Virus record (IMG/VR): IMGVR_UViG_2526164662_000046
From: a virus
Taxonomy: Duplodnaviria; Heunggongvirae; Uroviricota; Caudoviricetes
DNA: 21,541 bases
Strand: one strand, 5' to 3'
Part shown: in pieces, positions 1 to 21,541 of the stretch
Layout: the number at the start of each line of letters is the position of its first letter
Position numbering within the stretch: position 1 is the first letter of the stretch
Notes under the pieces: generated by a model
The model's database searches: none
The model's input: the letters and a program-made list of their open reading frames with translations, nothing else
What the model was told of the DNA's origin: nothing
Program-made: the position numbers and the translations under genes

Positions 1-213
1 TCAAAGCGCCACTACATGAACAGCGGCAGGACCTTTAGGTCCGTTCTCAATACCAAATTCAACTTCCTGATTCTCAGTTAATGTTTTGAAATCGTTGCTC
101 TGAATTGCTGAGAAATGGACAAACACATCTTTGCTGCCATCTTTCGGCGTGATGAAACCAAAACCTTTTTCAGGGTTAAACCATTTCACTAAACCAGTCA
201 TTTTGTTAGACAT
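1..213 (-). CDS. cspI: Cold-shock protein, CspA family (CspI-like)
   Basis: 70-aa [24 protein letters not shown]...VFVHFSAIQ with RNP1/RNP2-like cold-shock-domain motifs; stop at 1-3; long AT-rich leader upstream (214 to about 400) as is typical of csp genes. Identity to CspI is from memory. Confidence 0.85.
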
Positions 214-575
214 AATTATTACCTTTTGAAGAAATTAGCCCTTGGGCAGAATGGTCCGAAAAAAAATATCAGAGAGAAAAACCAACAAGGAAATCTCAAG
301 AGGTACAAATAATAAAATTATAACAATGACTGCTTCAGATAAATTTGTAACAAACCAGAACACCATTAACGCATGATTAACCACCCATAGCAAGGATTAC
401 TTTTGTAAAGAAAAACACAGCAATGAAAGAATAGCTTTATTTATTAATAAAACGTGTCATTCTGATTAAGACCTTTTATCTTACCCTTAAGATTTCAGGA
501 ATTTTGGCTCATGGAAGAGTCCTTTTTATTTAAATTTTACATTCCGCGATGTAAATGTTCCGATTTAATATTACC

Positions 576-1599
<1,024 letters not shown>

Positions 1600-1603
<4 letters not shown>

Positions 1604-1911
1604 ATATATTTATGATGAGGACGCTCGTGCTTATTGGCAGGATTTTCAATCTTAAAGGAGTACTGATGCTGCAGATAAGACTCAACTTTTTCTGACAATT
1701 TTTCTGCTACTTCCAGGAAGACTTGCCGGACGCTCCTTCTGGCTGCTGCCTCATAAAACTCCAGCGCAGCTCCTTCAACACGGTCCATGGCGACATCCAG
1801 GTCAAAAATTTCACCGTCAAAGCGTTCCTTGTCCTGTAAGGCTACAGTTACCGTAACTTTATTCTCAAAATTACGGACTCCTTTCACAACCAGTTCATAG
1901 TCTTGAGTCAT
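1600..1911 (-). CDS. ydfR: Conserved prophage protein of unknown function (YdfR-like)
   Basis: 103-aa ORF between the holin and the endolysin, 4-bp gap to the holin stop and 4-bp overlap with the endolysin start; assigned by synteny and length to K-12 Qin ydfR (recalled). Confidence 0.7.
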
Positions 1912-1915
1912 TGGA

Positions 1916-2131
1916 TTACTCTCCTCTCGCAGCCTTACGCCTGTCTTCTTTAATCTTGAAATAAAGATTTGTCAGATACGTCAGCAGGCCAAAAACCAGG
2001 CTACCCAGCACACCGATTGCAGCCCACTGTGACGGAGTTACTTTATCGAGTAACTGTAATGCCCAGAAACCAGCATTACCCGCCGATGTGCCATAGGCAA
2101 CACCTGTTGTTAACTTATCCATTGATTTCAT
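1916..2131 (-). CDS. essQ: Class II (pinholin-type) holin
   Basis: 71 aa from ATG at 2129-2131 ([10 protein letters not shown]...) preceded by GGGGTGAGGA Shine-Dalgarno; two hydrophobic helices and a charged C-terminus ([11 protein letters not shown]); dual-start MKSM motif typical of S21-like holins. The ORF track extends upstream to 2209, probably without a start codon. Confidence 0.8.
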
Positions 2132-2350
2132 ATCCTCACCCCGATGTACACGGATGGTGCAATATGTTTGAAAAAGATCGGAGTCTACGGGGTAGTTTTG
2201 ACAGCACACGTTGTTCTCAACGGCGCTAAAGAAACATACACATTAAAAATGTGAGTAATTATTTTGAAAGAAAGTCATATATAAAATAATAATACGAGAA
2301 ATGTTTTCATATTTAGTGTACTGTATACGGCCATTATACAGGAAAAGCCT

Positions 2351-2521
2351 ATGTCAGAACGTAAAGACTCAAAATCACGCCGTAATTATCTCGTTAAATG
2401 TTCCTGCCCAAACTGCACCCAAGAGTCAGAACACAGTTTTTCAAGAGTACAAAAAGGTGCCCTTTTGATCTGCCCTCATTGCAACAAAGTATTCCAGACA
2501 AATCTTAAAGCTGTAGCCTGA
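2351..2521 (+). CDS. Small zinc-ribbon protein (56 aa), function unknown
   Basis: ATG at 2351 with AGGAAAAG 6-7 nt upstream; MSERKDSKSRRNYLVKCSCPNCTQESEHSFSRVQKGALLICPHCNKVFQTNLKAVA has two C-x2-C pairs; stop TGA 2519-2521. Below the 60-aa ORF-track cut-off, found by reading the sequence. Confidence 0.5.
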   Translation: MSERKDSKSRRNYLVKCSCPNCTQESEHSFSRVQKGALLICPHCNKVFQTNLKAVA

Positions 2522-2575
2522 TTGATTTTATTAGTAACAAGTATTTTTTATATTTTAATAATATATTTAAAGCAG

Positions 2576-2603
2576 ATAATAAAAAACCCGCCTGAGCGGG
2601 TTT
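2576..2603 (-). terminator. Rho-independent terminator downstream of cspB
   Basis: Stem aaacccgc (2584-2591) / gcgggttt (2596-2603) with loop ctga; on the minus strand the hairpin is followed by a U-run (complement of the A-run at 2575-2586). Confidence 0.65.
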
Positions 2604-2884
2604 GAGATTGTGGTGCTTTTTGTGGGAGTCATCCACTTACGCACTTTGTTTTGCGATGCCAGCAGTTAGCTTCTGCTGTGAAACTATTCATGCAGCAAAC
2701 CTGCACTTCACCACAATGGTTAGCATACTTTTCCTGATTAAGATTTTGCCAAATATGCTAGCCATTGTTTCATGTATTGGACCTCCTTACTTTTTATTAA
2801 AGAGATCCAATATTCACTACTCTGTCCGTATCTCTACTCAGGCATCAGCCTTCTTCGTTATCGTATACAGACGAGCGATGAATT

Positions 2885-3100
2885 TTAATCAGTAATGATG
2901 ACATTTGCTGCTGCAGGACCTTTAGCACCTCTCTCTATAGAGAAGGTAACCTTTTGACCTTCAAATAAGGTTCGATAATTATCATTCTGAATCGCAGAAA
3001 AATGCACAAACACATCTTTACTACCATCAACAGGAGAAATAAAGCCGAAACCTTTATCAGCGTTAAACCATTTTACTAAACCAGTCATTTTATTTGACAT
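2885..3100 (-). CDS. cspB: Cold-shock protein, CspA family (CspB-like)
   Basis: 71-aa [41 protein letters not shown]... with RNP1/RNP2 motifs; about 200-nt leader upstream (3101 to about 3300). Confidence 0.85.
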
Positions 3101-3410
3101 TCTACATTCCTTAACTTGAGCCTTTCGGCATAAATGGTTTGCATAACAGAAACGACTTCGTACTTAATTGGAGAGACTCAAAGAAGGAATAAGTGAATAA
3201 CACCTGAAATGAGAACTGCTTTAGTAAACTACTTCGTATATCGTCTGTTCTTCAAACCGACGCAGTCATTAACTCATAGTTGAACATATGAAGCAATGTT
3301 TATTTTAGACATCCAGCCACCTTCAATCCTATCAAAAAAGTAGTTTTCTCCAGGAACGTGTGTATGGTGCACCAGGTTATCAGTATTAAGGAGTTTTTCT
3401 GTCCCCTAAA

Positions 3411-3601
3411 ATGACAGGAATTGTCAAAAACTTTGACTACAAAAGCAGCAAAGGTCTTATATTCCCATCCGATGGCGTATCGATGCCCAGCTTCACGTTT
3501 CAGCTCTCAATCTTCGAGATGCAGAAGAAATTACCACAGGATTACGCGTGGAATTTTGCTGGATAAATGGTTCGCGTGGACCTTCAACTGCCAATGTTTA
3601 T
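3411..3601 (+). pseudogene. cspF: cspF/cspH-like cold-shock gene, frameshifted
   Basis: Frame 0 from ATG 3411 encodes [22 protein letters not shown] (cold-shock-domain N-terminus), then the homologous continuation [42 protein letters not shown] lies in frame 2 from 3476: a 1-nt deletion at about 3476 (ggcgtatc where ggccgtatc is expected). The downstream frame has no stop until it runs into the IS, so a second lesion near the 3' end is likely. Confidence 0.65.
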
Positions 3602-3645
3602 CCCGGGATGAGATTCAATATCTCTATTGCCCCATTTAAAGCACA

Positions 3646-3679
3646 AAAACCCGCTTATAAGCGGGTTTTCTACTTTTTT
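3646..3679. terminator. Bidirectional intrinsic terminator between convergent cspF-like and Q genes
   Basis: Stem aaaacccgc (3646-3654) / gcgggtttt (3661-3669), loop ttataa, followed by a T-run (3670-3679) on plus and preceded by an A-run (U-run on minus). Confidence 0.65.
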
Positions 3680-3775
3680 CTAAACGTCGGATACACAAAG
3701 CCCATCGTTGAGAAAATCTTATCCATATTTTTTGAAAAATGCAAACATCATGTCGCCATCTTCAGCAAAAATCAT

Positions 3776-5402
<1,627 letters not shown>

Positions 5403-5439
5403 GTAAGCGTGCAGCAAGAACCGTATTGACGGGGATGTG

Positions 5440-6978
5440 TTATTCAGTCGGCAGTGCTACGCGCCAGGGGAGCAGTTCGCCGACCCGGTTTATCGGCCAG
5501 TCGGCTATGACGTCAAGGACATAGCGGAGGTAGCTTTCTGGCTCCACTCCGTTCAGTTTGCACGTCCCGATCAGGCTGTACAGCAGCGCTCCCCGCTCTC
5601 CTCCATGATCCGAACCGAAGAACAGGTAGTTTTTGCGGCCCAGACTGACCATCCGCAACGCATTTTCAGCGATGTTATTGTCCGCCTCAGCCCAGCCATC
5701 ATCTGCATAGTACGTCAGCGCCGGCCACTGGTTCAGGGCGTATGCGAACGCTTTCGCCAGTTCTGAGTGTCGCGACAGGGTTTTCATCTTTTCACGCAGC
5801 CAGCTTTCCAGGGATTTCAGCAGCGGTTTCGTTTTCAACTGACGTTCGGCAAGGCGCTGCTCCGCCGTCATTCCCCTTATCTCTGCCTCGATGGCGTACA
5901 GTTCGCCGATCCGTTTCAGCGCTTCCTCCGTCAGGGCTGACGGGGTGCGAACGTGCACATCGTGGATTTTACGGCGGGCGTGAGCCCAACAGGCGGCTTC
6001 CGTTATCCGGCCATCCCGGTACAGCTCGTTGAACCCGGCGTATGCATCCGCCTGCAGTACACCACTGAACCCCGCAAGATGGGTCTGCGGATGGATGCCT
6101 TTTCTGTCCGGGCTGTAAGCGAACAACACCGCCGGCGCCAGCGTTGACCCGGCGTTACGGTCGTCACGAACGTAGGTCCATAACCGCCCGGTCTTCGTTT
6201 TCTTATTGCCTGGCAACAGCACCGGGACAGGCGTGTCATCAGCATGGAGCTTACCGTCAGTCAGCACATAGTCCTGAAGCGCTTCTTCCAGCGGTGACAG
6301 TAGCCGGCAGCATGCATCCACCCAGCCCGACAGCAGTGAACGACTCAGCTCCACGCCCTGGCGGCCGTACATTTCAGACTGGCGGTACAGCGGGGTGTGC
6401 TCTGCATACTTTGAGATCAGCACGCGGGCCAGCAGCCCCGGTCCTGCGATACCCCGCTCGATGGGCCGTGAAGGCGCGGGGGCCTGCACGATGGCATCGC
6501 ACTGAGTACAGGCATGCTTTTCACGTACAGTCCGGATAACCCGGAAGGCGCTGCGCATCAACTCCAGCTGTTCGGCGGCATCCTCACCCAGATAGCTCAG
6601 TGAGCCTCCACATTCCGGGCAGCATGATGCTGCCGGCAGCAGCCGTTTTTCATCGCGGGGGAGTGATTCGGGGAACGGTTTGCGGGTGCGGGTTTGACGC
6701 AGCGGGCGCTGCACGGCCGGGTCGTCAACCCGACCGGTAAGGGTATCACTTTCTTTCTGAAGTGCCTTCAGGTCAGCTTCCATCTGTGCGATACGACGGG
6801 AGACTTTTTCGGAGCGGCTGCCGAAGTTCATCCGGCGCAGCTTATCCAGCTGTGCCTGCAGATGGTCTATTTCGCGTTCACGCTCGTTCAGCTTTTCCAG
6901 CAGGGCACGGTTCAGCGCCTCCTGTTCGGCAAGGAGACGTTTCAGTGCATTGATATCGTCAGGAAGTGAGCTGCTCAT
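5440..6978 (-). CDS. IS66-family transposase (TnpC/Orf3)
   Basis: 512-aa ORF with N-terminal coiled-coil/leucine-zipper ([38 protein letters not shown]) and CPECGG / CTQCD zinc-finger-like motifs typical of IS66 transposases. Confidence 0.85.
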
Positions 6979-7026
6979 ACCGGGTATATTACCAGGCTCA
7001 TTCAGCGTCGACCAGGATAAAGAGGC

Positions 7027-7374
7027 TTACAACATAGTCAGGGACGTAAGCAGTCTTTTAGGCTGCCGCCAGTCGATACCTTCCAGCAGCATCGCCAGCT
7101 GTGCCGGTGTGAGGAACACTTTGCCATCCCGGGCTGACGGCCAGGCGAAGCGGCCGCGCTCCAGCCGTTTGGTCAGCAGACACAGTCCATCGCCGGTAGA
7201 CCAGAGGAGCTTTACCTGACTGCCATTACGCCCACGGAAGATAAAAACGTGACCTGACATCGGATCGTCTTTCAGCGTCGTCTGCACCTTTGCCGCCAGG
7301 CCGTTGAAGCCGTTTCTCATATCGGTGATGCCAGCGACCAGCCAGATCTTTGTCCCTGATGGTAATGGGATCAA
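7027..7374 (-). CDS. IS66-family accessory protein TnpB (Orf2)
   Basis: 115 aa; position and size match IS66 Orf2; start overlaps the tnpA stop (ATGA at 7371-7374). Confidence 0.8.
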   Translation of the reverse strand: MIPLPSGTKIWLVAGITDMRNGFNGLAAKVQTTLKDDPMSGHVFIFRGRNGSQVKLLWSTGDGLCLLTKRLERGRFAWPSARDGKVFLTPAQLAMLLEGIDWRQPKRLLTSLTML

Positions 7375-7775
7375 CGTTTGAGCTCCCGTATCAGCAGGTT
7401 CAGGATATTTTCGCTGATGGCACCATTCAGACGGAGTGATCCGTGCCGGAACGTCACTTCACAGCTGATATTGAGTGATTCAGGTGTCGCAGCAGCTACA
7501 GGTTGTGACCGGGGGGAGGTTGTAGGGACAACATCTTCGGCATCAAGTGTTATCGGGAGCAGCTCAGGCACGTTGTTTTCTGTTGTTGAAGGAGGACGTA
7601 GTTTTCCTTCGCGCCAGTACTGGCGCCACTTGAACAGCAAATTATCGTTGATCCCATGCTCACGAGCGAGTTGCGCTACGGAGATCTCTGGTCGATGCGA
7701 GAGTTCAACCATTTTGATTTTGAACTCAACGGGATAATTAGGGCTTTTTTTACGCACTGCGGTTAATGATTTCAT
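7371..7775 (-). CDS. IS66-family accessory protein TnpA (Orf1)
   Basis: 134 aa with HTH-like region (ISVAQLAREHGINDNLLFKWRQ); first ORF inside the IS end. Confidence 0.8.
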   Translation of the reverse strand: MKSLTAVRKKSPNYPVEFKIKMVELSHRPEISVAQLAREHGINDNLLFKWRQYWREGKLRPPSTTENNVPELLPITLDAEDVVPTTSPRSQPVAAATPESLNISCEVTFRHGSLRLNGAISENILNLLIRELKR

Positions 7776-7856
7776 GGATAGCGTCCACCATATTTGGTGT
7801 CCACTATTCTCTCAGGAATTTCAGGATCTGCCAGACGGTGCTGAGACGACGCTTAC

Positions 7857-7864
7857 TAGTGTTT
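7857..7864. repeat. 8-bp target-site duplication (TAGTGTTT), right copy of IS66-family insertion
   Basis: Identical to 5395-5402; immediately abuts the IS end at 7856. Confidence 0.85.
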
Positions 7865-8251
7865 CACCACTTCGCGCAATACATTATAAAATCCCGTACC
7901 TGAACAATGCTCACAGCGAGCCTTACTTGCCGCAGACCTGGAGTAATCAGCAAAGGCAAAATTCACGAGGTAAGGAATAATCTGTAACCGGATTTCTTCA
8001 CTCAATTTGTTCAATGTCGGGTTATCCAGTGCCATCGCGTAATTTAGCAGGCCTTCAATCGCAAACTGAGCGTCCTGAACACCAACTTTTGCCAGAAATA
8101 AGGCCAACCCAAGTGGTGCTTTCGACTGCACCATCCCCTGCGCTGCCATTACATCCGTAATTGTTAAACAACCGGTGCCTGTCGCTGGAGCGTCATCGCT
8201 CAATTTTGGAGATTTTGGGGAGTAATATTTTGGTAAGGCTTCAAGGTTCAT
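7857..8251 (-). pseudogene. quuQ: Q antiterminator, N-terminal fragment
   Basis: ATG at 8249-8251 (MNLEALPKYYSPK...) with GGAGA Shine-Dalgarno; frame ends ...YNVLREVVKH then a stop created by the IS junction. Removing the IS and one TAGTGTTT copy restores ...VVKH-YRRGESVIK in frame. The ORF track extends to 8281, which corresponds to a TTG codon. Confidence 0.8.
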
Positions 8252-8264
8252 GCTCGTTCTCCAC

Positions 8265-9314
8265 TTACGCCAGTACGCCAATTGCCAGCGCGCGATCGAT
8301 AAAACGAAATATCAGCTCCAGTTGGGAGCCATACTTCTCTTCAAATGCCACTGTATCCGTATGCAGCTCGTTGTGATGCTTTCTGCACAAAGGCAACACA
8401 AAGAGATCATGTGCTTTTGTTCCCATTCCGCCCTGCCCGTGACCAATCAGATGATGCGGATCGTCGGCTGGCATACCGCAGCAAGCACACGGCTGTGTCT
8501 TAACCCAACGTGTGTATTTCTCCTTAACCCAGCGGCGACGTTTAGGCAGCTTCATGAAAGATTCCGGAGACTCTGGATCAACGGTGATGCTTACCACCGT
8601 CTTTTCCTGTGGTGTTTTTTGTTGCTGGTGGGCGTAAGGCAACGGTGCAAGATTTTTTGTGCGTTGTTTCAATATGCTGGTGGCGGTCTGCTCTCCCGGT
8701 ACGATGTCGCTTTCGCGGTACACCGAGCAGATTTTTTCCGCTGGTAATCCCAGCGAACGACGCGATACAGCCTCAGGTAGTGCATCCACCACCTGATTGC
8801 AGACCGCCCACCAGGATAATTCAGCCAAAGATAATTCCCGCTCCTGCGTACCGCTTATTGCGTGACGGATGACGTCAATCACCCATGCTGTCAGATTTTG
8901 TTGAGCAAGCAGCTCCAGTGATTCCGATGTCTGGTCACGCAGTTGGTTGTCGCAGTGCCAACACAACACCATTGCGCCGGTACCATAACGGTGAATGACT
9001 GTTTCAGAGTGATGGTAATCGCCATTAGCCCACTGGCAGGATGTAACATGACGTAATAGCCAGTCAGACAATGCGCCAACACCGCCAGCAGCACGAATCA
9101 CCCGTTCGTTACTAAAAAACGGCAGCAATGTTTTGTCTTCCGCCAGCGACTGGCGAACGGCAGGAACGACTCCGGATGGCAGATTACGCATGCTTTTTGG
9201 TTCCGGTTCCACCAGCACTCGAGGATTATGAAATATCTGTATGGATTCACGGCCCGGCTTAAGGACCACCAGCCCAAGCTCAGGCACCAGAACAGGTCTA
9301 AGTAATACCCGCAC
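8265..9314 (-). CDS. ydfU: YdfU-like prophage protein (DUF968-type) with Cys/His-rich HNH-like motif
   Basis: 349 aa from GTG 9312-9314 preceded by GGAGG (the ORF track extends to 9353); Cys/His cluster CACCGMPADDPHHLIGHGQGGMGTKAHDLFVLPLCRKHHNELH; stop overlaps the Q start; synteny rem-ydfU-Q as in Qin (recalled). Confidence 0.75.
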   Translation of the reverse strand: MRVLLRPVLVPELGLVVLKPGRESIQIFHNPRVLVEPEPKSMRNLPSGVVPAVRQSLAEDKTLLPFFSNERVIRAAGGVGALSDWLLRHVTSCQWANGDYHHSETVIHRYGTGAMVLCWHCDNQLRDQTSESLELLAQQNLTAWVIDVIRHAISGTQERELSLAELSWWAVCNQVVDALPEAVSRRSLGLPAEKICSVYRESDIVPGEQTATSILKQRTKNLAPLPYAHQQQKTPQEKTVVSITVDPESPESFMKLPKRRRWVKEKYTRWVKTQPCACCGMPADDPHHLIGHGQGGMGTKAHDLFVLPLCRKHHNELHTDTVAFEEKYGSQLELIFRFIDRALAIGVLA

Positions 9315-9315
9315 G

Positions 9316-9594
9316 TTACCTCCAGATCCGTTGCTGGAAAGTGCGGGACGCACGTGGTGGGCGTTCGGAGTAAGGCAATCTGACTGAGATTATCCAGTGA
9401 CGGTAGTCGAGGCTAAGGGCTTTCTTAACCTCGTATCCGCGCCTGCGGTAACACTGAATTATCCATTCAGCCTGCTCTTCAGTGCATGGAGGGTGTTGGA
9501 ACCATTCAGACTTGAATGCGTGAGAATACCGCTCGTGCGTGCAGACAAGAACGGGCGAATTATCAGAATTGTAATATTTTACGTTGCGTGCCAT
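9316..9594 (-). CDS. rem: Small prophage protein (Rem-like)
   Basis: 92-aa ORF, ATG 9592-9594 with GGAGA Shine-Dalgarno; stop 2 nt before the ydfU start; assigned by position. Confidence 0.6.
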   Translation of the reverse strand: MARNVKYYNSDNSPVLVCTHERYSHAFKSEWFQHPPCTEEQAEWIIQCYRRRGYEVKKALSLDYRHWIISVRLPYSERPPRASRTFQQRIWR

Positions 9595-9660
9595 CGGTTT
9601 TCTCCGGTGGCACGGTGTTACTCAGCGGGAGTTCAGCCCCGCGCAAGATTGTAGATGAGT

Positions 9661-9912
9661 TTATTCTTCTGCAAAAGCTGAAAAGCCTGCTTTTATTCCG
9701 ATCTCTTTCAGTGCCTGTAATGAAGTGACAAACTCACCTTCGCGCAAGATAAATCCGTCTGTCACTCGACCATCCACAAAATTAATTAACGCAGCCCCAT
9801 TCTTTCGCAAACACATAATGCGGTAATGACTAACAAAATTTCCATTTTCAACGCACACAGCATAGAGGCCATCTTCACAAAAAATTTTACGCAGTTCTTC
9901 GATGTTCATCAT
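9661..9912 (-). CDS. Hypothetical protein, 83 aa
   Basis: ATGATG start with GGAAGGA Shine-Dalgarno 5 nt upstream; MMNIEELRKIFCEDGLYAVCVENGNFVSHYRIMCLRKNGAALINFVDGRVTDGFILREGEFVTSLQALKEIGIKAGFSAFAEE; no family recognised. Confidence 0.6.
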   Translation of the reverse strand: MMNIEELRKIFCEDGLYAVCVENGNFVSHYRIMCLRKNGAALINFVDGRVTDGFILREGEFVTSLQALKEIGIKAGFSAFAEE

Positions 9913-10030
9913 CAGAATCCTTCCGGATAATTAGCTCTCCCCTTTAAGGGACCATCCCTCTTATCCCTGCGCGCTACTTAAGTATTTTTGATTCTATTCC
10001 GGCACCGTCCAGAACTTCAAACGCGTTGAA

Positions 10031-10060
10031 AATAAAAACAAAAACCCGCCGAAGCGGGTT
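10031..10060 (-). terminator. Rho-independent terminator downstream of hokD
   Basis: Stem aacccgc (10043-10049) / gcgggtt (10054-10060), loop cgaa; on minus it is followed by a U-run (complement of aataaaaacaaa 10031-10042). Confidence 0.7.
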
Positions 10061-10128
10061 AAGTGCGGGTGCGTTGAGGATGCCTGCCACATCAGAGGTG
10101 GCGAGGGATTTCTCCCTCGCCGGGTTTC

Positions 10129-10284
10129 TTACTCCTCAGGTTCGTAAGCTGTGAAGACAGCGACCTCCGTCTGGCCGGTTCGGATTCGTACCTCGCAGAG
10201 GTCTTTCCTCGTTACCAGTGCCGTCACTATGACGGTTAAACAGATGACGATCAGGGCGATTAACATCGCCTTTTGCTGCTTCAT
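10129..10284 (-). CDS. hokD: Hok/Gef-family membrane toxin (type I toxin)
   Basis: 51 aa MKQQKAMLIALIVICLTVIVTALVTRKDLCEVRIRTGQTEVAVFTAYEPEE; ATG 10282-10284 with AGGAGA Shine-Dalgarno; single transmembrane helix plus conserved C-terminal periplasmic tail. Confidence 0.9.
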   Translation of the reverse strand: MKQQKAMLIALIVICLTVIVTALVTRKDLCEVRIRTGQTEVAVFTAYEPEE

Positions 10285-10958
10285 AGCCTGCTTCTCCTTG
10301 CCTTTCGGCACGTAAGAGGCTAACCTACATATGTCTAGCATGAAATTGGCCTCAGATTAATGTTAAGCGTCTTGCAGGACGCGTAATGTTAACTGGGGCT
10401 TTTCTCTATCTGCCGTTGGTGTTCATGCCCGAGGCAGATAGCCTCAAGCACCCGCAGCCATTCTACTTAACTACCGTTACCTCGCCAATGTGAAATCAGT
10501 CAGAAAGGCGATCCATAAGAACAATAGCAAGACAATAAATCGCCATTACAGCCGTAATAGCCAGCGCACATTTGAGAACCAGCACCACAACCTCCTGTAT
10601 TGGACGTAGACCAGTCCTGATGAATATGAGGCTGTCTCGTCAGTGATTCAATACAACTATTGGGTATAGTTTCTCTGATTTTTTCTGTGGAAATGGGGCA
10701 CAACCACTAGTCACCACCAGCACTTCTTTTAATACGCAAAGTCCGACACAAGCTAACTTTCTAGTCCGCTTTGAGCGAAAAACAGCCATAATTTAGTGCC
10801 ACGTATATAATGATAGAGCTATTCAAGCTAGCAATTCACATGTAAAAATTCAGAGGGTAGAAGCACATAGTTATAAATGTTGGCTCCATCGACAAATTGC
10901 GGTCTCAAGTACATTTATTAATGTTGCCCCCGCATTAACAAATCATCAAGGTGACGAC

Positions 10959-12746
10959 ATGGACGATATTAATATCAGCCTCGACGAACTTAACACTATT
11001 GATTTATCCCCCTTAATCCAGAGTAAGCTGCCAGTTACCTGCTTTGATATCACAAAGTATCTTTCTAGCCTAGGTGATGGAAGAGCGGAGATAAGACTGC
11101 TAACCCATATTTGCGGTTTTCACTTTCGTCCCGAAAATCCACAGGTACCATTTGGTCCGTGCTTTCAAAGCAGCCAAGGTAGATCTGCAATTCCGGATGA
11201 CATTAACGGGTTGTCGCTGGAGGTACTTTCTCAATTTTGCCCGACGATAGAGCTACCCGAACTTCAAGCTCGTATTGCTGATACACTTTGGGTTCGTAAA
11301 ATTGGTGGAATCCGTTTTCCTTTGCTGGCAGTCCGTGCTTATTATGCGTCCAGTATAGCTATTATGACATCGCAAGGGACGTGGGTTAGTGCTTTAGAAC
11401 GCCTAGAGCGTGCGCTTAGGCTGTGTTGTTTTTTTCGAAAGCATACTGATTTCAGGGATGAATTTGATCAGCTTTCGGCACATCTACTAGCAGAGTATGA
11501 ACGTACCAGAGAACAAGGCGATTCACCTTATCCGCTGCGACTCCTGCAACTCGATATCGACTGTAAAGTGAGTGAGCCATCTTTTATTGCCCAGGAACTC
11601 CTGTTTCTGACAAAAAACTATCTGGCTCAAAAATTATTTTCATTTGCCGTCGATGCCTGTAAAACCGCAATCCCGATTGCGAATAGGTGCTGTGACAGAG
11701 ATACACAGTTTGAATTCTGGCGGCTTCTTGCCGATACACATCTGGAAGAGTCAAAATTCCAAGATGGCGGTATGATTTCGGCAGCCTGCATGCAGAATGC
11801 TATTGAAGCACTGGCTAATATTCCAGGAACCCGAATAGAACGTCTTGCGCTGTATGAAGAAATGCGTGATTACCAAATCGAATCCCGTCACCAGATGTCT
11901 ATCCTTCAGTCTCCCCCTCAAGATATTAGTGAGATTGTCCATCAAGCCAAGAGTCGGGTAGTCGGAAGAGATTTGTTTGATATGGTTTTCAGACTTGCGA
12001 TGCTGGTCTGTCGGCCAACCAGCATTGAGAGACTTAAGGCTCAAGCAATAGAACAAAAGGCCAACAGCATAGCTTGGATGTTTGGATCAACACATATTGA
12101 TCATGAGGGAATGACACTTGCTCGCATACCCGCAGGATTGGGGATTGATGATGCAAATGGGGCAGTTATTTGGCCCATAATGATGACGAGAATGCGTATC
12201 GACCATGAGTTGGCAGTAGCTGGGCAAATTATTCCTGCTACAGATGAGATCACAATGAAATATCCAATCTCGGAGGCGTTTTTTCGCGATATGTTCATCA
12301 ATCATCCCTTCATCCCGTTTGGGCATGAAGAGTTTTTCATCAAGGGTATGGTTTGCGGTTTCAATGGAGATTTTATGACGGCATGCCACGTGTTGATTCC
12401 CCAGATCGAAAATAGTCTGAGATATGTGGCTAAAATTAAAGGTGAGGAACCATCGCAGCTTCACGGGGACGGTTCGCAAGAGCGAAATGGACTCAAGGGA
12501 TTACTAGATAATCCACTGATTATTGAAGCTTTCGGCGTAGACATAATTGGCAATCTTCAGGCCTTACTGGTAGATAAAATCTATGGTGATTTACGAAATC
12601 AACTAGCTCACGGATATGTGCCTGCCGGTTACTACAATCAACCTCCCTGCATTTTTGCATGGTGGCTTGTATTGCACATTCTAATGAACCCTACGGCGAG
12701 ATACTGGCAAGCCACTTATGGCCAAGAGAGTGAGGCTCAGACTTAA
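10959..12746 (+). CDS. Large hypothetical protein (595 aa), candidate anti-phage/abortive-infection effector with HEPN-like R-x4-H-G motif
   Basis: ATG 10959 with AAGGTGA 5 nt upstream; uninterrupted 595-codon frame; opposite strand to all surrounding phage operons; rare codons (AGA, ATA, CTA) in the first 150 nt; C-terminal motif DLRNQLAHGY (R546...H551, nt 12594-12614) matching the HEPN R-x4-6-H signature; no homologue I recognise from the K-12 Qin prophage. Confidence 0.8.
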   Translation: MDDINISLDELNTIDLSPLIQSKLPVTCFDITKYLSSLGDGRAEIRLLTHICGFHFRPENPQVPFGPCFQSSQGRSAIPDDINGLSLEVLSQFCPTIELPELQARIADTLWVRKIGGIRFPLLAVRAYYASSIAIMTSQGTWVSALERLERALRLCCFFRKHTDFRDEFDQLSAHLLAEYERTREQGDSPYPLRLLQLDIDCKVSEPSFIAQELLFLTKNYLAQKLFSFAVDACKTAIPIANRCCDRDTQFEFWRLLADTHLEESKFQDGGMISAACMQNAIEALANIPGTRIERLALYEEMRDYQIESRHQMSILQSPPQDISEIVHQAKSRVVGRDLFDMVFRLAMLVCRPTSIERLKAQAIEQKANSIAWMFGSTHIDHEGMTLARIPAGLGIDDANGAVIWPIMMTRMRIDHELAVAGQIIPATDEITMKYPISEAFFRDMFINHPFIPFGHEEFFIKGMVCGFNGDFMTACHVLIPQIENSLRYVAKIKGEEPSQLHGDGSQERNGLKGLLDNPLIIEAFGVDIIGNLQALLVDKIYGDLRNQLAHGYVPAGYYNQPPCIFAWWLVLHILMNPTARYWQATYGQESEAQT

Positions 12747-12843
12747 AGTGAATAAGTTTACGAAGTTGGCACTTCCGGATGCATGTCCATATGAGTTGAG
12801 GCGATTTGGTTAATAAGGTTGAGTGCTGCTGAAATTATTCGAT

Positions 12844-12867
12844 GTCCGCTTTTGGCACAAAGCGGAC
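12844..12867. terminator. Perfect 9-bp stem-loop in convergent intergenic region (possible terminator)
   Basis: gtccgcttt (12844-12852) / aaagcggac (12859-12867) with 6-nt loop; lies between the stops of the 595-aa gene and the 133-aa minus-strand gene; no clear U-run on either strand, so terminator function is uncertain. Confidence 0.35.
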
Positions 12868-12964
12868 AACCACGCCAGATCTACCCTGTGCCATGAAAAA
12901 TGAGAATGTCAATTCACTCCTGAACTAATGCTTTTTAATCTAGTAACGTCTAAAATACCTAACA

Positions 12965-13366
12965 TTATCCCTGATAAAATGCCAGTATGCGCTGCATAAC
13001 TTCACTCATCCGGCACTCGCGACAGATTATGTTTAGGCGACTGTCGTAGCGACGTATTTCTCCATCAGGTAACGACCAGATAAGGTCCGGATCAACCACA
13101 GCTGTTTTCTTCACCTTTGCCCTCGAGAGTTTTTTGCGGGCGTTTTGCCAGTCCTTACGCGCCTGTTCAGACGGGAATAACCCGTAGCCGGAGTTGTATA
13201 CATCGCCACTGGCTACCAGCTCTCTGGCAAGAACGCTCATCAGATATCTAGTCGCACCTGTTTTAGCTTCCAGTTGCCGTAACGTCTCACGACCGCTCTG
13301 GCGCACGAGTTCCACCACCTGCCCTTTAATTTTTTCCCGCTCTTCTTGTGTAAAAACTTTTGCCAC
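12965..13366 (-). CDS. Hypothetical protein, 133 aa, last gene of the replication-side operon
   Basis: ORF 41 nt downstream of the initiator gene on the same strand; basic, with a possible winged-helix segment (TLRQLEAKTGATRYLMSVLAREL); no family recognised. Confidence 0.55.
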   Translation of the reverse strand: MAKVFTQEEREKIKGQVVELVRQSGRETLRQLEAKTGATRYLMSVLARELVASGDVYNSGYGLFPSEQARKDWQNARKKLSRAKVKKTAVVDPDLIWSLPDGEIRRYDSRLNIICRECRMSEVMQRILAFYQG

Positions 13367-13406
13367 AAGTCCCCCTTAAAATTACCTCATGACCTGAAAT
13401 CAAAAC

Positions 13407-14426
13407 TTATCCTCTGAAACCAGGCGGAATTTCTGTATCCGGTTCAGAAATATGATTAACACAACGCTGTACAGGTGAACGCCCCAGGCGGATGACCAGT
13501 TCGTCCCATTTTTCGCGGAGCTTTGACGGGCTCATGAAGTTTTTTACCCAGAATGGATCCCGCTGTACCCGACCAAACATTTCACAAATTTGTCTGTGGC
13601 TTCTGCCATCCAGCATCCGCATTGTGCGCACATCATTGGCCCAGACAGTCCAGTTAGGCTCTTTTGGTCGCATGATCTCGCCATCATCACTGGCGGCCTG
13701 TTCGTAGAGACCCACGATCCGCCCCCATATCCACTGCGCACACGCCAGATCCTCCTGGCTACCCCACTGGCGTTTTTTCGCACTAAACACAACTGCGCCA
13801 GGGTGCCGGATTAAAAAATCCTGTTCAGCCGTCTGCGGGTCCGGTTGCGAAGCTTCCGGACGAAAAGTGTTTTTATTCTCTGTAGTAATCTCTGTTGTAT
13901 TCTCTGTAGGATCATCGGGCCATTTTGACCCGATGACATTGGGTCGTTTTGAACCAATGGAGCGTTTCATTTTGACCTCTTCCATCGTGTCATTTTGACC
14001 TGATGGAGCGGCGCATTCTGAACCGATGGATTCGCTCAATTTGCCATCATCTAAAAGCTCGCTCCCATAGTTAATCGTGTAGAAATTGGTCATATCGCGC
14101 TTTGATTTATTGAGCTTTTCACAACGCAAAAGCCCCAGCGTTTTCAGACTTGCAAACGCGCGCTTTAACGTTGACTCTGACCAGAATGGGAACTGTTCCA
14201 GCCATTGTTCCGTTGTGTTGTAAATCCAGCGAACACCATCACATTCCATGCCGGAATTGGTATCTCTCAACCAGTAATGCAACTGCTGCAACACAATGGC
14301 TTCATTTAAGCCAATCTTCATCGCAAGCTGTGTGTTTATAACCAGTGGGCGTTCAGCAAAAAGAAGGCTCATAATTCCATCCAGCTTTTTGTTGGTATTG
14401 CTGTCGATACGCAAGTTTGAAAGCAA
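13407..14426 (-). CDS. Putative phage replication initiator (lambda O-like functional analogue) with internal origin iterons
   Basis: 339-aa ORF; N-terminal HTH-like region; the central coding region contains an array of about 23-24-bp direct repeats plus an adjacent AT-rich tract, the arrangement seen at lambda ori inside gene O. Start uncertain (alternatives at 14372 or 14321). Confidence 0.6.
   Translation of the reverse strand: MLSNLRIDSNTNKKLDGIMSLLFAERPLVINTQLAMKIGLNEAIVLQQLHYWLRDTNSGMECDGVRWIYNTTEQWLEQFPFWSESTLKRAFASLKTLGLLRCEKLNKSKRDMTNFYTINYGSELLDDGKLSESIGSECAAPSGQNDTMEEVKMKRSIGSKRPNVIGSKWPDDPTENTTEITTENKNTFRPEASQPDPQTAEQDFLIRHPGAVVFSAKKRQWGSQEDLACAQWIWGRIVGLYEQAASDDGEIMRPKEPNWTVWANDVRTMRMLDGRSHRQICEMFGRVQRDPFWVKNFMSPSKLREKWDELVIRLGRSPVQRCVNHISEPDTEIPPGFRG
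13921..14060. repeat. Iteron-like direct repeat array (5-6 units, about 23-24 bp period), putative prophage replication origin
   Basis: Units beginning 13921 (cattttgacccgatga), 13945 (cgttttgaaccaatgga), 13968 (cattttgacctcttcca), 13991 (cattttgacctgatgga), 14015 (cattctgaaccgatgga), 14038 (caatttgccatcatcta); flanking AT-rich tract 13865-13915 with ttctctgtag repeated. Confidence 0.6.
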
Positions 14427-14874
14427 TTGCTTTTTCTATAAGTTCGTCAGTTTCACGATCCACTACGGCAGGATCAGCAAAAAGCAGTCCGGACTCCACC
14501 ACATCGCCATATTCTTTGTTTAACCCGGCGATCATGTACGTGATGCTTTTTCCGTCACTAATTTCACGATACAACCTGAAATCATTAATCCGGATAGCCT
14601 CCATAATTGCAGGCACTAGCGCCGTGAACTTTTCACGCTTATCCCTGGTGTCGATAGCCTTCCAGCGTTCGAATATCTTCACTCGATTAACGCCAAGCGC
14701 TCGCTGATCAACCGCGCCACCTTCATCTGTGACACGCTGAACATCGATGTTCGGGCGCTCTTTCAAAGCCCAGAATGCTTCAGTGATTAATATCGTCGCC
14801 TGCTCCTGTGTCATTCCTGGTCGACATATCCAGGCATCCAGAGCCTCACGAGCCTGTTCAGGAGTGATTTTCAT
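14353..14874 (-). CDS. YdaT-like prophage protein (CII-position gene), 173 aa
   Basis: Start ATG 14872-14874 overlaps the dicC stop by 17 nt (translational coupling); segment KREKFTALVPAIMEAIRINDFRLYREISDG resembles Rac YdaT as I recall it. Assignment is tentative. Confidence 0.55.
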   Translation of the reverse strand: MKITPEQAREALDAWICRPGMTQEQATILITEAFWALKERPNIDVQRVTDEGGAVDQRALGVNRVKIFERWKAIDTRDKREKFTALVPAIMEAIRINDFRLYREISDGKSITYMIAGLNKEYGDVVESGLLFADPAVVDRETDELIEKAIAFKLAYRQQYQQKAGWNYEPSFC

Positions 14875-15088
14875 TGTTCAACCGCCCCGCCCGCTTCGTC
14901 TTACGATATTCGTCATAAACCTTGGGATCATACAGAAGCTCCCCGCCAGATGCCTCCTGTAGACGCATCGCGCGACCTTCAGGAACCAGTATCCCCCAAG
15001 CAGCAACACTTGCCAGTCTCACTCCTGCGGCATTGGCAAGCTTTGTTTTGCTGCCAAAAAAAGTAATTGCGTCAACTTTAAGCATCAA
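14858..15088 (-). CDS. dicC: Cro-like transcriptional regulator DicC
   Basis: 76 aa MMLKVDAITFFGSKTKLANAAGVRLASVAAWGILVPEGRAMRLQEASGGELLYDPKVYDEYRKTKRAGRLNNENHS; divergent from dicA across a 77-bp operator region; matches K-12 DicC in length and recalled sequence. Confidence 0.8.
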   Translation of the reverse strand: MMLKVDAITFFGSKTKLANAAGVRLASVAAWGILVPEGRAMRLQEASGGELLYDPKVYDEYRKTKRAGRLNNENHS

Positions 15089-15099
15089 AGCCCCCTCTT

Positions 15100-15115
15100 G
15101 TTAGACTTTTCTAAC
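15100..15115. promoter_or_regulatory. Palindromic operator in dicC-dicA divergent promoter region
   Basis: GTTAGA-cttt-TCTAAC, perfect 6-bp arms with 4-bp spacer, centred between the dicC and dicA starts; same half-site as the palindrome at 15609-15628. Confidence 0.6.
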
Positions 15116-15165
15116 ATTATTGTGCGCGGGATATCTAAGTCAAGAAAAATTAGAATTACCTAACT

Positions 15166-15573
15166 ATGGATACAAGAACCCTAGGCCAGCGAGTTCTGGC
15201 GCGACGAAAAGAATTACGCTTAACACAACGAGAAGCTGCGCGCCTCGCTGGAGTTGCTCACGTCACAATTTCACAATGGGAAAGAGACGAAACCCAGCCA
15301 GTCGGAAAACGATTGTTTGCTTTAGCGGATGCTCTGAAGTGCTCACCTACATGGCTAATGTTTGGTGACGAAGACAAGGCACCAGTGCCTGCACAAGAAC
15401 TTCATGTGGAAACAGAGCTAACTCCCAACCACAAAGAATTGATCGAATTATTCGATGCTCTTCCATCTTCCGAGCAGGAAGCCTTGCTGTCTGAAATGCG
15501 CGCAAGAGTAGAAAACTTCAACAAACTCTTCGAAGAAATGCTTAAAGCGCGTAAAAATAAATCAATAAAATAA
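15166..15573 (+). CDS. dicA: C2/CI-like HTH repressor DicA
   Basis: 135 aa; HTH (LTQREAARLAGVAHVTISQWERDETQP); C-terminal ...EMRARVENFNKLFEEMLKARKNK matches K-12 DicA as recalled. Confidence 0.85.
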   Translation: MDTRTLGQRVLARRKELRLTQREAARLAGVAHVTISQWERDETQPVGKRLFALADALKCSPTWLMFGDEDKAPVPAQELHVETELTPNHKELIELFDALPSSEQEALLSEMRARVENFNKLFEEMLKARKNKSIK

Positions 15574-15608
15574 CATTCTTTTCAAGTGATTAGTTGCGCC
15601 CACTCTTT

Positions 15609-15628
15609 TTGTTAGACCAATCTAACAA
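15609..15628. promoter_or_regulatory. Palindromic operator upstream of the ydfA-dicB operon (putative DicA site at the dicB-operon promoter)
   Basis: TTGTTAGA-ccaa-TCTAACAA, perfect 8-bp arms with 4-bp spacer; a degenerate third copy gttagg-ttat-tctaaa lies at 15647-15662. Confidence 0.6.
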
Positions 15629-15741
15629 AAAACACTTGCCTATCATGTTAGGTTATTCTAAATTACTTTCCATCAAGACACCGCACGGTGTTCTCAGCAA
15701 ACAGTTCCGCTACCCCGGCGTTAAGGGGAAATGAGGTCAGC

Positions 15742-15897
15742 ATGGATACTATCGATCTTGGCAACAGCGAATCTCTGGTATGTGGCGTGTTCCCCAACCA
15801 GGACGGCACGTTCACCGCGATGACGTATACCAAAAGCAAAACGTTTAAAACCGAAAATGGTGCCCGTCGCTGGCTGGAAAGAAACTCAGGTGAGTGA
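15742..15897 (+). CDS. ydfA: Small prophage protein YdfA
   Basis: 51 aa MDTIDLGNSESLVCGVFPNQDGTFTAMTYTKSKTFKTENGARRWLERNSGE; ATG 15742 with GAGGT Shine-Dalgarno; first gene of the dicB operon. Confidence 0.8.
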   Translation: MDTIDLGNSESLVCGVFPNQDGTFTAMTYTKSKTFKTENGARRWLERNSGE

Positions 15898-15898
15898 T

Positions 15899-16474
15899 AT
15901 GGATTTCGACACAATCATGGAAAAGGCTTACGAAGAATACTTCGAAGGCCTTGCCGAAGGCGAAGAAGCTCTCAGCTTCAGTGAGTTTAAACAGGCACTC
16001 AGAATAAGAATGTGCTCTCACAATGACGCGGAGCACAAATATGAGAAGCAAAATCAGACCGCAGAAAATTTTGTTCTGGAACCCGGAGAAACGCTTTTCA
16101 AAATTCCCGTTACGTGCCCCATTTGCGGTTTTACATCAGAAGAACTTGACGACTCCTGTAACAATCAGGAAACAACCAAGTATGTCGAAGATGATACCGA
16201 GTGCGCACGAAGAACGATTATATCCACGAGTCCAAACTCCAGGGCCAATAAATCTCACTTTGAGAGGGTGATTAATCCACTCCCCCAAACCAATAAAAAA
16301 GATGCCGGAGGACAAAAAACCCAATGGAACAACGGGATATCTGTCAAAAAAAGACGTTCCATTAAAGACAAACAACGCAGCGCCAACAACTGTAAGCGCT
16401 TTATACCAGTAATCAATTTTCATGTTCTTAAGCGGATTTATTGGTGGTTGCGACATTGCTTAATGAATCCTTAA
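15899..16474 (+). CDS. YdfB/YdfC-like ORF (N-terminal about 100 aa credible; C-terminal extension doubtful)
   Basis: ATG 15899 overlaps the ydfA stop; MDFDTIMEKAYEEYFEGLAEGEEALSFSEFKQALRIRMCSHNDA... with C-x2-C (TCPICG); the last about 100 codons are Lys/Arg/Asn-rich, use rare codons (AGA, AGG, ATA, CGA) and overlap a better-looking minus-strand ORF. Confidence 0.45.
   Translation: MDFDTIMEKAYEEYFEGLAEGEEALSFSEFKQALRIRMCSHNDAEHKYEKQNQTAENFVLEPGETLFKIPVTCPICGFTSEELDDSCNNQETTKYVEDDTECARRTIISTSPNSRANKSHFERVINPLPQTNKKDAGGQKTQWNNGISVKKRRSIKDKQRSANNCKRFIPVINFHVLKRIYWWLRHCLMNP
16136..16456 (-). CDS. Candidate small membrane protein (95-106 aa), antisense within the dicB operon
   Basis: Hydrophobic segments (ALTVVGAALFVF, LGFLSSGIFFIGLG, ALGIIFDILGCFLIVTG); AAGGA about 11 nt upstream of ATG 16454-16456 (alternative start MKIDYW); codon usage looks more coding-like than the overlapping plus-strand frame. 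Not confirmed. Confidence 0.4.
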   Translation of the reverse strand: MSQPPINPLKNMKIDYWYKALTVVGAALFVFNGTSFFDRYPVVPLGFLSSGIFFIGLGEWINHPLKVRFIGPGVWTRGYNRSSCALGIIFDILGCFLIVTGVVKFF

Positions 16475-16733
16475 AACTGTGGTGATTTTAAGGATACCAC
16501 CTCGCCTGACGTGGTTAAAAGCAGGCACACAACACGAAAGCGCACGGCGAAGTTCGTCTCACTGTACGGTGTCGTTAAATTTAATTCGACCGTGCGCTTC
16601 CGGTTGTGGCAACCCGCAAAATGGCGCGGCGGTAAGTATGGCGGGGTTATTCCTTCCCCGTTGAGGACACCGGGTTGTCAGGTTGACCATACGCTTAAGT
16701 GACAACCCCGCTGCAACGCCCTCTGTTATCAAT

Positions 16734-16786
16734 TTTCTGGTGACGTTTGGCGGTATCAGTTTTACTCCGTGACTGCTCTGCCGCCG
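16734..16786 (+). ncRNA. dicF: DicF small RNA (Hfq-dependent antisense sRNA targeting ftsZ and others)
   Basis: tttctggtgacgtttggcggtatcagttttactccgtgactgctctgccgccg matches the 53-nt DicF sequence as I recall it, including the 3' GGCGG...CCGCC stem and following T-run (16787-16791); correct position upstream of dicB. Confidence 0.8.
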
Positions 16787-16960
16787 TTTTTAAAGTGAAT
16801 TTTGTTATGCGGTGAATGCGGCTAAGCGCACGCGGAACAGTTAAAACCAAAAACAGTGTTATGGGTGGATTCTCTGTATCCGACGTTAATTGTTAACTGG
16901 TTAACGTCACCTGGAGGCACCAGGCACTGCATCACAAAATTTATTGTTGAGGACGCGATA

Positions 16961-17149
16961 ATGAAAACGTTATTACCAAACGTTAATACGTCTGAAGGTT
17001 GTTTTGAAATTGGTGTCACTATCAGTAACCCTGTATTTACTGAAGATGCCATTAACAAGAGAAAACAAGAACGGGAGCTATTAAATAAAATATGCATTGT
17101 TTCAATGCTGGCTCGTTTACGTCTGATGCCAAAAGGATGTGCACAATGA
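16961..17149 (+). CDS. dicB: Cell-division inhibitor DicB (MinC-dependent)
   Basis: 62 aa MKTLLPNVNTSEGCFEIGVTISNPVFTEDAINKRKQERELLNKICIVSMLARLRLMPKGCAQ; ATG 16961 with GAGGA Shine-Dalgarno; the ORF track extends upstream to 16856. Confidence 0.85.
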   Translation: MKTLLPNVNTSEGCFEIGVTISNPVFTEDAINKRKQERELLNKICIVSMLARLRLMPKGCAQ

Positions 17150-17337
17150 ATTCAGCATTTGCGCTTGTTCTGACAGTTTTTCTTGTTTCCGGAGTGCCAG
17201 TTGATATTGCAGTCAGTGTTCACAGGACAATGCAGGAGTGTATGACTGCAGCAACCGAACAGAAAATTCCCGGTAACTGTTACCCGGTCGATAAAGTTAT
17301 TAACCAGGATAATATCGAAATCTCGGCAGGTCTTTAA
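17146..17337 (+). CDS. ydfD: Small membrane lysis/toxic protein YdfD
   Basis: 63 aa MNSAFALVLTVFLVSGVPVDIAVSVHRTMQECMTAATEQKIPGNCYPVDKVINQDNIEISAGL; ATG overlaps the dicB stop (ATGA); N-terminal transmembrane helix. Confidence 0.8.
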   Translation: MNSAFALVLTVFLVSGVPVDIAVSVHRTMQECMTAATEQKIPGNCYPVDKVINQDNIEISAGL

Positions 17338-17430
17338 AACAGTTCCGTAATAAATATCCGGTTTCATTCTTATATGCCAGCAATGGCAGGGATTTGTTCA
17401 TCCTTAAATCTGTCATGAGGTTAAAACAAA

Positions 17431-19902
17431 ATGAGTAAAGTCTTTATTTGCGCCGCTATTCCTGACGAACTGGCAACAAGGGAAGAAGGCGCTGTGGCTG
17501 TAGCCACAGCCATTGAAGCTGGCGACGAACGCCGTGCTCGAGCAAAATTTCACTGGCAATTCCTGGAACATTATCCGGCTGCTCAGGACTGCGCTTATAA
17601 ATTTATTGTCTGCGAGGATAAACCTGGCATACCCCGCCCTGCCCTCGATTCATGGGATGCTGAATATATGCAGGAAAACCGCTGGGATGAGGAGTCTGCT
17701 TCTTTTGTCCCGAATGAGACTGAATCCGATCCGATGAACGTCACTTTTGACAAGCTGGCCCCTGAAGTACAGAACGCTGTCATGGTTAAGTTCGACACAT
17801 GTGAAAACATCACCGTTGATATGGTTATTAGCGCACAGGAATTGTTGCAGGAAGACATGGCAACATTCGACGGACATATCGTTGAAGCGTTGATGAAAAT
17901 GCCAGAAGTTAACGCCATGTATCCGGAGCTTAAGTTGCACGCCATTGGGTGGGTTAAGCATAAATGTATTCCTGGTGCTAAATGGCCCGAAATTCAGGCA
18001 GAGATGCGCATCTGGAAAAAACGTCGCGAAGGTGAACGCAAGGAAACCGGAAAATACACGTCTGTTGTTGATCTCGCACGCGCCAGAGCCAATCAACAGT
18101 ACACTGAAAATTCAACAGGAAAAATCAGCCCGGTCATTGCTGCCATTCATCGCGAATACAAGCAGACATGGAAAACACTGGATGACGAACTGGCCTACGC
18201 TCTCTGGCCTGGTGATGTGGATGCCGGAAACATTGACGGCAGCATCCATCGCTGGGCAAAAAAAGAAGTTATCGACAACGACCGCGAAGACTGGAAGCGT
18301 ATCTCGGCATCAATGCGCAAACAGCCTGATGCCCTTCGCTACGACCGCCAGACTATTTTTGGCCTTGTCCGTGAGCGTCCGATCGACATTCACAAAGATC
18401 CCGTAGCACTGAACAAATATATCTGCGAATACCTGACGACAAAGGGCGTGTTTGAGAATGAAGAAACAGACCTGGGCACTGTTGATGTTCTCCAGTCATC
18501 AGAAACACAAACTGATGCAGTGGAAACTGAGGTATCTGATATCCCAAAAAATGAAACCGCGCCGGAAGCTGAACCATCTGTAGAGCGTGAGGGGCCGTTC
18601 TATTTCCTCTTCGCAGATAAGGACGGAGAAAAATACGGTCGCGCAAACAAACTTTCTGGTCTGGATAAGGCACTGGCTGCTGGCGCCACTGAAATCACAA
18701 AAGAAGAATATTTTGCCCGAAAAAATGGCACATACACGGGCTTACCGCAAAATGTAGATACCGCTGAAGATTCAGAACAACCAGAGCCGATAAAAGTTAC
18801 CGCTGACGAAGTAAACAAAATTATGCAGGCAGCCAATATCAGCCAGCCTGACGCTGATAAGTTGCTTGCTGCATCACGTGGTGAATTTGTTGAAGGGATT
18901 AGTGACCCGAATGATCCGAAATGGGTTAAGGGGATCCAGACCCGCGATTCTGTGAACCAGAACCAGCATGAATCGGAACGGAACTACCAAAAAGCGGAAC
19001 AAAACAGTCCAAATGCGTTACAAAACGAGCCAGTAACGAAACAGCCTGAACCAGTAGCGCAACAGGAAGTGGAAAAAGTCTGCACCGCCTGCGGTCAGAC
19101 CGGCGGCGGCAACTGCCCTGATTGTGGCGCGGTGATGGGCGACGCAACATACCAGGAAACATTCGATGAAGAGTATCAGGTTGAAGTTCAGGAAGATGAT
19201 CCGGAGGAAATGCAAGGCGCTGAACATCCACACAAGGAGAACACTGGCGGCAATCAGCATCACAATAGCGATAATGAAACTGGCGAGACGGCAGATCACC
19301 CAATTAAGGTGAACGGTCATCACGAAATCACATCCACCAGCAGGACGTGTGACCATCTAATGATCGACCTTGAAACCATGGGAAAAAATCCTGATGCCCC
19401 GATCATCTCAATAGGTGCAATATTTTTCGATCCGCAAACCGGAGATATGGGACCGGAATTTAGTAAGACTATCGATCTGGAAACTGCTGGCGGAGTCATT
19501 GATCGGGACACCATTAAATGGTGGCTTAAGCAATCACGCGAAGCGCAATCTGCCATTATGACCGATGAAATCCCGTTAGATGATGCACTGTTACAATTGC
19601 GGGAATTTATCGACGAAAACTCCGGTGAATTTTTTGTTCAGGTCTGGGGAAATGGAGCCAACTTCGACAACACGATTTTGCGCCGTTCATACGAACGGCA
19701 GGGGATCCCCTGCCCGTGGCGTTACTACAACGATCGCGATGTACGCACAATCGTTGAGCTGGGGAAAGCCATAGACTTCGATGCCAGAACGGCTATTCCA
19801 TTCGAAGGTGAGCGCCATAATGCACTTGATGACGCCCGTTACCAGGCAAAATACGTTTCAGTTATCTGGCAAAAACTGATCCCGAGTCAGGCTGATTCTT
19901 AA
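17431..19902 (+). CDS. Prophage exonuclease, 823 aa, with C-terminal DnaQ-like DEDDh 3'-5' exonuclease domain and internal zinc ribbon (YdfE-like, full length)
   Basis: GAGG Shine-Dalgarno before ATG 17431; C-terminal motifs MIDLETMG (Exo I), WGNGANFDNTIL (Exo II), HNALDDARY (Exo III with His); C-x2-C-x9-C-x2-C (CTACGQTGGGNCPDC); acidic low-complexity linker. Occupies the ydfE position (downstream of ydfD, upstream of xis/int). Confidence 0.8.
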   Translation: MSKVFICAAIPDELATREEGAVAVATAIEAGDERRARAKFHWQFLEHYPAAQDCAYKFIVCEDKPGIPRPALDSWDAEYMQENRWDEESASFVPNETESDPMNVTFDKLAPEVQNAVMVKFDTCENITVDMVISAQELLQEDMATFDGHIVEALMKMPEVNAMYPELKLHAIGWVKHKCIPGAKWPEIQAEMRIWKKRREGERKETGKYTSVVDLARARANQQYTENSTGKISPVIAAIHREYKQTWKTLDDELAYALWPGDVDAGNIDGSIHRWAKKEVIDNDREDWKRISASMRKQPDALRYDRQTIFGLVRERPIDIHKDPVALNKYICEYLTTKGVFENEETDLGTVDVLQSSETQTDAVETEVSDIPKNETAPEAEPSVEREGPFYFLFADKDGEKYGRANKLSGLDKALAAGATEITKEEYFARKNGTYTGLPQNVDTAEDSEQPEPIKVTADEVNKIMQAANISQPDADKLLAASRGEFVEGISDPNDPKWVKGIQTRDSVNQNQHESERNYQKAEQNSPNALQNEPVTKQPEPVAQQEVEKVCTACGQTGGGNCPDCGAVMGDATYQETFDEEYQVEVQEDDPEEMQGAEHPHKENTGGNQHHNSDNETGETADHPIKVNGHHEITSTSRTCDHLMIDLETMGKNPDAPIISIGAIFFDPQTGDMGPEFSKTIDLETAGGVIDRDTIKWWLKQSREAQSAIMTDEIPLDDALLQLREFIDENSGEFFVQVWGNGANFDNTILRRSYERQGIPCPWRYYNDRDVRTIVELGKAIDFDARTAIPFEGERHNALDDARYQAKYVSVIWQKLIPSQADS

Positions 19903-19974
19903 TGTTCAACTGTCGCCGGTTGTGACTGGTATTCTGCAACCGGCGCTCGTCTGATGTAAGAGATAAAGAAATCG

Positions 19975-20226
19975 ATGAGCGAAGTAATCATGATTGTCTC
20001 TCCCGGCAAATGGGTATCCGAAGAGCAGTTAATTGCGCTGAAAGGAATAAAAAAAGGTACGTTAAAAAAGGCCCGGGAAAAATCGTTTATGGAAGGAAGG
20101 GAATATAAGCATGTCGCTCATGACGGTATGCCATGGGATAACAGTCCATGCTTTTACAACCTGGAAGAAATTGATCGCTGGATTGAGCGCCAGACATCAG
20201 CGAGACCAAGACGTCATCTTACTTGA
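19975..20226 (+). CDS. Excisionase-like protein (Xis)
   Basis: 83-aa ORF immediately upstream of the integrase; small, basic; position and size typical of lambdoid xis. Confidence 0.65.
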   Translation: MSEVIMIVSPGKWVSEEQLIALKGIKKGTLKKAREKSFMEGREYKHVAHDGMPWDNSPCFYNLEEIDRWIERQTSARPRRHLT

Positions 20227-20260
20227 CTAAAAGCCACACTAACTAATGAGAGAAGTTGAA

Positions 20261-21541
20261 ATGAAATATCCGACAGGCGTGGAAAACCATGGAGGGAAAT
20301 TACGTATCTGGTTTGTTTATAAAGGCGTAAGAGTCAGGGAAAATCTGGGGGTTCCTGACACAGCAAAAAACAGGCGCGTTGCAGGTGAACTACGCTCCTC
20401 TGTTTGTTACGCAATAAAAACTGGTGTTTTCGACTATGCAAAACAGTTTCCCTCCTCACGCAATCTGGAAAAATTTGGTGAGGCCCGACAAGATTTAACC
20501 ATAAAAGAACTGGCTGAAAAATTTCTGGCACTGAAAGAAACTGAAGTCGCCAAAACATCACTCAACACATACCGTGCCGTCATCAAAAATATCCTGAGCA
20601 TAATCGGTGAAAAAAATCTTGCCTCATCGATTAATAAAGAAAAATTACTGGAGGTTCGTAAAGAGTTACTGACTGGATACCAGATCCCCAAAAGTAACTA
20701 TATTGTTACACAACCAGGGAGATCGGCTGTAACTGTAAATAATTACATGACAAATCTTAACGCCGTGTTCCAGTTTGGTGTTGATAACGGTTACCTGGCA
20801 GATAATCCGTTTAAGGGGATCTCGCCATTAAAGGAATCAAGAACCATTCCGGATCCTCTTTCGCGGGAAGAATTTATCCGTCTTATCGATGCGTGCAGAA
20901 ATCAGCAAGCAAAAAATTTATGGTGTGTTTCTGTTTATACTGGCGTTCGCCCTGGTGAGCTGTGTGCACTTGGATGGGAGGACGTAGATCTGAAAAATGG
21001 AACAATGATGATCAGGAGAAATTTAGCAAAAGACCGTTTCACGGTACCAAAAACACAGGCGGGAACCAATCGGGTCATTCATCTTATTAAGCCAGCAATC
21101 GACGCTCTCCGGAGTCAGATGACATTAACGAGACTGAGCAAAGAGCATATCATTGATGTTCACCTCAGAGAGTATGGCAGAACAGAAAAACAAAAATGCA
21201 CCTTTGTTTTTCAACCTGAAGTGTCAGCGAGAGTAAAAAATTATGGTGACCATTTTACCGTTGACTCAATAAGGCAGATGTGGGACGCAGCGATAAAACG
21301 TGCCGGACTCCGCCATCGAAAATCATATCAGTCGAGACATACTTATGCCTGCTGGTCGCTGACAGCTGGTGCTAACCCGGCATTTATAGCAAACCAGATG
21401 GGCCATGCAGATGCGCAAATGGTATTTCAGGTATACGGAAAATGGATGTCTGAAAACAATAATGCACAGGTAGCTTTGTTAAATACACAGTTAAGCGAGT
21501 TTGCCCCAACCATGCCCCATAACGAAGCAATGAAAAATTAA
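20261..21541 (+). CDS. Tyrosine recombinase / phage integrase
   Basis: Catalytic-domain signatures: Arg in TGVRPGEL, H-x-x-R in SRHTYACW, catalytic Tyr region QVYGKWM; N-terminal arm-binding region; stop TAA at 21539-21541. Alternative start ATG 20246 (ORF track). Confidence 0.85.
   Translation: MKYPTGVENHGGKLRIWFVYKGVRVRENLGVPDTAKNRRVAGELRSSVCYAIKTGVFDYAKQFPSSRNLEKFGEARQDLTIKELAEKFLALKETEVAKTSLNTYRAVIKNILSIIGEKNLASSINKEKLLEVRKELLTGYQIPKSNYIVTQPGRSAVTVNNYMTNLNAVFQFGVDNGYLADNPFKGISPLKESRTIPDPLSREEFIRLIDACRNQQAKNLWCVSVYTGVRPGELCALGWEDVDLKNGTMMIRRNLAKDRFTVPKTQAGTNRVIHLIKPAIDALRSQMTLTRLSKEHIIDVHLREYGRTEKQKCTFVFQPEVSARVKNYGDHFTVDSIRQMWDAAIKRAGLRHRKSYQSRHTYACWSLTAGANPAFIANQMGHADAQMVFQVYGKWMSENNNAQVALLNTQLSEFAPTMPHNEAMKN

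What the first reader, a model, noticed from the sequence alone, without database searches (positions are those of the whole stretch)
10285..13406. Cargo locus replaces relBE-side genes and the replication module appears to lack a helicase loader
From hokD rightwards K-12 Qin has relE, relB, ydfV, flxA (recalled). Here I find no RelE/RelB-like ORF; instead there is about 670 bp of non-coding sequence, the 595-aa plus-strand gene, a 9-bp perfect hairpin (12844-12867) and a 133-aa minus-strand ORF. The replication operon (dicC, YdaT-like, initiator, 133-aa ORF) contains no recognisable DnaC/P-like helicase-loader or helicase gene, suggesting a deletion or replacement at the site where the cargo entered. 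The exact homology breakpoints cannot be set by eye.
Basis: partly seen in the sequence, partly recalled or inferred. Interest (0 to 1): 0.45.

Follow-up and report, generated by a model that had tools for sequence, protein, structure and literature searches.

The report
Prophage defence-gene slot; loader-less replication module
This stretch of a Qin-like E. coli prophage is a standard swap-in slot for accessory genes, here holding a candidate anti-phage RNase, and the missing helicase-loader gene is the normal state of this replication module in working phages, not damage left by the cargo.

Summary
The sequence features are real, but the proposed history is not supported. Window 10764-12867 is a self-contained cassette in a fixed slot between the hok/sok locus and the ren-like gene lygF (the 133-aa ORF, DUF977).

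The 595-aa protein has DUF7380, TPR-like repeats and a DUF4209/HEPN domain. It matches PADLOC candidate PDC-S39 (E 2e-102) and keeps an invariant Rx4H motif. The same slot carries the validated defence gene PD-T7-1 in phage mEp460_ev081, and at least 38 other cassettes elsewhere, many of them defence genes.

relBE-ydfV-flxA is a separate, K-12-type insertion at the hokD start. K-12 Qin is the copy that lost its replication genes.

The loader-less order Cro, cII-like, initiator, lygF is identical in phage isolates mEp460_ev081, HannyBb and PhiR42_1. The initiator gene contains iterons and ends in the DnaT C-terminal tail (IPPGFRG), so it probably uses host DnaB/DnaC.

Whether P1/P2 mediate cassette exchange is open. 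The same palindrome is REP-like in Alphaproteobacteria.

The parts
10129..10284 (-). hokD toxin ORF. The mok-type overlapping ORF runs on to 10341.
   Evidence: Pfam HOK_GEF, E 2.9e-23. Annotated as hokD in ATCC 25922.
10279..10453 (-). hok mRNA leader with the sok antisense region. It is intact here and displaced by relBE in K-12 Qin.
   Evidence: Rfam RF01794 sok, 112.7 bits against a gathering score of 59. Conserved in all compared phages up to about 10470.
10454..10763 (.). Backbone spacer between the hok leader and P1. It includes a terminator-like hairpin at 10542-10561 (-).
   Evidence: Shared with mEp460_ev081, RM11911 and UMNK88, and with HannyBb up to 10628. Terminator scan.
10764..10787 (.). 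P1, the left boundary palindrome (GTCCGCTTT-GAGCGA-AAAACAGCC). Its inner arm is degenerate in this copy.
   Evidence: Homology to other cargo alleles ends at 10778-10785, and homology to the Enterobacter copy of the cassette starts at 10764. The family was found in 120 viral contigs. This copy does not fold.
10788..10958 (+). Cassette-borne upstream region of the cargo gene: TATAAT at 10806-10811 and the ribosome-binding site AAGGTGA at 10948-10954.
   Evidence: Read directly from the sequence. The consensus promoter scan found no strong site here, so the promoter is inferred.
10959..12746 (+). Cargo gene: a 595-aa protein with DUF7380, TPR-like repeats and a DUF4209 (HEPN) domain, matching PADLOC candidate PDC-S39. 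The Rx4H motif is R546-H551.
12844..12867 (.). P2, the right boundary palindrome (GTCCGCTTT-TGGCAC-AAAGCGGAC).
   Evidence: Homology to other cargo alleles resumes at 12836-12844, and the Enterobacter cassette copy ends at 12867. dG -10.5, z -5.3. It lies 93-101 nt from lygF in every surveyed contig where lygF adjoins the array.
12965..13366 (-). lygF, a DUF977 Ren-like protein. This is the '133-aa ORF' and the last gene of the early-right operon before the slot.
   Evidence: Pfam DUF977, E 6e-27. phrog_142 'Ren-like exclusion protein', E 1.9e-44.
13407..14372 (-). O-like replication initiator of 321 aa as annotated (the mechanical ORF extends to 14426). The last 21 codons (13407-13469) encode the DnaT-type tail ...SEPDTEIPPGFRG.
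   Evidence: phrog_391 'replication initiation O-like', E 1.9e-90. The tail matches DnaT positions 159-179. 4257 homologues were found.
13874..14028 (.). Putative origin inside the initiator gene: three 12-nt repeats (13874-13909) and five ~23-nt palindromic iterons (13913, 13937, 13960, 13983, 14006).
   Evidence: the repeat finder families D1-D3. The position corresponds to the disordered linker of the protein model.
14353..14874 (-). YdaT-family / cII-like gene.
   Evidence: Pfam YdaT_toxin. phrog_163 'CII-like transcriptional activator', E 2.3e-40.
14858..15088 (-). Cro/DicC-like regulator.
   Evidence: Pfam P22_Cro, E 2.7e-11.
15166..15573 (+). DicA/CI-like repressor.
   Evidence: Pfam HTH_3, E 1.5e-14.

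Best explanation
Window 10285-13406 is the accessory-gene slot of a Qin/mEp460-type lambdoid prophage. It lies between the ren-like gene lygF, which ends the early-right replication operon, and the hok/sok locus. Two 24-nt palindromes, P1 and P2, bound the slot.

Here the slot holds one self-contained cassette, 10764-12867, with its own upstream region. The cassette encodes a 595-aa protein with an N-terminal DUF7380 and TPR-like helical part, inferred to be a sensor. Its C-terminal HEPN (DUF4209) domain is inferred to be a metal-independent RNase.

The most likely function is a prophage-carried, single-gene abortive-infection defence. In that model a phage cue relieves autoinhibition, and the Rx4H site cleaves host or phage RNA.

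The replication module is complete as an 'initiator-solo' type. The O-like protein would bind the iterons inside its own gene. Its C-terminal domain and DnaT-type tail (IPPGFRG-COOH) would bring in the host helicase-loading machinery, either DnaB-DnaC or the PriA/PriB primosome.

Shown: the anatomy, the breakpoints, the family matches, the conservation, and the presence of the same module in phage isolates. Inferred: defence activity, RNase activity, the sensor role, and what the tail binds.
For: Slot and cassette:
- Breakpoints against four other cargo alleles fall inside P1 (10778-10785) and at P2 (12836-12844). The Enterobacter copy of the cassette matches exactly 10764-12867 (alignments).
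- In 120 viral contigs there were 176 such palindromes, against 4 in a shuffled control. All but three had one of two loop types. They define 67 P1..P2 cassettes in 38 clusters.
- In 31 contigs the order is Hok, 466-481 nt, P1 ... P2, 93-101 nt, LygF.

Defence context:
- The allele in mEp460_ev081 is PD-T7-1 (E 4e-157), which was experimentally selected as a defence system (PMC9519451).
- The neighbour in the Enterobacter prophage is a ThsB-like TIR protein (E 1.8e-128).
- Other cargoes match NsnA, PD-T4-2_A, a defence-type reverse transcriptase, a Pycsar cyclase with its 2TM effector, GmrSD, SIR2 and other HEPN families.

Cargo protein:
- PDC-S39, E 2e-102. DUF4209 is assigned to the HEPN superfamily. 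RNQLAH is invariant. The model is confident.
- The cassette is in 153 of 5426 E. coli genomes, in nearly all at >=99% identity, always chromosomal.

Replication:
- The same loader-less gene order occurs in mEp460_ev081, HannyBb and PhiR42_1. Homologous initiators in SfIV and mEp460_4F5 also have no loader annotated downstream. No loader or helicase is annotated anywhere in HannyBb.
- The iterons are intact.
- The tail is shared with E. coli DnaT, Rac YdaU, a 90-aa DnaT-domain ORF and the unrelated UMNK88 initiator.
- Of 48 tail-bearing ORFs, 39 have no DnaC-like gene within 1.5 kb downstream.
Against: - No experiment on PDC-S39 was found; only inventories mention it.
- The promoter scan found no strong promoter upstream of the gene.
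- Some slot cargoes are not defence genes: LysR, MFS, SDR, HAD and NUDIX families.
- Several genomes carry IS2/IS3 insertions inside the gene. That fits a costly gene but proves nothing.
- The partner of the DnaT tail is not stated in the papers I read.
- The initiator model is poor, pLDDT 55.
- Relatives exist in which the same C-terminal domain is followed by a phage DnaC-like gene.
- This window's copy of the prophage has its Q gene cut by an IS66-family element. Whether this particular copy is functional is therefore unknown.
Confidence: 0.7

Rival explanations
1. One reading: the cargo entered by replacing relBE-side genes and took the helicase-loader gene with it. On this view the replication module is crippled and the prophage is a decaying remnant.
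For: - No loader gene is present.
- A mosaic relative has ydaV (DnaC-like) and ydaW between an initiator with the same C-terminal domain and lygF.
- This window's Q gene is interrupted by IS elements, so the copy is decaying elsewhere.
Against: - The cassette boundaries (10764 and 12867) lie outside lygF and the initiator.
- The initiator-lygF junction is the same in three phage isolates with different cargo.
- The same cassette coexists with a DnaC-like loader in an Enterobacter prophage.
- relBE-flxA is an independent insertion at the hokD start, and K-12 is the deleted form.
Confidence: 0.05
2. The 595-aa protein is not an anti-phage defence. It could be another kind of moron: an RNA-processing or regulatory factor that serves the prophage or host, a toxin involved in prophage maintenance, or a counter-defence gene.
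For: - No experimental validation was found.
- Slot cargo includes non-defence genes.
- DUF4209 relatives exist in eukaryotes (the C6orf70 family), where a non-defence role is proposed.
- The Vibrio cholerae homologue sits in a small chromosomal islet without recognisable defence neighbours.
Against: - It gives a full-length match to a defence-island-derived candidate model.
- Its alleles and neighbours are validated or well-established defence genes.
- The catalytic HEPN motif is invariant across Enterobacterales, Vibrio, Pseudomonas and cyanobacteria.
- It is patchy and near-clonal in E. coli, as mobile defence genes are.
Confidence: 0.2
3. P1 and P2 are only REP-like structural hairpins, acting as 3'-end or insulator elements. 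On this view cargo turnover happens by ordinary homologous recombination in the conserved flanking genes, and the palindromes merely mark where homology stops.
For: - The same 24-mer family occurs as dense intergenic doublets next to ordinary genes in Xanthobacteraceae genomes.
- P2 sits between the converging 3' ends of lygF and the cargo gene.
- No recombinase is consistently adjacent, and there are no target-site duplications (sequences).
Against: - Breakpoints of five alleles fall within the 24-nt elements themselves.
- The whole P1..P2 unit moved between unrelated backbones and occurs in both orientations: in Enterobacter L007, and as the K-12 flxA cassette.
- Adjacent cassettes are joined by a fixed 16-18-nt P2-P1 spacer.
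- The outer arm and loop are conserved, while the inner arm varies with the cassette.
Confidence: 0.4
4. The initiator does not contact DnaC or DnaB. Instead its DnaT-type tail plugs into the PriA/PriB restart primosome, so phage replication starts through the replication-restart pathway.
For: - The tail is nearly identical to that of DnaT.
- In the preprimosome structure the DnaT C-terminal domain docks on PriA through a conserved hydrophobic surface (PMC13377028).
Against: - The paper does not say that residues 160-179 make the contact.
- In Rac and in the Enterobacter prophage the tail-bearing protein is followed directly by a DnaC-like gene, as dnaT is followed by dnaC in E. coli. That pattern points to a DnaC-type partner.
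Confidence: 0.25

Closest known systems
Prophage defence hotspots (P2/P4 hotspots; lambdoid morons in the nin region)
   Same: A fixed position between conserved phage genes holds interchangeable accessory genes, often single and mostly anti-phage (PMC9519451; PMC9122126 listed). The slot lies just downstream of a ren-like gene, which is where the lambda nin region lies (lambda gene order from my own knowledge).
   Different: The location is lygF to hok/sok in Qin/mEp460-type phages. The slot is bounded by a specific pair of 24-nt palindromes, and cassettes can be stacked with a fixed 16-18-nt joint. I found no description of this in the searchable literature.
PADLOC candidate PDC-S39 and single-protein HEPN defence or abortive-infection nucleases (ApeA, AbiD/AbiF, RnlA and PrrC, named from my own knowledge)
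   Same: It gives a full-length hit to the PDC-S39 models. It has a C-terminal HEPN-type Rx4H motif preceded by a large helical region that could act as a sensor.
   Different: PDC-S39 is a prediction with no published test that I could find. Its N-terminal DUF7380 and TPR-like architecture is not that of the named nucleases. The fold of the HEPN part could not be confirmed here.
Lambda O/P, Rac YdaU/YdaV and P22 gp18/gp12 replication modules
   Same: The module sits after cro and a cII-like gene. The iterons lie inside the initiator gene, as in lambda O (the lambda comparison is from my own knowledge).
   Different: There is no P, DnaC-like or DnaB-like partner gene. The initiator carries the C-terminal tail of host DnaT, as Rac YdaU does. 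In Rac that tail comes with a phage DnaC-like gene.
E. coli DnaT (primosomal protein I)
   Same: The last 20 residues are nearly identical: RCVNHISEPDTEIPPGFRG against [20 protein letters not shown].
   Different: The rest of the protein is not detectably DnaT. There is no Pfam DnaT hit, and the NCBIfam score is 16 bits against a cut-off of 201. RAST-style annotations of 'Primosomal protein I' rest on the tail alone.
REP/BIME palindromic units, and the promoter-stem-loop cassettes (PeSLs) of T4-type phages (named from my own knowledge)
   Same: Short conserved palindromes in intergenic DNA flank variable genes and coincide with recombination joints. In Alphaproteobacteria the same 24-mer behaves like a REP doublet.
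   Different: The sequence is unrelated to the E. coli REP consensus. Only two loop types occur in enterobacterial prophages, in a fixed P1...P2 arrangement around cassettes.

Membership tests
PADLOC PDC-S39 (phage defence candidate) | Significant, near full-length match to the PDC-S39 profile HMMs. | tested here: met
   PDLC05012, E 2.1e-102, residues 43-581 matching profile positions 54-602 of 615. PDLC05011, E 7.3e-102.
Validated anti-phage defence system | Experimental protection against phage when expressed. | not testable with these tools
   The only papers that mention PDC-S39 are inventories.
HEPN superfamily | Conserved Rx4-6H catalytic motif. | tested here: met
   RNQLAH at 546-551. 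R546 and H551 are invariant and N547 is conserved in >=90% of 38 homologues sharing 25-97% identity.
HEPN superfamily | Four-helix up-and-down bundle fold similar to solved HEPN domains. | tested here: inconclusive
hok/sok type I toxin-antitoxin | A Hok-family toxin ORF together with the sok antisense and mok leader. | tested here: met
   HOK_GEF, E 2.9e-23. Rfam sok, 112.7 bits against a gathering score of 59.
relBE type II toxin-antitoxin (K-12 Qin arrangement) | RelE and RelB homologues next to hokD. | tested here: not met
   tblastn with K-12 RelE, RelB, YdfV and FlxA found no hit in the window or in the ATCC 25922 prophage.
Lambda-type O/P replication module | An initiator whose gene contains the iteron origin. 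| tested here: met
   phrog_391, E 1.9e-90. Five ~23-nt iterons and three 12-nt repeats at 13874-14028.
Lambda-type O/P replication module | An adjacent helicase-loader or helicase gene (P, DnaC-like or DnaB-like). | tested here: not met
   No family hit. tblastn with two DnaC-like proteins found nothing. Lambda P and DnaB were not searched by sequence, only through the annotations and family scans.
DnaT (PF17948 / NF002770) | A profile match above the curated cut-off over the DnaT domain. | tested here: not met
   No Pfam DnaT hit. NF002770 scored 16.2 bits against a cut-off of 201, on the last 20 residues only.
Integron attC or Xer dif-like recombination sites (considered for P1/P2) | attC: R''/L''...L'/R' boxes with a GTTRRRY core and an intI gene nearby. 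dif-like: an 11-6-11 site resembling the XerC/XerD arms. | tested here: not met
   P1 and P2 are 9-6-9 palindromes, GTCCGCTTT-N6-AAAGCGGAC, with no GTTRRRY core. The consensus comparison was made from memory of the attC and dif consensus sequences. No integrase lies next to the slot.
REP/BIME-like repeats (considered for P1/P2) | A multicopy intergenic palindrome, often in doublets, next to unrelated genes across a genome. | tested here: inconclusive
   Met in Xanthobacteraceae MAGs. In this window there are only two copies, both at the slot boundaries. Genome-wide copy number in E. coli was not measured.

The most novel reading that the evidence does not exclude
P1 and P2 may be more than punctuation. 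They could be the recombination sites of a cassette-exchange system.

The proposal is a 9-6-9 palindrome family with heterospecific 6-nt spacers: GAGCGA at one end of each cassette and TGGCAC at the other. Such spacers would allow P1xP1 and P2xP2 exchange between co-resident phages while preventing P1xP2 deletion. This would move defence genes as discrete units between unrelated lambdoid backbones, in either orientation, and stack them with a fixed 16-18-nt joint.

The family would be related to a REP-like repeat that is abundant in soil Alphaproteobacteria.
Probability: 0.25. Interest if true: 0.75.

Novelty: new variant of a known kind. Interest (0 to 1): 0.45.

Why it matters
The main finding is ordinary in kind. 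Prophages are known reservoirs of defence genes held at fixed hotspots, and lambdoid replication modules are known to be mosaic.

Three things make the locus useful:
- It gives PDC-S39, an untested HEPN candidate found from Enterobacterales to cyanobacteria, a clean natural context. Its direct allele is the validated gene PD-T7-1, which makes it a good candidate for testing.
- It defines a lambdoid hotspot (lygF to hok) with base-pair boundaries, P1 and P2. These could be used to harvest cargo genes from genomes and to test how cassettes are exchanged.
- It shows that the C-terminal tail of host DnaT is a portable module on at least three phage initiator bodies with little or no other similarity to DnaT or to each other (the window type with its SfIV-like relatives, the UMNK88 type and the YdaU type). 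These occur with or without a phage DnaC. How the primosome recruits DnaB/DnaC is stated to be unknown (PMC13377028). The phage proteins offer simple genetic handles on that question.

Tried and rejected
- Empty site. A query made of the two flanks joined together found no genome with the slot empty. It found 116 genomes with small (0.8-1.0 kb) alternative cargoes.
- hhalign of the family alignment against two HEPN cargo proteins aligned only the RNxxxH motif and was not significant.
- Initiator structure. The AF2 model from 15 close homologues was poor (pLDDT 55), so I did not fold-search it.
- PDB sequence search with the initiator. Apart from the DnaT tail, it returned only a chance-level match to YteR.
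- Intrinsic-terminator reading of P1/P2. Rejected as the sole explanation, because no T-run follows either stem on either strand.
- RNA-structure reading of P1/P2. The A/G variation would preserve G-U pairs on one strand, but that strand differs between copies, and other variable positions break pairing.
- IS200/IS605-type ends. Considered and set aside, because the shared cassette begins and ends exactly at the hairpin feet and no transposase is present.
- Target-site duplications. None were seen at the cassette ends.
- Literature searches for 'PPGFRG', LygF, DnaT with lambdoid phages, and lambdoid hotspots next to hok returned nothing relevant.
- The 15-mer scan of viral contigs is not informative as a raw count, since about 100 hits could arise by chance (my rough estimate). 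Only the structured follow-up carries weight: the palindrome completes in most hits, a partner is present, and the context is fixed.


Full report
**What the window is.** The region 9500-15600 is 99.9% identical to a prophage of E. coli ATCC 25922 and about 140 other complete genomes. In ATCC 25922 this prophage sits next to rspB/ynfA. It carries integrase, excisionase, exonuclease, dicB, a DicA-like repressor, a Cro-like gene and a YdaT/cII-like gene. These are followed by a 'hypothetical' 321-aa protein, a DUF977 gene and a DUF4209 gene on the other strand. Then come hokD, rem, ydfU, the antiterminator ydfT, lysis genes and a full set of head and tail genes.

**Observation check.**
- The hairpin at 12844-12867 folds at -10.5 kcal/mol, z -5.3.
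- tblastn with K-12 RelE, RelB, YdfV and FlxA, and with two DnaC-like proteins and YdaW, finds nothing in the window or in the 38-kb ATCC 25922 stretch.
- The 674 nt called non-coding contains the hok leader with sok (Rfam, 112.7 bits, 10279-10453). It also contains a terminator-like hairpin, a boundary palindrome (below) and the upstream region of the cargo gene.

**The genes.**
- The 133-aa ORF is DUF977. It matches phrog_142, 'Ren-like exclusion protein', and is annotated lygF in phage records.
- The gene before it matches phrog_391, 'replication initiation O-like', at E 1.9e-90.
- That initiator gene contains five ~23-nt palindromic iterons and three 12-nt repeats at 13874-14028. The AF2 model is disordered over exactly that part of the protein.
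- So the operon reads Cro, cII-like, O-like, Ren-like, which is the lambda order without P (the lambda order is from my own knowledge).

**Is the missing loader a deletion?** The phage database answers this.
- mEp460_ev081, HannyBb (isolated from bird faeces) and PhiR42_1 (host ECOR13) carry the same four genes at 96-98% identity, with nothing between the initiator and lygF.
- The whole HannyBb genome has no annotated helicase or loader.
- More distant initiators of the family (46-68% identity) in Shigella phage SfIV and in mEp460_4F5 are also followed by small non-loader genes.
- The module with a loader is a different cassette. Rac has ydaU, ydaV (DnaC-like), ydaW and lygF.
- One mosaic type (L051/L064) joins an initiator with the same C-terminal ~150 residues to ydaV-ydaW-lygF. 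Both states therefore exist in nature, and the direction of change is unknown.
- In a sample of 48 ORFs ending in PPGFRG, 39 had no DnaC-like gene within 1.5 kb downstream. The sample is biased, because it was collected for another purpose.

**How the module may work.**
- The last 20 residues of the initiator, RCVNHISEPDTEIPPGFRG, match the C-terminus of E. coli DnaT. This is why RAST-style annotation calls the protein 'Primosomal protein I'.
- The same tail ends Rac YdaU and a 90-aa DnaT-domain ORF in an Enterobacter prophage.
- The UMNK88 initiator has an unrelated body, but its last 20 residues are identical. DNA homology runs from P2 through lygF into the last 21 codons of the initiator.
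- SfIV-type proteins end in ..QIPAGFRG.
- The tail is therefore a portable module. In E. coli, Rac and the Enterobacter prophage, the tail-bearing gene is followed by a DnaC-type gene. In the window type the only DnaC available is the host's.
- I infer that the initiator recruits host DnaB-DnaC, or the PriA/PriB primosome. The papers I read say the DnaB/DnaC recruitment step by DnaT is unresolved, and they do not assign a partner to residues 160-179.

**The cargo and its boundaries.** The table gives where homology to the window stops on the left and resumes on the right (blastn).

| Compared locus | Left homology ends | Right homology resumes |
|---|---|---|
| mEp460_ev081 | 10778 | 12844 |
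| RM11911 | 10785 | 12836 |
| UMNK88 | 10785 | 12842 |
| HannyBb | 10628 | 12969 |
| PhiR42_1 | 10473 | 12961 |
| Rac | 10470 | 12958 |

- An Enterobacter hormaechei prophage with a Rac-type replication module carries the same gene at 97% protein identity. Its DNA homology to the window is exactly 10764-12867.
- At those two positions lie related 24-nt palindromes. P1 is GTCCGCTTT-GAGCGA-AAAACAGCC. P2 is GTCCGCTTT-TGGCAC-AAAGCGGAC.
- The same pair flanks the other alleles. In the Enterobacter prophage it flanks two adjacent cassettes, a ThsB-like TIR gene and the DUF4209 gene, which lie 18 nt apart.

**Survey of the palindromes.**
- A scan of viral contigs for the P1 15-mer gave 120 loci.
- In them, 176 elements fit the stem pattern, against 4 in shuffled sequence. 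All but three have one of the two loops.
- I counted 67 P1..P2 cassettes in 38 sequence clusters, 0.75-4.2 kb long. Neighbouring cassettes are joined by a 16-18-nt spacer.
- In 31 loci the order is Hok, 466-481 nt, P1 ... P2, 93-101 nt, LygF. About 17 loci have other backbones.
- The outer arm and the loop are nearly invariant. The inner arm varies at the same positions in P1 and in the reverse complement of P2.

**What the slot carries.**
- The mEp460_ev081 allele is PD-T7-1 (E 4e-157), a defence system found by functional selection (PMC9519451).
- Representatives of the other clusters match NsnA, PD-T4-2_A, type II restriction enzymes, defence-type reverse transcriptases, a Pycsar cyclase with a 2TM effector, PDC-S06, PDC-S15, GmrSD, SIR2, NYN, two HEPN families and an adenosine deaminase.
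- They also match LysR, MFS, SDR, HAD and NUDIX proteins.
- The slot is therefore a moron and defence hotspot.

**The 595-aa protein.**
- It has DUF7380 (residues 4-166) and DUF4209 (residues 484-573) by Pfam.
- It matches the PDC-S39 models over nearly its full length.
- DUF4209 was assigned to the HEPN superfamily by Anantharaman et al. (PMC3710099).
- Homologues of about 600 aa occur in Enterobacterales, Vibrio, Aeromonas, Pseudomonas and cyanobacteria.
- In 38 of them, R546 and H551 of RNQLAH, and Q482, E484, S486 and R488, are invariant.
- The cassette is in 153 of 5426 complete E. coli genomes, in nearly all at >=99% identity, single-copy and chromosomal. Several copies are split by IS2/IS3 insertions.
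- No experimental paper on PDC-S39 was found.
- I therefore commit to a single-gene abortive-infection RNase with a TPR-like sensor as the most likely mechanism. That mechanism is inferred.

**relBE and K-12.**
- K-12 Qin reads hokD, relE, relB, ydfV, flxA, ydfW, ydfX, dicC.
- Its homology to the window stops at 10298, at the start of the hokD ORF. It resumes at 14595, inside the cII-like gene. K-12 therefore lacks the hok leader, the slot, lygF, the initiator and the 3' part of the cII-like gene.
- PhiR42_1 shows an intermediate state: hok, relE, relB, ydfV, flxA, an IS element, then a displaced copy of the hok leader (window 10283-10473). Further on it has the methyltransferase gene, lygF and the initiator.
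- In both, the ydfV-flxA segment is bracketed by P2-type and P1-type elements in inverted order. flxA thus looks like another cassette of the same system, in the opposite orientation.
- The K-12 junction occurs in 1172 genomes and the window-type hok leader with its flank in 1455.

**An unexpected wider distribution.**
- The exact P2 pattern has 22 fixed bases and should occur less than 0.1 times by chance (my estimate) in the 596-Gb collection. It hit at least 120 stretches.
- Many hits are in Enterobacterales. Many others are in Xanthobacteraceae, Pseudolabrys and Hyphomicrobiales MAGs.
- There the same stems also carry a third loop, TGACCC. The elements form doublets 21 or 67 nt apart. They lie between ordinary genes such as ABC and TctC substrate-binding proteins, patatin, oxidoreductases and a transporter.
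- In those genomes the family looks REP-like. A few hits are in MAGs labelled as other phyla, which may be binning errors.
- This weakens a phage-specific att-site reading. It leaves open whether the palindromes act as hairpin insulators, as recombination anchors, or both.

**State of this copy.** In the window the antiterminator Q gene is truncated to 141 codons by an IS66-family element (5440-7775), and an IS3-family transposase lies at about 3950-5170. The ATCC 25922 copy has an intact ydfT. This particular prophage is therefore probably late-gene defective, for reasons unrelated to the finding.

**Verdict.**
Its causal story, that cargo replaced relBE and removed the loader, is not supported.
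- The locus is a new variant of a known kind, a prophage defence hotspot with a candidate HEPN defence gene.
- Two side observations deserve follow-up: the P1/P2 boundary palindromes and the portable DnaT-type tail.

Noticed in passing
window 13407-13469 (-); also L005:5985-6773, L007:3888-4160, L012:4544-5614, L013:1944-2885: The tail IP[PA]GFRG-COOH is shared by host DnaT and at least three phage initiator bodies that show little or no other similarity to DnaT or to each other. These are the window type with its SfIV-like relatives, the UMNK88 type and the Rac YdaU type (also seen as a separate 90-aa DnaT-domain ORF). The UMNK88 initiator shares only its last 20 residues with the window protein, at 100% identity. 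The tail occurs with and without a phage DnaC-like gene downstream.
   Followed up: partly
window 10764-10787 and 12844-12867; L007 6469, 7801-7824, 7843, 9886; L015 4982 and 5973; L136-L255: A 24-nt palindrome family, GTCCGCTTT-N6-AAAGCGGAC, marks cassette boundaries in enterobacterial prophages, with loops GAGCGA and TGGCAC. The same stems, with a third loop TGACCC, form dense REP-like doublets between ordinary genes in Xanthobacteraceae and Pseudolabrys genomes.
   Followed up: partly
window 3950-7775 and 7856-8281: An IS66-family element (transposase at 5440-6978, TnpB-like at 7027-7374, HTH ORF at 7371-7775) truncates the antiterminator Q gene ydfT to 141 codons. An IS3-family transposase (rve domain, 4120-5166) lies next to it. 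This GC-rich block (up to 0.63) is absent from the ATCC 25922 copy.
   Followed up: partly
E. coli genomes H17, H19, H25, H30 and H80: In several genomes the DUF4209 gene is split by an IS2 or IS3 insertion and annotated as separate DUF7380 and DUF4209 proteins. This may be a sign that the gene is costly.
   Followed up: no
window 10039-10120 (-): There is a weak isrK-like Rfam match (25.7 bits, below the gathering score of 50, E 0.017) just downstream of hokD. It overlaps a terminator-like hairpin at 10100-10121.
   Followed up: no
L008-L010 8001-10440 (Vibrio cholerae): The V. cholerae homologue (45% identity) forms a two-gene islet with an unannotated 160-aa ORF. The islet lies between a TauE-family gene and carB, in several assemblies.
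   Followed up: no
L003 4613-5299 (HannyBb): In HannyBb the stretch between lygF and hok holds a small methyltransferase ORF and a QueH (epoxyqueuosine reductase) homologue (E 1.9e-65). A variant perfect palindrome, GTCTGCTTT-TGATGC-AAAGCAGAC, lies at 5363-5386.
   Followed up: no
window 15857-16474 (+): A 205-aa ORF lies between the DicA-like repressor and dicB, with no Pfam match. ATCC 25922 has ydfA and a ydfB fragment annotated at the start of this stretch, so this ORF may not be a real gene.
   Followed up: no

Follow-up and report, generated by a model that had tools for sequence, protein, structure and literature searches.

A solitary prophage cargo gene of the DUF7380-DUF4209 (PDC-S39) family: a candidate single-protein anti-phage system with a predicted HEPN ribonuclease domain

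Introduction

HEPN RNases are metal-independent enzymes that act as dimers, with a composite active site that is formed from two Rx4-6H motifs. HepT, a protein of about 130 aa belonging to the type VII toxin-antitoxin system HepT/MntA, has as its partner an MNT antitoxin, which AMPylates the Tyr. HEC-08 (DUF3644 HEPN and Zn ribbon), DS-11 (CBS and HEPN), DS-38, PD-T7-4 (HEPN and Zn finger) and ApeA are validated single-protein HEPN defence systems. In the single-protein HEPN systems HEC-08 and DS-11, mutation of the Rx4-6H residues leads to the loss of defence.

PDC-S39 is one of the PDC families. Payne et al. arrived at 145 PDC candidates through genes found embedded within loci of BREX, DISARM or type I RM, and they call the PDC systems untested; PDC-S39 itself is a bioinformatic candidate only. 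Anantharaman et al. (2013) described DUF4209 as the C6orf70 (ERMARD) HEPN family, in which the Rx4-6H motif is conserved and the domain is fused to TPR. The bacterial C6orf70-type members, which occur in R-M-related operons, were predicted to be catalytically active, and the HEPN domain of eukaryotic ERMARD was traced to bacterial ancestors.

DUF4209 proteins are also listed by Rousset et al. (2022) as systems #13 (193 loci) and #55 (76 loci) of the P2 hotspot (their Table S5B). System #13 corresponds to the protein of vB_EcoM-569R9 and system #55 to ORF612 of P2-EC46. The plasmid pFR103 ('Putative HEPN') carries system #13 of Escherichia coli S88 and was assayed with a panel of eight coliphages. 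DefensePredictor (Science 2026) labels the DUF4209 proteins of E. coli 'predicted novel defense gene', with log-odds of 4.34-8.1: 4.34 for a 595-aa protein (WP_021514655.1, which may differ in allele from the protein studied here; the value is below the 7.2 cut-off line of that paper), 7.4 for a 602-aa protein and 8.1 for a 617-aa protein. The units that were cloned in that study, as tabulated there, include no DUF4209 protein. The family, its HEPN nature (2013), its candidacy for defence (PADLOC PDC-S39, DefensePredictor) and its hotspot location (Rousset 2022) are already on record; since the first three are published and included in a standard annotation tool, no claim of novelty can be made for them.

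The member analysed here is encoded by a prophage. A first-pass annotation, made from the sequence alone, had proposed a stand-alone cargo gene whose product ends in a HEPN-like region. The features of the locus are given in Table 1.

Table 1. Features of the DUF4209 locus and of its immediate neighbours a
Feature	Position	Strand b	Comment
Mobile cargo unit (moron): upstream region, gene and downstream hairpin	10764..12867	+	Common to an Enterobacter hormaechei prophage (94.5% identity)
Conserved upstream region (195 bp)	10764..10958	+	Putative promoter; Shine-Dalgarno AAGGTGA (10948-10954)
Perfect -10 box TATAAT with weak -35	10806-10811	+	Putative promoter
CDS (595 aa)	10959..12746	+	Identical in this region to WP_000340969.1, 'DUF4209 domain-containing protein'
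DUF7380 domain (aa 4-166)	10968..11456	+	Pfam PF24098
TPR-like alpha-solenoid (approx. aa 84-370)	11208..12068	+	Overlaps the C-terminal part of DUF7380
C-terminal HEPN domain (aa 396-595), predicted	12144..12743	+	Includes Pfam DUF4209 (aa 484-573, 12408-12677)
Helix motif I-P-Q-I-E-N-S-L-R (aa 480-488)	12396..12422	+	Conserved in alignments
R-x4-H motif R546-N-Q-L-A-H551	12594..12611	+	Predicted RNase active-site residues; invariant in alignments
Hairpin with 9-bp stem, GTCCGCTTT-TGGCAC-AAAGCGGAC	12844..12867	.	Right end of the cargo unit
hokD/sok (left neighbour)	10129-10453	-	Head to head with the DUF4209 gene
sok	10279-10453	-	Rfam
DUF977 gene (right neighbour)	12965-13366	-	Tail to tail with the DUF4209 gene
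a Positions are those of the window, i.e. the whole stretch of DNA that was analysed (21,541 nucleotides). b +, plus strand; -, minus strand;., no strand assigned.

The gene

The 1788-bp ORF reported by the first-pass annotation was found intact on the plus strand with an ATG start, and the Shine-Dalgarno sequence was located with the ATG 4 nt further on. The DLRNQLAHGY motif is part of DLRNQLAHGYV, encoded at 12588-12620 (R546, 12594-12596; H551, 12609-12611), and the string described before it, HEEFF...IPQIENSLRYV, is present in the translation. Rare codons do occur near the 5′ end, as had been stated (CTA38, GGA41, AGA42, ATA45, AGA46, CTA48), but their enrichment is weak (14% of the first 50 codons versus 9.7% of the rest). 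With a GC content of 0.449 versus 0.471, the gene is a little richer in AT than the window as a whole.

The exact 595-aa protein is found on 866 contigs, the full-length gene is present in 148 of 5,426 complete E. coli genomes, and thousands of full-length homologues exist. This ORF is therefore a real gene, and a chance ORF is dismissed. Many E. coli strains, among them ATCC 25922, are 100% identical in the region 10700-12900; the copy of ATCC 25922 is located within a Qin-like prophage integrated beside rspAB.

Family assignment

The first-pass annotation could assign the protein to no named defence family. This proved wrong when Pfam and PADLOC were searched: the protein belongs to PDC-S39, carries DUF7380 and DUF4209, and is a member of the C6orf70-type HEPN family. 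DUF7380 is matched with an E-value of 3.4e-34 (118.6 bits versus a cut-off of 27) and DUF4209 (PF13910, now named EMARD_N) with an E-value of 3e-8 (33.9 bits versus a gathering threshold of 22.3). Both HMMs of PDC-S39 are matched (E-values of 2.1e-102 and 7e-102); the best match aligns residues 43-581 of the protein with positions 54-602 of the 615 of the profile, i.e. nearly the full length of a single-gene system. At E-values up to 1, Pfam and PADLOC returned DUF7380, DUF4209 and PDC-S39 only, without any match to Abi_2/AbiD/AbiF, RnlA/LsoA, ApeA or other named HEPN defence families. The NCBIfam search returned nothing, and the matches in PHROGs are limited to families of unknown function. 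Nothing was found in the literature on DUF7380, WP_000340969, P2-EC46 or the combination of ERMARD and HEPN.

An exhaustive profile search retrieved 7,528 cluster representatives at E ≤ 1e-3, of which 2,887 at E ≤ 1e-30; the family size of about 7,500 refers to clusters at 50% identity. The best 150 of the 7,528 representatives are all about 600 aa long and match end to end. Members are found in the reference strain ATCC 25922, Vibrio cholerae and P2-like phages.

Domain organisation of the protein

The first ~370 residues consist of DUF7380 and a TPR-like alpha-solenoid. DUF7380 and DUF4209 are both present in all 45 relatives of the first alignment, and a profile search with the N-terminal part for other DUF7380 architectures returned truncated fragments only. 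As this region is a TPR-like alpha-solenoid, the earlier suggestion that the N-terminal ~400 residues are a putative sensor is plausible.

According to the predicted model, the fold of the last ~200 residues is that of a HEPN domain. Residues 396-595, modelled separately (pLDDT 91, pTM 0.86), form the four-helix up-and-down bundle that is characteristic of HEPN domains, with R546-NQLA-H551 immediately preceding the long terminal helix (562-594), i.e. beside the last core helix. The match list obtained with this model includes, lower down, Las1, Roquin, MtlR and LsoA/RnlA. Foldseek comparison of the domain model with the PDB gave nothing significant, and sequence searches of the PDB with full-length and C-terminal profiles gave weak TPR matches or noise only.

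Two alignments were made. In the first one (45 sequences, identity down to 24%), 12 columns are invariant, including Q482, E484, S486, R488, R546, H551 and G552. In the second one (146 of the best 150 representatives, 21-37% identity to the query), the invariant columns are limited to G467, R546 and H551; P481, Q482, E484 and R488 are conserved at 90% or more. Residue 553 varies in the family (Y, F, L, R or K). The HEPN-like C-terminus of the first-pass annotation is thus supported, and the R-x4-H pair that it had chosen is the conserved motif of catalytic type. A purely binding or regulatory HEPN module without catalysis, comparable to MtlR or to the HEPN of Roquin type, is very improbable: inactive HEPN domains typically lack the Rx4-6H motif (Anantharaman et al. 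2013), whereas R546 and H551 are invariant in these 146 divergent sequences.

A transmembrane anchor was considered, because of ERMARD and because the P2-borne relatives have, according to Phobius, a single transmembrane segment. Hydropathy does not support it for the 595-aa protein: the Kyte-Doolittle maximum (1.75) falls on an amphipathic helix that contains Glu and Asp, and the C-terminal helix reaches 1.13.

The cargo unit

The homology to the E. hormaechei prophage stops exactly at both limits of the unit (10764 and 12867). The sequence GTCCGCTTT is found at both ends; it has three matches in the window versus 0.2 expected. In the E. hormaechei copy, the upstream region has a 44-bp deletion; the TATAAT box on one side of it and the final 45 bp on the other are conserved. 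A consensus scan found neither a strong sigma-70 site nor any promoter above threshold on the plus strand upstream of the gene, so that the promoter is qualified here as putative only. The hairpin of the right end can form on either strand. It has no T-tract, and the promoter/terminator scan found no intrinsic terminator after the DUF4209 gene; hence, it does not qualify as a canonical intrinsic terminator.

The gene had been described as flanked by convergent genes. This is correct for the right neighbour (DUF977 gene), but the left one (hokD/sok) is divergent. The antiterminator gene Q of the prophage is split by insertions of the IS3 and IS66 families; the late functions of this defective, Qin-like prophage are therefore dead.

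The slot in E. coli and the contexts of the homologues

According to the first-pass annotation, relBE occupies the corresponding position of Qin in K-12, and relE-relB do come after hokD in this strain. The difference in cargo is also real, but the differing segment (10299-14594) is wider than the DUF4209 gene: the homology to K-12 Qin ends at 10298, just beyond hokD, and resumes at 14595. Between these points, K-12 carries relE-relB-ydfV-flxA-ydfW and the replication genes are absent. The variability of the slot located between hokD and the DUF977 gene was analysed by a database search with its joined flanks. The slot is empty in E. coli B, since the DUF977 gene directly follows hokD; it is occupied by queH in ST131 strains. 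With relBE-ydfV-flxA in K-12, these strains bear out the proposal of a cargo-replacement site.

Related genes are found in various backgrounds. The 97%-identical copy of E. hormaechei adjoins a TIR-domain gene, GNAT genes, dinI and a cloacin/immunity pair. A 39%-identical homologue is located between Q and the holin gene in an Enterobacter kobei prophage, and an 81%-identical one beside prophage genes in Citrobacter (Peptidase_S24, DinI, tail-fibre fragment). In P2-like phages, distant members (22-24% identity; PDC-S39 according to the HMMs, E-values of 1e-67 to 1e-85) fill the gpA-portal slot. The chromosomal homologues (Vibrio, Aeromonas, Shewanella, Pseudomonas, a cyanobacterium) are in small islets whose neighbours are different each time and mutually unrelated; these islets are mostly among housekeeping genes and not in obvious defence islands. 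Other neighbours of homologues vary as well (PIN, SLFN_AlbA_2, GNAT, TIR).

The genes of ~160 aa found downstream in Vibrio and Aeromonas were considered as a conserved partner or antitoxin and rejected, as they are mutually unrelated. No MNT, antitoxin or immunity partner was found in any homologue context examined. Because the neighbours differ and are mutually unrelated in every context, the gene is a solitary mobile cargo without partner, and the family moves in this form between cargo hotspots of prophages and phages. The locus thus has the features of a prophage moron: a self-contained unit, replaceable or absent at a fixed position and present in another phage background. The label of stand-alone moron given by the first-pass annotation holds, no neighbour being conserved over the homologue contexts examined and the 2.1-kb unit being common to the Enterobacter prophage.

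Comparison with described systems

The 595-aa protein shares with PDC-S39 the near end-to-end HMM match and the single gene of ~600 aa, and the DUF4209 proteins of the P2 hotspot match the same models. It is a member of PDC-S39 without any difference at the sequence level. The context differs: it is a prophage cargo here, versus a gene embedded in a BREX, DISARM or RM locus. With the C6orf70/ERMARD family, it shares the Rx4-6H motif, the fusion to TPR-like repeats and the predicted activity of the bacterial versions. The eukaryotic members are predicted to be ER-membrane proteins with a transmembrane helix, whereas the 595-aa protein has no convincing one and has in addition an N-terminal DUF7380.

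HEC-08, DS-11, DS-38, PD-T7-4 and ApeA likewise combine, in one polypeptide, a HEPN RNase and a non-catalytic accessory region. They belong to other HEPN families and have other accessory domains, and their PADLOC and Pfam models do not match the 595-aa protein. Neither do the models of AbiJ, Abi_2/AbiD/AbiF, the C-terminal domain of AbiA and RnlA/LsoA, whose N-terminal architecture is different. The protein does not belong to HepT/MntA: the neighbours are hokD/sok and the DUF977 gene without any MNT, and its Y553 is not conserved in its own family.

Proposed function and alternative explanations

A defence function of the 595-aa protein is plausible. The reading that we favour, with slightly better than an even chance of being right, is that this DUF7380-DUF4209/PDC-S39 protein is a predicted single-polypeptide ribonuclease of HEPN type, carried as an anti-phage cargo and acting by abortive infection or by exclusion of rival phages. 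HEC-08 and DS-11 serve as a precedent, since they demonstrate that a design of this general kind is functional. The gene is probably transcribed in the lysogen from its own, putative promoter, antisense to the early-right operon of the prophage; such an expression would be independent of the late functions of the prophage. Since no antitoxin gene is present, the HEPN domain may be kept inactive in cis by the N-terminal helical region. A putative phage-derived trigger, bound by the solenoid, would license the dimerisation or the opening of the HEPN domains. The putative RNA target would be cellular or phage RNA, whose cleavage would stop translation and lead to abortive infection or to the exclusion of competing phages.

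The only experimental datum found concerns pFR103, whose insert is a member from the P2 hotspot that is 22-24% identical to the 595-aa protein. It is given in Table S2B (additional tested systems) and not in Table S2A (validated systems) of Rousset et al. (2022); it is thus listed among systems with no detected activity and is read here as negative, this wording being explicit in the paper for two other systems of Table S2B. No phenotype was found in the literature for the 595-aa protein or any close relative.

The lack of a phage phenotype for this relative would also fit an active HEPN RNase without immune function, carried as cargo: a toxin that responds to stress or maintains the prophage, or a factor of inter-bacterial competition. 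The slot and its neighbourhood hold other genes of this kind (hokD/sok; relBE in K-12; cloacin and its immunity gene in E. hormaechei). However, no antitoxin or immunity partner and no MNT neighbour accompany the gene in any context, the Pfam results include no secretion signal or delivery domain, and the family was picked up by its embedding in BREX, DISARM and RM loci and is found in the P2 defence hotspot. This explanation is unlikely.

Less probable still is a cytoplasmic or membrane-proximal protein involved in RNA processing or regulation for the physiology of the host or prophage, as predicted for C6orf70/ERMARD. The 595-aa protein shares PF13910 with the eukaryotic proteins, the P2-borne relatives have the Phobius transmembrane segment and many homologues are located among housekeeping genes. 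Against this stand the patchy, strain-variable distribution in E. coli (the 148 genomes mentioned above), the location in phage cargo slots and the lack of a convincing hydrophobic segment in the 595-aa protein.

The gene could also be a functionless passenger, intact but silent or decaying in a defective prophage; the chance of this is small. The prophage is crippled by the splitting of Q, and no strong promoter match is found upstream of the gene. IS-linked and truncated forms are common among the alleles: IS2 is inserted 58 bp upstream of the gene in strain DEC9B, and the ORF is truncated at codon 369 by an IS end in other isolates. Such alleles fit a costly toxin or a dispensable gene alike. 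The ORF is nevertheless intact here. Its conservation is 99-100% in many lineages of E. coli, and the Enterobacter copy is 97% identical; R546 and H551 do not vary in the family, and the TATAAT box and the Shine-Dalgarno sequence are conserved between species.

Implications

The anti-phage reading of this prophage gene adds no new category of systems. In practice, the gene is of value as a well-defined test case, which offers a unit of 2.1 kb, two catalytic residues as targets for mutation, and natural strains whose site is empty or occupied. Should the prediction prove correct, it would give a function to a family that is both very large and uniform, and bacterial relatives of human ERMARD would become experimentally tractable. 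More generally, and only tentatively, we propose that the PDC-S39 proteins may be one-protein immune sensors in which a HEPN RNase of C6orf70/ERMARD type is unleashed once the TPR-like solenoid has recognised a phage protein. If true, this would validate a family with thousands of lineages and would provide the first biochemical handle on the uncharacterised HEPN domain of eukaryotic ERMARD.

Variable cargo slot flanked by hokD/sok and the DUF977 gene

The slot (10454-12964; loci L020, L021, L013 and L002) is a variable cargo site. Nothing occupies it in E. coli B C2566, whereas it carries queH (epoxyqueuosine reductase) in ST131, relE-relB-ydfV-flxA in K-12 and an IS481 transposase in one 420-kb record. 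In Enterobacter hormaechei, the DUF4209 gene is accompanied there by a TIR_2 gene, GNAT genes, dinI and a cloacin/immunity pair. On the left, the hok/sok locus is intact at 10129-10453 and includes both the hokD ORF and the sok RNA; homology with K-12, in which relBE is found directly upstream of hokD, ends in this region at 10298.

The 9-mer GTCCGCTTT is found at both ends of the 2.1-kb cargo unit (10764-10788 and 12842-12868). The window includes three matches to it (0.2 expected), a number reached in none of 100 shuffles. The right-end copy folds into a hairpin with a 9-bp stem and without a T-tract. Instead of a terminator, this may be a sequence that marks a module junction or serves in recombination.

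Features of the DUF4209 protein and altered alleles

The motif of the DUF4209 protein (R546 to Y553, encoded by 12594-12617) is R-x4-H-x-Y. HepT toxins have the same form, and their tyrosine is AMPylated by MntA. The position of Y553 is occupied by Y, F, L, R or K in the family and no MNT gene was found near the DUF4209 gene; the likeness to HepT is therefore probably coincidental.

Some alleles are linked to insertion sequences or shortened. In strain DEC9B (L016 3309-4595), IS2 is inserted upstream of the gene, 58 bp from the ATG. Logan assemblies include an allele in which an IS3-like end (TGATCCTACCCACG...) introduces a stop after codon 369. Truncated proteins (116-369 aa) form several clusters, whose sizes range from tens of sequences to over 100; some of these clusters may be contig-end artefacts.

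Other prophage features and state of the late operon

Features of the window and one further IS-linked locus. Positions are those of the window unless a locus is named; strands are given in brackets.
Feature	Position	Basis	Remarks
cspA thermoregulator elements (two)	2869-3261; 1-359	Rfam matches	upstream of prophage csp genes
IS3-family insertion	3918-5174	comparison with K-12 Qin	rve transposase ORF 4120-5166 (+)
isrC sRNA	3985-4107	Rfam match, 145 bits	just within the IS3-family insertion
IS66-family insertion	5403-7856	comparison with K-12 Qin	three ORFs: 7371-7775, 7027-7374, 5440-6978, all (-)
sok	10279-10453 (-)	Rfam match, 112.7 bits	
339-aa protein gene	13407-14426 (-)		between DUF977 and YdaT genes, replication-protein position
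DicF	16735-16786	Rfam match	
'Exonuclease' ORF, 823 aa	17431-19902 (+)		early-left operon
IS-linked allele of the DUF4209 gene	L014 3694-3723		

The 823-aa 'exonuclease' has an Rv2179c-like 3'-5' exoribonuclease domain at its C-terminus (E 2e-67) and a large N-terminal region without annotation. A Pfam search at E <= 1e-3 gave no match for the 339-aa protein.

Sequence comparison of the window with K-12 Qin indicates that the antiterminator Q gene (ydfT) is interrupted by two insertions, belonging to the IS3 and IS66 families, both of which are absent from ATCC 25922, an E. coli strain carrying the same DUF4209 gene. The window therefore derives from another strain than ATCC 25922. Since these IS-type insertions split the Q gene, the late operon of the prophage is probably dead.

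Follow-up and report, generated by a model that had tools for sequence, protein, structure and literature searches.

The window analyzed here, i.e., the whole 21,541-nucleotide stretch of viral DNA, contains a pR-like promoter followed on the minus strand by the genes for a cro-like protein, a YdaT/cII-like protein, and a replication initiator, with a DUF977/LygF gene downstream of the latter; a search of the Rfam database with positions 13300 to 15200 yielded no RNA family. The initiator gene harbors six 23/24-bp repeat units (iterons), each of them a dyad around an A-tract (GGGTCAAAATGGCCC), and, directly downstream of these in the direction of the gene, three 12-bp repeats (TACAGAGAnTAC) at positions 13874 to 13909. 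The features discussed below are as follows.

15116 to 15143, minus strand: pR-like promoter TTGACT-16-AATAAT (consensus match only)
13407 to 14372, minus strand: replication initiator gene, 321 aa from the ATG at 14372, with the putative origin inside the gene
14058 to 14372, minus strand: part coding for the N-terminal winged-helix domain (aa 1 to 105), the predicted iteron-binding domain
14139 to 14177, minus strand: codons of the predicted recognition helix (aa 66 to 78; helix from the model)
14172 to 14174, minus strand: codon of Ser67, the putative specificity residue, which co-varies with the iterons
14029 to 14051: iteron 1 (in gene order), gene strand GATGATGGCAAATTGAGCGAATC, degenerate, the unit at gene nt ~319 to 345
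14006 to 14028: iteron 2, gene strand CATCGGTTCAGAATGCGCCGCTC
13983 to 14005: iteron 3, gene strand CATCAGGTCAAAATGACACGATG, strong, with dyad arms
13960 to 13982: iteron 4, gene strand GAAGAGGTCAAAATGAAACGCTC, arms degenerate, core retained
13937 to 13959: iteron 5, gene strand CATTGGTTCAAAACGACCCAATG
13913 to 13935: iteron 6, gene strand CATCGGGTCAAAATGGCCCGATG, the best dyad, with 11-nt arms that are 91% complementary
13874 to 13885, 13886 to 13897, and 13898 to 13909: three tandem 12-mers, gene strand CTACAGAGAATA, CAACAGAGATTA, and CTACAGAGAATA
13862 to 13901: the least stable 40-bp duplex of the gene (nearest-neighbor dG of -44.6 kcal/mol; window mean, -54.1)
13485 to 13820, minus strand: part coding for the C-terminal domain, homologous to the C-terminal domain of lambda O (BLASTP)
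13410 to 13472, minus strand: codons of the C-terminal tail, VQRCVNHISEPDTEIPPGFRG, which is almost identical to the final 21 residues of Escherichia coli DnaT

An earlier note on this DNA had placed an origin of the lambda type inside a 339-aa open reading frame (ORF) for a replication initiator. The ORF list does extend this frame to a TTG at position 14426 (339 aa), but the ATG at 14372, which is the annotated start of the initiator coding sequence (CDS) in phage HannyBb, gives a minus-strand gene of 321 codons, and the repeats lie within it. The assignment of the product as a replication initiator was borne out. In a profile search, the protein matched PHROG 391 (“replication initiation O-like”) with an E value of 1.7e-90; in three near-identical phages, it is annotated as O-like or as DNA replication protein O; and its C-terminal half (aa 147 to 294) aligns in BLASTP with residues 135 to 270 of lambda O (34% identity over 148 aa, E = 9e-27). 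The gene is present, at a coverage of at least 80%, in 1,846 of the 5,426 complete E. coli genomes (about one third), where its RefSeq label is “hypothetical protein”; the copy in E. coli ATCC 25922 is 99.8% identical.

The N-terminal domain, as modeled, is a winged helix with a RepA_N/DnaD-NTD-type fold. A Pfam search with the whole protein produced no match at E ≤ 0.01, and the matches listed for 43 members of the N-terminal family included only generic winged-helix families below the threshold; RepA_N (PF06970) was absent among the 25 families listed, of 41 Pfam families matched by these 43 alignment members, at E ≤ 1. The possibility that this is a diverged lambda O domain was dropped because no similarity to the lambda O N terminus was detected by BLASTP or by hhalign (probability, 0.1%). 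Likewise, hhalign comparisons of the N-terminal family with the N termini of P22 gp18 and SPP1 G38P, and BLASTP comparisons of the initiator with P22 gp18 and TP901-1 Rep, showed no similarity. Two weak phmmer matches to the Bacillus subtilis glycosyl hydrolase YteR in the PDB (E of about 0.003) were judged to be due to chance.

The iteron array occupies nucleotides 319 to 459 of the 966-nt gene, after the end of the N-terminal domain (about aa 105) and before the start of the homology to the lambda O C terminus (aa 147). The six units are located where the earlier note had placed repeats with a period of 23 to 24 bp (start-to-start spacing in plus-strand order, 24, 23, 23, 23, and 23 bp), although the array ends at about 14051 rather than at 14060. 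Four units are strong, with the core CATTTTGACC or a close variant between the arms CATCGGG...CCCGATG, and two (13960 to 13982 and 14029 to 14051) are degenerate. If as many as 3 mismatches are allowed, CATTTTGACCNGATG has 7 matches in the 21.5 kb, 5 of them inside the array; none of 100 shuffles reached 7. The autocorrelation at 23 nt is 0.56 at the array versus a window-wide background of 0.257 ± 0.044, and only one other local periodicity in the window is stronger. Tandem Repeats Finder reported the 12-mers only, the iterons being too divergent for detection.

Periodicity of this kind could be a by-product of a protein linker of repetitive, low-complexity sequence (IGSK..., TTEITTE) and be without function in the DNA itself. 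The region does code for the linker between the two domains, two of the units are translated as IGSKRPNVIGSKW, and the in-frame reading of the 12-mers is TENTTEITTEN. However, the repetitive peptide that the earlier note had expected from translated iterons (IGSK...IGSK) is produced by a single pair of units, the only two with a 24-bp spacing; units outside this pair include the readings SGQND and EVKMK, so that the array as a whole is read in three frames (IGSEC, SGQND, EVKMK, IGSKR, and IGSKW). Because 23 bp is not divisible by 3 and the units are translated in three frames, the array is not a protein-level repeat. A protein-level repeat conserved in homologs that lack the DNA-level periodicity, which would have spoken against an origin, is not what is seen, since the relatives retain that periodicity. 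The information carried by the array is equal for the first, second, and third codon positions. When 18 enteric relatives were aligned without gaps, the E. coli/Klebsiella and Xenorhabdus groups were out of register, and per-unit conservation was computed on 9 in-register sequences. Finally, the dyad symmetry and the compensatory changes in the arms (see below) would be meaningless at the protein level.

The 12-mers follow the family motif (T/A)ACAGAGAnTAC. The earlier note had described an AT-rich tract next to the repeats with a duplicated ttctctgtag. The tandem repeat is real but consists of three 12-mers instead of two copies, and the tract, while it does overlap the least stable 40-mer of the gene (start at 13862; 98.8th percentile of the window), is only moderately AT-rich, with a GC content of 0.30 to 0.36 over some 40 bp and a dip of merely 4 to 5% in the panel average. 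Among the relatives described below, CAGAGA at this gene position was observed 199 times versus 8.8 expected, in a strand-specific manner and in 73 of 90 relatives. One frame is common to 187 of these 199 motifs, which would suit a protein linker, but the third codon positions within the 12-mers are nearly invariant (1.95 bits versus 0.82 in the N-terminal coding part), and at loci where the period is 10 to 11 bp (L010, L144, L137, and L149), the 12-mer is found in two or three frames. By these two measures, the 12-mer is conserved at the DNA level, and the by-product explanation becomes extremely improbable for the locus as a whole. The 12-mer segment is also the least variable one among 57 close relatives, with changes at 3 of its 39 sites. 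A full-text literature search with the 12-mer sequences returned only unrelated primer matches. We propose the tract from 13874 to 13909 as a candidate element for unwinding and helicase entry.

The same array, at the same position of the gene, is carried by about 90 relatives in Proteobacteria, in Firmicutes, and in phages of both. The strongest local periodicity falls at a lag of 22 to 24 in 71 of 91 loci of ~3.3 kb and is located at gene nt 250 to 450 in 68 of the 91. The number of units per relative ranges from 4 to 7, with a spacing of 23 bp in Proteobacteria and 22/23 bp in Firmicutes. A core of CAAAATG, CAAATTG, or CAATTTG with complementary arms is found in 72 of the ~90 loci. Across relatives, the arms are complementary at 3.3 of 5 positions (1.25 expected by chance), and the compensatory arm types are GGT|ACC, GGG|CCC, GGA|TCC, GTG|CAC, GAT|ATC, and TAT|ATA. 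In Staphylococcus, Bacillus, Listeria, Vibrio, and Pseudomonas, the array accompanies the N-terminal domain despite different neighbors and C-terminal domains; the relatives in phages of Staphylococcus, Bacillus, and Listeria are annotated as “DnaD-like helicase loader” and carry the same array.

Within this family, residue 67 of the initiator co-varies with the base that flanks the CAA core of the iterons (mutual information of 1.42 bits, compared with 0.73 for the next best column). Ser is paired with T in 25 of 25 cases, Asp with G in 19 of 20, and Lys/Arg with A, in ~67 relatives and with statistics that carry no formal phylogenetic correction. When sequence pairs with at least 60% identity are compared, those with the same residue-67 class have the same base in 236 of 236 cases, and those with different classes have different bases in 159 of 161; switches of residue 67 occur within the Staphylococcus and within the Pantoea lineages. 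Because residue 67 tracks the base next to the core, this pattern, as a sequence correlation, indicates that the encoded protein reads these repeats. It also bears on the explanation that the repeats are bound by some other protein (YdaT/cII-like, DUF977, or a host factor) for regulation, packaging, or recombination. The neighboring genes do code for DNA-binding-type proteins; nevertheless, an array that follows the N-terminal domain through phages with entirely different neighbors, and whose sequence tracks a residue of that very domain, makes a different binding partner very unlikely.

The overall layout is that of ori-lambda, as the earlier note had suggested. Here as in lambda, dyad iterons spaced 20 to 24 bp apart separate the N-terminal from the C-terminal coding part near the center of the initiator gene, and a low-stability tract comes next as transcription proceeds; the locus thereby combines dyad iterons, an array within the initiator CDS, and a putative melting tract immediately downstream. 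The iterons have a similar shape, in which GC-rich arms enclose CAAAAYG (lambda, TCCCTCAAAACGAGGGA); the two initiators have homologous C-terminal domains, and the operon context (pR, cro, cII-like gene, initiator) is shared. In contrast to lambda, there are six units instead of four, a conserved 12-mer repeat tract in place of a plain A-rich run, an N-terminal DNA-binding domain that is unrelated in sequence, and, instead of a downstream P gene, a DnaT-like tail on the initiator. In lambda, the C-terminal domain of O binds P. In SPP1 (G38P/oriL) and other Gram-positive phages, the initiator, or “replisome organiser,” binds repeats within its own gene, but no similarity to the N terminus of G38P is detectable here. 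The annotated origin of P22 (rep_origin, NC_002371, 32840 to 32984) is inside gene 18; its four iterons, with spacings of 20, 24, and 23 bp, precede a tandem pair of short A-rich 14-mers, and it occupies the same relative position in the gene (nt 353 to 497 versus 319 to 510 here). P22 differs in the iteron sequence, shows no protein similarity, and supplies its own DnaB-type helicase, gp12. Since the N-terminal domain has no detectable similarity to those of lambda O, P22 gp18, and SPP1 G38P, the analogy with these three is architectural only.

Two other systems share single elements with this locus. Initiators of the RepA_N family use semi-palindromic iterons that converge on a poly-A tract (PMC7145576), as seen in 72 of the ~90 loci here; unlike the RepA_N initiators of plasmids (pSK41, pTZ2162) and the RepA of the Vibrio cholerae PLE, the present gene has a lambda-O-like C-terminal domain and belongs to a phage early operon, not to a plasmid. 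DopC, a domesticated O-like protein, carries the C-terminal motif of DnaT (Brezellec et al. 2017, PMC5509034), and both proteins thus join this motif to an O-like, initiator-type protein. DopC, however, has a lambda-O-type N terminus, lacks the O C-terminal domain, and has the P-like DopE as its partner, and its locus yielded no iterons (PMC5509034); on each of these points, the present initiator is the opposite.

Taken together, these data argue, with a probability of about 0.85, that the repeats are the origin of vegetative replication of an E. coli prophage of the lambdoid (mEp460/HannyBb-like) type, located inside the prophage's own initiator gene. The following sequence of events can be envisaged. 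The early rightward operon would be transcribed on the minus strand from the pR-like promoter through the cro-like and YdaT/cII-like genes to the initiator. All six dyad iterons, spaced 23 bp apart (consensus, GGGTCAAAATGACCC), would then be occupied by dimers of the N-terminal winged-helix domain, one per iteron, and in each half-site, Ser67, at the start of the recognition helix, would read the T:A pair next to the CAAAATG core. Together, these dimers would form a nucleoprotein complex analogous to the “O-some” that would stress the adjoining low-stability tract, the three helical-turn-phased 12-mers would melt, and host DnaB helicase would be loaded there. Recruitment of DnaB probably proceeds via the lambda-O-like C-terminal domain and/or the DnaT-like C-terminal tail, because the initiator is not accompanied by a phage gene for P, DnaC, or DnaB: none of these families was found in the scanned ORFs of the window or in the HannyBb annotation, where the initiator is the only annotated replication gene in the region examined. 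While an origin inside an initiator gene is a well-known arrangement, we found no description of the present version in the literature searched, and searches by phage name returned nothing on replication.

The co-variation speaks to binding specificity, not to the firing of an origin, and the AT-richness of the tract is modest. Both points would be compatible with the repeats being initiator-binding sites for autoregulation or copy control, with the true origin elsewhere in the phage. The iterons of plasmid initiators serve both in replication start and in such control, which could take the form of titration, handcuffing, or a roadblock to transcription of the 3' half of the gene itself. Autoregulation as the sole role is nevertheless unlikely in view of the conserved 12-mer tract that lies at a fixed distance after the array in the least stable DNA of the gene, the match to the layout of the lambda and P22 origins inside initiator genes, and the absence of any other such periodic array from the window. 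Under the preferred reading, i.e., a functional origin at this site, the initiator and its origin would constitute the replication module of a very common type of E. coli prophage, and the coordinates needed for cloning of the origin and for construction of lambda-dv type plasmids are now at hand. The window's own prophage contains IS insertions and may be defective.

A broader view, which we regard as tentative and somewhat doubtful, is that of a cross-phylum origin module in phages, one that combines a RepA_N-like domain, a one-residue/one-base iteron code, the 12-mer as a specific element, and recruitment through a DnaT-like tail; no description of it was found in the literature searched. 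The code at helix position 67 would be Ser-T, Asp-G, Lys/Arg-A, and Asn/His-C, and the iterons would be palindromic poly-A sequences. The 12-mer would serve as a sequence-specific unwinding or helicase/primase entry element and not as a generic AT-rich tract, and in the enterobacterial versions, the DnaT-like tail would recruit the host helicase machinery with no phage-encoded loader. For the family, the pairing of residue 67 with the flanking base provides a testable recognition rule: it predicts that Ser67Asp would shift the preference from GGTCAAAATGACC to GGGCAAAATGCCC and that Ser67Lys would shift it to GGACAAAATGTCC. With such a rule, one could predict how phages, satellites, and RepA_N-like replicons differ in origin specificity and which of them are incompatible, or alter these properties by engineering. 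That the 12-mer is conserved as DNA all the way from Firmicutes to Proteobacteria suggests that initiator binding is followed by a sequence-specific step, which the lambda model does not explain.

In phmmer searches against the PDB, the C-terminal tail of the initiator matches the DnaT chains 2ru8, 6aep, and 9zbt, and it corresponds to positions 160 to 179 of the 179-position NCBIfam DnaT model; the motif used for relatives is P.GF[RKN]. Some phage records label the protein as DnaT, but a full-length DnaT was rejected, as the score against NF002770 is 16.3 bits versus a cut-off of 201 and involves the last 20 residues only. The DnaT literature searched assigns no partner to the extreme C-terminal tail, and the 2026 structures of the preprimosome leave open what the DnaT C terminus contacts (PMC13377028). 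The presence of this tail on initiators that come with no loader offers a handle on the loading of DnaB without P or DnaC and also bears on the contacts of the DnaT C terminus itself.

The gene containing the repeats belongs to a lambdoid/Rac-like prophage, which also encodes an integrase, an excisionase, and a RecE-like exonuclease. On the minus strand, a pR-like promoter is followed by a cro-like gene, the YdaT/cII-like gene, the initiator gene, and DUF977/LygF. The relevant features are as follows.

15166-15573, plus strand: repressor gene
15143 to 15116, minus strand: pR-like promoter
14353-14874, minus strand: YdaT/cII-like gene
13407-14426, minus strand: initiator open reading frame, as read from TTG
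13913-13935, 13937-13959, 13960-13982, 13983-14005, 14006-14028, and 14029-14051 (plus-strand coordinates): six in-register repeat units
13874-13909: three tandem 12-mers, directly downstream of the array in the gene
13410-13472, minus strand: codons of a DnaT-like tail, near-identical to the last 17 to 21 residues of Escherichia coli DnaT (...SEPDTEIPPGFRG)

The earlier note correctly placed the array inside this frame, but its strand (minus) and start codon had to be corrected: initiation at the ATG at 14372 gives a protein of 321 amino acids, and the same start is annotated in phage HannyBb (97.7% identical). The gene is present in 1,846 of 5,426 complete E. coli genomes and is labeled “hypothetical protein” in RefSeq. 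Its proposed role as a replication initiator is borne out by a profile search, which assigns the product to PHROG 391, “replication initiation O-like” (E value of 1.7e-90). Residues 147 to 294 share 34% identity with the C-terminal domain of lambda O (E value of 9e-27), and this alignment starts where the iterons give way to the 12-mers, as it does in lambda. The N-terminal 105 residues match no Pfam family and do not resemble the N-terminal parts of lambda O, P22 gp18, or SPP1 G38P.

The six units are spaced by 24, 23, 23, 23, and 23 bp, and two of them are degenerate. The best one, CATCGGGTCAAAATGGCCCGATG on the gene strand, forms a dyad whose 11-nt arms show 91% complementarity. The number of units agrees with the earlier note, but the array ends at approximately 14051 rather than 14060, and the repeat seen there as a duplication in the AT-rich tract comprises three 12-mers, not two. 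A 15-nt pattern (up to 3 mismatches) has 7 matches in 21.5 kb, 5 of them within the array; 0 of 100 shuffles gave as many as 7. The 23-nt autocorrelation of the array is 0.56, versus 0.257 ± 0.044 for all 140-nt windows at lags of 12 to 39, which ranks it second among the periodic signals of the window. The strongest (autocorrelation of 0.60) has a lag of 21 nt, a codon multiple, and maps to 18921-19090 on the plus strand, where the RecE-like gene (17431-19902) encodes a segment rich in Q, E, P, and N (...NQNQHESERNYQKAEQNSPNALQNEPVTKQPEPVAQQEVE...). Since a repeat search reveals no discrete repeat in this stretch, it probably encodes a protein linker of low complexity.

A purely protein-level repeat is the alternative that the earlier note had raised against its own reading. 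The repetitive peptide IGSK...IGSK noticed there arises only from the single 24-bp step. The 23-bp period is not a multiple of three, and a single DNA motif yields the peptides IGSEC, SGQND, EVKMK, IGSKR, and IGSKW. Among 18 enteric relatives, the three codon positions of the array carry equal information (0.91, 0.97, and 0.86 bits), whereas the preceding domain-coding part has the usual coding pattern (1.54, 1.70, and 0.82 bits); third codon positions of the 12-mers are almost invariant (1.95 bits). Across 57 distinct close relatives from IMG/VR, the 12-mers vary at 3 of 39 sites and the array at 34 of 141, compared with 74 of 318 sites for the part encoding the N-terminal domain and 121 of 366 for the part encoding the C-terminal domain. 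Because of the period, the codon-position information, and the site variability, along with the varied translations, the protein-level explanation was rejected in favor of constraint on the DNA.

A tblastn search with the N-terminal domain retrieved 139 phage records, with relatives in Klebsiella (76% identity), Erwinia, Pseudomonas, and Hafnia, as well as in Staphylococcus, Bacillus, and Listeria (~50%) and Vibrio (35%); the C-terminal domains and neighboring genes of these relatives vary. The array occupies the same gene position in every inspected relative with more than two units, at a spacing of 23 bp in Proteobacteria and 22 or 23 bp in Firmicutes; Pseudomonas phage AF has only about two units. 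In an unbiased panel of 91 loci of ~3.3 kb each, drawn from 80 species-representative genomes and from phages, the strongest local periodicity falls at a lag of 22 to 24 in 71 loci and at gene nt 250 to 450 in 68, and the core CAAAATG, CAAATTG, or CAATTTG is retained in 72. The arms vary but stay mutually complementary (3.3 of 5 positions versus 1.25 expected), with the compensatory pairs GGT|ACC (17 loci), GGG|CCC (7 loci), GGA|TCC (6 loci), GTG|CAC, GAT|ATC, and TAT|ATA, the pattern that marks a symmetric dimer site. Three panel loci (L093, L094, and L147) are 100% identical to the E. coli gene and are binned in Veillonella parvula, Bacillota bacterium, and Collinsella metagenome-assembled genomes; these labels most likely reflect binning contamination and not real host range. 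A protein search with the same domain (P0001 to P0120) returned only proteins of 65 to 193 amino acids, several of them large clusters ending in or just after the iteron/12-mer region (e.g., P0009, with 193 amino acids and 304 member sequences), which could stem from a length bias in the search or from the gene often being truncated or misassembled at its internal repeats.

The strongest evidence short of experiment that the initiator reads the repeats of its own gene comes from co-variation, formally uncorrected for phylogeny, between 67 distinct N-terminal domains and the base immediately flanking the core. The Ser67 column, which opens the predicted recognition helix and lies within the conserved motif W64-S65-x-S67-T68-x-K-R71, has mutual information of 1.42 bits with this base, the next best column having 0.73. 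Loci with Ser at this position have T in both half-sites (25 of 25), those with Asp have G (19 of 20), those with Lys or Arg have A (7 symmetric and 5 asymmetric cases), and those with Asn or His have C (3 loci). Among domain pairs at least 60% identical elsewhere, likewise formally uncorrected, the same residue class is accompanied by the same base in 236 of 236 pairs and a different class by a different base in 159 of 161. Such switches are seen within Staphylococcus (phage P954 with Arg and GGACAAAATGGCC; an S. caprae prophage with Ser and GGTCAAAATGACC) and Pantoea (L122 with Lys and GGACAACTTGTCC; L112 and L114 with Asp and GGGCAAxTTGCAC).

The 12-mers read CTACAGAGAATA, CAACAGAGATTA, and CTACAGAGAATA on the gene strand. 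Their tract has a GC content of 0.30 to 0.36 and contains the 40-mer with the lowest duplex stability in the gene, which ranks at the 98.8th percentile of the window. Between gene nt 380 and 560, the sense strand carries 199 copies of CAGAGA, spread over 73 of 90 loci (~8.8 expected), against only 42 antisense matches in all 289 kb. An extended motif, (T/A)ACAGAGAnTAC, follows directly after the last iteron in 1 to 5 copies in L009, L010, L011, L012, L137, L138, L144, and most of L093 to L172. In enterics the period is 12 bp, and the motif is therefore always read as Thr-Glu-x-Thr, with Glu always encoded by GAG in the sequences inspected. With a period of 10 to 11 bp, as in Bacillus phage BhaS-171, Paenalcaligenes (L144), Campylobacterales (L137 and L138), and staphylococcal loci (L149 and L172), the same DNA motif appears in two or three frames, and so the element is constrained as DNA. 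The motif is strand specific, phased at approximately one helical turn, and conserved from Firmicutes to Proteobacteria, more so across phyla than the iterons. We propose that the 12-mers would serve as an unwinding and helicase-entry element.

By analogy with lambda, initiator dimers bound along the six phased iterons would assemble into a wrapped complex that destabilizes the adjoining tract, and transcription from the pR-like promoter would run through the site. Lambda O binds P-DnaB through its C-terminal domain, a domain that the initiator retains. No P-, DnaC-, or DnaB-like gene was found among the scanned open reading frames of the window or in the annotated HannyBb region. The C-terminus of the initiator (VNHISEPDTEIPPGFRG) resembles that of E. 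coli DnaT (VNTVSEPDSQIPPGFRG). This tail is also found in L008, L003, and L007, and variants (IPAGFRG, VPAGFRS, and IPEGFRG) occur on relatives with different C-terminal domains. The relaxed motif P.GF[RKN] is carried by 26 panel initiators; a Walker A open reading frame lies downstream (0.7- to 1-kb flank) of 0 of these 26 versus 15 of 59 tail-less ones (Fisher p of 0.004, ignoring kinship). DopC has been reported to combine O-like sequence with the C-terminal motif of DnaT (PMC5509034), and the 2026 preprimosome structures assign no partner to the extreme DnaT tail (PMC13377028). Helicase recruitment is therefore a step that we infer.

Lambda provides the textbook case of an origin in which the initiator gene itself contains both the iterons and a tract that melts easily. 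The annotated origin of P22 shares this arrangement, and the locus has the same architecture, which supports the ori-lambda-like interpretation. At the place equivalent to the 12-mers, P22 has two 14-mers, ACAAAAGACAATAt, and in lambda one copy of tCAGAGAATtc closely follows the AT-rich tract. The locus differs from the lambda O family in lacking a matching DNA-binding domain and a P partner. An origin within the initiator gene has been discussed for phage L (PMC8022706), and RepA_N iterons have been described as semipalindromic repeats converging on a poly(A) tract (PMC7145576); the locus shares the iteron shape of RepA_N and, by prediction, its fold but does not belong to that family by sequence. 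What goes beyond the ordinary is an initiator family that spans phyla with a simple recognition rule, a conserved 12-mer element for whose motif we found no prior description in the searchable literature, and enteric initiators that have a DnaT tail and no loader.

The prophage carries an IS66-family element (TnpA-like HTH, TnpB, and DDE transposase; 5440-7775, minus strand) and an IS3-type integrase-core transposase (4120-5166, plus strand); because of these insertions, this copy may be defective, though its replication module is intact. A 595-amino-acid open reading frame with DUF7380 and DUF4209 (10959-12746, plus strand) lies between the early-right genes, on the strand opposite to theirs, and the DUF968/HNH gene; with this moron-like placement, it could be a defense or accessory gene. 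Between the repressor and exonuclease genes, Tandem Repeats Finder detects 1.9 copies of a 13-bp repeat, AAACGTTAATACC, at 16965-16989.

Follow-up and report, generated by a model that had tools for sequence, protein, structure and literature searches.

The stretch of DNA analysed here, referred to as the window, is a 21,541-nucleotide Caudoviricetes sequence (IMG/VR record IMGVR_UViG_2526164662_000046) in which the interval between ydfA and the DicF sRNA holds a long plus-strand ORF and, on the opposite strand, a gene for a small membrane protein (Table 1). The long ORF begins one base past the ydfA stop codon, and its 191 codons plus stop agree with the 192 codons given in an earlier note on this DNA. 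A search of the region 15000–17500 against Rfam returned DicF and a weak match to STnc100, and nothing else.

Table 1. Features between ydfA and dicB in the window (positions are those of the window)
Feature	Position	Strand	Remarks
ydfA (DUF1391 family)	15742..15897	+	Gene ahead of the cassette; stop 15895-15897
ydfB, first 33 codons	15899..15996	+	blastn to K-12-like locus, 15700-15996, 97% identity
Long plus ORF	15899..16474	+	ATG 15899, TAA 16472-16474; 191 codons + stop
Swapped-in cassette	15997..16520		Replaces the K-12-type ydfB 3' end, ydfC and 120 bp
CPICGF motif (within IPxxCPxCG)	16115..16132	+	CxxC exactly 8 codons ahead of the membrane-gene stop
Membrane-protein gene, unnamed family	16136..16456	-	106 aa; three helices; motifs DYWYKA, GLGEWINHPL
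Conserved non-coding block	16457..16530	-	Extended -10-like element and two hairpins
DicF sRNA	16735..16786	+	RF00039, 72.5 bits vs gathering score 48; downstream, same operon
dicB	16962-17149		After DicF

The sizes that the earlier note gave for the K-12 proteins (YdfB 42 aa, YdfC 72 aa) were correct, whereas its estimate of roughly 400 bp of excess over K-12 was reduced by direct alignment to a net 118 nt, the spacing from ydfA to DicF being 837 nt here and 719 nt in a K-12-like genome. In the alignment, homology to the K-12 type stops at 15996 and restarts at about 16517, a position that is itself fuzzy (16517 to 16530), and the excess is thus the result of a replacement and not of an insertion, with ~520 bp where the K-12 type has 399 bp (the ydfB 3' end, ydfC and 120 bp downstream of ydfC). 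Extra material of the moron type, which the note had suspected, is present, but as a swapped-in segment. Similarity of the long plus ORF to K-12 ydfB is limited to codons 1–33, with no full-length match to the 42-aa YdfB; the ydfB C-terminus and the entire ydfC are missing, and no ydfC homologue was found between ydfB and DicF, nor any similarity to the K-12-like stretch 1798–2196. One related genome offers a variant in which the run-on plus ORF and a ydfC homologue are fused in frame (protein P0299).

The minus-strand protein is hydrophobic (GRAVY +0.64), and its AF2 model (pLDDT 91.9) comprises helices at residues 17–32, 42–62 and 85–105, confirming the three membrane-helix-like segments that had been noticed in the ORF, with two strands (66–71 and 74–78) forming a beta-hairpin loop between helices 2 and 3. 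Homologues numbered 60 in a single-sequence search, 458 in a profile search and 508 among representatives, nearly all of them 100–115 aa long, and are encoded by Proteobacteria, Desulfobacterota, Campylobacterota, Nitrospirota, Planctomycetota and one actinomycete MAG. The residues W17, E59, W60, N62, P64, G87 and G94 are invariant in the family alignments and all present in the window protein, which also carries both family motifs (DYWYKA and GLGEWINHPL) and falls within the family length range. Differences in the minus frame lie mostly at codon position 3 (pN/pS 0.11–0.42), none of the 26 E. coli haplotypes has a disrupted minus ORF, and 12 E. coli polymorphisms are minus-synonymous and plus-nonsynonymous vs 4 of the opposite type. 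The outcome is the reverse of a synonymous-site constraint solely on the plus frame, in that amino-acid constraint falls on the minus frame; judged from these comparisons, the minus ORF is a genuine gene for a conserved small membrane protein and is under ordinary purifying selection.

The family could not be tied to any described protein in the resources searched. Against Pfam, only two sub-threshold, unrelated matches were obtained and the SieB model was not matched; PHROGs, PADLOC, NCBIfam and PDB sequences returned no match, and no likeness in sequence or fold was found to SieB, RexB, Imm or any PDB entry. The few longer homologues contained no informative domain fusion (one PsbP_2 match). 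Since many family members are encoded outside recognisable prophages and without a partner ORF, a general membrane role is possible.

Upstream of the membrane gene lies a non-coding block that is kept among cassettes whose proteins share just 51–58% identity. It contains an extended -10-like element (TGgTATCCT, 16499–16491), which in the form TGnTATCNT is invariant in seven lineages, although a consensus promoter scan made no call there; its conservation makes it a candidate for the membrane gene's own promoter. The block also holds two hairpins (16497–16514 and 16467–16495), the second of which includes Shine-Dalgarno-like bases (AAGGA) and also takes in the stop codon with which the long ORF ends on the plus strand. 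When each homologous block was folded separately, the same two hairpins were found with differing stem sequences. RNAalifold on a MAFFT alignment recovered hairpin 1 only, as hairpin 2 was misaligned, and for this reason the folds were taken sequence by sequence. The block had no match in Rfam, and a terminator scan gave only a weak terminator-like site, at a rate not above that of shuffled sequence.

The long plus ORF is a chimera of the ydfB N-terminus, a cassette-borne module ending in IPxxCPxCG, for which an own ATG is possible at 16010, and a read-through tail that is the codon-aligned antisense register of the membrane gene. The spacing of 8 codons from CxxC to the membrane-gene stop and the register are identical in prophages of E. 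coli, Escherichia sp., Yersinia, Edwardsiella and Scandinavium, in Roseateles and in a gammaproteobacterial MAG. In the last 24 plus-strand codons before the overlap, changes lie mostly at codon position 3 (pN/pS 0.36–0.75, median ~0.55), and within the CPICGF motif the differences between the window and a second lineage (L019) are synonymous in the plus frame. The tail, by comparison, does not resemble an ordinary protein, as the earlier note had remarked: the last 112 residues contain 12 Asn, 11 Lys and 10 Arg (GRAVY -1.09), no amino-acid constraint was seen in the overlap, and the AF2 model of the long ORF, for which a shallow alignment was used, predicts no fold (pLDDT 46). ATG-initiated ORFs of ~160 aa are found in Roseateles and in the gammaproteobacterial MAG, and in the latter the stop codon of the antisense ORF adjoins the ATG of the next same-strand ORF. 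The Edwardsiella phage form, on the other hand, lacks the tail altogether (ending in CPICGFTSE*), and the CPxCG motif of one Escherichia lineage is interrupted by a nonsense codon, so that the tail is dispensable at least in some cases. The plus-strand proteins matched only phrog_35040, phrog_19140 and phrog_37620 in PHROGs and no Pfam family, and a scan of viral sequences with the Yersinia protein gave no match.

The window and about nine further lineages have an open plus frame across the overlap, the probability of which by chance is 0.001–0.045 per lineage. The three codons that would place a stop in the antisense register (TTA, CTA and TCA) were seen 2 times in the membrane gene against 32.7 expected, pooled over nine CPxCG-carrying lineages that are related to one another and for which third positions are saturated in most pairs but not all; the remaining A-ending codons in the same lineages were close to expectation (127 seen vs 142 expected). 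In sixteen lineages without the partner, in contrast, TTA, CTA and TCA were seen 138 times vs 81 expected. Over the membrane family as a whole, the antisense register carries stops in 26 of 36 members and is closed by 1 to 17 stops in most homologues, and the plus ORF is interrupted by a stop in 2 of the 26 E. coli haplotypes. At the amino-acid level, purifying selection in the overlap was detected in the minus frame and not in the plus frame, where pN/pS is 0.75–2.5 and the identity of the tail equals that imposed by the membrane protein once synonymous sites saturate. In the overlap, the plus-strand RNA is rich in A and has at least as much C as G.

The comparisons thus indicate that the plus frame is under selection to stay open across the whole membrane gene, while the residues of the tail are free to drift. 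Both frames accordingly bear marks of selection, since the CPxCG module is conserved and TTA, CTA and TCA are avoided in addition to the conservation of the minus gene. The two ORFs had previously been framed as conflicting alternatives, an opposition which does not hold given the conservation ahead of the overlap and the maintained plus frame; with a conserved membrane gene on one strand and a stop-free frame maintained on the other, neither can be dismissed.

The cassette was found in 806 of 5426 complete E. coli genomes, among cassette-bearing strains strain 190 matches the window at 100% identity over 15700–16800, and the two-gene unit also occurs in Rac-like, P22-Cro/cI-S24, Yersinia, Scandinavium and Edwardsiella prophage backbones. 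The K-12, O157 and BL21 alleles share its slot, and other alleles of the slot likewise bear convergent small genes; such variation at a single slot, between collinear prophages that may have or lack the cassette, is the pattern of a moron. The membrane gene adjoins cI/S24 or HTH repressors in prophages of E. coli, Yersinia, Pantoea, Kushneria, Arcobacter and Scandinavium and is opposed to the direction of its neighbours in mEp390 and Bcep176. In an all-against-all comparison of neighbourhoods, the only recurrent neighbours were the repressor and the antisense ORF. A link to NiFe-hydrogenase genes in a Desulfobulbales subfamily was judged to be synteny among close relatives, and the same region of the Edwardsiella phage contains AbiH and DUF2971 genes. 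Same-strand genes or ORFs follow in every long-form locus for which downstream sequence is available; in the window, ~260 nt of untranslated RNA lie between the long plus ORF and DicF.

Existing annotation of the cassette takes three mutually incompatible forms: a ydfB pseudogene and nothing else (PGAP calls the stretch 15899–15996 a truncated ydfB pseudogene), a plus ORF of 191 or 205 aa, or the 106-aa minus ORF. In some RefSeq genomes the long plus ORF is annotated as a hypothetical protein, it is also the ORF used in the annotation of phage HannyBb, and it corresponds to phrog_35040; one cluster of this ORF comprises 1798 member sequences. PHROGs includes a family built from the plus frame but has no counterpart for the membrane protein. 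No description of this gene pair was found in the literature, which was searched by accession and by gene name.

The closest positional parallel is sieB of the Rac prophage of K-12, where the order is racR, ydaG, ydaF, sieB on the opposite strand, the kilS sRNA and kilR. YdaF is a DUF1391 protein homologous to YdfA and is itself encoded ahead of an antisense membrane gene, and the order in the window (dicA, ydfA, antisense membrane gene, DicF, dicB) matches that of Rac sieB in slot and orientation. Rac sieB is convergent with ydaF and overlaps it by 4 nt at its 3' end, and lambda sieB lies antisense in the PL operon, abutting N tail to tail; in the window, too, an antisense membrane gene is situated in the early-left operon after the repressor. 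SieB and the window protein are both small inner-membrane proteins borne by prophages. They show no sequence similarity (Pfam), however, SieB is longer (162–184 aa) with another architecture, and stops are not kept out of the antisense frame of sieB; exclusion is a feature of SieB and is proposed for the window protein by analogy. The membrane gene also resembles lambdoid morons and immunity-region genes (rexAB, lactococcal sie by the repressor) in being small, adjacent to the repressor and opposed to the flanking operon, and in that some prophages have it while others, collinear elsewhere, lack it or fill the slot with another allele. It differs from them in its convergently overlapping partner ORF and in belonging to a family that also occurs outside phages. 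Long ORFs opposite conserved genes have been described in which stops are statistically avoided with little or no Ka/Ks signal in the antisense product (bioRxiv 10.1101/724807), and related antisense-ORF cases are known (PMC9927249, PMC8850804). The present ORF shares with the former its length opposite a conserved gene, the avoidance of stops and a weak or absent Ka/Ks signal in the antisense product, but here the avoidance is tied to an independently conserved CPxCG module at a fixed register, is confined to the lineages carrying that module, and concerns a pair that travels as one cassette from one prophage backbone to another and between classes of Proteobacteria.

Several other readings of the overlap were weighed. 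That only the plus ORF is real and the minus ORF spurious would agree with the annotations of some RefSeq genomes, phage HannyBb and PHROGs, but this has already been refuted by the comparative data on the minus family, which is kept across phyla, has invariant motifs, evolves under purifying selection and is modelled with a confident fold, while the plus register is closed by stops in most homologues; we give it practically no credence. The converse, in which only the minus gene is functional and the long plus ORF is a chance shadow in a stop-poor, codon-aligned antisense register that was accidentally joined to ydfB, would fit the lack of constraint on the tail beyond that of the membrane gene, its low-complexity N/K/R-rich sequence without predicted fold and the stops found in the register in most family members and in two E. 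coli haplotypes, and long antiparallel ORFs are commonly non-coding (bioRxiv 10.1101/724807). We nevertheless consider it unlikely, given that the avoidance is specific to TTA, CTA and TCA in CPxCG-carrying lineages, with other A-ending codons at normal frequency, and that the CPxCG module and its register are kept across proteobacterial classes. The earlier note had suggested a type-I-toxin-like moron. A type I toxin-antitoxin-like module, with the membrane protein as toxin and the convergent plus transcript as antisense RNA antitoxin, is very improbable: the protein is indeed small, hydrophobic and prophage-borne, and its gene would lie entirely under a convergent transcript, with Shine-Dalgarno-like bases in a conserved hairpin, but its 106 aa, three helices and beta-hairpin contrast with the single helix of <60 aa of such toxins, hundreds of homologues are solitary with no antisense partner, and the covering transcript would be the mRNA of a repressed operon and not a constitutive sRNA, with no match in Rfam.

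Two further accounts concern what keeps the plus frame open. The tail may be a functional polypeptide, a disordered basic extension of the CPxCG module acting on the membrane protein, a nucleic acid or a host target, and in favour of this the frame is open in about ten lineages although synonymous sites are saturated, ~160-aa ATG-initiated ORFs occur in Roseateles and the gammaproteobacterial MAG, and the plus ORF is often chosen by gene callers and annotators. As its residues show no constraint in the overlap, the tail is absent from the Edwardsiella phage and cut by a nonsense codon in one Escherichia lineage, and AF2 gives no fold (from a shallow alignment), we hold this account to be possible but doubtful. 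Alternatively, the frame may be open only for ribosomes to shield the early-operon mRNA from Rho-dependent polarity or from RNase attack on a sense-antisense duplex, whereby dicF, dicB and later genes would be expressible after derepression. Such a cover would be consistent with selection on stops and none on residues, with an ORF that runs from next to the ydfA stop to just beyond the membrane-gene start leaving no untranslated gap, with the same-strand genes or ORFs downstream in all long-form loci with available sequence, and with the A-rich, C >= G composition of the RNA. Against it, the antisense frames of Rac and lambda sieB are closed (7 and 9 stops, respectively), the untranslated ~260 nt remain ahead of DicF regardless, and the Edwardsiella phage copes with no tail, leaving this account, too, rather unlikely as the sole cause. 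A covering ORF as a requirement of each antisense gene in such operons was rejected on the two sieB genes, so that a ribosome cover against polarity is not general to this type of operon.

Our preferred explanation, to which we assign a probability of roughly 0.55 as a whole (cassette, overlapping selected gene pair and function together), is that a mobile ~520-bp cassette displaced the ydfB 3' end and ydfC in a Qin/dicBF-type prophage operon, the recombination joining its plus frame in phase to ydfB codons 1–33 and thereby creating the 191-codon ORF. The cassette encodes a convergent, overlapping two-gene unit: on the plus strand a small protein ending in IPxxCPxCG, after which most lineages have no stop and the frame runs on through the membrane gene, and on the minus strand the membrane protein. 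That the cassette is mobile, that its two genes overlap convergently and that both frames are selected is very probable. As candidates for what keeps the antisense tail translatable, ribosome cover of the operon mRNA and a functional disordered tail would both be suitable.

The function proposed for the cassette is tentative and draws on its position. The membrane gene would be a prophage moron that fills the place of sieB in the series repressor, DUF1391 gene, antisense membrane gene, sRNA and division inhibitor. Lysogens would probably produce the protein from a putative promoter of its own, and it would probably work at the inner membrane, either excluding superinfecting phages or causing abortive infection. 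The plus-strand CPxCG ORF would be a member of the DicA-repressed early operon; with the membrane gene lysogenic, expression of one gene would thus alternate with that of the other, and transcription and translation of the early operon over the membrane gene would silence it. The early operon may also provide a dedicated partner or self-immunity factor. P22 Esc, an in-frame product of sieB, spares P22 from SieB, and would be the analogue in role if the tail, which is the codon-for-codon complement of the membrane gene, is really made and acts directly on the membrane protein, for instance as a prophage antidote or self-immunity factor; we regard this as quite improbable. If true, it would constitute a natural sense-antisense protein pair that is conserved, in the form of a mobile unit, from Enterobacteriaceae to Burkholderiales.

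The membrane proteins form a widespread family (~500 clusters) for which there is no Pfam, PHROG or NCBIfam model, and the inconsistent annotation of the cassette affects ~15% of the complete genomes of E. coli. As an example of a long antisense ORF maintained by selection, the locus allows a clean comparison; it is of a rare kind in that the signal is on or off with a linked coding module, and it makes it tractable to ask whether antiparallel ORFs avoid stops for the sake of translation itself or of the protein product. For the prophages, the occupation of the sieB slot in a dicBF-type operon suggests an undescribed exclusion or membrane function, and may point to a built-in switch between lysogenic and early-lytic expression.

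The locus between ydfA and DicF is a mobile, convergently overlapping two-gene cassette, occupying the sieB slot within a dicBF-type operon, whose partners are an undescribed but widespread membrane-protein family and a reading frame held open over it by selection. The window comes from a Qin/Rac-like lambdoid E. coli prophage, of which it spans the immunity and early-left region, and a 1.1-kb query around the interval was 100% identical to E. coli strain 190 and matched 790 of 5426 complete genomes over almost its full length. Public annotation is inconsistent, as RefSeq genomes treat the locus in three incompatible ways: as a truncated ydfB pseudogene only, with ~960 bp left empty, as a hypothetical protein from the 191-aa plus-strand ORF, or as a 106-aa minus-strand protein (WP_247162388.1 and others). 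The plus ORF is the version used in phage HannyBb and phrog_35040, and mEp390_039 is the antisense ORF of the copy of the membrane gene in mEp390. Elsewhere in the window, a weak match to the Rfam sRNA STnc100 was found between DicF and dicB (16798-16938, plus strand; 35.1 bits vs. a gathering score of 47, E 2e-5), and consecutive ORFs of 512, 115 and 134 aa on the minus strand (5440-7775) show a size pattern which we take to be that of an IS66-type insertion sequence.

Features of the window and of comparison loci from other genomes
Feature	Sequence	Coordinates	Strand	Remark
dicC-like gene	window	14858-15088	minus	
dicA-like repressor	window	15166-15573		
ydfA	window	15742-15897	plus	upstream of the interval in question
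Plus ORF	window	15899-16474	plus	191 codons; ATG 15899, TAA 16472-16474
Membrane gene	window	16136-16456	minus	106 aa
DicF	window	16735-16786		RF00039, 72.5 bits
dicB	window	16962-17149		followed by ydfD
Exonuclease	window			823 aa; last in gene order, past dicB and ydfD
Slot allele, small gene	L137	1511-1696	minus	61 aa, CPAC…CPEH
Slot allele, small gene	L138	1141-1341	minus	66 aa
tRNA gene, related prophage	L019	5802-5875		
tRNA gene, related prophage	L020	3952-4033		
tRNA gene, related prophage	L022	3482-3563		

The ydfA-to-DicF interval comprises 837 nt in the window compared to 719 nt in a K-12-like genome, an excess of 118 nt and not the ~400 bp proposed in the earlier note. When the two were aligned, homology stopped at 15996 and restarted at ~16517, with 399 bp of K-12-type sequence (the ydfB 3' end, ydfC and 120 bp downstream) exchanged for ~520 bp in the window. 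The extra sequence is thus a replacement rather than the insertion originally suspected; apart from this size comparison, the initial observation of two conflicting frames is real, and the positions given for both ORFs were correct. The cassette alone, used as query, was found in 806 of the 5426 genomes. In O157:H7 and BL21 the same slot is occupied by other alleles, each pairing one plus-strand gene with a small convergent gene on the minus strand, the products of the latter (L137 and L138) looking soluble by sequence and being unrelated to the membrane family. Past ydfC in a K-12-like locus (L002 2200-2260), a degenerate stretch (…ATATCCTTTCAG…) aligns with the upstream block of the cassette (window 16470-16530), and one genome has the run-on plus ORF joined in frame to a ydfC homologue (P0299). 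Together, these two observations hint that one of the ydfC-type and cassette-type arrangements derives from the other.

The minus ORF is a genuine gene. Homologues numbered 60 by single-sequence search, 458 by profile search and 508 among 50%-identity representatives, nearly all of 100-115 aa, from Gamma- and Betaproteobacteria, Desulfobacterota, Campylobacterota, Nitrospirota, Planctomycetota and one actinomycete MAG. The alignments revealed the motifs DYWYKA and GLGEWINHPL and the invariant residues W17, E59, W60, N62, P64, G87 and G94. Pairwise pN/pS was 0.11-0.42 and codon position 3 accounted for most differences; the ORF was intact in all 84 E. coli copies (26 haplotypes), among which 12 polymorphisms were minus-synonymous and plus-nonsynonymous vs. 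4 of the reverse type. The product is hydrophobic with three helices, as the earlier note had described; the AlphaFold2 model (pLDDT 91.9) adds a beta-hairpin in a positively charged loop after helix 2. No relative was found in Pfam, PHROG, NCBIfam, PADLOC or PDB, and fold searches returned generic helical bundles only.

Several family members deserve separate mention. In Shigella flexneri (L048 6001-6282) the gene is apparently degraded to a pseudogene, the open frame at the motif being just 46 aa. An Arcobacter sp. chromosome encodes three copies with identical reported match statistics (L037, L038, L039), and a LexA/S24-type repressor lies near the L037 copy, the only one of these examined, which suggests a repeated prophage or mobile element. 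A divergent subfamily lacking DYWYKA is found at a conserved chromosomal locus in Desulfobulbales MAGs (L049-L056), adjoining putative NiFe-hydrogenase subunit genes, as judged from their sequences. On a metagenome contig (L009 1309-3513), the family gene comes after a reverse-transcriptase gene (RVT_1, 430 aa) and an intervening 132-aa ORF, which is also found ahead of the family gene in Reinekea.

The plus ORF was first read as a mere shadow of the membrane gene, from the 1-17 stops found in that register in 26 of 36 homologues, a reading dropped in view of the sequence immediately past the 3' end of the membrane gene. The window shares with Escherichia sp., Yersinia, Edwardsiella and Scandinavium prophages, with Roseateles and with a gammaproteobacterial MAG a convergent ORF that ends in (I/V)PxxCPxCG(F); the distance from its CxxC to the membrane-gene stop is exactly 8 codons in every case, in the codon-aligned antisense register. 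Within CPICGF, the window and the related prophage locus L019 show two differences, both synonymous in the plus frame, and the last 24 plus codons before the overlap have a pN/pS of 0.36-0.75 (median ~0.55), with changes mainly at position 3. The cassette ORF may have its own ATG (16010) and in the window is joined in phase to ydfB codons 1-33; elsewhere it starts from a leader of the ydfA type, a start codon of its own or a longer, ~100-aa N-terminal domain with a further Cys pair. An Edwardsiella-type phage contig (L141 776-2537) carries a second, partial CPxCG gene copy (…GWDLIKIQVICPICGFTSE) convergent to a different 156-aa ORF, which seems by eye to have two hydrophobic helices and has no Pfam match. 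A module boundary may coincide with the CPxCG 3' end, or CPxCG proteins may have membrane-protein partners of more than one kind. AbiH is encoded beside this partial copy and the 156-aa ORF, with a DUF2971 gene nearby.

The CPxCG protein of the Edwardsiella phage terminates at the motif (CPICGFTSE-stop) and one Escherichia lineage has a nonsense codon within it; in all other CPxCG lineages the frame is stop-free across the whole membrane gene and ends a few codons beyond its start. Under local codon usage, the chance of such an open frame is 0.001-0.045 per lineage. The only sense codons reading as stops on the opposite strand are TTA, CTA and TCA. In the nine lineages with the partner ORF, these were seen 2 times vs. 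32.7 expected (other A-ending codons: 127 vs. 142), and in the sixteen lineages without it 138 times vs. 81 expected (316 vs. 270). The openness of the plus frame is not due to chance. The tail is N/K/R-rich and very hydrophilic, as unprotein-like as first reported, its amino-acid conservation does not exceed the level imposed by the membrane protein once synonymous sites are saturated, and a shallow AlphaFold run of the plus ORF gave a pLDDT of 46. A frame open beyond chance, with tail residues showing no extra conservation, indicates selection against stops rather than on residues. The earlier preference for the antisense gene is borne out by its conserved family, but the dismissal of the plus frame does not survive the stop avoidance and the CPxCG motif.

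The avoidance of stops opposite a conserved gene, with no Ka/Ks signal, is already known from statistical work (bioRxiv 10.1101/724807), and translated antisense genes are known in EHEC and Pseudomonas (PMC9927249, PMC8850804); our literature searches found no description of the membrane gene/CPxCG pair. Two ideas remain as to why the tail stays open. Ribosomes could cover the operon mRNA against Rho or RNases, consistent with the absent residue constraint and with a plus-ORF start codon one base past the ydfA stop, although the antisense strands of Rac sieB and lambda sieB are full of stops and ~260 nucleotides before DicF are untranslated anyway. Alternatively, the tail could be disordered yet functional, which agrees with the ATG-initiated ~160-aa ORFs of distant taxa but less well with the two lineages that have no tail.

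Neither strand codes over the 70 nt ahead of the membrane gene, yet between cassettes with 51-58% protein identity this block is conserved more strongly than the gene. An extended -10-like element, the invariant TGnTATC(C/A/T)T at 16499-16491, is part of the block, along with two hairpins persisting despite different stem sequences. The second hairpin holds the AAGGA preceding the ATG and also, on the plus strand, the long ORF's stop codon. The block had no Rfam match, and a consensus promoter scan made no call there. It may act as a promoter plus operator palindrome, or as an RNA element in either transcript. In related prophages, a tRNA gene (Gly-CCC or Asn-GTT) sits on the opposite strand ~120 nt ahead of the membrane gene; in the window, the matching stretch preceding DicF opens with the same 'ccggttgtgg' and contains no tRNA.

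A cI/S24 or HTH repressor gene adjoins the family gene in E. coli, Yersinia, Pantoea, Kushneria, Arcobacter and Scandinavium prophages, mostly in convergent orientation, and in mEp390 and Bcep176 the family gene points opposite to the genes around it; outside prophages, many family members occur as solitary genes. The closest architectural match to the window (dicA, ydfA, antisense membrane gene, DicF, dicB) is Rac of K-12 (L148 2406-3312), with the order racR, ydaG, ydaF (the ydfA homologue), opposite-strand sieB, sRNA kilS and division inhibitor kilR, where the sieB and ydaF 3' ends overlap by 4 nt. Both operons share a repressor, a DUF1391 gene, an antisense membrane gene, an sRNA, a division inhibitor and an exonuclease, and in lambda sieB lies antisense in the PL operon, abutting N. 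From its position, the membrane protein is most readily interpreted as an accessory protein of the prophage, probably acting in exclusion or abortive infection. The repressed early operon would in turn yield the CPxCG product, and as its transcription and translation would cross the membrane gene, the two genes should be expressed in opposite states.
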